Shown: positions 1 through 64,000 of the stretch, one piece after another
Layout: each line of letters starts with the position of its first letter
Position numbering within the stretch: position 1 is the first letter of the stretch
From: Eledone cirrhosa
Lineage: Eukaryota
Assembly: GCA_964016885.1 (NCBI GenBank)
Contig: OZ024743.1
Location: 263,252,001 to 263,316,000, forward strand
Length of the DNA stretch: 64,000 nucleotides
Reading direction: 5' to 3'
The notes under the pieces: model-generated
Database searches by the model: none
The model's input: the letters and a program-made list of their open reading frames with translations, nothing else
Told to the model about the DNA's origin: nothing
Made by a program: the position numbers and the translations under genes

Positions 1-138
1 CACACATATACACACCCATACATACACACACGTACATATACCTGCGCGTGCATATGCAGTCAGTCAGGCCTACTCATATATACACATACACATACACATA
101 TATATATATTTGTATGTATATGTACACACACACATATA

Positions 139-1472
139 TCTCTCTATATATAAAACGGAAGAAGTCTGTCTGTGTGTGTGTATGATTTTTCTGCATTTCC
201 ACATTTCTCTACCGATTTTGATGATTTTTTTTCCAACGATGGTCAACGCGTAATAAACTTTGCCAAAAATTTCCTGCTTCTATGAAAAAATTCGATAAAA
301 CTAAATATATGCTGTAACCCTCTCTCTTACACGCTTATTCCCTCTCTTTACTACCCAACAGCGACAAAAACTTCGTTCAGAAACGCGACATAAACTTTGA
401 AAACTAAGCAACACATCATTTTATACAACAAACATACTCATAACTATAGAGAAGGGGAATGATCTATTATAGAGAGAGACCTCTATAATAGATCATTCCC
501 TCTCTCTATAATTTAACTGCTTTACTGTCTTCATGCTTTGAGATTTAACACACCTCCCTATAGTTTCTTAGCTTTACTTTCTCCGTCACTCTTCCTTCTC
601 TCTATAATATATTATTCCCCATCTCTATAATTTAACTGCTTTACTCTCTCTATCGCTCTTCACTCTCTATATGAAAACACTGTTTTACACACCTCCCTAT
701 AGTTTCTTAGCTTTACTCTCTCCATCGCTCTTCCTTCTCTCTATAATAGATTATTCCCCCTCTCTATAATTTAATGCTAGAGACATATGAATCGGAATGT
801 TTAAATTATTTATATTTTACGACTTTCATTGGTTAAATATTTATATGTCAACACCCATAGTGTTGTACATCTGGCAATTCTGCCGAATACACTGCCAAGG
901 ATGAACCTTTTCCCCTCGGCGTCAGATATCCCGTTCGATTTCCGGCAATCCCAATTCCCGGTGAGACCATGTTTTGCCATGTTCATTAACAAGTCACAAG
1001 GGCAAACATTGTCGGTGGCGGGCATCCATTTGGGGGAGCCATGCTTCTCCCATGGCCAACTTTATGTTGCCTGTTCCCGCGTAGGGAGCAGGAATGGACT
1101 TTTTGCTTATACTCCTCAAGGGATGACACGCAATATCGTCTACAAAGAGGTGCTATAGATGTTGGTGCAGGTGTTGGAGCTATGCCGCCTGGAAAACTAT
1201 TTCCTGGTAGGGTCACTCATGGCGGACAGATCTGACACCCAGCGGCATCAGGGTTACCATCTTGCAACTTTGGTCTGCTAAATTTGCTATTGGAAGATTA
1301 TTAACCCATCATTGATTGTCCAAAATGCTAATTGGTTCGTAACTTTTAATAACCGGTTCAACTGCTTTATGCACTTAATTGATAAGCTTATTCGCTTTCA
1401 AGCCACGTTTACCTGTATGTAACTTTTCATAGCAAATGAACAAACCAGAGCAACGCCGGGCTAAACTGCTAG
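139..1472 (+). mobile_element. Non-autonomous Helitron retaining the 3' end of RepHel
   Basis: Begins A|TC at 139 and ends CTAG|T at 1469-1472, after a GC-rich subterminal hairpin-like motif (ccagagcaacgccggg). It contains a Pif1-helicase C-terminus and internal degenerate tandem repeats (about 480-775). Confidence 0.8.
829..1158 (+). pseudogene. Helitron Pif1-like helicase C-terminal fragment
   Basis: QFPVRPCFAMFINKSQGQTL...FSHGQLYVACSRV...TRNIVYKEVL matches Pif1/Helitron helicase motifs V-VI and the typical C-terminus. Confidence 0.9.
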
Positions 1473-2256
1473 TATGTGTATATATATACACACACACACA
1501 TATATATATATACACTCACACACAGACACACCCACACACACACGTACGCACACATATGAAAATAAACTACACAAATATTTGGAAAGTTCATAGAAACACG
1601 CATATGATGCTGTACACCAGGGAGTGCACAAAGAAATTTTACGTGAAGAAATACGTAAAAAATACAAAAAAGTACATATGGGCAATACGTCAAAGAATGC
1701 ACGCAGCATCTCACATAGCGGTATATACGTATATGCAGACACACTTTGATGCACACTTTGACTGAGTTGGCATTATGGTGCTAACGTGAAATAATCCACA
1801 TACAGAAACCTTATAAACAAAATTACATATGGGAAGCTCATAGAAACAATGCAAAGGGTATACTTAAAACATATATAAAAAGTATATAAACAATATACAT
1901 GAGGTTGTACATGAAAAAATACATAAAGTGTTACATAATGGAAACGTAGAGAAAATACACACACTACATAAAAAATATATATGCAGAGAGTACGGAAGAA
2001 CAGTTTGTAACGGAGTATGTTACTGTGGCTGAAACAGAGTGCCTTAGTGATGTGTGATACGGGATTGAATACCCATGGAAATTGAACCGCTGTGTCCTGG
2101 TTACTGCGACGGCGGTGTTTAAGATAAAGTACAGTCAAATTGCAGCATTGAGTGTGTCGACATGCCCCCCACGGCATACATAGTCATCAAGGTATGGTGT
2201 CAGATCTCATAGACCCACGCCACCACCCCGACTGACGTCTGCTTCCCCGTGTGGCT

Positions 2257-2600
2257 CTAGTTGGGGCCATCCGGAGGTATCCATGCGGAGAGTGTGCGCC
2301 TTCGTTGGTGTCTACATGTCATGATGATCTCCGTTTTCAGGTTGACTGCGTCATCCTTTAATCTCACTATCTCCATGGCCTCGGGCAGGCACAGCCTGCA
2401 CTTCCTCTCACGGGCCGAATATACATTAGCAAGTTGAACGATACTCCAGTTGAGATCATACGTGGTGCCGCTGTCCTTCAAATCCCATATCAGGTCCGCC
2501 AGCCTAGTGGAGTGTCTCTTGCTCCGGGCCTTGAAAGGGTGTTTTTTTTCTGTTTGATGATAATGGCTTCTTTGATTCTTAAATTGCCCACATTCCTTTC
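2257..2600 (-). pseudogene. Penelope-like element GIY-YIG endonuclease C-terminal fragment
   Basis: YDLNWSIVQLANVYSARERKCRLCLPEAMEI...NLKTEIIMTCRHQ fits the W..I...Y...CxLC..E...LN.R.E....CRH pattern of PLE endonuclease tails. A decayed HHR-like motif follows at about 2635-2670. Confidence 0.7.
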
Positions 2601-3058
2601 CGTCGTTACTATGGTGACTTCATTGCCTTAGCTGCAGTAAAGAGGGTAATAGCCCTGAAATATCATGTTGAAACGTACTGGGTAAAAGATTACTTTGTTA
2701 TGTTTTATTTGTCATCCTTTGCCTTTTATATGTTTCTGTTTCTACCGCATTGTACCGGCTATTTGAAACTTATCGGTCTATTATTATATATCTCACACTT
2801 CTTCTTATTAACTATACTAATATACTAATATATATATATATATATATTGGGTTAGATCGATGCAGATCGAATAGTGAAACGCGCGTCACCAACCAATAAA
2901 CGTAATGAAGAAGTAACCATTCGTCCTTGTTTTATTTTATTATACTACACTCTGTCTAGCTCTACACCTCGATACCGACGTGAACCTAAACATCGAGTGC
3001 TCACCCGGGTGAACCTACAGTAACTCCGCGTTACACTCCCTTACAATTATATATATAT

Positions 3059-3290
3059 ACTAGCCGAGTTACCCGCGCCTTGCTGCGTTTCACACATAAA
3101 AAAGTAGAGGCATTAACTAATAATTTTTGTTTTCATAATTCTAGTGATGTTTTTCCATAGATAAAATGTCTAAATTAGCCAAATTTTACTATAAAAGAGA
3201 GGTGCTTTTTTTGTTCATTTACGTTTAATTAATAGAAAAATCCCGTGATAATAGATGTTCCAATACTGAAGTTATGGGCTTACAAAATTT
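3059..3290 (-). mobile_element. Helitron 3' end fragment
   Basis: The reverse strand reads cgcagcaaggcgcgggtaactcggCTAGT, a subterminal hairpin-like motif followed by CTAG. Confidence 0.55.
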
Positions 3291-3875
3291 TGTGTAAGTA
3301 TGTATGTACACGTACATACATATATGTATACGGACGTACAGTAGTATGTATATATATATATACATGCACACATATATATATGTACGTATGGGTTTACCGA
3401 ACATTTATTATAATGTTCGGTTTGTTTGTTTGTAAACGTCTGAAAGTATATACTTTCCTTGTGCATATTAACGTTTGTTTGTTTGTAAACAAACAAACGT
3501 TAATATGCACAAGGAAAGTATATACTTTCAGACGTTCAATCATCTGGCAGAAAGCTATACGATGCTGACGATAGCTAATAAGCTTGAAACTAGTACATTG
3601 TTCCTGTGTCAGTGTTGAACAAAAGGGCGACGATGGTTTCCTGAACATTGTACGGCGTAATTCGGGCTGTTTGTTTGTTGTTTACAAACAAACAAACCGA
3701 ACATTATAATAAATGTTCGGTAAACCCATACGTACATATATATATGTGTGCATGTATATATATACATACTACTGTACGTCTGTATACATATATATATGTA
3801 CGTATACATACATACTTACATTCATGTATCAGCCGTACTAAGAGTGAGAAATGAAATTTCGTTTCATTCTTTTCC

Positions 3876-3876
<1 letters not shown>
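3290..3876. mobile_element. Fold-back copy of HHR family A (related to 38195-38440 and 59072-60314)
   Basis: Inverted arms meet near 3484 (gtttgtttgtttgtaaacaaacaaac). The sequence is shared with the other two loci. Confidence 0.8.
3560..3600 (+). ncRNA. Type I hammerhead ribozyme (family A)
   Basis: cgatg-CTGACGA-t agct aata agct t-GAAA-ctag-TA-cattg. Stem I is cgatg/cattg, stem III is the palindrome ACTAGT, and the cleavage triplet is GUA. Confidence 0.8.
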
Positions 3877-3917
<41 letters not shown>

Positions 3918-4639
3918 GAGTGTGTGTGTGCCCGCGCGGTGCAAAACACTGCGCTGTGTTAACATGAAATAGCAACACATTCGTTCAATAAATAGAGATC
4001 GATGAAATATGTACGAGACTGAATTACATATTGGTGTCGATATAATCGATTAAAGGGTTTGAGGCGGTGCCCAAGTCTGGGCACAGTCCAATGACTGAAG
4101 CGTGTAAACAATTAAAATGTTTAAAAGAATAAAGATTTGGAAAAAAAAATATTATGTATATATAACAGAACATTTATATTGTGTTAGTTGACAGATGTTT
4201 GTTTCTTTGGAGAGCGATGTAATCACAGTATATCTATGGTACTTTCAAATGAATGATATTCTGGTATTTGCATTCTATATGTGTGGTGCATTGGAATATA
4301 AGATATTGTGTCTGTTTCTTTATGTTTTGAATCAATAGCGAGCTCGTAGAATATTTAAATATCAAGGATACTGACGATTGTGTAGAGGCAACTCGTATAC
4401 CATTGTTAATTAAATATTAATGTAAAACCTTAATTAGCCGTTATTGTACAATCATAATTAACTGCTAATATACAAACAGTTAATTAGCAACAACTAATTA
4501 ATTGAACACATCTTATATGAACATGTACAGCAGTTATCAGTTAGTTAGCCAAGTCCGATCTATATTTATTGAATTAGCTTTGACCCATGGTTCAATATTT
4601 GAATTATGCAAACTCTATAACGAAAACTACAATGAACAT

Positions 4640-4849
4640 ATTGGTTCGGCTGAAGAGTTCATAGACTGACAATGAAGGAATTATGCTAGCGCTGTGAAAT
4701 CTTGCATGCATTAATTTCAACTCTTTTTATTAATAACTACATTGTTTTTTTTTTAGAGACTATGTTGAAAACTAAACCTCATTTGGTCATGCCATGGGAG
4801 TATCTTGGTCAGCCTATGAACTTTTCAACCTTTCAGCCGACTCTCGTAT
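4640..4849. mobile_element. Mariner-like MITE
   Basis: Terminal inverted repeats tcggctgaagagttcatagactgac / gtcagcctatgaactttt...cagccga. The right end reads ctcgTA. Confidence 0.6.
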
Positions 4850-5319
4850 AATATCAAATTTTCAACACATTACAAGTATTAAATGTTGAAATTTAAAAAA
4901 AATTATGTTTGTCAAATGTTGTGTTCATACCCACATCGCACGCCTTAATGACCTAGTGCCTCATGGATTAAAAATAGACTCTTCAATAGCCCATAAACAT
5001 TGTAAAGTAGATCACGTCTTATAATGCCGAGTTCCTCAAGTAAAAAACACATTATCATGTGTCACCATCATTATCATCAGTTTATCATTCACTTTTTCCC
5101 TTGAAGCATTGACTTCTGGTAGAACTGTAGGAGCACTGTAGTGATATATGGCGTGTCTTGGGCACTTTAAACCTGGCAGAGTCCATCCCCATCCAGGTCT
5201 GAGAATATACGGTTTCTTCCAGAAAAGGAGAGAAAAGTGATAGAGAGGAAGTGAGAAAGAAATATAGCGGAAGAATCGACCCCAGTACTGGAGTGGTACT
5301 TTATTTTGCTACCTCAAAA

Positions 5320-5510
5320 TAATTGTTTCTATTTTAGGCACAAGGCCAGCAATTACCCAGTACATTACTGGTACTTTATTTTATCGACCCCGTAAAGATG
5401 AAAGGCAAAGTTAACCTCGGCGGGATTTGAACTCAGATCATAAAGGGACGTAACTCTATGCTTCAAAGCATGGTGTCCCACTCTCTACCGATACTGCCAA
5501 TACACCGCCC
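5320..5510 (-). mobile_element. tRNA-derived SINE (major family), inserted in an older SINE copy
   Basis: A box TGGCAGTATCGGT, B box GAGTTCAAATCC and core gcctttcatc..ggggtcgataaaataaagtaccag on the minus strand. The target duplication is cctcaaaataat. Confidence 0.85.
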
Positions 5511-6049
5511 TTGCTTCCTCAAAATAATGAAAGGCAATGTTGACTTGGACTCAGAATGCAGCGAACCAGATCTAATACCTCTAAGCTTCTAACGACTCTG
5601 CCAATTCAACGGCTTTTTATCATTCATTTATTAGTAGAATTGCTATTGTTGGGATCATGACTTCAGCTTATAAAAGAAAGCGATCTATGCACTATGTGAT
5701 TTACAGTTGGGGTTGCTCTCAGCTGATTCTAATGAGGATACTTTTTCCATCGTAATACTTATATGTATTTAGATGATTGGAGCATCATATGTTTCGAATC
5801 CACGGTTAAAGTTTAGCACTGGGGATCGAATAAGAATCTTTTCTAACTCATTGATTAGCTGACGTCTGATTCTCAGTTGGTTCCAACACACGAGTCTCTG
5901 TGTAGATGTTACAAGAATTCACCAAACTTACGTCTTCATTGAATTTCCTCAGTAGTTATTTGGTAGCCTTATATTACCAATATTTCCTCTCGTCTATGGT
6001 CTTATATTACCAATATATATTTAATGCTTTTTATATTCTTATTTATCAG

Positions 6050-6171
6050 ATCCTGTTTACACCATGCTAGAGCTTACAGACTTCATATCACTCTATGGAG
6101 ATCGTTTGTACATGACCATTTTAGATGCCATTCGAGGAATCGAAATTCCCCTTTCTACTTACAACAGTGAG
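6050..6171 (+). CDS. Candidate internal exon of an unidentified host gene
   Basis: Pyrimidine-rich tract and tcag| acceptor, open frame (D)PVYTMLELTDFISLYGDRLYMTILDAIRGIEIPLSTYNSE, and consensus GAG|gtaagt donor in non-repetitive sequence. Confidence 0.6.
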
Positions 6172-6290
6172 GTAAGTTTTAGAATCAGCAAACTATTTAA
6201 TAGAATATTAAAGGAGATAATGATTCCTATAGTTTTACGTGATGCAAAACCGCTTTTATTACGTCGATGCTCCGCTTTCCCGGAAAACAT

Positions 6291-6455
6291 TAATAATTGT
6301 TTCTTCATTTGGCACAAGGCCAGCAATTACCCAGCACATTACTGGTACTTTATTTTATCGACCCCATAAGGATGAATGGCAAAGTTAACCTGGGCGGGAT
6401 TTGAACTCAGATCGTAAAGGGACGTAACTATGCTGGAAATCATGGCGTCCGACGC
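6291..6455 (-). mobile_element. tRNA-SINE, head truncated
   Basis: Homologous to 5320-5510. Confidence 0.8.
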
Positions 6456-7474
6456 GATAACGAAATAGCTAAAAATAAAAAAAATTAAAAATGTAGACAA
6501 GTCATGATTTCGACAAGACAGGAACAATATTGTTTGTTCATACACTTTTTAAAAATTATAAATAGCTTGTCTAAGTAAAATATCGTTATTTACATCTACT
6601 TTTCTAACATTCCACTCTTACAAAAGTTATCGTGGAACCCCTTTATACAAATTCTAACTCGTGTGTATTTGTTTATCGTATATGTTCAATCTAGTCTACG
6701 CCACGTATATTATGTATGTTTACTTATTTCTGTAAGCTGTATGTGTTAATTCAGTCATATGACTTGTATGTATGTTCACTATTGCTTAAGACTAAAATAA
6801 AACCGTTTCTTAACCTCTGACAAACAGTAGTAATAATAATAAATACGAAGATCAAAATCCAAAGAGGACTCTCAATTTAAAGATATTGTGTTTAATGTTA
6901 ATCACCAACTTTCGATATATCCACAACGACTTCTTGAAAAGGGACGTGGACTTAAAACATTGCTAACATTATCCTTTTTCACATGGCCTACTAGACTAAC
7001 ACTACTTTCATTTTATTATAATTCCATTACATTAACTAACAACTAGTCAAGGTTCTCGTATTCAGAGTTTTACTTAATAAATCAAGCACATCAAGTACTT
7101 TATTCCCTGTCTATTACGAAAGACACTTCGTTAATTAGAATAAGTGAAGGCCATTACATCGTTTCAAAGGAGTCAGTTATTCTTCTCATCCATAAATTTA
7201 ATCAAGATTTGACGATGACGACAACGACAACAGCAACAACGACAAAAAGCACAATAACATTATTCAATTCAATCCTACATTGTTCTTTGAAATGTTTCAG
7301 TTTCTTTTGGTATTTGAACCAAATTCAATTTTAGATATCAATTTTAGATATCAATGATAACTTCCGGATAGAAGAATTGAATATTACTTAATATGATAAC
7401 ACATATACAAGCGTACGCACATATGCATTCATACACATATATATGTATCCACTCATATAGTCTCTCTTCCAGCC

Positions 7475-7550
<76 letters not shown>

Positions 7551-7931
7551 CGCGCACACATACACACAGATTTATATGGATACAGAGATAAAGGTAGACA
7601 CATATATAACTAAGAGAGTGAGATAGGTGAATAGATATACAGATAAACGTATGCTTATATACATCCGTCCATCCATCCATTCACATAGACATATTGATTG
7701 GTAGACAGATAGAAACATATACATCGATAGCTTTCTCCTTCTCTCTCTTACCTCCACAAACAAAAACACGTACGCATATACGCTCTCCCCCCCCCCCTCT
7801 CTCCAAAAATATCTTACCCACAATGTAAGTAGGTAATTGTTAGCTATAAACAGTAATTGAATAAATTGAATAAAATATCACTGGAGATGAAAATCATGAA
7901 CAAAGACGCCTGAGGGAATCGAACCATAACA

Positions 7932-7998
7932 CTGTTATTTATAGTTACTAATTTTTATTTATAGTTGTTTGCATTGTGGCTAACACATCATATATATA

Positions 7999-8045
<47 letters not shown>

Positions 8046-8068
8046 ATATATATATGTGTGTGTATATA

Positions 8069-8117
<49 letters not shown>

Positions 8118-8210
8118 GTGTATATATATATATGTATATATATATATATGTGTATATATATGTATATATATATATATGTGTATATATATGTATATATATA
8201 TATATATGTG

Positions 8211-8261
<51 letters not shown>

Positions 8262-8278
8262 GTATATCTATATATATG

Positions 8279-8331
<53 letters not shown>

Positions 8332-8336
8332 GTATG

Positions 8337-8370
<34 letters not shown>

Positions 8371-8383
8371 TGTATATGTATAT

Positions 8384-8438
<55 letters not shown>

Positions 8439-8528
8439 TATAAATATGTATGTATATATATATATATATATGAATATATATATGTATATATATATATGTA
8501 TATATATATGTATATATATATATTTATG

Positions 8529-8565
<37 letters not shown>

Positions 8566-8726
8566 GTATATATATATGTATATATATATGTATATATATG
8601 TATATATATATATATGTATATATATATATGTATATATATATGTATATATATATGTATATATATATGTATATATATATGTATATATATATGTATATATATA
8701 TGTATATATATATGTATATATATATG

Positions 8727-8815
<89 letters not shown>

Positions 8816-8843
8816 GTATATGTATATGTATATATATATGTAT

Positions 8844-8875
<32 letters not shown>

Positions 8876-8888
8876 GTATATATATATG

Positions 8889-8935
<47 letters not shown>

Positions 8936-8949
8936 GTATATATATATGT

Positions 8950-8995
<46 letters not shown>

Positions 8996-9017
8996 GTATA
9001 TGTATATATATATGTAT

Positions 9018-9059
<42 letters not shown>

Positions 9060-9133
9060 CTATGTATATATGTATGTATATATATATGAATATATATATG
9101 TATATATATATGTATATATATATGTATATGTAT

Positions 9134-9173
<40 letters not shown>

Positions 9174-9202
9174 CTATGTATATATGTATGTATATATATA
9201 TG

Positions 9203-9233
<31 letters not shown>

Positions 9234-9346
9234 GTATGTATATATGTATGTATATATAAATATATGTATATATATATATATATATATGATGTGTTAGCCA
9301 CAATGCAAACAACTATAAATAAAAATTAGTAACTATAAATAACAGA
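7932..9346. repeat. About 1.3-kb (TA)n/(TATG) microsatellite bracketed by an approximately 58-bp perfect inverted repeat
   Basis: ctgttatttatagttactaatttttatttatagttgtttgcattgtggctaacacatca at about 7932-7990 and its reverse complement at about 9288-9346. The ORF track gives MFALWLTHH on both strands. Confidence 0.9.
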
Positions 9347-10507
9347 TTATTGTTTAAGCAAAGAATTGCTGCTTTCAACCTTAACGGGATCTTCTGAAAC
9401 TAACAAAGTCAATCTGTGAACGCAGAAGTGAATATTTCAAAAAACATCGCAACCGGAGGAAGACAGGAAGACGATACTTTGGTTCGTGGAAACGTTCCCT
9501 GGCAAAGAACGGGAAAAAACGAATATAATACATCATTATTTGGAGCGATGAAAAACAATTACACGCAAAGACAAAACCACGTTTATGGTATAAAAGAAGT
9601 CGTAGACTAATATTCTATTACGTAGTTCATAGAGACGTTCTCTGGCAATGAACGAAAACAACGGAGATAATACGTCATATGTGGAGCGGGGAGAACAATT
9701 GCACGCAAAGACAAAACCACGTAAATGGTATAACTGAAGTCGTAGGCTAAAATTCTTACTAGGAAACCGAATGATTCTCGGCTCCAGAGTTAAGAATAAA
9801 GTAGATAAAATACAGAGGTAAATGAAATTAAATAAATACATACACGCATCCATATACGTATATACAAAAGCATACGCAAAAACCCTCGCCATAGGTATAC
9901 AAATACACGCACGTGCAAAAAAAACAAAACCCACGCACATACAGAACCCACGCAACGCCTGTACCCTCACGCATACGAATGTATACACCAAATACATATA
10001 AAAATATATATTAAAAAAAATAAATATATATGTGAGTGTGTGCGTGTATACATATAATTAAATAAACGTATATAAATAAATAAATTCGTATATAACAAGC
10101 GCACACACATACCTACATGTAAATACACAAATGTTCGGAGACGTACGTCAACCAAAACATGAAGTACACATATACACACTAACAACATACGTACAAACCC
10201 GCATACTCACACAGACGCAAAACTCCCGTATACACATAACCAAAAGCATATGTACCAGAATATATAAAAATATACGCCATAACATATACAATCAAATATA
10301 CGTACGAGAAAGTATACGTACCTTCACAAAACATACAGGTAATATATACTTACCTATACAAATAAGTAATGGTATAAACATAAGAAATACTTAACTACCA
10401 CATCAAGACGTAAAATATCCGCGTATTGGTCGTACTATCCGTTATGGTATAATGTGGGGCTGTAATACAGGAAAGTTTTGTGCAATTTATGTTTACAAGC
10501 CAAAATA

Positions 10508-12730
<2,223 letters not shown>

Positions 12731-13095
12731 AAGTCATAAATATATTTGTGTGTTTTGCAACGGGTCACTTTATGGCTCAATGAAGAATTAATAAATTAAA
12801 TAATCAGAGCTATATATCATAAAACATGTCTATAGCATCACCAGATAAAATATATACCGTTTCCTCTCCCAATTAGCATAATTAACCATATAAAAAATCA
12901 ATTAGACCAAGCTATAAGAATAAAAGCTCCTATGAAGAAATCTCCGACAAATAACCGAAAGCAACCCTTTCGCGGCGGTTACTACGGGTCATTTTTCGAA
13001 TATTTCGACAGCATGTATAAATCGACCAGATATACAGTCAACTAAACATAATTAGGTGTAAAATAAACTAGAAGAAAAGTGTACATATTTAATAT

Positions 13096-13173
13096 ACCTC
13101 TACCATGGTTTCATCCGCATTTTAAGACATCCGATAACATTGGATATCTAGAGCTTCGGATTCTTCAGGAAGT
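13096..13173 (-). ncRNA. Type I HHR with enlarged stem II (family B)
   Basis: Minus strand: acttc-CTGAAGA-atccg...cggat-GAAA-ccatgg-TA-gaggt. Stem III is the palindrome ACCATGGT. An inverted repeat lies adjacent at about 13193-13230 / 13316-13354. Confidence 0.75.
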
Positions 13174-13648
13174 TAGCTCAAATTTAGACAAAAATTTAGA
13201 CAATTAATTTTCCAAAGTGATCGCGCCAAAAATACATTCAAAAATAGCTAAGAGTCGTGACGTGGCAGCGGTCAAGTTAGAAAGGATGTGATTAGTTGCT
13301 TACGGCTGGTAGGCTTTTTGCGCGATCACTTTGGAAAATTAATTGTCTAAATTTGAATTTATAATAATATTTGATTACTGGAGTTGGCACCAGTATGAGC
13401 ACTAGATGCTCTCACTATTATGTATGAGATAAAGAAGTTTCACTATGAAATATTTTTATATTTTTATTGCATAAAGATATTTTGATTTGAGTCCACACAT
13501 ATGATGAAGACATCGATATAGATATATCGCATCGATAAAGACCGTGAACCAATAGCTTGTGATATGCCTGTAACCTTCGATATGGAAACAATTTAAACAG
13601 ACAACAAAATAAAAACAATTTAAAGTGAAACTTCGTTAGCTAATATAT

Positions 13649-13739
<91 letters not shown>

Positions 13740-14537
13740 TTCAGGTTATCAATAATGTAGTGATAATATATCGTTACGTTAGAGATGAACAGCGTACGTG
13801 CAGGTTTGCTCAACGAGTATAAATTATATTCCGGAGAAATGTAGAAAGGATGAATATAAAATGAAAGTGCTTTTGTTAAAAATTATAAATACTACCAGGA
13901 TTGAACGCCTGTCTCTATCCCCGTTTGATTGTCAAAATAGATATGAACATTCTTTATTAGTCTTAATTCTATCAACTCTTCTATTATTTACCTTTTAATA
14001 CAAACTGCTATAGATAAAATGAGATTTCTGATTTCTTGATTCAATTCCCTAATGCATATACCAGTTGGCTACTAGCATTGATGTTATTTAGTAGCAATCG
14101 AAATCTCCCCCTTCCCCAATTGACACTTTATAATTAATACTACTGCACCAAATGACCAGCCCTGTCCACTGTCCAGTTGGTCAAGTAGAGATTAAAATTG
14201 GCACTCCCAAAATTCTTATTTAGATTTACTCATGGTATTCTCATTAAAAACCCATTATATACTTGTCTAGCAGTAAATTATTTTACCATCTGTCATATAC
14301 TATCCCCTCTGTTCCTTCCTCTTTTACTAATATAAATACTTCAATTTTTCTGATTTTATCCAGTTTATCCAAAATCTCTGAAGTGACAACTGATTATACA
14401 TTTGCTATCGAATACTTGCTAACATTATATGATTACGCAAGCAGCGATACATAGGTATTCGGTCTGTTACAGAAACATATGTCAACACCTAATAAATTCC
14501 TTTTTTAACAAAAGCACTTTCATTTTATATTCATCCT

Positions 14538-14571
<34 letters not shown>

Positions 14572-14630
14572 GAACACTGGAGGGTTATATCTGTAGTAGT
14601 AGAGCACTCAGTCCATGGGACGAGTTTGGT

Positions 14631-14754
14631 AGAAGTAGTTCCACAACAGTTAGTTCACCATACCGAGAACAAATGTTTCACCTTGTGCGGATCCTCACCT
14701 TGGCGAGCTGAAACATTTGTTCTCGGTATAGTGAACTGACTGTTGTGGAACTAC

Positions 14755-14758
<4 letters not shown>
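14631..14758. repeat. Fold-back hairpin (about 50-bp arms) with a decayed HHR-like core
   Basis: agaagtagttccacaacagttagttcaccataccgagaacaaatgtttca with a near-exact reverse complement at about 14709-14758. Minus-strand relic gTGAGGA-tccgcacaaggt-GAAA-catttgtt. Confidence 0.7.
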
Positions 14759-14800
<42 letters not shown>

Positions 14801-14929
14801 CTTGGGTAGGGTCATATTTGTGTAATATTGCCAGAATTAATAACAGAACACACTCAGAATGGTTGAATAAGAAAAAACTAGAAGAAAGGAAAATAGAATA
14901 TTCTCAAAAATACCCAGATAACATGGTTG

Positions 14930-17900
14930 AATATTGCCAGAATTAATAACAGAACACACTTAGAATGGTTGAATAAGAAAAAACTAGAAGAAAGGAAAAT
15001 AGAATATTCTCAAAAATACCCAGATAACATCAACAATATCCGTATGACTGATGTAAAACTACCGGAAGAATTTACCAATGACCACACAGTAAATATTTAT
15101 GGGAACACTTTAATCAGTGAACAAGAACAACAAATCCTGCAGCTACCACCAAAATTTGCCATCTACAAAAAGATTAACCCTATTGAGTGCAAAACGGAGC
15201 TGGAAAAGTGTTTAACAAAAATACGCTGAAAAATATGCAAAAGTAAACAACAACAACAGCTATACGGACAACAACAACAATAATAACGGTAGTAGTAATA
15301 TAAACAATAACTCTGAGTATAGAAATAACAGCTATAATAGTCATAACAATAACAATAGCAGGAGAGTGAGAAATAGTAATAGTGGTAATAATTTTAACGA
15401 TAGACAGAACAACAACAACAACCACAATAATAATAATAATAGAAACATTAACTACAGACAGAACAGCAGCGACCACAGTAGTAATAACGGTAACAATACG
15501 AATAACAACAACAACAACCACAGTGGTAATAATAGAAATAATACATGTAGCAACATTAATGATAGACACAACAAAAACAAGAAACATAATAAAAGTAACA
15601 ACCACAATGGTAGAAATAACAGTAACAACAACAATAACGGTGAAGAAAACAACAATCACAGCAACAATACATCTAGCAATCATAACAATAATAATAATGC
15701 TAATGATAGGAACAACAACAACCACCATAATAACAATAATAGCAACACACACAACTATGACGATAGATATAATGACAACCCCTTAGAGAAACTATTCTTC
15801 AACCCAGCTGACAAAACATATAAGATGGGTAATATCTATCCTACGAGGTTACCCTTTAATAAAAGAGTTTGCATACCACATCAAATAGAGGACGAGACAG
15901 AGGCACAGTTCACCATAGCTAGAAATAAGATTAGACAAATAGTAGACAGGTATACTAAGAGACAGAGCAGACCAGAGGCCCAACAACTTGGGAAGAAACC
16001 TGTAGAAGGCTTGGTTAGCCTTAAGCAGCGTACAAGGGATGGTGAGGTAGTATGTCTACCCACGGATAAGTCTGGTAGGATGTCAATAGATAGCATGCCG
16101 AACTACATCAAGGCTATGCAACCCCACATCACCAATACGAGCGAAATTGCACAGCAAATACATGATGGGAGAGAGAAAATCCTCAACGTTCACATGATGA
16201 TGTGGACCGACATCCTAATGCCAAGCAGACGCACTGCCAACAACTTCCAGGCGTCTAACAATGGCATACCACCCTTGTATGGGCTCCGCAAAGACCACAA
16301 GACAGTCGACGACTCGACAACAGGACCATCAACATGACCCGTATGCGGAGCAAATATAGCTAGCAACTACAGGATCTCCTACTTCCTCTCAATGGTTATA
16401 CGCCCCATAATCAAGATGTCCCCAGATGTATGTGACGGTACAGAGGACCTCCTCAGCAGAATCAGTGAGTGCAACAAAAACAGGAACCTATCCAACTGCA
16501 TAATAGGCAGCATGGATGTGGTATCACTGTACCCATCCATTAACATTGATTTTGCTGTGGGAAAATGTGTGGAGATGATCATTGAGAGTGAGGTGGAGTT
16601 CTGCGACGTCGACACAGATGAACTGAGCCTCCTACGTAGACTTACCTACGACACTGATTATCTAGACAGTCATGACCTTAGACGTGTCTGCCCAGTAGAC
16701 CCATAAGAGGTAGATCCCCCACCATAACCTCAATGGCTAAAAAGACTCCCATGGGAAGGTGGATTGGGTGGACTAAAGCAGGTAAGAAAAATGGTTGCAC
16801 ATGCAATAGAGGCTAGTATCAAATCTACCCTAAAGGGCCACATATTCAAGTTCAACGAGAAGATCTACACCCAAAATGAGGGAGCAGCCATTGGCGTCAG
16901 CATAGCTGGTGACGTTGCCAACCTTTTTATGGTATGGTGGGAAAGGAGACTTAAAGATCTCCTTGATGAGAGCTCCATAGACCTCATCATGTACTCTCGT
17001 TACGTAGACGATATCAATATAGTTATAAGAAAATCCCCACAAAATAGCACTAACAAGTTTGATTTAGAACGTAGCACAATGGAAAGCATCCAGCAGATAG
17101 CTAATTCCATACACCAGAGTATAACTGTAACTATCGACTACCCTTGCAAACACCCTAACAATAGACTACCTGTATTAGACGCGGAACTCTGGATTAACAC
17201 TATAGACGAGAGAGCCCAAATTCTCCACTCACACTATGCTAAACCCATGGCCTCCAAATACCTGATACTCAAAAACTCAGCAATGTCCAGTAGTGCCAAG
17301 TTTAATATTCTGATCGCAGACTTGGTACGAGTGATGAAGAACGTGTCCCGCATGTGCGACCCAACAGAAATGGAAAGACACATCCAACACTTCATCAACC
17401 GGATGCAGTTCTCTGGCTACAACCAAAGAGACAGAGTCAGAGTATACGAAGGAGCCACGGAGAAGTATAAGACCCTCATAGAACTGGACATGAAAGGAAT
17501 TTGCCCATTATACAGGAGCAAATCATGGAATAGCTTAGATAGGGCTAGACATAAGATAGGGAAAGCCACCTCATGGTACGACAACCAGAGATACCAGTGT
17601 CATGTTTGTGGACGCTACCCCTGGAGGGAAATTAGCTAACCGGTGTAGAAAGGCCCTGAGAAAGACCCACTTAAAGATCAAGGTGGTAGAAAAGCCAGGA
17701 ACCACCATAAAATCCCTGATCAGCAAAACCTACCCTTTTAAGAAAACCCACTGTACTAATAGGAAATGTATCATATGTAAGGTAAATCCCCGGATAAACT
17801 GTAAAACTAGAAACGTCGTCTATAGCATAAGATGTACTGAGGGTACTTGCAGAAACATGACAACAACATACATAGGCGAGACAGCTTGTAGCATAGGTGA

Positions 17901-18153
17901 ACGGATAGACCAACACTGGGAGAACTAAAAGGACGAAAAAACGGTTCAGTACTATACGAACATGCCAGACAACAACACGACGGTAACATAGACAACATAG
18001 AAATTAGAATAATATCTAAACATAGAAATGACCCAGCAGATAGGCAAATCAGAGAGGCCAGTGAAATAGAACTTAGAAGGCTAAGGCTAAACAGAAAGAA
18101 TGAATGGAATAACAACAACACCCAAACAAACAACACTGACCTAAGAGAAGTAT
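14930..18153 (+). pseudogene. PLE polyprotein (Asn-rich insert, RT, GIY-YIG) broken by stops and frameshifts
   Basis: ORF pieces 14927-15229, 15366-16337, 16392-16706, 16764-17639 and 17602-17928, with a continuation ...RQIREASEI..LNRKNEW. Confidence 0.85.
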
Positions 18154-18413
18154 AAATAAATAAATAGATAAATAAATAAATAAATACATACACAAGCACA
18201 ATAACACCAAACACATATAAACACACACTAGTAAAGATAGAATACATTAACCAATACACAGTCACCCAATCACGAACACATCAAACAAAACACTATACAC
18301 ACACGCAAACGCATGCGCAAAGAAGACAAAATAAAATAAACAAATAAATAAATATATAAACAGACTAAATAAAGATGTCGTAGAAAATACAATGCAACTG
18401 GAGGAAACAATAG

Positions 18414-18456
18414 CACCACTGACGATGTTGCAGATGTGCAACGAAAGAATTTTGAT
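18414..18456 (+). ncRNA. Partly decayed HHR in the PLE 3' region
   Basis: CTGACGA-t gttgca gatg tgcaac-GAAA-gaattt. Stems I and III are imperfect. Confidence 0.5.
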
Positions 18457-18703
18457 AAACTATATATATGTGTTAGTGTCTATATTGTATCTGTATTATT
18501 TTTGACCTTTGGTCAGTCAATGGCAACATTGAGGACCGAATAAATTAGATTACCGATATAAAAGACACAGAAGCGAAAAGCGAAAACCAACCAAACAGTG
18601 AGTGTGTTCTGTTATTAATTCTGGCAATGTTACGCAAATATGACCCTCCCCAAGTATAACAATATTTGTTTCGACACACGATTTCATATCAAAAACCTCG
18701 CAA

Positions 18704-18739
<36 letters not shown>

Positions 18740-19141
18740 CTATAGTGTACTCCTGATTTATTTCGGCAAATACTGAACACAAATTATCTTACTAATTGCA
18801 ATTGACACAAGTTATATATACTGAATGAACACAAGACACGAACGCTGAACAGAATACCACTGATGTAATTCGATTGCCACCACTAGAAAGATCAAGATAT
18901 ACAAACGTTATGATATTCACTGAACAAATATGCTGTAGTAGTGAACAAACATAGAAATTCATAACCGATGATATTTTAAATGTTTTTTTATGTCAGACAT
19001 CATGAAAAAGAAAATGGCTACCAGAGTAAAGAGTAACGTATTTTTCTGTTTGAAATTTTTAAGGAAGCAAACAATATTCTTTATTTCAGTTTTTATTTTC
19101 TTGCTGTTATTTGTGTGATGTGAAATTTCTACTTTTTACAG

Positions 19142-19176
19142 GAGGATCCTAAACCTGATGACAGTTTATTGGTATA
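19142..19176 (+). CDS. Candidate micro-exon (EDPKPDDSLL[V])
   Basis: Acceptor ctttttacag|. The donor is gtgagt at 19177 or alternatively gtatag at 19172. Its phase-0 start is compatible with the exon ending at 6171. Confidence 0.4.
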
Positions 19177-19723
19177 GTGAGTGTAATCCATAATTGTTGT
19201 CTCCCTTTAATCTCTTTTTAAACACTTCATGACCTTCAATGCGGTAAATAGAAATGACCTCACCCACATAAATCTCCATGATCCTTCCATCCTTCTTTTA
19301 TGCTCTTCTTTACATCTAAAAATCTAAAAGTTCTTGCACCCTTGCTTAATATAATTTTCTCCTTTCGCAAACTTTATATCAAACCAACCGTCTTCTAAGA
19401 ATAATTTTTTGCTGCTCTACTTATTCTGTCAGTCTTTAACCCTTTCTTCAATACTTTCCTCAAATAACATTAACTAGTATCAGTGAGGATATAGTGAATT
19501 CAAACACACACACACACACAAACATACACAAACACACACAAACATACACACACACACACATATATATACATACACTCATTGACACACACACACAACATAA
19601 TACACTCATACATACATACACTCACAATAACACGCACATAACATAAAACACACATATAGTGAAAAAAATTAAAAGTTAAAGAATTATATAATTCTGTTCA
19701 TCTCACGTTATACAAGAAACCAA

Positions 19724-19905
19724 TAATAATTGTTTCTACTTAGGCACAAGGCCAGCAATTACCCAGTACATTACTGGTACTTTATTTTATCGACCCCGTA
19801 AGGATGAAAGGCAAAGTTAACCTCGGCGGGATTTGAACTCAGACTGCAAAGGGACATAACTATGCTAGAAAGCATGTTGTCCAACCCTCTACCGATACTG
19901 CCAAT
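19724..19905 (-). mobile_element. tRNA-SINE
   Basis: Homologous to 5320-5510. Confidence 0.85.
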
Positions 19906-20605
19906 GGTGGAAGATACACTTAATGTTTTTCTTAGCTATTCATGTAAATTTACAGTACACAACGAAAAGAAATATATTATACCATTTAAATTCAAGTGGG
20001 TTTGCAAAAGAATGGTCTTTATCTCATTTGCTTTTTACTAACCAGTTTCAACTCTTGTGGGTTTGTCAAAAGTGTAATTTGTTTAGTTATATTTTTCAAC
20101 ACGCGTCATTATGTGCCACGTGCGTACTTGCTATCGCATTAGTTGTAATGACAAGGGACGCCTATCGGATTTCTGTATGAATAGGTAGCAGCATCCCCCG
20201 AGTTTTGTGGGTTTCATTTAATAAATTCAGCATCTTCCGTTACGGTTGCAGCTTTGTAGGCGTCACTATCTTTCCTGTGATGTTTGCCTGTCTTTTACTT
20301 TTTACGATCGCATATATTTCCAAGATATTTTTTATTTTGAGGGGTTTTAAGCAAAAGAATGCTGAAATCTATATACCTATCCAACTAAACGTACCGATTC
20401 TACTAATATGACCTTGAAACTTACATATTTGAAAAGCTCATGAAAGAGGAAATCGGTTAATAAAAGCCCCGCCACTCCATAAAAAAAAGAAAAATGGGAT
20501 AACCTTGATTCCATCCGTAAGTCTCCTTTTCAAAAGGAAATAAATATTTTGTATGAATTAATTTATCTTCACAGTATAGTGCAAATTTTCATGTTTGTAT
20601 ATAAA

Positions 20606-20792
20606 AATAATTTTTTCTACATTTGGTACAAGGCCAGCAATTACCCAGTACATTACTGGTACTTTATTTTATCGGCCCCGTAAGGTTGAAAGGCCAAGTT
20701 AACCTCGGCGGGATTAGAACTTAGAATGGCAAGGGCCGTAAGTCAATGCGTTAAAGCATGGTGTCCGAATCTCTACCGATACTGCCAATCCA
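20606..20792 (-). mobile_element. tRNA-SINE
   Basis: Homologous to 5320-5510. Confidence 0.8.
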
Positions 20793-21183
20793 GGTGCAGA
20801 TTCGGGTTTTTATAATTATATATATTATTTTTCCTGAAATCTGTCGACTTTCGTTATTCGACTTTCGTTATTCGAAATAATTATTTATCATAAGAGTTTC
20901 GGAACAAATGATTTTCAGTATTTAATTACACGGAAACACACACATACTTACACATACGTACACACACACATACTTACACATACGTACACACACACATACA
21001 TGTATATAGATATATGAAAAGCTTATTCAATGAACAGGGCATAAACAACGGAAAGAACTCAATGCATTGTAGCAATGTGAAACAATTAATTTAGTCGAAA
21101 TGTTAAGATGTTACAATATAAATCTAATTCTTTTTTTGTTGGAGTTTCGCAAGTGTCGAAAATGTTTTGCCGTTTACATACAA

Positions 21184-22219
<1,036 letters not shown>

Positions 22220-22789
22220 GAATGTAGAGAAGTGACACACGAGTTGATATATATATATATAAATATAGTAAAATGCTAAAGGGATTCTCTCTCAAAACAT
22301 TTATTTACAAAATAGGAATTTCCGCATTTAATTGTACCAGTTTCAGCTTATACGCTTTTTCAACGACGGAAGTGTTAAATGCAATTAAATTGCATATTAA
22401 TAAGAATAAGAATATAAAGAAAAAATTTTGTTTTTACATACATATTTAGGGAGAAAAGTTCACATTTTTGTCTGAACTTTTCTCCCTAAATTTATATGTA
22501 AAAACAAACATTTTGTCCCCCATATTCATATTATTCTTATTTCACTTTAAAATGTTTTTATTCTATATTAGTGTAAATGTGTTGAGTCCACACGCTTGGG
22601 GAGAAGTTCTATGCTGGAGTCAGGCCTATCCCCTCTCGAGCAATATATATATATGGCAATGTGTGTGTAACTATAGTGCGGGTGGTTCGTCGGTCAAAGC
22701 ACTCAGTGTTGTTACGAGGGTCCGTCATATTTCTGTGTACTCCAGGGTTAAGGCGGCTGTAACGTGCAGAGGGTAAATACAAATCAGCA

Positions 22790-23059
22790 GGAACGAAGTC
22801 AAGGTTGCACCATTAATAAACTTTATTGCATATGAAAATTGTTTCGATATCGATTAGCTCAGGGTTAGATCACAATGGTCGAGATTTGACGCTGCGCCGA
22901 CATCTCATCAGATATGCAAGTTCGAGTACAGAGCATATTGAGATGTCGATGCAGAATCGAGCCCCAACCATGATGATCGTAGCCTGAGCTGATCGATATC
23001 AAAATAATTGTCATATGCAATATTGTTTACTTATGGTACGACCTTAACTTCGTTCCTGC

Positions 23060-23060
<1 letters not shown>
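22790..23060. mobile_element. Fold-back HHR element (family C)
   Basis: Diverged inverted arms at about 22786-22920 and 22930-23060, with (TA)n on the right side. Confidence 0.7.
22826..22919 (-). ncRNA. Type I HHR with enlarged stem II (family C)
   Basis: ttgcatat-CTGATGA-gatgtcg...cgatatc-GAAA-caattt-TC-atatgcaa, with an 8-bp stem I. The opposite arm reads taattgtc, implying an ancestral palindrome ACAATTGT. Confidence 0.7.
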
Positions 23061-23136
<76 letters not shown>

Positions 23137-23195
23137 GAAAATAAAAAGCCACGGGCGAAAGAAGGCAGTATCCATCATCAGTCGTCTGCTAGGAA

Positions 23196-23245
<50 letters not shown>

Positions 23246-23248
<3 letters not shown>

Positions 23249-24318
23249 TTGAGGAATAACTAAAGAGTGCTTAGAAATACATTGTTTTATTTGTTAACAG
23301 TGTTTCATCCATACCCTAGTGCAGGAATCATCAGAGCCTATAAACAAAAGAATAATAAAGGTTGCAGGCGCCATCGAGCCTAGTCACCAGAACAAAGAAG
23401 AAGGACAAGTAGGGGGCACACAATACATGATACATATAATGTCACAAAAAATTACATCATAAAAAAATGACATCATAAAAAATTACGTCAAAAGTGTATC
23501 ACATAAATGGTGCAATAGATCATAAGGAGGTTGAAAGAGGGGAGCAAGAAATGAATGAGGGTGTTACTCAGCATGATCAAAAAACAAACCAAGCATAGAT
23601 ACATCAATTCACAAGCAGTGCAAGTACAGGATTTACAGGCAGAGTATGAAAGCTTGTAAGCAGGAGTCAGTAAACAGAAATGTTGGTTAGCTGTGGTGCA
23701 GCTTTACAGGCAGGATTGTTTATAGGAAAAATGGTGCACTCAGTAGTATCGCCTTGTAACAGGTTGATTTCTCGTGGTCGGATATGGAGAAATCAACCTG
23801 TTACAAGGCGATACTACTGGAATTTATCATTTTTCCTATAAACAATCCTGCCTGTAAAGCTGCACCACAGCTAACCAACATTTCTGTTTACTGACTCCTG
23901 GTTACAAGCTTTCATTCTCTGCCTGTAAATCATGTACTTGCACTGCTTGTGAATTGATGTATCTATGCTTGGTTTGTTTTTTGATCATGCTGAGTAACAC
24001 CCTCATTCGTTTTATGCTCCCCTCTCTCAACCTCCTTATGATCTATTGCACCATTTATGTGATACACTTTTGACGTAATTTTTTATGATGTCATTTTTTA
24101 TGCTGTAATTTTTTGTGAAATTATATGTATCATGTAATGTGCCCCCCCCCCTACTTGTCCTTCTTCCTTGTTCTGGTGATTAGGCTCGATGGAGCCTGCA
24201 ACCTTTGATATACTTTTGTTTATAGACTTTGATGATTCCTGCCGTAGGGTATGGATGAAACACTCTTAGCAAATAAAACAATGTATTTCTAAGCACTCTT
24301 TGGTTATTCCTAAACTTA
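23246..24318. repeat. About 1.07-kb palindrome (arms about 530 bp, loop about 13 nt) with an HHR motif in each arm (family D)
   Basis: Centre aggttgatttctc-gtggtcggatatg-gagaaatcaacct at 23761-23799. CTGATGA-ttcc..ggat-GAAA-cact occurs at about 23293-23338 (-) and 24226-24270 (+, core TTGATGA). Confidence 0.9.
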
Positions 24319-25495
24319 TAACGGCTCTGTAGTATAGTAATTATCCTACATTGTGCTAAAACCACACCTGTCATACCAAGGACAATATATCTGTGTCTGT
24401 GCACATTAGTATAATTGTCAACCAAACTATATATATATATATATAAATGTAATCTGAGTTTTTCGAATATTAATAATAACATTCGATTCGTTTGCAATTA
24501 TGCAAACAAGCCTCTTTTTTAAAGCCATGTCAGTAGAATGGGCCCCTCATTCTTGCTCTTGTGTTGGCATGTAAACAGAATTACTGACACTGTTTCTGGG
24601 TATTACCCTTCATCAGTGCAGCTCACTGTTCACATGCCAACTGACAGAACTAGTGAAAATAAATATAATATAATATATATATATTATATATTATATATCA
24701 TATATATATTATATATTATATATCATATATATTATATATATTATATATATTATATATATTATATATAACCACTGCTACCCAAAAATTAAGGCAACCTATT
24801 AACATAGCTACTTCAAACTATACTACTGTGTTAAAAGCATGTAATTTTTTATTCATTTACTTTCGAATTTATCTTCTTTCCGCTCTTTTTTTCCTCCCGT
24901 TTTCTTTCCTGCTTTTTTCAAAGAAAGACTTAATCTATTTAAAAAATAACCTATTATTTCGTTCTGTGTTACTCCATAGAGAGCAGTTAGATTTTTCTTC
25001 TGGAATTCTTTCTCTAAGATTTATATTAAAATTTTGAAAAAAACAAATGAGAACATTAATCTGTTTTGCATGCATTTAATTTAATGAATTTTTATCTTCA
25101 CGTTTACATGCGTGTGTTTTGGTTTTCGAAACTTCGTCAGTACAGGAAAATTTATTACGGAATTGGTATTCATAAATATATGTAGACAGAATATCAATTG
25201 ACAAGTTTGCATCAACGGCATTGTGTTGTAGACAGGGGCGTTTACAGTTGCTTAAAGACAGCAAGTTATAATGCTTAGTTCAATGAAATACCATTTAAAA
25301 GACGCAGAGTTACCGTCAAAATGAATCTGAAGTAGCCAAATTAATATATTTACGTGCAGTAGTCATTTGTTTAAATCCATGACAAGGCGATGTTACTTGT
25401 TTTGGTTAAGATACGTTTATAGTTTTGATGATTGTTAAAAATGTAACCACATAATCACAGTGAATCTAATGTCTTTCCATTTTACTCTTTACCAG

Positions 25496-25555
25496 GATAC
25501 AATGGTTTGTTTCTAAATTGTGGACCAGTTAAAGGAAGAGCTATGGCAGTTATAT
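25496..25555 (+). CDS. Candidate 60-nt exon (YNGLFLNCGPVKGRAMAVI)
   Basis: Strong acceptor ttttactctttaccag|, donor gtgagg, and one open frame in phase 1-1. Confidence 0.4.
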
Positions 25556-25913
25556 GTGAGGTTGATGGTGCTGGTAATGATGATGATGTTGACTATGGTG
25601 ATTATTCTAGAGGAGTATGTAATGATGGTGGTGGCGGTGGTGTACCTTTACTACATTTCAGCCAAATTTTGGCTGCATCAGCACTGCATCCTTGGTACAT
25701 ATCATCAAATGATTGACAAGAATGATAAACTGGAATACTAATATGTAAAGCTTTCACTTCTAATACTTATGATTATCCGGATATTTCAAATACACATGGG
25801 CATGCAAAACCATATGCACAGATATATAAAAATTATAAACAAACAAACATACATGCTAACATGCATATATATACTTATACATACGCACGCGCACACACAC
25901 ATATACATATATC

Positions 25914-25947
<34 letters not shown>

Positions 25948-25948
25948 T

Positions 25949-26080
<132 letters not shown>

Positions 26081-26082
26081 CT

Positions 26083-26119
<37 letters not shown>

Positions 26120-26504
26120 GCAAAAATTACCTACATGTACCGAAGTGTTATAAAACTGAATATAGTATATGTGACAATGGTGTGGGAAAGGGGTTGTATA
26201 TATCAATTATGTGTGGTGCATACATGGTGACAAGTTATTGAACCTATATAACAGAACTAGTGATTTAGAAATTCGGCAAGTTACGGTGCATATGCCAGTT
26301 AAATGAGGATACACCTACATATATACATGCATATACACACATACAAACATATATATATATATATATGTGTGTGTGTGCATATATTTATATAAGTTTTACA
26401 TATATATAAACATATATAAATTATATATATTTACATATATGTATATACATACATATTATATTAATATATTATATATCCTTCACACACACATACACGCACA
26501 CATG

Positions 26505-26572
<68 letters not shown>

Positions 26573-28035
26573 TAGTAAATTATATATTTATATTATATCG
26601 ATAAATTATATATATATATATATATATATTTATATGCACGTTTGTGCGTATATTTGCGTGGTTGTTTTTTTATGTGTGCGTGTGCGCACGTGTCTGTGAC
26701 TGTTAAAAGTTTCGCCAAGTAAATTCATTAAACAGATATTTTTTCATATATAAACATGTTAGGTTTATTGAAGGTGGAAACATGTGGAGTAGAATTATCG
26801 ATATAAAATGAAGAACCAAAAGAAATGACCAACGTATGGTTGTGTTTAATATATCTTCAATGGAAGCAGAAACATATTAAGATATGATCGTACTCGATCT
26901 TGTATGAAGGTCTTAGATACGTGTGATCGTAGGTATTATTATATAAGAGCATGAAATTTGAAAGCGAAAACTTTCTCTGTTGCTATTAATAAGAAAGACA
27001 CAGAAGAAGAGTGACATTCTTTTAGTATAATGTCAAAAATATTTTATTAAAAAAAACAATTTTAATATTAGTTCTGATGATGTCAAATTTTAAAGTATAA
27101 CTTATATGTCTAAGTGAATCCATTGTTTGTATTATCAGGTACAATTAACCTATTTTTGATAATTTGAAATAAAAAGCAAAGTTCATTTTATAAGACCTGA
27201 GAATGCTTAGACCAAGAACGGCCAAATTGTTAATGCGTATTTTACGAAAGACACTATAAACGTAAATAGGATTTAAAGCTTTTTATACACTTGGCATGGT
27301 AGTTAAACAAAATTTGATGTTATCGTAAAGACCTATCTTCGGAACCGATTGTCTTATGTCGTGATATTTATAGATACAAATAGCATGCAAAAATTAGATA
27401 ACCTGTGGCTTAAGCATATTTGTCATTGCTTTTATTTGTTCTATAAAAGAAATACGTACCTTTGTGGGATAAAAAGGATAGTTTTAAAATATACTGACTG
27501 TATTATTAAATGGAAGAGAAGTTTTGTTTGGGTTAAGAAAACTTTAATTAAAGGAAATTCGGTTCAAAAGCAGCTGGTGCAATTTGCAAAAATAAACAAA
27601 AAAACCCAAACATACAAAAAAACAAAACATTTGTATATAAACATTGAAGTGTAGAACACGCTCTACAGGCGGTGAATATTTTGAAATGTAAGGAGAATTT
27701 TTCTAAATTTTATTTTATATCTTTTAACACTAAATATGATTTTATATTTAGAGGAGGGGGCATCAACATTTTGAGATATAGATATGGGGTAGGGTACAAC
27801 AGAATGTAAAATTCCCTGATCTAGAGTGGTGGATGAGAAAACCTGGATAATTTTAGGATATTGGTTTTGAAAACCTGTAAATGGTGTTTTGAGAAAATTA
27901 TACAAATGCAAAAATGTATACATCATCAACTGGAAAACTCTGGCTATTGGGGAATATAATCTTAGACATACTAACTTTTACTATGAGGTTAAAAACATAA
28001 TATAAAACTTTTCAGATAACATTATTGATGCCATT

Positions 28036-28153
28036 CTGAGTTCTAATCTCGCCGAGGTTAACTTTGCTTTTCATCCTTACGGGGTCGATAAAATAAAGTA
28101 CCAGTAATGCACTGGGTAATTGCTGGCCTTGTGCCAAAAGTAGAAACAATTAT
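28036..28153 (+). mobile_element. tRNA-SINE, partial
   Basis: B box through 3' tail of the major SINE family. Confidence 0.8.
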
Positions 28154-28205
28154 TACAAATGATACAAAATGAGGTTATTGAGAAATATATGTATGAAGCA
28201 CTTAC

Positions 28206-28358
28206 GCTAAAATCAGCCATTTCTACTATTGGAGCAACTACGGCCATAGTTAGAACGGCGGTATTTGAATTCAGAGCAAAAAGAGCCAGAATAGATAGTT
28301 TCTTAATTTTCGTCCAAATAATCCTTAAACTTAGGATTGCAGCATGGTGAAGCACCGC
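28206..28358 (-). CDS. Candidate 153-nt exon on the minus strand
   Basis: catttctttaag|GCG...TTTAGC|gtaagt, with a single open frame AVLHHAAILSLRIIWTKIKKLSILALFALNSNTAVLTMAVVAPIVEMADFS. Confidence 0.3.
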
Positions 28359-28434
28359 CTTAAAGAAATGTTGTTGATCATATCGTCCTCAGTACTTATT
28401 TTGTCAATCTCATTTTGTCAAACGGCAAGTTGGA

Positions 28435-28563
<129 letters not shown>

Positions 28564-28574
28564 GTTATATATAT

Positions 28575-28700
28575 ACGAAGGGCGTCAGTAGTTGCATTTA
28601 CAAAATTTCACTCACAAGGCATTGATCAACCAAAGGCAATAGTAAAAGACTCCTAACAAAAATGGTAAACAGTGGGAGAGAACCAAAGCCACGTGATTCT
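28575..28700 (-). mobile_element. Degenerate second-family tRNA-SINE
   Basis: Similar to 40085-40282. Confidence 0.5.
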
Positions 28701-28903
28701 TCATTATTACTTTTAATCACAAATTCTACTCTAACTCTACAACTGTTCCTAACTTCATTATTTCTAACATGTTGATAGATGACATATATGTACTTTATTT
28801 ACCACAATGTTAAAAGCCTTACTTGGACAAAAAAAAAAGAATAAATATTTGACTCTACTTGACGTCTTGAGTACTTTATTCCGTTTCTGTTATTTTGGTA
28901 TCC

Positions 28904-28961
<58 letters not shown>

Positions 28962-28976
28962 GAAAATATTTCAGAT

Positions 28977-30506
28977 GTGGCACAAAAAATTATAAACGCC
29001 AAACAATACATAACTCAAGGGGAAAATGGTATTTTATCGGTAAAAATGCCTCAAGAACTCACCAAAGACATTGAAAGTCGGACGGTCGTTTTCCGCACCA
29101 TCAACAACATTTCTAAAAAACCTCAACAGCCAACACAAACAGAAATCAAAGCAGTACTTACAGAAGTACTTAATGAAACCACTTTCATAAGAAGAGACAG
29201 ACTGTATGGAAGCCTAGCGATTATTATGAAGAACGAATCGGCGGCAAAAAAATGTGCTTTGTCGCCGATTCGTTCGACAAATTTTACCTTTTATCCATCT
29301 TATATGGGTAAAAGAACTCAGCGCATATGGCTGGATGCAATGATGCCAGATGTGGACTACTGCTGGCTCATAACTGGCTTCATCGATCCAGCGAATGACA
29401 ACGTGATTTCCATTGGGAAAACCACAGGCAATGCGTTCAGTGGAACAGGTATAGAACTTGTAGTGCAAATGAAGCCTGAACGCATCGCCCACATACCCGA
29501 CAGAATCCTCTTAGAGGGCCACGGGTATATAAACATTAGCGTGGAGGGGAGAAGGCCGTCCTGTCATATCTGTGCAGGCAGAGGGCACCTGAAGGCGGCT
29601 TGTCCCCAACTCAACAAAAAGAAAACCCTGCTACCAACACCAGCTCCACCACCACCACAACAGATAAACAAACAACAAAACTCAGTCCCACCCAACCCGT
29701 CCCTCAGTAAAACTACACTTCCACCACAACACAAACAGTCACAACACATTACCCAAAAACAAAACACAGTCCCACCCAACCCCTCACTCAATAAAACAAC
29801 ACAACCACCGCAGCCACAACACACAACACAGTCTAACATAGTGACATCCATCTCCCCCACAAAGAAAACCAACACGGAAACATTACCAGCAAACATACCT
29901 CTTCCCTCCAACACTGAAGATAACCCAACGAATTCGGAGGAAGAAACGGAGTCCTTCAGACAGATTAAAAGGAAAAAAAGAAAACATGTGCAAAACACAC
30001 AAGGCCAAACAACCCCTACCCAAATGTCAACACAATCCAACAAAACACAAAATACCCCTCCAGCAACAAACAAAACCAAACCTGCCCCCCCCCTCTTCGA
30101 AACACTCACACCATCCGAAAAAAAGACATTACACTATACTTACATCAACAGAAACAATAATAAATTAAATGAACTCATAAACAATAATCCTTCGGTACAA
30201 ACCGAAGGTGTAAACTTTGTTTCTTCAGAAATCTACCCACATTTAAAATTAATAAAGATCCCAATGAACCTCTACCAAAAACTAAAAAAGTATTTTAAGG
30301 AGGACGTAGGACCACCCTCTGTCAAACCCATAAACCGCGTCCTACTAAAAAGCTTTCCCCCTCCCCTTCCCCTCCCCAACACAACTCCAAACACCCCAAC
30401 CCCACCACACACTGACGACCCCACACCACCACAAGACACCCCTTCACCCAACACCCCCCACTCCATGGAAATCGTGCGACCCGAACCCCGGGAAGCAGAA
30501 AGGTAG
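28977..30506 (+). CDS. LINE ORF1 (gag-like, zinc knuckle); true start uncertain
   Basis: 509-aa open frame with CHICAGRGHLKAAC (CX2CX4HX4C) and a Pro/Thr/Gln-rich C-terminal half. Confidence 0.85.
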   Translation: MAQKIINAKQYITQGENGILSVKMPQELTKDIESRTVVFRTINNISKKPQQPTQTEIKAVLTEVLNETTFIRRDRLYGSLAIIMKNESAAKKCALSPIRSTNFTFYPSYMGKRTQRIWLDAMMPDVDYCWLITGFIDPANDNVISIGKTTGNAFSGTGIELVVQMKPERIAHIPDRILLEGHGYINISVEGRRPSCHICAGRGHLKAACPQLNKKKTLLPTPAPPPPQQINKQQNSVPPNPSLSKTTLPPQHKQSQHITQKQNTVPPNPSLNKTTQPPQPQHTTQSNIVTSISPTKKTNTETLPANIPLPSNTEDNPTNSEEETESFRQIKRKKRKHVQNTQGQTTPTQMSTQSNKTQNTPPATNKTKPAPPLFETLTPSEKKTLHYTYINRNNNKLNELINNNPSVQTEGVNFVSSEIYPHLKLIKIPMNLYQKLKKYFKEDVGPPSVKPINRVLLKSFPPPLPLPNTTPNTPTPPHTDDPTPPQDTPSPNTPHSMEIVRPEPREAER

Positions 30507-30539
30507 GTCTCTACACTCTCCTTTGGCTTTGCCGCCCAC

Positions 30540-33500
30540 ATGGATGTGTTAAGAGTAGGATGTTTGAATGCACGTGGCCTGGGCTCAACTTGGAAGCAAG
30601 CAAAGCTTCTAAATGACCTCAGGTCACGGGGTATAAATGTAATGGTTATCTGTGAGACTCGGATCAGCGTCGTGCGGCAGCTGGCCCCTACCTTCGATGA
30701 CTTTGAGGTTCATGCATCTCTCTGTCAACCTGGAGGTGGGGGTGGGGTTGTCGTACTGCTGGAAAAACACCTGGGTCTCGCCGTACAGGTTGTTCACTCG
30801 GACCCGGAGGGTCGTTTGTTGGTGCTAGACGTTGGCAGTAGTGAAGGTGCGGCCTTGAGACTGGTCGCCGTCTACTCCCCTTTCGGAGCTGAACGGCCCG
30901 ACTTCTTCCAGCGTTTGGAGACTTTTCTGGGAACGTCGCGTTCCCTGCTTCTAGCGGGGGATTGGAATGACATCCTAGATGCACGTTGGGACTATGCAGG
31001 AGCATGTCCTAATAGAGGGGGGTGTAACAGCCTCAAGGGGTTACTCGACCGTTTTAACTTGGTCGATAGATATCGACTAGATTTTCCAACTGTGCCAACC
31101 TGAACTTGGACGAACCACAGTGGTCAATCTAGATCGTACTTAGATAGATTCTTAGTTAGAAGTAAGGATAGGGACATATTAAGCTGTCCAGAAATGCTCA
31201 CGGTTGGCTATACGGATCAAAAATTAGTGACCTGCGTAGTCAATCTCGAGAAAACACATAAACAGGGTCCCGGTTACTGGAACCTTAATTTGTCTTTACC
31301 GGCAAAAGAGACTTACAGAAACCGGATTAGCAGATTAGTTAAGGAGAGGTTTACGGGTGCAATCGTCAACAACCGATGGTGGGCATCTCTCAAAAGAGAG
31401 ATTAGAACAGAATCAATAAGTTATAGCAAGATGTTAGCTGCCGATAGGAATAGAAACGAGAAAGAATTAACAGGTAAATTAGAAGAGGCAATCAAGAGCG
31501 AAGATGTGGCCAGAGTGCTGGCATCGAGGACGGCCTTGAACCAGTTTTTCGATGCAAAGCACGAAGGCTGCGTCATTCGAAGTAAAATACGTGCTCTAGG
31601 TAATGAGGGGGCCAAAGCCGTTGGCTGGGCCCGCGTGACAGAAGCTAAGAGTGGAAATCGATCCACCCTCCGGTCTTTGCAAGACGAGGATGGACGGGTG
31701 ATCCGGGAGCCTAAGCAGATGTGCGAGGCCTTTCAAAGGCACTTTGCCCGATTATTCGGGGGAGGCGAGGGTCCGGGCGGGGACGTGGATTTCGGTCCAT
31801 ACCTCGACGGCCTGCCGCGTCTCTCGAGCGAAGAGGCAGAGTCCTGCGAGGGACCAATCTCGGCTGATGAGATCGGGGATGCGCTGAGCCAATGCAGCAG
31901 ACGCAAATCTCCAGGTCTCGATGGTATACCTTACGAACTTTATTTAGCAGTGCCGGTCTTCTTCTCCGAACTCCTCGAAGCGGTCTACTGCAATTGGCAG
32001 CAGAACGGGAGAATTCCTTGTTCTGTAGCCAAGGGCGTAGTCTCGCTGGTGAGGAAGGACGAGAACAAGGGTGATAGTATAAATAATTTTCGGCCCATAA
32101 CCCTGCTAAACACAGAGTTAAAGATTTTGGCCAAGGTTTTAGCAAAGAGGTTGGCGCTTGTCGTGGGTGGCCTGGTGGGAGATGCGCAGACATGTGCTAT
32201 CCCATCAAGGTCCATTCACGATAACCTCCACCTCATGCGATACATCATAGAGAGGGTTGGCAACAAACCCGGCTTCGGTGGGGCCCTGATCAACTTGGAT
32301 CAGTCTAAGGCCTTCGATAGGGTCGACCATGGTTACCTGGATGCGGTGCTAGCGGCGGCTGGGTTCGGTCCTGTTTTCAGAGACTGGATCACTGCCTTAC
32401 ATAGCAACCACATCTTTTCTAGGATCAAGGTGAACGGCTACCTTTCGAAGCCGTTCGAAATCACACGATCCATTTGACAGGGGTGCCCTCTCTCCTCCCA
32501 TCTGTACGTATTGACTCTCGAGCCTTTACTGAGGAAGTTGGAGTTGTTGCAGGGTATCCCCCTGGAACCAGGATTGAGCAAAGCGGTGTCGGCCTACGCC
32601 GATGACGTAACAGTAATGGTATCGACCGACTCGGAGATCGAGGCGATCGGTACCTTACTGGAGGATTACGAAAGGTTGTCAGGAGCGAAACTGAACCGGG
32701 AAAAATCCATCGGGCTGCAACTCGGAACGTGGAGAGGCAGACCGATGCCTCCCGACGGTGTCGTCGGACACTGGACGGAGGGCCCGGTGAAGTTGCTTGG
32801 GGTCTGGTTTGGACCGGACCTCCAGGTGGAAAAGAACTGGGACGAGGTTACGAACAAGGTGTTTGCACTAACCCAGAAATGGGCCAAGTGTAAGCTGTCC
32901 CTAAAAGGTCGGGCGGAGGTGGCGAACATTTACATAGCGTCCGTCACTTACTACCGCCTGACTGTCGTGCCTTGCCCTAAAGAAACACTCACCACCATGG
33001 AACGCATGCTCTTCCAATTTCTTTGGAAGAAGCGCCCTCCTATGGTGAGAAGATCCATCTGCTGCCAACAACCTTCGAAAGGAGGACTGGGGATGCCGTG
33101 GTTGATGATGCGTAGGCACGCATTAAGGCTACGGCACCTACAGGTATTCCTCACTGGTCAACCGGTGTGGGCTCCGTTCGTGAAACGAGCCTTTCCGAGA
33201 CTCGTCTCGCTCACCGAGCTGCAGTCCTGGGTCAAGCAAAGATCCGGAAAACTGGGAGACTGGCACACTGGGTGTGCCCAGGCGCTCATGGCTCTCTGGC
33301 AAGCGGGCCAGGCCATCGGTGGAGAATCCACCTCATCATTCTATAGAGGGCTGGTGGCTAGCAGGGGCGATGACACCCTTGGAGAGTCGCTGGACATGGA
33401 AGAGGACGAACTGGCCAGCCTGTTCGGTAGGACTTTCGGCCCGGGACCAATGGACAACTTCCAGAAGTCACTAGCCTGGCAGTGCTACCGGGGTCTCTAC

Positions 33501-33976
33501 CCGTTCGAGAGAGGCTCTACAGACACGGGCGCCCGGGCAGGGATCCCTCGAAAAAGTTTTGCCCTAGATGCGTGCGTCACGAAGAATCCGTTGCGCACGT
33601 ATTGGTGCAATGTCCGGGCGTGGCTGATCTGTGGGGCTACGTCGAACGACTGCTGTCGCGGGTGGCGCCGATTCGATTGACCGCCGAGTCCGTGATGACA
33701 ATCAAGCCGCCTCCCCTCTTCACAAAGGAAGCGAAGGCGGTTTTTCTGTGCGTAATAGCCATGTTGAAAGAGGTTGTTTGGTGGACACGATTGAAAGGTC
33801 TGAGGTCAGGCAACTTCCTCTCTGGCCATAGTCTGGTCTACTTCTTCCGATATCACTTCGGAAGAAGGATAAGAATGGAGAGAGAGGTGCTTGGCCACAG
33901 GCAGTTTTATGAAAGGTGGGTGATAGTGGCGAGAATGGCTCGTGTAAATGGGCCTTCTCTGTATACCATCCTGTAG
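30540..33976 (+). pseudogene. LINE ORF2 (APE endonuclease plus reverse transcriptase) with two in-frame TGA stops and a frameshift
   Basis: LNARGL, GDWN, SYLDR, KSPGLDG, FRPITLLN, DQSKAFDRV, QGCPLS, AYADD and CPRC..HVL..C. Stops fall at 31101 (PT*TW) and 32475 (SI*QG), with a frameshift near 33490. Confidence 0.92.
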
Positions 33977-34318
33977 GTAAAGAAGTGAAGGAGAGGGGAG
34001 CACCTTCTCCAAGTGCTCCCCGGGCAAAGGATTGCACACTTTTTCGGGGGTGTGTGCAACCCCCATTACGTCCCCTCTCTTTTGAGGTTGTTTTCGATTA
34101 TTTTCATTTTATACCCTTTTTACTCGATTTTATGTAAACTCCCCCTTTGTATTTGTCCCTTCTTTTTATGCCTTTATGGTAAATAAAGAAATATATATAT
34201 ATATATATATATATAGTAATAATAATAAATTTGAAGACTAAAATCCAAAGAGGGCTCGATAACGATAAATATATATCAAATATATAAGAACCGTAGAGCA
34301 AATATTTATTAAAATTTA

Positions 34319-34484
<166 letters not shown>

Positions 34485-34608
34485 AGGAGGTGAGTTTTAT
34501 TGTCGTACAATAAGGCAATGCAGATATCGGATAAGTAGCACTCTACAGTTTGTAGGACTGGAGTATAAATAATATAAGATCAAAAGATGGTTAAAAGAGT
34601 TCCATGTA

Positions 34609-34675
34609 TTTTATTATGCGAATTTCAAAAACAAATATCATCATGAGATGACATTTGCGTTTTCGTCAGATAAAA
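34609..34675 (-). ncRNA. Type I HHR (family E, also at 50334-50402)
   Basis: ttttat-CTGACGA-long hairpin stem II-GAAA-ttcgca-TA-ataaaa. It lies in an element (about 34485-34705) homologous to 50296-50845. Confidence 0.6.
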
Positions 34676-34908
34676 CAGGGATACATGATATGAAGGTTAA
34701 AAATCCGAAACGTTAAGACTCTTTTCCTATTATATCAAGCATAAAACTAATAATATATTTCTTCATTGTACTGTGTCATTTGCTTTGTTATTTCTGTTTG
34801 CCTGTTGCATATACACATAGATACGCGCGCGCACCTGTACCTATTTGTGTGTGTACGTGTGTGTGTGTTTAGACAGTTAATTTCTTGTATAATAAATTAA
34901 TAGGATCG

Positions 34909-35005
34909 TCTTACTGATGAAGGTCTGTATCTTAACAAAAAAATATCGATTAAATTGTGGTAATTATTGTGTTGTTTTGAAGACCAGAAACAGACTTATC
35001 TAAGG
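34909..35005 (+). ncRNA. Candidate HHR with enlarged stem II (family F)
   Basis: tctta-CTGATGA-a ggtct...agacc a-GAAA-cagactta-TC-taagg. Stem III is imperfect. Confidence 0.5.
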
Positions 35006-35258
35006 ATTTAGTACAAATATATATTGCTAATGTAATGCAAGTAATATTTTAATGTTCTACTTGATTATATGTTTTTGTTTATGCCAGATATTAATAATGT
35101 GTTATCCATAAACATATCTGTATGAGTGCCCTCTGCTTTTGGTATTTTAGCGCCAGATTTACATCAAGGCGTTATGGTAAACGAGTCGATATCTTGACAT
35201 ATCAATATACTTTCATTGTATGTATACATACAGGCACACACACACACACACACACACA

Positions 35259-35367
<109 letters not shown>

Positions 35368-35635
35368 ATGTATATATGTATGTATATATGTATGTATGTA
35401 TATGTTCTGGTTTTATAATTTCACAAATTTTTGCCAATAGAGAGAGAGTCGGTTTCTAACATAGATACAACACACTCTTTCAATGGAATTTACACATCAA
35501 CTAGTTAGATATGTATGCATGTCTGCATACATGCGTGTGCAGGTATGGATGTTATTGTATGTGTGGATGTAGATGTATTGAGTTATATGTGTGCATGTGC
35601 ATATGCTTTGTATCTGTACAATGTATATGTAGTTA

Positions 35636-36490
35636 TTAGATGCAGAAATTTTGGAATGTTTTACATATTTTTACTGTTCCATTAATGACTTGTACGTGTA
35701 ATTTCCTAACTAGTCGTGTTTTTTTCTGTTTCTGTGAAACCCAGCTTCTCAAGATTTGTATTGAGGCAGTTACTAACTTATTCACAGCTATAAATCTGAA
35801 GGTATAGTCATGGTGGAGTATCTGCAGATTTCTCATTAGTTCTGCATAGATATTCTCCTTTTCACTAATCTTTAATACTATATTGACATCTGCTGGGCAG
35901 CAAACGTCCACTACTGTGCGTGCCTTCTTTTCCCTGTCCACTATCATTATGTCTGGTCTGTTATGCCTGTATTTTATTGGGGTTTTTACTGGAACATTCC
36001 ACCAGTACTCTTTCATATTATGTATATGTTTGTCTTCCACATTGTTGTAACTTTTAATGTGTTTATTATCGGTGCTATCTTTTCTACGGATTAAATTGTT
36101 CACTGTTTTGGCCACTACATCATGCCTCATAGGTAAAGAGTACCACAATGACATCTTTGGACAGCTGCTTATGACATGGGTGATATCTTCGATGTTAATT
36201 CTGGAGAGTCTGCACTTGTTATCACATCTAGGAGTTTTGGATGCATCCCTATCTCTTTTGTGAATCAGGTATATTGTGTTGATTTCCTGTTTTTGGATTG
36301 CAAAAGTGTATCCTTTAAAGAGGGAGCCAATATAGCAGTTGTTGGTCCAAGATAGATTACTTTCCTTATCTATATTACTCTCACTCTGGAGCTTCCTGGC
36401 AACATATCCATGCATGATCTTTTGCTGATAAGCATGCAGCTTTTCATCTATGGATTCACTGCGGTACTGCTAGGCAATTACCCTGGGTGG
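35636..36490 (-). pseudogene. R4/Dong-like LINE 3' fragment (zinc finger plus restriction-like endonuclease)
   Basis: CRL..EDITHVISSC, RHD, NRPDI and K...Y motifs. It is clearly homologous to 62090-64000. Confidence 0.85.
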
Positions 36491-36597
36491 GAGTTTATGT
36501 ATATATATCTATACATGTACATACATATATACATACATAAACTGTGTGTAAGTGTATGTATGTATGTATATGTATATAAATAAACACACATGTATAT

Positions 36598-36650
<53 letters not shown>

Positions 36651-36744
36651 AATATAATAGGGGATTCAGTAGATCTGTGGTTTACTGAGGTAAGTACGAG
36701 TATACCAATTTTAGTAATCTATATGAAAGCAGGGTGTATACATA

Positions 36745-37008
36745 AAGAAGAAGAAAATGAGGTTTCACATTGAGGTTTTTATTGATTAGGCTCAGTTACG
36801 AACTTTTTACAAATGGGTGGCGCAAGATCGATATTTGTGTTTTAGACCCAACCCCAATCCGAATATGCTCAACATGGTTTTGTTTGACAAAAATATTGGG
36901 GTTGGAGTCGGATCTATAACACTAATATGGATCTTATCCACTCATTTGTGAAACGTTCACAACTGAGCCTAATCAATAAAAGCCTCAATGTGAAACCTCA
37001 TTTTGTTC

Positions 37009-37013
<5 letters not shown>
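36745..37013. repeat. Diverged fold-back element ending in (TA)n
   Basis: aaaatgaggtttcacattgagg.ttttattgattaggctcagtt and its reverse complement at about 36960-37003. Confidence 0.75.
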
Positions 37014-37085
<72 letters not shown>

Positions 37086-37129
37086 CAATGATATTAAATA
37101 AATGGAAACTATATTTATAAAACCATATT

Positions 37130-37190
37130 TATTCTATTATATATATTTCAAGGGTACCAAAACTTCGGTACACTCTCATCAGATAAAATA
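37130..37190 (-). ncRNA. Type I HHR (family G)
   Basis: tattttat-CTGATGA-gagtgtaccgaagttttggtaccctt-GAAA-tatata-TA-atagaata. It is homologous to 49640-50020. Confidence 0.7.
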
Positions 37191-37646
37191 CAAAGTTTGT
37201 TATATAAATATTGACATAACCAGGAAGAAGATCTTAACGGTTCAAGTTTTTCCTGGATAGTAAAGGAAAAAAGGGAAAGAGAAGAAAAGTCAAATATTTC
37301 AAATTATTAAGACGAGTATGCAAATGAGGTTGAGGTATAGGGCTGAAAAAAAACCGCTATTTTTAGACGCTAGGTAGATTTACATAATTATTAGGATATA
37401 TGTATGTATGTGTAGGAAGAAGAAAGAGAAAGAAAGAAGAGCTTGTTACGTTAATTTAAAAAGAATTAACAGTTTGTAGGAATGGTGGAATATGATTCCA
37501 GAATTTAAAAAAATTATTTAGCTATATTATGAGTTATAATATTGTGTATATAATCAATTAGATTATATGAAAAATTATGGTTGTAAGTACATTTTATCTT
37601 ATTACATTACTTACAGGTTGTAAGTATATAAATATCTATATAGATA

Positions 37647-37756
37647 AATAATTGTTTCTGTTTTAGGCACAAGGCCAGCAATTACCTAGTACATTACTGG
37701 TACTTTATTTTATCGACCCCGTAAGGATGAAAGGCAAAGTTAACCTCGGCGGGATC
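37647..37756 (-). mobile_element. tRNA-SINE 3' half
   Basis: Homologous to the major SINE family. Confidence 0.8.
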
Positions 37757-37919
37757 TATATAGATTAATAATGTGCAAGTATAAGTATTATTGGTGATTT
37801 TATAGATATAAAACACAATTATTAATTGTTTATATTTCTCATGAAGGATGTTGATTTTACATTTTACATAAAACAATTTAAGAAAAAGACGTAGTTCAAG
37901 TTGTATATATAGATATGTT

Positions 37920-37960
<41 letters not shown>

Positions 37961-37988
37961 ACATATATACAAATATATCTATATATAC

Positions 37989-38028
<40 letters not shown>

Positions 38029-38031
<3 letters not shown>

Positions 38032-38172
38032 AAAAAGTTTAACCACGACGGCAGAGCTCAAGCCGTTTCGACGGCTATTTCTGGACTATTAGTCCAGAAA
38101 TAGCCGTCGAAACGGTATTGAGTACTCTGGTGCGTTATGATCCATCTGGTTCCTTACCACATCTCCTCCGTT
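38029..38172. repeat. Hairpin module (25-bp perfect stem) plus tail, between (TA)n tracts
   Basis: ccgtttcgacggctatttctggact-att-agtccagaaatagccgtcgaaacgg. It is homologous to 55169-55365. Confidence 0.8.
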
Positions 38173-38194
38173 ATATATATATATATATATATAA

Positions 38195-38440
38195 GTATGT
38201 ATACGTACATACATATATGTATACAGATGTACAGTAGTATTATATACATACATGCACACATATATATATATGTACGTATAGGTTTACCGAACATTTATTA
38301 TAATGTTCGTTTTTTTTGTAAACAAACAGCCCGAATTAAGCCGTACAATGTTCTGCAACCATCGTTGCCCTTTTGTTCAACACTGACAAAGGAACGATGA
38401 ACTAGTTTCTAGCTTATTAGCTGTCATCAGCGCTGTATAC
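38195..38440 (-). mobile_element. Family A HHR element truncated by the adjacent LINE
   Basis: Minus-strand CTGATGA-cagctaataagcta-GAAA-ctag-TT-catcgtt at about 38393-38436. Confidence 0.7.
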
Positions 38441-38449
38441 CTTCCTGTC

Positions 38450-39531
38450 AGTTGGGAATGCCGTGGCTGATGATGCACAAACATGCGCTGAGGCTGCGGC
38501 ATCTCCAGGTATTCTTCACCGACCCCCAACCGGTGTGGGCACCATTTGTGAGACATGCTTTCCCACAGCTCGTCTCGCTGACGGAGCTGCAGTCCTGGGT
38601 CAAGAAAAGACCGAAAACGATGGGCGCCTGGCACGTTGAATGTGCTCAGGCGCTCACAGTCCTCTGGCAAGCGGGCGCAGCAATCAGTGGAGACTCCACT
38701 TCGACATTCTATAGAGTGATTGTACGTTACAAGGGCGACGACATGCTCGGAGAGACTCTGCGCGTCAAAGACGATGAGCTCACCAGTCGGTTTGGTAGGA
38801 CTTTCCGCCCGGGACCTATGGACAACTTCCAGAGGTCCCTGGCCTGGCAGTACTACCGAGGAGCTCTGCCGGTTCGTGACAAGATCTACAGGCATGGACG
38901 CCCCAGCAAGGATCCTTCCAAGAGGACGTGTCCAAGATGCGCGCAGGACATTGAAACAGTCCTGCACGCAATTGTACACTGCCCGGGCGTAACCGACCAG
39001 TTGACTGCCGAGTCCATAGTAAGGATCAAACCGCCAGCCTCTTTCAAAAACGAAGGAGAGGCGGTTTTCCTCTGTACAGTGGCTATGGTGAAAGAAGTTA
39101 TATGGTGGACGAGATTGAGAGGACTGAGGGCAGATGCCTTTCTCTCCGAACAACAATTGATTCCCTTCTTTAAGTATCACTTTAAAAGGAGAATCAGAGT
39201 GGAGAGAGAGGCACTACACCCCAGTAAATTTACTGAAAGGTGGGTGAATGAAGCAAAAATGGCCCGAGTGATTAGGCCTTCTCTGTTTATAAGCCTGTAG
39301 GTTAAAGAAGAGAGCAAAAGGAAGAAAGGAGCACTTGCACAACACGTTCTTGGAGTTGAGGGTTGTTCTATCGACGGGGTATTAAACAGCACATTTGTGG
39401 CGCTTCCGCCTATTGGGGATTTCGATTGTTGTAATTGTTTGTTTTATATTTTTTACACGACTGTATGTAAAATCCCCTGCATGTCTTTGTATTGTTCCCT
39501 TTTCTTGTGCGCCCTTGTGGCAAATAAAGAA

Positions 39532-39532
<1 letters not shown>
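38450..39532 (+). mobile_element. 5'-truncated Tx1/L1 LINE, sister subfamily of 28959-34190
   Basis: The 282-aa ORF aligns with the ORF2 C-terminus (GMPWLMM, PGPMDNFQ, CPRC). It ends aataaagaaa followed by (TCTA)n. Confidence 0.9.
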
Positions 39533-39573
<41 letters not shown>

Positions 39574-39595
39574 TTATCTATCTATCTATATCTAA

Positions 39596-40000
39596 CAAGG
39601 GGCTCAAACATGCGGCCCGCGAACTACTTTTCTGTGGCCCGTGGTAGAACCAATATTTCATATTGCATTATAACTGGTGTAAACAAGTCGGTGAGCTGGT
39701 GGAATCGTTAGCACATCTGGCGAAATGCTTAACAGTACTTCTTTCGTTTTTACGTTCTGAGTTCAAATTCCGCCAATATCAACTTTGCCTTTCATCCTTT
39801 TGGTGTCAGTGAATTAAGTACCAGTTGTGTACTAGAATCGATGTAATCGACTGAACCCTAAACCCCAAATTTCATGGTTTGTTCCTATAGTAGAAATGAT
39901 TATAACTGGTGAAAATCTTCACCCACCACAACGTTTGGCCCACTGTGCCTCTGCTCCAGGACGTAATGGTCCGTTTGTGTCCTTAAGTTTGAGACCCCTC
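39596..40000. mobile_element. hAT (Charlie-like) MITE interrupted by a diverged SINE (about 39686-39898)
   Basis: Ends caaggggctcaaac / gtttgagacccct with an internal gcggcccgcg motif. attataactggtg is duplicated at 39667 and 39899. Confidence 0.6.
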
Positions 40001-40084
40001 TTCTACACACACACACATATATAGTTTACTTTTTTCTGTCTCTAGACTACGCTCATGCTGGAGAATTACCTTGGTAAGTTATGG

Positions 40085-40278
40085 GGACGTCAACAAACCA
40101 ACAAGCATTGGTGGAAGGGCAGACACAAAAACAAAGACACACACAGACATATATACATATATACGACGGGCTTCTTTTAGTTTCGATCTATCAAATCCAC
40201 TCACTGGGCTTTGGTGAGCCCGGGCAGTGTGACTGAACCCGGAAATACGTGGTCGGGAAGCAAGCTTCTTGTCACACT

Positions 40279-40282
<4 letters not shown>
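40085..40282 (-). mobile_element. Second tRNA-SINE family (resembles octopus OK/OR-type SINEs, from recall)
   Basis: Minus strand: aagaagcttgcttcccgaccacg..ccgggttcagtc..gtgagtggatttg..aaactaaaagaagcccgtcgtatat. Confidence 0.65.
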
Positions 40283-40315
<33 letters not shown>

Positions 40316-40318
<3 letters not shown>

Positions 40319-41452
40319 AGGGCGGCTAAAATCCCGAGATGCATGGACGAGTTCTCTCCAGCGGTCTCTGTCCCTCATTATCACTGCCATGTCCTGTGTG
40401 TCCAACAGACCAGTGTATGTCCTTAGGGCATCAACATACGTTAACCTTGGTCTTCCTCTTCCAGTGTGTCCATGCAGGGGCTCCCACAGGAGCACTGAGT
40501 GCAGTGTCAACTCTGGATGTCGGTGAACATGTCCAGCTAACCTCAGTCACCTCTGTGTTACATTCGAGCTGACTTTTGGGAGGCTCCCATGCAGCTCTGA
40601 GGTTTTCATCCTCAGTGATTAATGTTCAGAGCTATCCTCAGCCTTCTCATGTAGCACCCATCCACCATCTGAGTGAGTTTCTTGGTCAGTGTCCAAGTCT
40701 CAGACCCGTACAGCAGCACAGACGCCACCACAGCAATGAAGAGGCGGATCCTCATGTCTTCACGAAGGTTCGACTACTGCACCGATATCAAACTGTGGCA
40801 CACTGCTAGGCTTTGCTCTTCCTCTCAACCACATCATCTTCCGTATTCCCAATCTTTGCTCCAAAATACAGGAAGTCCTCAACCAATTCTAGCGGCTTCC
40901 TGCCTACATTACTGATCCCCTATGGCTTCTCAACATTCTCTCCCAGACATTTTGTCTTATTCTCATTCATTCTCAGCCCCACATTCATCGACGCAGTCTC
41001 AACTTCTGGCATCAAATCCTCTGCCTCCTTCACTGTATTTGCCACCAAAACTATGTCGTCAGCAAATTCAGCATCCGATATCTTTTTCGCCTTAACTCTC
41101 CTGCTCTGAGCCGGTGTTACAGTAAAGCCAGAGTCCTGGTGTTTCTCCAGTTCAAGGCACATACAATAGTCCACTACGATGATAAAAAGGTAGGGAGCCA
41201 ATGTATCTCCCTGGAGCAATCCAGAGCAGTATCTCAAAGAACTCTGTCATGCCATCAAGTGACTTGGTTTTTGGTGTTGGTGTAGAGCAGTGATATCAGG
41301 TCCACTATCTTCTTGGGGATTCCATAAGCCTGTAAGATCTCCATCAGACAGTGACGGTCCACAGAATCAAAGGCCTTCATAAAGTCAATGAAAACCATGA
41401 CCGTAGGAAGGCACTTTGCTCTAGCTCCCTCTAATATCATCCTCAGCATCAG

Positions 41453-41453
<1 letters not shown>
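40316..41453 (-). pseudogene. RTE-clade LINE 3' part (decayed RT)
   Basis: FIDFMKAFDSVDR, GLLQGDTLAPYLFIIVVDY, EFADD and GRGRPRLTYVD..RDRWR. Both ends lie in microsatellites. Confidence 0.85.
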
Positions 41454-41502
<49 letters not shown>

Positions 41503-41521
41503 ACACACATATATATATATA

Positions 41522-41602
<81 letters not shown>

Positions 41603-41644
41603 ATAATATATATATTTTACACACACCCACATCATATATATATA

Positions 41645-41976
41645 CGAGGGTGAACCCAAAAGTAATGTCTCCAAAGTGATAGGACGCAGAGAAACTGTTC
41701 GTACGGCTGTTGGCAAACTGTTATGATTGGTGTTTCCTTCACTCCCAAACAAGCATGCGCACGCTTCACTTGGATGCTCAATCTTGGGTTGGCAGCCGTT
41801 CTGAATGGAGCTCCCGTTGAACGCTACCGCCAAGTGCGAATTTTGCGTAAAGATCGGCGGATCACTCTGGATGATCTCTGCATTTTGGTTCCTGAAGTTT
41901 CCCGAAGTACCATCCACAGGATTTTAACGGAAAAGTTGCAATATCATAAGGAGACCTTACTTTTGGGATTGCCCTC

Positions 41977-41977
<1 letters not shown>
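41645..41977 (+). mobile_element. Internally deleted mariner element
   Basis: TA|cgagggtgaacccaaaagtaatgtctcc ... ggagaccttacttttgggattgccctcg|TA, with a transposase HTH remnant DRRITLDDL..VSRSTIHRILTEKL. Confidence 0.85.
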
Positions 41978-42015
<38 letters not shown>

Positions 42016-42019
<4 letters not shown>

Positions 42020-43190
42020 AAGAATGAAAAGTAACATGGTTGGCTGTACAACAAGGGGCTTTATTTCAGGTATTGACAATTGTTTCATTGATCAGGTGAG
42101 TCTAGAGGCCGCTAATCGCTCGAAGTTGCGTCACTCGATCTCCATTACATTATTTACCTCTGACCAATTCCTCAGAATAAAAAAACATATATATGTATGT
42201 GTGGCAGCTTAAAAACACAAACCAGGAATATAGGATTAGCTGGTCAAAATTATCGGAAGCAAGGGCCTACCACAATGGGATGTCCCACTGCGGACTTTGT
42301 AATATGGAGCTATTCCATATTTTAAGGTACGATAAGATGCTGCTTAATAGCAAAATAGAAAGATCAATTTTCTGTAGGCATAAAACAGCATCAACCCCAT
42401 TAAGACAAGACAATCAGCAAAACATTTACCACACACATTTGTCAATCCTACCTTCACCATCTACCCTTAGCACTTAAATCTCATACTAGTATCTCCCAAT
42501 TAATCTCTAATTTATTGCTTTTTTCTTTTATCTGTCACTACATCAGATTCTCTACACGTATCTATGTATGTTTCGAATATGACTTTTCATGTTAGCACTA
42601 AACCCACCACGAACACTTACTCACCACCACCACTATCATATTCTGTACTTACATGCTCTCACTTATCCTTATTTCTTTATATTTTTCCATTTTCTTACTT
42701 TTTTTACGTTTTTACTGTATCTTTTTTCTTATCTTTTACTTTTTACTTCTTACATTTGTAACTTCTCTACCTATTTATCATATATATTTTATTATTGATG
42801 TTATTGTTTTGATTATACGCTATTTCTCTATATATATCTTGCCTTGAGTGAATTGTTTTTGTATTCTGAAAAATTGGTCAGAGGTAAATAATGTAATGGA
42901 GATCGAGTGACGCAACTTCGAGCGATTAGCGACCTCTAGACTCACCTGATCAATGAAACAATTGTCAATACCTGAAATAAAGCGCCTTGTTGTACAGCCA
43001 ACCATTTTACTCTTCATTCTTTCACTATTATTACTCCAAGTATAACCTACATAGGAATTACCGCGAACTCGCTGCATGACTATGGAAGCATCTTGTTGAG
43101 TTAAACAAAGCCGTACGTTAAAACTATCCACGACGCAGAGTACCCCCAACCTCTAACTGGATTACCTATAACGATAACTTGTTACCCCAT
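42016..43190 (+). mobile_element. 5'-truncated PLE: inverted pLTR, GIY-YIG tail, 3' UTR, pLTR (family H)
   Basis: 42016-42187 is the reverse complement of about 42855-43027. The peptide between them reads WQLK..ISWS..AYH..CGLCNME..LLNSK.E..CRHK. A partial third copy lies at about 58705-58952. Confidence 0.85.
42070..42179 (-). ncRNA. Type I HHR with about 70-nt stem II insertion (family H)
   Basis: tatt-CTGAGGA-attggtcag...ctgatcaat-GAAA-caattg-TC-aata. Stem III is the palindrome ACAATTGT. The plus copy at 42861-42971 has the core CTGAAAA. Confidence 0.75.
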
Positions 43191-43191
43191 A

Positions 43192-43252
<61 letters not shown>

Positions 43253-43255
43253 CTA

Positions 43256-43450
43256 TCCTTACACACTTAAATATAAATGCATAGCTATATACATATGTAA
43301 ATGTATGTATGTAGATTTATATATATATATATACGTATATATATAAATCTACATACATACATATATAAATACATACATTTACGTATGTATATAGCTATGC
43401 ATATATACATTTGTATATATACATGCATTTATATTTAAGTGTGTAAGGAT
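43256..43450. repeat. Inverted repeat centred on a (TA)n tract
   Basis: atccttacacacttaaatataaatgcat ... atgcatttatatttaagtgtgtaaggat. Confidence 0.8.
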
Positions 43451-44561
43451 GTTTACATGATTTATGTTGGGTTTTTTTTGGTAAGGAGAAAATTTTGTCT
43501 CCAGATTTTATTACCTAGGGAGATTAAATACCACAGCTCTGGCGGAAAGCTGACCAGGTTCTGAACCTCATCAAACACTAACGCCGGCCTGTGTGTGTAT
43601 ATATGTGTGTGTGTATATGTGTATGTATGTATGTACGTATGCGTGTTCACCATCATTGCTTCTTATTGTTGTCCTTTCTGTTGAAGTAGTTGTTGTAACT
43701 GTTGTAAAAGTTGACGTTGTCCTTATTTTCATTTTCTTTGATTTCTTTTGTTTTTCTTTTATCTCCCTAGGGAATTCGTTGACAAGCTTCTTTTATTTAT
43801 TTTCTTCGTTTTCTTCATTCAAATGCATTCACACTGGCTGTCTAAGAGACGTACAAATATGACTTATAAAACCTACCAAACTGAAGGGGCTTCCAGCGCC
43901 TCTCTAGCGCCCCCAAAGCTTCAAACGCCCCCCTAACACCCCCTTGCTCCAAAACTGGAGCTCCGAAACGCGGCCCGTTGAGAACCTTTGGTATAAAGAA
44001 AATTAACTGTCGCTGGAATGCTAGCACTTAAAATAACATAGATTAGCAAAATTCAATAAGCGGGAGGAGGGGGGGGGGGGGGGGGGGCAACAACGAAACA
44101 TTTCAGTATTTTGGCAGGCATATTTGCACTTATGCTGCCACTGTAACTAGCAGAGTGTGAGTTGCACCTGTTGGTTCAGTTTTACGAGCCGAAACACATC
44201 GGGTCCGGGACGAAACTACGTGCAACCTCCCCATTACAAATATACATTTTGTTAGCACTCTGAGAATCGTTGGCTCGCGTATACGTTCAAACTATTTCCT
44301 GTTGAATGAGTAAATGAGAGCAATCAAGGTATAGAAAATATTTTTCCTATGGCCCCTGTAACTATATATATATATATATATGTGAGTGTGTGTGTGTGTT
44401 TTGGACACTAGTCCTTTATCAGAAAATAGAGTTAGAAATAGAAGATAAATAGAAAGTAAAGAGTGATGAGAGGAAGGAACGGAGAAAATAAATAAAAAAA
44501 TTAAAAAACGCACGTACGTATTCAGTTGGGAAAAATCATGAAAAAGTAGGCATAATTTTAC

Positions 44562-44620
<59 letters not shown>

Positions 44621-44625
<5 letters not shown>

Positions 44626-45271
44626 AATTAGTATATCTAGTAACATATATATACACAGATGCATACGTATGTTAGCAAATATATAGGTTTTGTCTTAGTA
44701 ACTTTGTGGTTCAATGCATGGGGTTGCAGAACAATAATATGAGAGACGTAAAATAAGAAAATTATAAAATTAACTTACTTACTAAAATTTCACTCCGACT
44801 AATTAGTTTCTGAAAGGGAATAAACATACTTTCCAAAGAAGCGTACGGAGAAGCCTTTCGTCATCAGGGAAGTCTATTCTCAGCTAAGTTTCCAGGCAAT
44901 ACGTGGACACAGGGAACTTATACAAAAATAATTCAGTGGATGGAAAAAAGCAAAGCGTGGACTAAATTCCAAGCCATTGAGAAAATCACTGCCTACTGCG
45001 TCGGTGGCAAATTCAAAAGAATCAATCACGTGACATCGAGGTCAATCAGTGGAGAGTGGTTTGTTAAGAAGACAGCAGCCGGACTGTTACTATAGCAGCA
45101 GTTTTGGCCAATTTTTGCTCGACAAATAATTTGGAGATAATTATAAAGAATTAGTATATCTAGTAACATATATATACACAGATGCATACTTATGCTAGCA
45201 AATATATAGGTTTTGTCTTAGTAACTTTGTGGTTCAATGCATGGGGTTGCAGAACAATAATATGAGAGACG

Positions 45272-45274
<3 letters not shown>
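44621..45274 (-). mobile_element. About 1.25-mer of a 523-bp HHR unit between (TA)n tracts (family I)
   Basis: A 131-bp direct repeat at 44621-44751 and 45144-45274, with an HHR between the copies. Confidence 0.8.
44793..44871 (-). ncRNA. Type I HHR with enlarged stem II (family I)
   Basis: ttcc-CTGATGA-c gaaagg...cctttc a-GAAA-ctaattag-TC-ggag. Stem III is the 10-nt palindrome ACTAATTAGT, and the cleavage triplet is GUC. Confidence 0.78.
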
Positions 45275-45302
<28 letters not shown>

Positions 45303-45304
<2 letters not shown>

Positions 45305-45482
45305 TAAAATTCCGTTATAACGAATACCATTATAACGAATTTTCCAGTATAGCGAAATTTTTTTCAATCCCCGAGATTATAACACACACACGCTCGATAT
45401 GTTTCGGTCGATCCCGTTATAAAGAATTTTTCGTTACAACGAATTTTTTTTATACCTCGTGAATTTCGTCGTAATTTCACTG
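45303..45482. mobile_element. Tigger/pogo-like MITE
   Basis: Ends ...aatttcactg|TA and carries repeated gttataacgaa subterminal motifs in both orientations. Confidence 0.55.
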
Positions 45483-46028
45483 TATATATATATATATATA
45501 TATATATGAAAAACAAGGGGAAGAAGAATACTGCATGATTGCACATGGATTACATATTATAAAATTAGTCCCTCATCAGTGATTTTGCCAACCATCATTG
45601 GTATTTCATCGCATTAAAAATCAGATATCTCAGGTTGGTGCGAGCAATAACTAAAATAAGCTATTGGGACAAGTGAAACGCGTAAAGCGAGTGAGACAAG
45701 TAAACAACAGAAGGAAAAGCAAACCGAAGGTTGGAAAACAGCAAGTTACATTGTAGTTATCCGATCAGCATAAGCTGGGTGAATTTCATGAGCGGTCAGA
45801 GAAGCAGACCGTACGCCGTGAGTGCGGTGTGAGAAATAAGGAACCCCACTAGTAGCGAACGGGAGGAAGTGAGAAGGGGAGAAACAGAGAGTGGGTGAGT
45901 GGAAGTGCGAGGAAGAGGTCAGTCGAGAGAAAAAGTGTAACTGACAGAGAGGGTGAAAGAAGGTAAGAGAAACAGAGAGAACGGGGGAGCAGTAAGAGAG
46001 AAAGAGAGAAACAGATAATCGCAGTTTA

Positions 46029-46079
<51 letters not shown>

Positions 46080-48446
46080 TTAGTCCTTCATCAGTGATCT
46101 TCCAACCTTCATTGCTATTTCATCGCTTTAAAGACCATATACCTCCGGTTGGTGCGAGTAACGGCTAAAGAAAGTCGTTGGGACACGTAAATAGGGGGAA
46201 CGAGCGAGACTGTAAACAATCAACGATGGTAATGCAACGAAACGTGAGGAAGAAGGAGTCAAGTCCCAGAAATCTATGAATATAAGTTCTGTGAAATCGT
46301 GGACGAGAGAGAATAAAGACCATCAAACCTAGTCGAAATGTGAGCAAGGAAAGAATTTCGCACAGGTCAAACGGGAGGAAGAAGGAGTCTAGTCCCTGAA
46401 TTCGGTGAACATAAGTTCTGTGAAATCGTAGACAAGAGAGAAAAAAAGAAACAACCAACCTGGTCAAAGTGTGCGCGAGGAAAGAGTTTCGCACAGGTCA
46501 AACGGGAGGAAGTAGGAGAGGGAGTAGCAGAGAGTGAGTGAGTGAAGGGTGAGGAAAAGGCTAACAGAGAGAGTGACTGTTAGAGGGGGTAAAGGGAAGT
46601 GAGAGATACAGAGAAAGAAGAAGCAGTAAGAATGAAAAAGACGGGTCACAGCGGAGGTAAATATATATGTGTGAATATGAAAACAAGACGTGCTGCGTGG
46701 TTGCAAATGGGCTACATATGAATAAATTTAGTCCTTCATATATATATACGGATAGGAACAACAACAATAACAAGAATAAAGTATGAATCCCAATGCAGCC
46801 CGAAGATTGATATATAGACAGATGGATACGTAGGTAGAAAAAAGTCCTCGTAATTTAATAGATATATGTTTAATAATGATTAAAGACTATATAGAATTAA
46901 ATTATCGCAGTTGATTTAAATGAATGTAAAATGAAATACAGCGGGAGAGACAAAAGGAAACTTGTGGATTGAAGTATCTTTACGTAAAATGTGGCAATCA
47001 TGGAAATATTTAATAAACCTAGTCATTATTTGCCGGGTACTGTGCTTGAATATATATTAGTGCATTGACTATGGTTATTTGCTGCAAACGAATCTGGTCC
47101 CGTATTTATAAACTGAACACGATAAAAAGAAAGGATAGGAAATACACGACCCAGTACTATGGTGATATGTAATTTAAAAGGGGAATGGTCAAAGTGGGAG
47201 GAATTGAAGTGATACTTGATGGTGTTACTTCGACCTTTAAATAACATCAACTGAGAGATCTATTGTATTAGATTTGTTGTTTAGATAGTACATGGATTTA
47301 GGAGTAGCTATATTCTTTATTTGTCTGCGTGCGTGCGTGAATGTGTTTGTTTATTCAGATATATGTAGGCTTTCAAAAGTGTGAAAATGATGTTTTCTTA
47401 TTTGACAGAATGCACATAGATTTTGAGAGCAGGTAAAAAAATTTGAATAATAAAGGAACAACATTTATGGGCAAAACGTGAAATATGAGGCATAAGAAGT
47501 ACAAAAATATAATTATGAAATTAAAGTGTTTATAAAACTAAAACAAAATGTAATAAATCGAAAAACAAAACAAAAAAACAACAACAAACAAAACAAAGGG
47601 CAGAGGAACTAAGCAGAGTCAACGGCCAACCAAATACTACTAGTACTTTTTTTTTCACCTGGGACTGAAAGGCCCCTAGTTGTTGTCACAAGGAAAAAAA
47701 AAACCTGCGTCTTCAGAAGCATCCGTTGATGTTGACCTTTCGGGTAGCGTTTTCGATGCTCAGAGAGTGGGATTGGTCGAGTGTAAGGCCTTTACCGACT
47801 TAAAAAACCCTGCAAAGCACAGGTATTTCTTGTTCGATAATCTGACAAATGATTGCAATACTCTTAACAGAGTTTGCAGCCATCATGTACCTTTAACTGC
47901 TGATGGAGTCGTGGATGTTCCATAGTAACATTTAGCATTTCTTGGGCATTTTTTAATAGCCAATTTCTCCCAGAGACACAAAGTGAGAGTGATAGAAAGA
48001 GGGTGAGTGATAGAGAGAAAGTGAGAAAGATAGACAGAGGCAGAGTGATAGAGAGAAGAAGTGAGAGTGGTAGAGATAGAAAGTGAGAAAGAGATATAAA
48101 AGAAGAATCGGCCTCAATACTTGAGGGCCAAAACGAATACTCCAAAGCAGTCAGTCCGACGTTCTAATAACTCTGACAATTCGCTGCACATGAGTTTAAA
48201 AAAGGGGGAAGGGACGGATAGTCACATCGGATCAAGAAAACTTTTTTCCATTGATCTTTCGATTCATTTTGTAATACTATTTGCAAGACGAAACAGTTGC
48301 CAGTAATTCAGAGATGCTATTCTATAGTTAACCAGTGTGAATATTATTTTAATTGATATAAGTACTTATCAAGTACTGGAGTCGATATAAACGACATTCC
48401 CCGAACCCATAAATTACTGGCCATGTCCCTAAATTAGAAATCAAAC

Positions 48447-48634
48447 TAATAATTGTTTCTACTTTAGGCACAAGGCCAGCAATTACCCAGTGCATTACTG
48501 GTACTTTATTTTATCGACCCCGTAAGGATGAAAGGCAAAGTCAACCTCGGCGGGATTTGAACTCAGATCGTAAAGGAACGTAACTATGCTGGAAAGCATG
48601 GCGTCCGACCCTCTACCGATACTGCCAATCCACC
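48447..48634 (-). mobile_element. tRNA-SINE within a SINE cluster (further copies at about 48340-48445, 48645-48860 and 48872-49090)
   Basis: Complete A/B boxes and core. The target duplication is caaactaataat. Confidence 0.85.
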
Positions 48635-49304
48635 AAACTAATAATGGTTTCTGATTTAGGCAAAAGCGTTAGTGAACATGCTTTGCGGCATATAGTTATG
48701 GCCCTTTATGTTCTGATTTCAGATCCCGCTGAGGTTAGTTATGCCTTTCATCCTTGCGGGCTCGATAAAATAAAGTACCTGTAACACTGGTGTCGATTTA
48801 ATCGACTTTCCCCTCCCCTTCAAATTGCTGGTCTTGTGCCTAAAGTAGAACAATTATTTAGTGCTATTAGGGCGCTAGATTGGTAGTATCGATAGAACGC
48901 TGGACACCATGCTTTGCAGCATAGAGTTACGGCCCTATACGTTCTGAGTTAAAATCCCGCCGAGGTTAGCTTTGCCTTTCATCCTTACGGGGTCGATAAA
49001 TAAAGCACCAGTAATGCATTGGGGTCGATTTAATCGCCCCCCCCCCCCAAAAAAAAAATTGCTGGCCTTGTGTCTGAAGTAGAGACAATTACTTATTGTT
49101 TTTTCTTCATTGTTATTGCTGGTTTCCTATTTTTATTCAATGCAAATACGTCAGTTTTTGTTTCATATTTGTACATGTCTCCTTTGGCCAATATGACAAA
49201 TCCGTATTGTTGTCATGAATAGAAACACCATTCTTTAAATGGATTCCTGCTTGATTGTATGATGTAGAAATACGTGTATGTGATGTACGTGTGTGTTTTA
49301 CGTA

Positions 49305-49347
<43 letters not shown>

Positions 49348-49384
49348 CATACACACACACACATATATATACATATATATACAG

Positions 49385-49548
<164 letters not shown>

Positions 49549-49639
49549 ATAAGGAAAGAGTTATTTAATTTGTTGGTTATTCAACAAATTTATTTATAAC
49601 AGATTCAAAGCACTCTACATGTTTCTTCTGGAGTATAAT

Positions 49640-50020
49640 ATCAATAATATTAATAAATGGAAACTATCTTTATAAAACCATATTTATTTTATTATATATA
49701 TTTCAAGGGTACCACAATTTTGACACGCCCTCATCAGATAAAATACAAAAGTTGTTTTACAGGTAGTGACATATTCAAAAACAAGTTCTGTTTGAATAGA
49801 ACTTAAAACAATAAGTTCTTGTTTTTGAATATGTCACTATCTGTAAAACACTTTTGTATTTTATCTGATGAGACCGTGCCAAAATTGTGGTACCCTTGAA
49901 ATATATATAATAAAATAAATATGGTTTTATAAAGATAGTTTCCATTTATTAATATTATTGATATATATGAAATATATATAATAAAATAAATATGGTTTTA
50001 TAAATATAGTTTCCATTTAT
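49640..50020. mobile_element. Fold-back element with two intact-core HHRs (family G)
   Basis: Arms at about 49642-49789 and 49813-49960. HHRs lie at 49685-49745 (-) and 49857-49917 (+): tattttat-CTGATGA-stem II-GAAA-tatata-TA-ataaaata. Confidence 0.85.
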
Positions 50021-50163
50021 TGAATTTATATCCTGATTCTCTTTTGAGATGAGTTTGAGTTATTTTTCCTAAATCTTTCGTTAACTACTTTTCCCATCTT
50101 GACATTATAGTCGCATATATGTTATAGAATGCCGTTAGCTTCTTGCTAAAACAATCTCTATAC

Positions 50164-50845
<682 letters not shown>

Positions 50846-50866
50846 TTATATATATATATATATATA

Positions 50867-51628
50867 TCATCATTCTTCAACTACTGTCTAGATGATGGAT
50901 CTCACTCTCATGCCCCAGAATTCCCTGTCCCCCATCGCTGCCCCCAGGTCCCGTCTACTGAATCCCGTATCCCTAGAGATCATTATGATCAGAAACAGGA
51001 CCCAGGAAAGCAGGGGCTGGACCTATATCAACAGGTATACCATATAGTGTGGTTCCCTGAGGAACAGGAACCCTGGTGCAGTTAGTTGCGAAATACATCA
51101 TCTTTTCAAATAGCTAATAATGTGTGTGGGCGCCACTACTACACACATGTGAAAGAATTTGACAGCCAAGTCTTGAAGAAGGTGCTTTCTCCTCCGTGTG
51201 GTGGGTTACCCGGCGCCAGATACCCACCTGGCATTTATACCCTCGCCCTAATTGTTCGTGTTGCAAGCACTAGAGTAGTCGCTAACCAAAGCTACGGACC
51301 CACTCTATCCGTCTGGAGATACGTTGTACTAGCTTACCAACATACTAGTAGCAGGAAGTAACGTCAGGGAATGTGACTTTTCCGGCACTGCAGCGCCTTT
51401 CGGCGGGCCGTGCTGGTTTTGGATGGCCATTGACTCCAACAGCTCTAAGAGCTCCCAGGAGTTCCTTTGCCCTTTGACAGGCTTTGTTTTTAGTCCTGCA
51501 GGATGTCCAAAGTCACCCTCCTCACCAAGAAATCTTGGTGGGGTTGCCAGTTTAGTCGCCAACGACCCGACCATGAGACAGGTTGTACTGGGATACATGT
51601 TACCGGTAGCACCAACTGGTGACCTGAC

Positions 51629-51630
<2 letters not shown>
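50867..51630 (-). mobile_element. Probable non-autonomous RTE derivative (5' UTR-like region joined to a short 3' end)
   Basis: The 3' peptide ISRDTGFSRRDLGAAMGDREFW resembles RTE C-termini (compare 40316-40450). There is a short gatgat tail, (TA)n on both sides and no RT. Confidence 0.5.
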
Positions 51631-51685
<55 letters not shown>

Positions 51686-51688
<3 letters not shown>

Positions 51689-52058
51689 GAAAATTGAACG
51701 GAAATAAAACAGAGAGGCAGTACAAACAAAGGTTTATTAATTTCACGCCCTTGAGAGTGGGGTGGTGGTGGGGAACGACGTTTCGGGCATAAGCCCTTCT
51801 TCAGGTGAAAAGTGTGTGGGAAGAGAGTTCAAAGGGTGTGTAGAGGAGTGGTGGAGAGACATATAGCAAAAAGGGGGTGAGAGGAAACGGTGCAAATGAA
51901 ATTAAAAATAAAGGCATGATCAAAATAAAATTAAAATAGGGTAAAACAGGTGGTGGAAGGGTGTGGGGCATGTAGGGGTGGTGACGCGTGGAGTGGGGAG
52001 AGGGAGAAGGGGTGTCCGAGCGGGGAGGGCTGAAGGTGGTGTGTGTGTGTAGGTGTAC

Positions 52059-52091
<33 letters not shown>

Positions 52092-55000
52092 AAAGCAAGG
52101 GTTGGGGGAAGAACGGGGTTGCATGTTCAGGAAGAGGTGTGTGTGGGGTGGGGTGTAGGTCGGAGTGTGTGTACGTGTGTGGATAGAGGGGTGGGGGGAG
52201 AGGATTCCGGAGGCTGAATGTGTAAATATGTGGTGGCACGCACGTGTGTGTGTGGTGTTTATGCGTGTTGTGGATGTAGGTGGCGTGTGGGGGAAAAAAT
52301 GTTGGGTGTGTGTGTGTGGTGTGAGTCATAAAGGTAATTCTGTAAAAAGAAGTGGTGGAATGCTGAGTAAAATCCTGGGATGCGGTAGATTCTCGGGATC
52401 AAGGTTCACATATGTGTAATCCGTGAAGAGATTGGTCGAAAGAGGGGAGATGTGGGGTGCGCGCGCAACAGGAAGTGGTCAGAGGGTCAAGGCAGGAGGA
52501 GTGTTGTGTGTCTGTGTGTGCGGGGAGGTGGTCAGAGGGCATAACAGCAGTAGGGTAGAATGGTAAGTGAAGGTGTGTCAGTGTGTGCGGTGGACAGGGG
52601 AGAGGATGGGTAGGTGTGAAAGTTGGAGTGAGAGGGGGTGTGTGTGTATTAGTAGAGGCGTTAGTGGGATGAGTGAGTGTTTGAGAAAGGGTGTGGGTGG
52701 AGCGGGGAGAGAAGGGTCTGGGGGGCCGATGGAGGGAGTGTAGTGTACTGGTGTGTGTGTGTGGTGAAGGGGGTGTTAGTGGGTGTTAGTATACAGGAGG
52801 TGGAGAAAGGGTTGAATGCTGGTGTGAGTGGGGGTCAGTGGTGGTAGGGTGTGTAGAGTGGGTGGTGTAAGAGGGTGTGTGTGTACGTGTGCGTAGGGTT
52901 TGGGGTGTTAGTGATGTTAGTTGCGTGTAGGGTGGGTGGTGTAAGTGGGTGTGTGTGTTCGTGTGCTTGGGGTCAGGGGGTGTTAGTGATGTTAGTTGCG
53001 GGGTGGTGGGGTGGATGTGTGGGGGTGAGGGTTAGTGGTGGTAGTAGGCTGTGTGTTTAGTGTGAGCGCGTGTATATATGTACCGGTGGGTGTGTGTGTG
53101 TGATAAGGAGGGGGGGAGAAGAAGGGAGAGATGTTAGTATGTTAGTTGGGGAAGGGTGGTCGGATGTGCGGTGGAAGTGTTAGTATTGTTAGTTGTGGGG
53201 TGGGCGGTGAAAAGGAGGGGTGTGTTAGTGGGGGATATGTGTGGGGGATATGTGTAGGGGGGGGGGGGGGCGGTTGAAGGCTAAAGGAATAAGGGTGGGG
53301 AGTTCAGGCCGGGGGGAGTGTGGGTCTGTAAGATGAAGATGGTTCGTTGTTCGACTCTTAGGAGATTGGTGGGTGTTCCGTGGCATTGGAGTAGGCCACA
53401 GACTGTGAGATGATGTGCGGAATGTCCAGGGGCACCAAAGTGGCGGGCGATGGGGGAACTACCACCGAGACGAATATCCCGGAGGTGCTCAGTAAATCTG
53501 TCCGCCAGGCGACGTCCAGTCTGTCCGACGTAAGACGCGCTGAACGGAGTGCAGCGAAGTACGTAGACTAGGTTGGAGGAGGTGCAGCGGAAGGCATGCC
53601 GGACAGAGAGAGAGTGGCCGTTGGGACCCTGGAAGGTGGTGGTGTTGGTGATGTGGGGACAGGTGTTGCAGCAGGGCCTAGAACAGGGAAAGGAACCGGG
53701 GGGGGGAGTAGGGAGCTGTGGACGAGGAGGGTGCGGAGATTGCGTGCGCGTTTGAAGGAGGGGAGTGGTGGGGCTGGGAAGATGTGGGAGGTGGAGGGGT
53801 CGGACTGGAGGCGTCGGAAGAGGTGGAGGATGGTGCGGTGGAGGGGTATGGTGGAGGGGTGGTAGGTGATGGGGAAGGAGAGACGGTGGGTGGGTGTGCG
53901 GTGGCGTGGGGTGAGGGTGATGGAGCGGTGGACAGCACGGGCGCGGGTGAGAGCGGTGTGGACGAGAGAAGGGGTAACCTCTGCGGATGAAATGGCTGAC
54001 TAGGGAAAAGGCCTGGGTCTCAAAGTCGGCATCTCGGCTACAGAGGCGGTGGATCCTGAGGAGTTGGGAGTAGGGAATAGAGTGTTTAGTGTATGTGGGG
54101 TGGGAAGAGGTGAAGTCGAGGTAGGAGTGGGAGTCGGTGGGTTTGAAGAAGGCGGAGGTGACGAGGGAGTGGTGGGAGGGGTCGAAGGCGACGGAGATGT
54201 CTAAGAAGTGGACGTGAGTGGTGGAGATAGAGGTGGTGAAGTGAAGGGAGGGGTGGAAGGAGCAGAAGAAGGAGAGAAAGGAGTCGAGCTATTCTCGGGT
54301 AAGGGTCGTGGCTCCGATACAGTCGTCGATGTAACGACCGTACAGTTCGGGCGTGGGGCCGGTGTACTGGGCAAAGATTTGGGCCTCAACATGGCCAACA
54401 AAAAGGTTGGCATAGTTTGGGCCCATTCTTGTACCCATGGCTACCCCCGTGACCTGTTGGTAAAACTCACCCGAGAAGGAGAAACAGTTGAGGGTGAGGA
54501 CCAGCTCGGCGAGGCGAAGGAGAGTGGGGGTGGAGGGAATGGGGGAGGGGCGAAGGTCGAGGTAGTGTTTGAGGGCGCGTAGGCCGTCGGCGTGGGGGAT
54601 GACGGTATAGAGGGACTTGATGTCTAGGGTGAAGAGGAAGGGCTGTGGGCTGGGTGGGTAGGTGAAGGATTCGAAAAGGCGCAGGGCGTGGTTGGTGTCG
54701 GAGATGTGGGAGGGGAGGCTGGTGACAAGGGGTCGAGGATGGAGTCGAGAAAGGCGGAGATGAGTTCGGTGGGGCAGTTGCAAGCGGAGACGATGGGGCG
54801 GCCGGGGTTTTCGGGTTTGTGGAGTTTGGGGAAGAAGTAGATGATGGGGGTGCGGGGGGATGAGCTGGGAAGCGTTGGGGGGGGGAGGATAACAGACAAG
54901 GTGTTGGATGGTGGAGGAAACTTGTTGTTGGTAGAGGGGTGTGGGATCGGAGGGTAGAGGGCGGTAGAAGAGGGGGTTATGGAGCTGCGTGAGGGGTTCT

Positions 55001-55168
55001 GCCGTGTAGAGGTCTGCGCGCCACACCACCACGGCGCCTCCCTTGTCCGCCTGTTTGATGACGATGTCATCTCGGCTACGGAGGGAGCAGAGAGCGAGGA
55101 GTTCGCCCCGTGTGATGTCATTCCGTTTGGAACGGCGGCGGAAGTCGAAACGATTTACGGCGCTACGG
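51686..55168 (-). mobile_element. Penelope/Poseidon-type PLE, 5'-truncated and frameshifted
   Basis: ADKGGAVVVW, PGRPIVSACNCPTELIS, LDIKSLYT, GVAMGTRMGPNYANLFVG, RYIDD and GIY-YIG CTSSNLVY..YVGQTGRRLADRFTEH, with a stop near 53281. A long C-rich 3' UTR carries an HHR. Confidence 0.92.
51774..51807 (-). ncRNA. Minimal PLE-type HHR
   Basis: cac-CTGAAGA-a gggc ttat gccc-GAAA-cg-TC-gtt. Stem III is the palindrome ACGT, and stem I is very short. Confidence 0.7.
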
Positions 55169-55247
55169 AACGAAGGAGGTGTGGTAAGGAACTAAATGGA
55201 CCGTAACGCACCAGAGTACTCAATACTTTGGGTAGTAGAGTGGGTAA

Positions 55248-55361
55248 TAGGAAAAAGTTTAACCCCGACGGCAGAGCTCAAGCAATTTCGATGGCTATTT
55301 CTGGAGTCCAGAAATAGCCGTCGAAACGGCTTGAGCTCTGCCGTCGGGGTTAAACTTTTTC

Positions 55362-55364
<3 letters not shown>
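55248..55364. repeat. Terminal hairpin of about 57-bp arms
   Basis: ggaaaaagtttaaccccgacggcagagctcaagc...gcttgagctctgccgtcggggttaaactttttcc. Confidence 0.9.
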
Positions 55365-55415
<51 letters not shown>

Positions 55416-55585
55416 TCCTGGATAGATTCCTGGACCGGGCGATGCGTGCGTTATGTCCTTGAACAAAACACTTCATTTCACGTTGCTCCTTCTAGCTGGA
55501 GTTGCGACCTATAAATAGTATTAGCAATTGGAAAGACCAACGGAAACATTGTTTCCCCGGTCTGATTTGACGAAAGTCGATCGAC

Positions 55586-55622
<37 letters not shown>

Positions 55623-55780
55623 TTGGAATAAATGCTCTGAAATAGCGATATATATGTGAATATAGACATAGAATATTCGAAAATATTCTGTATGTTTATA
55701 ATAAACATTTTGAAGACCTAATCGCTATAGAATAGAATACGTCACGTATTACAATTAGATTCTCGATAAAAGCAAGGGAA

Positions 55781-55823
55781 GTAATCTACGCGTTTCATTC
55801 TCGTTAGAAATCATCAGGACTAC
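55781..55823 (-). ncRNA. Type I HHR (repeated at 56091, 56401, 56711 and 57021)
   Basis: gtagtc-CTGATGA-t ttct aacg agaa t-GAAA-cgcg-TA-gattac. Stem III is the palindrome ACGCGT. Confidence 0.88.
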
Positions 55824-57281
55824 ATATCCAGTGCTTTTATCGAGAATGACACAGCTAGAGACTTATAGAATACTTAGCTGTGTACAGGAACTGGTTTGAC
55901 AGAGCGGTTGCCGGTCCGGCAGAAATTAGAAATTGGAATAAATGCTCTGAAATAGCGATATATATGTGAATATAGACATAGAATATTCGAAAATATTCTG
56001 TATGTTTATAATAAACATTTTGAAGACCTAATCGCTATAGAATAGAATACGTCACGTATTACAATTAGATTCTCGATAAAAGCAAGGGAAGTAATCTACG
56101 CGTTTCATTCTCGTTAGAAATCATCAGGACTACATATCCAGTGCTTTTATCGAGAATGACACAGCTAGAGACTTATAGAATACTTAGCTGTGTACAGGAA
56201 CTGGTTTGACAGAGCGGTTGCCGGTCCGGCAGAAATTAGAAATTGGAATAAATGCTCTGAAATAGCGATATATATGTGAATATAGACATAGAATATTCGA
56301 AAATATTCTGTATGTTTATAATAAACATTTTGAAGACCTAATCGCTATAGAATAGAATACGTCACGTATTACAATTAGATTCTCGATAAAAGCAAGGGGA
56401 GTAATCTACGCGTTTCATTCTCGTTAGAAATCATCAGGACTACATATCCAGTGCTTTTATCGAGAATGACACAGCTAGAGACTTATAGAATACTTAGCTG
56501 TGTACAGGAACTGGTTTGACAGAGCGGTTGCCGGTCCGGCAGAAATTAGAAATTGGAATAAATGCTCTGAAATAGCGATATATATGTGAATATAGACATA
56601 GAATATTCGAAAATATTCTGTATGTTTATAATAAACATTTTGAAGACCTAATCGCTATAGAATAGAATACGTCACGTATTACAATTAGATTCTCGATAAA
56701 AGCAAGGGAAGTAATCTACGCGTTTCATTCTCGTTAGAAATCATCAGGACTACATATCCAGTGCTTTTATCGAGAATGACACAGCTAGAGACTTATAGAA
56801 TACTTAGCTGTGTACAGGAACTGGTTTGACAGAGCGGTTGCCGGTCCGGCAGAAATTAGAAATTGGAATAAATGCTCTGAAATAGCGATATATATGTGAA
56901 TATAGACATAGAATATTCGAAAATATTCTGTATGTTTATAATAAACATTTTGAAGACCTAATCGCTATAGAATAGAATACGTCACGTATTACAATTAGAT
57001 TCTCGATAAAAGCAAGGGAAGTAATCTACGCGTTTCATTCTCGTTAGAAATCATCAGGACTACATATCCAGTGCTTTTATCGAGAATGACACAGCTAGAG
57101 ACTTATAGAATATTTCGAATATTCTATGTCTATATTCACATATATATCGCTATTTCAGAGCATTTATTCCAATTTCTAATTTCTGCCGGACCGGCAACCG
57201 CTCTGTCAAACCAGTTCCTGTACACAGCTAAGTATTCTATAAGTCTCTAGCTGTGTCATTCTCGATAAAAGCACTGGATAT

Positions 57282-57324
57282 GTAGTCCTGATGATTTCTA
57301 ACGAGAATGAAACGCGTAGATTAC
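57282..57324 (+). ncRNA. Type I HHR (repeated at 57592 and 57902)
   Basis: Same motif on the plus strand, enclosed by the 16-bp stem attctcgataaaagca/tgcttttatcgagaat. Confidence 0.88.
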
Positions 57325-58092
57325 TTCCCTTGCTTTTATCGAGAATCTAATTGTAATACGTGACGTATTCTATTCTATAGCGATTAGGTCTTCAAAATGT
57401 TTATTATAAACATACAGAATATTTTCGAATATTCTATGTCTATATTCACATATATATCGCTATTTCAGAGCATTTATTCCAATTTCTAATTTCTGCCGGA
57501 CCGGCAACCGCTCTGTCAAACCAGTTCCTGTACACAGCTAAGTATTCTATAAGTCTCTAGCTGTGTCATTCTCGATAAAAGCACTGGATATGTAGTCCTG
57601 ATGATTTCTAACGAGAATGAAACGCGTAGATTACTTCCCTTGCTTTTATCGAGAATCTAATTGTAATACGTGACGTATTCTATTCTATAGCGATTAGGTC
57701 TTCAAAATGTTTATTATAAACATACAGAATATTTTCGAATATTCTATGTCTATATTCACATATATATCGCTATTTCAGAGCATTTATTCCAATTTCTAAT
57801 TTCTGCCGGACCGGCAACCGCTCTGTCAAACCAGTTCCTGTACACAGCTAAGTATTCTATAAGTCTCTAGCTGTGTCATTCTCGATAAAAGCACTGGATA
57901 TGTAGTCCTGATGATTTCTAACGAGAATGAAACGCGTAGATTACTTCCCTTGCTTTTATCGAGAATCTAATTGTAATACGTGACGTATTCTATTCTATAG
58001 CGATTAGGTCTTCAAAATGTTTATTATAAACATACAGAATATTTTCGAATATTCTATGTCTATATTCATATATATATATATATATATATAAT

Positions 58093-58331
58093 AAAAGTAT
58101 GTGTTCCTACATGTAAATAATGCACAGAGGGATACAAGTATAGTCCGCCGTATAGTAAGAACAGTGAATTTTTTGAAGTTTATTTTAAAATATTTTCTTT
58201 ATTTGCTTTCCCTTGATTTTATATGTTCTGGCTTGTTAATTTATTAACTTTCCATTGAACCGAACTGGCATACGGTCGGACTATACTTGCATCCCTATGT
58301 GTATTATTTACATGTAGGAACACATACTTTT
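58093..58331. repeat. Inverted repeat (about 60-bp arms)
   Basis: aaaagtatgtgttcctacatgtaaataat... / ...tattatttacatgtaggaacacatactttt. Confidence 0.75.
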
Positions 58332-58332
58332 A

Positions 58333-58513
58333 GGCAGTATCGGTAGAGGGTCGGACGCCATGCTTTTCAGCACAGTTACGTCCCTTTACGGACTGAGTTC
58401 AAATCGCGCCGAGGTTCACTTTGCCTTTCATCCTTACGGGGTCGATAAAATAAAGTACCAGTAATACACTGGGATAATTGCTGGCCTTGTGCCAAAAGTA
58501 GAAACAATTATTA
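58333..58513 (+). mobile_element. tRNA-SINE
   Basis: Homologous to 50573-50760. Confidence 0.85.
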
Positions 58514-58949
58514 TTCACCCCAATGTTAGAGAACCTTTGGTAATTTGAACGGCTGCTATTTTTAGTAGCGAGATAGTGGCCTGTCCACCTTGCTTTCAGT
58601 CTTTGCACACGGTACTAGACAAAATTGTTTCATCATTCATTTGTTGGGGCAGTTTTGTATGGCGCCAGTTTGTATTTTAAACTCGGGAATCTTATAATTT
58701 CCGAGAGAGTGACGCAACTTCAAGTGAATAGCGGCTTCTAGACTCACTTGATCAATGAAACAATTGTTAATACCTGAAATAAAGCCCCTTGTACAGCCAA
58801 CCATGTTACTCTTCATTCTTTCACTATTATTACTCCACGAATAACCTGCATAGGAATTCCCGCGAACTCGCTGCCTAACATTAAAACTATCCACGACGCA
58901 GAGTACTCACAACCTCTAACTGGATTACCTATAACGATAACTTGTTATC

Positions 58950-59060
<111 letters not shown>

Positions 59061-59071
59061 TATATATATAT

Positions 59072-59184
59072 AAGTTGAAAAAATGAAAACGAAATTTCAT
59101 TTCTCACTCTTAGTATGGCACTTACTTAAATGTAAGTATGTATGTATACGTACATACATATATGTATACAGACGTACAGTAGCA

Positions 59185-59237
<53 letters not shown>

Positions 59238-59643
59238 GCATCAGTTTAGCGGACGCTTATTATAACGCCGCTTTGTTCGTTTGTCAACAAACTGAACAGC
59301 CTGAATTTATGCCATACGGTGTTAAGGCAACCACGTCACCCTTTTGTTCAACACTGACACAGGAACGATGTACTAGTTTCAAGCTTGTTAGCTATCATCA
59401 GCACCGTTTACCCATCTGCCAGATAGTTGAACGTTCGAAAGTATATACTTTCCTTATGAAAATTAACGGCTGAGCAGCCTAATTTGCATATTGAGTGAGT
59501 TAAATCGGTCAGGCATACCGAAAACGATAAATTGAAATAAAATGAAAACGAAATTTCATTTCTCACTCTTAGTATGGCACTTACTTAAATGTAAGTATGC
59601 ATGTATACGTACATACACATATGTATACAGACGTACAGTAGCA

Positions 59644-59737
<94 letters not shown>

Positions 59738-60219
59738 TATGCATACAGGTACACATACATATATGCACGTATCAGTTTAGCGGACGCTTATTATAACGCT
59801 GCTTTGTTCGTTTGTAAACAAGCTGAACAGCCTGAATTTATGCCATACGGTGTTAAGGCAACCACATCACCTTTTTGTTCAACACTGACACAGGAACGAT
59901 GTACTAGTTTCAAGCTTGTTAGCTTGATTTAACTCACTCAATATGCAAATTAGGCTGCTCAGCTCTGTTAATTTTCATAAGGAAAGTATATACTTTCGAA
60001 CGTTCAACTATCTGGCAGATGGGTAAACGGTGCTGATGATAGCTAACAAGCTTGAAACTAGTACATCGTTCTTGTGTCAGTGTTGAACAAAAAGGTGACG
60101 TGGTAGCCTTAACACCGTATGGCATAAATTCAGGCTGTTCAGTTTGTTGACAAACGAACAAAGCGGCGTTATAATAAGCGTCCGCTAAACTGATGCGTGC
60201 ATATATGTATGTGTACCTG

Positions 60220-60259
<40 letters not shown>

Positions 60260-60309
60260 TGCTACTGTACGTCTGTATACATATATGTATGTACGTATAC
60301 ATACATACT

Positions 60310-60314
<5 letters not shown>
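59072..60314. mobile_element. Family A array: about 1.8 tandem units (about 460 bp) plus an inverted unit; HHRs at 59364-59408 (-) and 60026-60070 (+)
   Basis: atgaaaacgaaatttc occurs at 59083 and 59542, with the switch at about 59925. The motif is aacggtg-CTGATGA-t agct aaca agct t-GAAA-ctag-TA-catcgtt. Confidence 0.9.
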
Positions 60315-60376
<62 letters not shown>

Positions 60377-61426
60377 GAAGTATTTCCGTAGAAAAGATAA
60401 AGGAAAAGAGAGTGCTATATGTAGGCTACAGAGCTTTTAATTATGTAATAAACAACATAAGGGTATTTTAAGTCATTAATCATGTTAACTATGTTGTTTA
60501 TTACATATATATATATATATATAGTGTGAAAAGTATATCTGTGATTTGTGAATTTTACGTAGTGGTGGGAATGACACATTTGAATCTATATTGTATTTAA
60601 TCAAATATTACAACATTCATTCTCTGTAATCCACTCAGCTGTTAGAAATGAGTTGTAATTCAAGAGGCCAGCCTTGTCATACATCGTGTTTCGTAGAATC
60701 TTTATGAGAACAACTTTAACGGTGCGTCTATCTGTTGAATGCTACGCCACTTACACGATCACTTCACTTGCAGACACAATTTCGTTGATTGACTCAAGTG
60801 GAGCAATCATCGTCAAAAATGATGGAGGTCCATTCTTTATTAAATGTTGACTGAGACGTGATTAAGCTGAGCCAGTATACAAAACATCTCTTATGTCATT
60901 GTTGAAACCCAATCGAGCATTGGATCACGTCATGGTGAGTTACACTTAGGAACCAAATTCACCTTACAGTGCTATATAATACTGACGTATAGCTGAGAGG
61001 ATATACCATTTAAGGTTGAAATGTCTCGAGTATAGATGAAAAATAGTACAGATCATTGATCACAGATCTCGAAATAAGAAAATGAAAATATCTCGTCCGA
61101 TTCACCTGATGCCTTTCACATACACTACCCACACACGTACGCCCACACATCAAAACACACACAAACTTACACACTTACACACATGCACATATACACAGAG
61201 AGACATGTACACACACAGACATACACACACACTCACTAACATACACACACAAGCGATGAAGGAATCTTAACCGTAATCGTAACCTAAAGCTAACCAACTC
61301 GAACCCTAAACACAAACTGTGTATAAGCAATTAATCGTGGCGATTCTATCAGTCTGTCTGTCCACCTGGCTGCCTCTCAATCTGTCTGTCAGTCTGTCTG
61401 TATGCCTGAATGTATGTGTATCTGTA

Positions 61427-61489
<63 letters not shown>

Positions 61490-62089
61490 ATGTATGTATG
61501 TATGTATGTATGTAAGATGACTCCTTAGCCTTTGTCAAGGCAGAATTCTAGGAGAAGGAAAACTCTGATATAACACCTGCAACTCTGATGGTATCCAATG
61601 ATGTTGAATTGTTCTTCTTTTTGGTAAATATCATCTTGGTTAAGAGAGTGGGACTGGCTTTGTGCAGTGCCTTTGCTCACTATAAAAGCTTCACGGCACA
61701 GGCATTGCTTTATATCTGGAGATCTCTCTGCACTTGTCGTCACATGGTACCATGGGCCCAGCACTATGTGTCAATAATTGTCACAAGTGTAGTGTTTGTA
61801 CCAGAGTTTTCAAGTCGCTGGCTGGACTAAAAAGTCACACTCGTTCAGCGCATCGGTAGGGGTTCTCCTACATGGATATAAAGTAGTGGCCGTACTCGAA
61901 AACGAGTTGGCAGCCACCATGTATGTATGTATATATATGTATGTATGTATATATATATGTATGTATGTATGTATATTATATGTATATATATGTATGTATG
62001 TATGTATGTTTTCTCTTTCTCTTAATTTCGAGTATATTTTTTTGACCGGCCACCTTCCTGGTGGCAAGGTTGTAAAAGAAAAGAAATTG

Positions 62090-64000
62090 TCATCCCTTGA
62101 ATCGCAAGAATGTTTTGCATATTTTGAAGGTGCCAGCTATCGCAGCCATTTGTAGACTATGAATTAGGGAGCTGCGCTTTTTGTCCGCAAATCCAAGTTC
62201 GGTCATACTTTGGTCCAAGCGGGTTGGTATATAACCCGTAGCACCAATAATGATGGGTATGAAGCTAAAGGTGTATCTTGGATACTGGATTTGTAAGCTC
62301 CTCATCAATGGTCCGTAGATGTCCTCCTTCTCCTGTATTTTTCTGACAACGTTTACATCAAGTGGGCAGCTGATCTCCACAACAGAACACGTTTTCAATG
62401 TGTGGTCCCAAACTACAATATCAGGCCGGTTGTGCTTTAATTTGGTGGCAGTTTTTATTTTCAGGTTCCACCAGTATTCCTTAGTGCCATCTGTCTCAAT
62501 ATATTCTTCCTCGTTTGTTGTTAATTTTGTTTTCCGAAGTGCGTTCCAGATAGTTCTAGCTATCCCATCGTGTCTCATGGGGAGGTAGTAGCGAGATGAC
62601 ATTCTTTCGCAGCTGGCAACAATGTGGCTTACATCCTCGATCTTTGTTTTACATAGCCTACATTTATTGTCAGCTGCTGGCCCTCCTCTTTTGTGCAGCA
62701 GATATTTGGTAGGGAGTTTTTGTTCCTGTATTGCATAGAGATATCCCTCAAGGTGTGATGTCATAAACTTGTCGGAACTCCATGCCAGGCTTTTTGAGTG
62801 GTTTATCCCCTCTATGGTCTGTGTTTTACGCCTCAAGTATCCATGCACAACTTTCTCTGTAAATTGGTAAATTTTTTTTTCTTGTTTGAACATTGAATAG
62901 GATCTTCCGATTTCTCTGGGTGAGAGATTTATATCAGGCTTTATTCCATATCTCTCCTCCAGATCAGTCGCTATTCTAATGATATTTCTTTTTTCATGCT
63001 CATAAACCTGAGCAAGATGGTCGCCAACCTTTTTCCTCTGTTGAAGGTGTTGCTTCAGTGTTACTATCCGGGTCTCATATGTTGTTAATATTGATTTTAG
63101 ACCCCGGCCACCTTCCTTGCGTGAGAAGTATAGCCTATCCACATCACCATTGATGTTAAAGTTCCCAGTAACACTGAGAAGTTTTCGAGTTCTAACATCC
63201 ATCTCACTTAGTTCTTGCAATGACCAGTTCAGTAGGCCAAATGTTGGCGTTAGAATTGGCACAGCATAGGTATTGTGGGCAATGTATTTGTTGTATGCTG
63301 ACAGTTCTGATGACCATATTTTTTTTACTCTTCTGAGGTATTCAGTTCTGGTTCTCTCCTTATTTATGGGTCCATCATATCTGACATTCTCATCCTGTCT
63401 AAGATATCTGTAGTTGTCACCTGACTGCAGAGGTTGTATTGTCAGGCCGTTCATATCTAGATTTCTAGAGGAGGGCACAGCTCTTCCACGTTTTACTGCC
63501 AAATATGCACACTTGGACTCACCAAATTTCATTTTGATGTCGGTTGAAAATTGTGTAATGAGGTCCAATTGTTTCTTGATGTCATTGATATTTGGCCCAT
63601 ACAACTTCAGGTCATCAACAAAGAAAAGATGGGAGATACTTCTGGGCCCACTTCTTTGTCCACCTTGTTTCCTGAGTAGGTAAGATAGTGGATTCAGTGA
63701 GAGAACGAAGAGTAGTACTGACAAGCTATCACCCTGAAAGATGCCCTTCTGGTAATGTATTCTATCAGTCTTAACCTGCTCCTTCTCACCTCTAAGGATC
63801 AAATTGGTGTACCAGTTCTTGGTCAGGCGTTCAACAGCAGCTACTAATGGTTGTGGGACTTTAGCTAACTGTAAAGCCTTAATAATCCACCCATGAGGTA
63901 CACTATCAAATGCTTTTTGATAGTCCAGCCACACGACAGTCATGTTTCTGCGATTCTTTGTTGTTTTTTCCTGAACCATTTTGTTAGTTAGTAGGTGATC
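62090..64000 (-). CDS. R4/Dong-like non-LTR retrotransposon ORF (RT, CCHC finger, restriction-like endonuclease), open at the window edge
   Basis: More than 629 aa uninterrupted: LDYQKAFDSV, GIFQGDSLS, HLFFVDD, CRLC..EDVSHIVASC, RHD, RPD..EISCP..K. A short 3' UTR abuts a (CATA)n tract near 62010. Confidence 0.92.
   Translation of the reverse strand, partial: DHLLTNKMVQEKTTKNRRNMTVVWLDYQKAFDSVPHGWIIKALQLAKVPQPLVAAVERLTKNWYTNLILRGEKEQVKTDRIHYQKGIFQGDSLSVLLFVLSLNPLSYLLRKQGGQRSGPRSISHLFFVDDLKLYGPNINDIKKQLDLITQFSTDIKMKFGESKCAYLAVKRGRAVPSSRNLDMNGLTIQPLQSGDNYRYLRQDENVRYDGPINKERTRTEYLRRVKKIWSSELSAYNKYIAHNTYAVPILTPTFGLLNWSLQELSEMDVRTRKLLSVTGNFNINGDVDRLYFSRKEGGRGLKSILTTYETRIVTLKQHLQQRKKVGDHLAQVYEHEKRNIIRIATDLEERYGIKPDINLSPREIGRSYSMFKQEKKIYQFTEKVVHGYLRRKTQTIEGINHSKSLAWSSDKFMTSHLEGYLYAIQEQKLPTKYLLHKRGGPAADNKCRLCKTKIEDVSHIVASCERMSSRYYLPMRHDGIARTIWNALRKTKLTTNEEEYIETDGTKEYWWNLKIKTATKLKHNRPDIVVWDHTLKTCSVVEISCPLDVNVVRKIQEKEDIYGPLMRSLQIQYPRYTFSFIPIIIGATGYIPTRLDQSMTELGFADKKRSSLIHSLQMAAIAGTFKICKTFLRFKG

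What the first reader, a model, noticed from the sequence alone, without database searches (positions are those of the whole stretch)
55615..58068. Near-perfect 310-bp hammerhead 'retrozyme' array that flips orientation mid-array
Seen in the sequence: about 4.8 head-to-tail 310-bp units, then about 3.1 units inverted, with (TA)n on both sides and no ORF. I spotted only one substitution between units (near 56399). Each unit has an intact type I HHR (stem I gtagtc/gattac, CUGAUGA, stem II ttct/agaa, GAAA, ACGCGU, GUA site) inside a 16-bp outer stem. The unit also has further hairpins (acacagcta/tagctgtgt, aatacgt/acgtatt, agaatatt/aatattct). The inversion joins at an AGAATA microhomology with one T lost. 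Established: metazoan non-LTR retrozymes are short HHR tandem repeats that yield circular RNAs and are thought to be mobilised by PLEs. Inference: this is a very recent rolling-circle reverse transcript of a 310-nt circRNA with a strand switch, so transcription from either side would release monomers. I do not know of this family having been described in cephalopods.
Basis: partly seen in the sequence, partly recalled or inferred. Interest (0 to 1): 0.9.

Follow-up and report, generated by a model that had tools for sequence, protein, structure and literature searches.

The report
Hammerhead retrozyme with Penelope insertion footprint
This is one of well over a thousand young insertions of a 310-base repeat carrying a hammerhead ribozyme motif, nearly always pasted into TA repeats as two back-to-back arms with fixed outer ends, a footprint that likely records a Penelope-type retrotransposon enzyme copying one RNA circle round and round from both sides of a DNA break.

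Summary
The array is real as described (4.83 + 3.08 units, one substitution, 8 hammerheads, (TA)n flanks). The flip is not an oddity of this locus but the family rule. About 17,000 hammerhead cores lie in the genome, with >1,200 ends at each of two fixed sites 35 nt apart. All 63 resolved two-arm insertions are head-to-head, one arm ending at each site: the inverted-copy-plus-tail footprint of Penelope-like elements (PLEs), which intact Neptune-type PLEs of this genome also show. The two arms share a haplotype (44/47, against 13% between loci). Private variants are fixed in every unit of both arms (14 arrays, this one included), and junctions ignore the cleavage site (5/152, 4.9 expected). Variants fixed across arrays spare the predicted RNA fold (4/31 against 50/104). 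Best reading: a non-LTR retrozyme whose circular RNA is likely reverse-transcribed twice from the two ends of a cut (TA)n, with the cDNAs joined by microhomology; not a strand switch. RNA, cleavage and the partner PLE are untested. The scan noted this family and footprint before on other DNA.

The parts
55590..55616 (.). left half of the (TA)n target
55615..57112 (-). left arm, 4.83 units, hammerhead-sense on the - strand; outer end at monomer position 172 (site B class; position 1 = base after the cleavage site), inner end at position 225
55615..55656 (-). 'tail': monomer 131-172, present at the outer end of this arm and missing from the outer end of the other arm (35 nt in most copies, 42 nt here)
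   Evidence: tail as described for PLEs in PMC8557442 and PMC11167929
55781..57063 (-). five type I hammerhead motifs (5' starts 57063, 56753, 56443, 56133, 55823); predicted cuts after 57027, 56717, 56407, 56097, 55787
   Evidence: covariation
56399..56399 (-). only substitution between units (monomer position 8, U>C)
55900..55900 (-). private variant G197, fixed in all 7 covered units of both arms (also 56210, 56520, 56830, 57205, 57515, 57825); T is the majority base in other arrays
57107..57113 (.). head-to-head junction of the two arms (positions 225 and 105), AGAATA microhomology with one T lost
57113..58077 (+). right arm, 3.08 units, hammerhead-sense on the + strand; outer end at site A (position 130, running into the unit's own AUAUAUAU at 132-139 with C131 replaced by T)
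57282..57944 (+). three type I hammerhead motifs (57282, 57592, 57902); predicted cuts after 57318, 57628, 57938; single-pair helix III with palindromic ACGCGU, predicted to cleave as a dimer
58069..58090 (.). right half of the (TA)n target

Best explanation
This is one young insertion of a 310-nt non-coding hammerhead repeat family (non-LTR retrozyme) that sits in (TA)n tracts as two head-to-head arms ending at two fixed sites, and it was likely made by a Penelope-like (Neptune-type) RT/GIY-YIG protein copying a single circular RNA from both ends of the cut target. Shown: dispersed family, invariant head-to-head polarity, A/B ends 35 nt apart, near-uniform inner junctions with microhomology or short inserts, same haplotype in both arms, private variants fixed through both arms, depletion of structure-breaking variants among those fixed across arrays, same architecture in autonomous PLEs of this genome. 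Inferred: (1) a multimeric transcript self-cleaves through paired hammerheads (palindromic helix III) and a host ligase closes the 310-nt monomer, whose lone hammerhead would be nearly inert; (2) the PLE protein, probably as a dimer, binds near positions 130-165, cuts both strands of (TA)n and primes one cDNA from each 3' end, at site A (helped by pairing of the target with AUAUAUAU) and site B; (3) both RTs roll round the circle for about 4-5 turns on average; (4) the two cDNA 3' ends anneal by microhomology and prime each other's second strand, giving the head-to-head junction. The longest arms may have grown further as DNA.
For: 17,056 family cores; 1,218 B ends and 1,245 A ends abutting (TA)n. 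63 of 63 resolved two-arm insertions are A+B head-to-head; of 20 loci picked by the A end, 14 are A+B, 6 single-arm, 0 A+A; in the end-independent list 9 of 10 clusters are - then +, none + then -. End modes 130/139 and 165/167. Arms identical in 44 of 47 arrays against 274 of 2,162 cross-array pairs; private variant fixed in all units in 17 of 75 arrays, in both arms in 14 (up to 24 of 24 units); 5 of 152 inner ends within 5 nt of the cleavage site, 4.9 expected. Arm lengths correlate (rho 0.38, p 0.002, n 63). Microhomology of 2 nt or more at 25 of 36 clean junctions, 18% expected. Structure-breaking changes 4 of 31 fixed against 50 of 104 singletons, p 3.5e-4. PLE L210 (RT + GIY-YIG; many copies 96-98% identical) has an inverted A arm and a 35-nt tail ending CATTTTCCAAT|(TA)n (687 such ends); the retrozyme B end is CATTTATTCCAAT|(TA)n. 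PAc starts RT at two sites that bound the tail, extends both strands and is predicted dimeric (PMC11167929).
Against: No RNA, circle or cleavage shown. Rfam has no hit; stem II is weakly populated in the predicted monomer circle (0.13-0.15); 8 of 9 Xenopus retrozymes did not cleave in vitro (10.64898/2026.07.22.740005). No PLE pLTR homologous to the unit was found; the shared end motif is short and AT-rich, and several PLE families are candidates. L105 switches haplotype in register in both arms (junction unique), which one monomeric circle cannot give; L077 and L114 differ between arms. Long arms (L067, L069, L090) carry repeated minor variants, as DNA-level duplication would leave. Inner ends are slightly non-uniform (KS p 0.045). 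Identical arms would also result if one source locus dominated the RNA pool of a cell. 60 of the 73 first loci were picked by their B end.
Confidence: 0.72

Rival explanations
1. Same PLE double priming, but on a long uncleaved linear multimer transcribed from an older array; the ribozyme and the circle are dispensable.
For: L105: both arms begin with two units of one haplotype and go on in another, in register. PAc uses uncleaved RNA in vitro and needs no hammerhead activity (PMC11167929). Homogeneous parents would give homogeneous daughters.
Against: A new variant must pass a one-unit bottleneck to be fixed in all units of both arms (14 arrays), while 131 singletons stay unhomogenised. Outside L105, 0 of 76 variant positions are shared in register (weak, since most may postdate insertion). 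Arms would shrink each generation, yet one reaches about 45 units.
Confidence: 0.13
2. Short PLE-type head-to-head insertions were expanded afterwards into arrays by slippage, unequal exchange or gene conversion (satellite-like growth).
For: Repeated minor variants in long arms L067, L069, L090 and the block change in L077; local amplification is proposed in 10.64898/2026.07.22.740005.
Against: 18 of 63 arrays have no internal difference. Both arms are multimeric with correlated lengths. Fixed variants avoid structure-breaking sites, which DNA turnover would not see. An arm longer than one unit still needs a repeated template.
Confidence: 0.07
3. One reading: one rolling-circle cDNA that switches strand or folds back (self-priming as proposed for PLE palindromic junctions, or L1-type twin priming).
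For: Microhomology at junctions; self-priming proposed in PMC3846280; L105 in-register copying fits one arm copied from the other.
Against: No excess of near-palindromic junctions (8 of 65, 8.6 expected); A arm longer than B in 25 of 63; inner ends are not enriched at the priming sites (20 of 130, 20.1 expected), unlike L1 twin priming as I recall it.
Confidence: 0.05
4. Assembly or fold-back read artefact.
For: Palindromic structure; no raw long reads were available.
Against: Fixed biological ends and different junctions at more than 70 loci; 8 listed contig joints linking left-arm to right-arm positions in run X3, and the unit in runs of 4 studies (one may be the assembly's own source).
Confidence: 0.01

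Closest known systems
Metazoan non-LTR retrozymes (Cervera and de la Pena 2020, PMC7229834; passages, sections 14 and 17 read)
   Same: About 300-nt low-GC (35%) tandem unit, one type I hammerhead per unit, no ORF, self-paired predicted circle, thousands of copies, PLEs in the same genome. Helix III of one pair with a palindromic tetraloop as in axolotl HHR_Amex1; U.U at the base of helix II as in HHR_Amex2.
   Different: That paper proposes PLE mobilisation from co-occurrence; the passages read give no inverted arms, fixed ends, tail or (TA)n target. Circular RNA is shown there, not here.
Li, Clavereau and Pollet 2026 (10.64898/2026.07.22.740005; parts 1-3 of 5 read, abstract to discussion)
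   Same: Retrozymes as non-autonomous PLE partners.
   Different: Rests on co-occurrence and pLTR homology in vertebrates; 'tail' occurs 0 times and 'inverted' once, in a reference. Here no homologous pLTR was found but the integration footprint is.
Insertion structure of endonuclease-bearing PLEs (PMC8557442 and PMC3846280, passages; PMC11167929, parts 1-2 of 4)
   Same: Inverted 5'-truncated copy, head-to-head, 30-40-nt tail on one end only, (TA)n or AT-rich targets, two RT start sites bounding the tail.
   Different: The cargo is a non-coding repeat, and both arms are multimers with random inner ends, so template identity and processivity of both RT starts can be read from sequence.

Membership tests
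Type I hammerhead ribozyme | Core CUGANGA / GAAA / UH with three helices | tested here: met
   93.8% of cells paired and 8 of 12 pairs with double changes over 8 sequences from 3 repeat families (few independent events)
Type I hammerhead ribozyme | Match to an Rfam hammerhead model | tested here: not met
   No hit at gathering score or E<=10
Type I hammerhead ribozyme | Self-cleavage | not testable with these tools
   Indirect only: 0 of 31 fixed variants hit the core or palindrome, 5 of 104 singletons do
Non-LTR retrozyme | Short tandem units, each with a hammerhead, low GC, no ORF | tested here: met
Non-LTR retrozyme | Dispersed, multi-locus, mobile | tested here: met
Non-LTR retrozyme | Expressed as monomeric circular RNA | not testable with these tools
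   No RNA run was available; genomic signatures of a circular template
PLE-mobilised insertion | Inverted head-to-head copy with a 30-40-nt tail on one end | tested here: met
   63 of 63, 14 of 14 two-arm controls, modal offset 35 nt
PLE-mobilised insertion | AT-rich or (TA)n target | tested here: met
PLE-mobilised insertion | Homology to the pLTR of an autonomous PLE | tested here: inconclusive
   None in the loci held; only a short shared end motif with L210; PLE families were sampled, not enumerated
PLE-mobilised insertion | Target-site duplication | not testable with these tools
   Both flanks are (TA)n; no empty allele seen
Autonomous PLE | RT + GIY-YIG ORF | tested here: not met
   Longest Met ORF 30 aa
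Viroid-like RNA with ribozymes in both polarities | Ribozyme in the antisense strand | tested here: inconclusive
   No hammerhead core in the antisense unit as read directly, no Rfam ribozyme on either strand; other ribozyme classes not modelled

The most novel reading that the evidence does not exclude
Each array records a two-engine rolling circle: both RTs of one Penelope dimer run at once round the same 310-nt circRNA from the two ends of a double-strand cut, and their cDNAs prime each other. This would be the in vivo proof that animal retrozymes move through circles with PLE enzymes, and would explain the inverted-plus-tail structure of PLEs in general.
Probability: 0.45. Interest if true: 0.75.

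Novelty: new variant of a known kind. Interest (0 to 1): 0.58.

Why it matters
That animal retrozymes use circular RNA templates and PLE enzymes is proposed but not shown, and how PLEs make inverted copies with a tail is listed as open in PMC8557442 and PMC11167929. This family gives more than a thousand young, sequence-readable events, two exact RT start sites on a 310-nt RNA, and candidate partner proteins with long open frames in the same genome: a compact in vitro test of both questions, and possibly a small cis signal for PLE-driven insertion of circular RNA.

Tried and rejected
Rfam search: nothing. RNA runs: no RNA holder listed. G/T toggling at position 197 as a modified-base mark: dropped; only 2 of 61 loci are mixed and both were picked by likeness to the window's G allele. 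Conserved GCU-loop-AGC hairpin in the tail: the sequence is kept in sister families but pairs at only 0.01 in this monomer, so not claimed. Cognate PLE by pLTR homology: nhmmer over the loci held and inspection of 30 + 20 GIY-YIG loci and 12 Neptune loci found none (the output was cut in the middle). The neighbouring Neptune relic (51686-55191) has an unrelated pLTR. The 'outer' pair probabilities printed used wrong indices and are ignored; the 16-bp stem rests. L105 junction as a copy of another locus: unique. Internal promoter: none identified by eye. Empty allele and TSD: not resolvable across (TA)n. No structure or complex prediction was run.

Full report
Observation. Each unit has a type I hammerhead motif in a 16-bp outer stem. 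Rfam does not detect it, but the same layout (U.U or G-C base of helix II, loop AAN(A/G), A-palindrome-U helix III, U after stem I) recurs with compensatory changes in two other repeat families of this genome (8 sequences, 3 families). The hammerhead-sense strands point outwards from the junction. I number the monomer from the base after the predicted cut.

The family. The exact 43-nt core occurs 4,033 times and a pattern allowing the common variants 17,056 times, about 5 Mb of a 3.0-Gb genome. Patterns for the unit running into (TA)n at position 165/167 (site B) and at 130/139 (site A) give 1,218 and 1,245 matches, lower bounds on the number of insertions.

The flip is the rule. I mapped 73 loci (the window, 2, 10 picked by the core, 60 picked by a B end; all but the window on contig C1), holding 75 insertions: 63 two-arm A+B, 1 complex A+B, 2 two-arm cut by the fetch, 7 single-arm by the script (one abuts a gap, one has a tiny B arm) and 2 single cut by the fetch. 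No resolved two-arm case is A+A or B+B. As a control, 20 loci picked by an A end without the exact B pattern gave 14 A+B (2 of them overlap or duplicate earlier loci), 6 single-arm, 0 A+A. In the end-independent listing 9 of 10 clusters read - then +, none the reverse. A ends fall at 130 (32 of 61) or 139 (20), B ends at 165 (47 of 62, enriched by selection) or 167 (9); the window has 130 and the rarer 172, seen again. The modal offset of 35 nt is the 30-40-nt one-sided tail with inverted 5'-truncated copy described for PLEs (PMC8557442, PMC3846280, passages), which in the anole PLE is the stretch between two RT start sites, with both target strands cut and extended (PMC11167929, parts 1-2 of 4).

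Junctions. Inner ends are spread round the unit (KS p 0.045, Rayleigh p 0.09) with no pile-up at the cleavage site (5 of 152, 4.9 expected), at the priming sites (20 of 130, 20.1 expected) or at palindromic phase (8 of 65, 8.6 expected), and either arm can be the longer. This rejects fold-back and L1-type twin priming as the general route. Of 59 junctions scored, 36 are clean, 25 of these with 2 nt or more of microhomology (18% expected), and 23 carry extra bases, as end-joining of two cDNA ends would leave.

Template. Units differ by 0.08% within arrays and 0.97% between them. With the control loci added (93 insertions), both arms have the same consensus in 44 of 47 arrays, against 274 of 2,162 cross-array pairs; 17 of 75 well-covered arrays carry a variant fixed in every unit and dominant in no other sampled array, 14 of them in both arms, the window (G197, 7 of 7) among them. 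'Private' is relative to 93 of more than 1,200 loci. A variant fixed through up to 24 units in two opposite arms, while 131 singletons remain unspread, points to a one-unit bottleneck, most simply a monomeric circle. Arm lengths are roughly exponential (means 3.9 and 5.1 units) and correlated; one arm is about 45 units. Against: L105 changes haplotype in register in both arms, L077 and L114 differ between arms, and long arms show repeated minor variants. So linear multimers, template swaps or later DNA turnover contribute in a minority.

Selection on the RNA. Substitutions fixed in an array break a predicted pair or the core in 4 of 31 cases, singletons in 50 of 104 (Fisher p 3.5e-4; recurrent variants alone 2 of 13, p 0.036). 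Recurrent hammerhead variants sit at N7, loop II, the U.U position and wobble pairs. The test depends on a predicted fold. The single-pair palindromic helix III matches the axolotl motif that cleaves efficiently only as a dimer (PMC7229834, passages), so precursors would cleave and circles would be stable (inference).

Partner. The genome holds several PLE families with RT, a cysteine linker and C-terminal GIY-YIG, which fits Neptune or Nematis as defined in PMC8557442 (no tree built). L210 has a long open frame, copies 96-98% identical, an inverted A-ended arm and a 35-nt tail ending in a motif close to the retrozyme's B end (an inverted A arm lies within 1.5 kb in 4 of 30 sampled ends). No pLTR homologous to the unit was found, so the partner is a candidate only.

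Independent data. Six runs of four studies hold the unit; two give a 340-nt contig of the unit and one gives 8 listed joints between left-arm and right-arm positions. One run may be the assembly's source, and contigs show nothing on expression.

Novelty. Retrozymes are known, the PLE link is proposed (PMC7229834; 10.64898/2026.07.22.740005) and the footprint is known for PLEs. My seven searches (six bear on this) and the texts read showed no report of the footprint on retrozymes or of a cephalopod retrozyme; the giant squid paper only counts 235 hammerheads (PMC6962438, passage), and PMC8490949 (passages) adds nothing. Subscription papers, Repbase and supplements (Figure S9 of PMC7229834, tables of the preprint) were not seen and may bear on this. 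The host taxon was not tested. Earlier notes of this scan describe this family and footprint elsewhere; one called the circle possible but not shown, and the haplotype, junction and selection counts here address that. Verdict: new variant of a known kind, interest 0.58.

Noticed in passing
window 51686-55191 (-): Broken, 5'-truncated Neptune-type PLE (RT, cysteine linker, GIY-YIG) with a minimal hammerhead near 51775-51810 and its 3' end in (TA)n; the family has full-length tandem-pLTR copies about 99% alike.
   Followed up: partly
window 3565 (+), 59401 (-), 60033 (+); L053, L061, L102, L148: Other hammerhead repeat families of about 460-500 nt with the same ribozyme layout, also head-to-head, carrying ATGCAAAT (octamer motif, recalled from snRNA and newt satellite 2 promoters).
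   Followed up: partly
L114:4216-5019, L118-L137, L050:5360-5720, L106:3002-3383, L054:51-496: Older sister families (321 nt, 5% internal divergence, and more distant ones) share positions about 60-235 and similar A/B ends but carry different hammerheads, which suggests ribozyme replacement on a conserved scaffold.
   Followed up: partly
L105:1600-8001: Both arms start with two units of one haplotype and continue in another, in register; junction unique in the genome. Unexplained.
   Followed up: partly
L090 and L288 (C1:97461509-97478000): One arm of about 45 units; two linked variants recur irregularly along it.
   Followed up: no
window 55195-55361 and 58093-58330: Small inverted-repeat insertions ending in (TA)n on either side of the array, with the same head-to-head look.
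   Followed up: no
window 15216-17639 (+), 28863-33680 (+), 34675 (-): A second, divergent RT relic with PLE-like motifs; a broken LINE with endonuclease and RT; one more hammerhead-like motif with a long stem II.
   Followed up: no
L075 and L279 (C1:56.26 Mb): The same insertion appears twice across an assembly gap, probably a false duplication.
   Followed up: no
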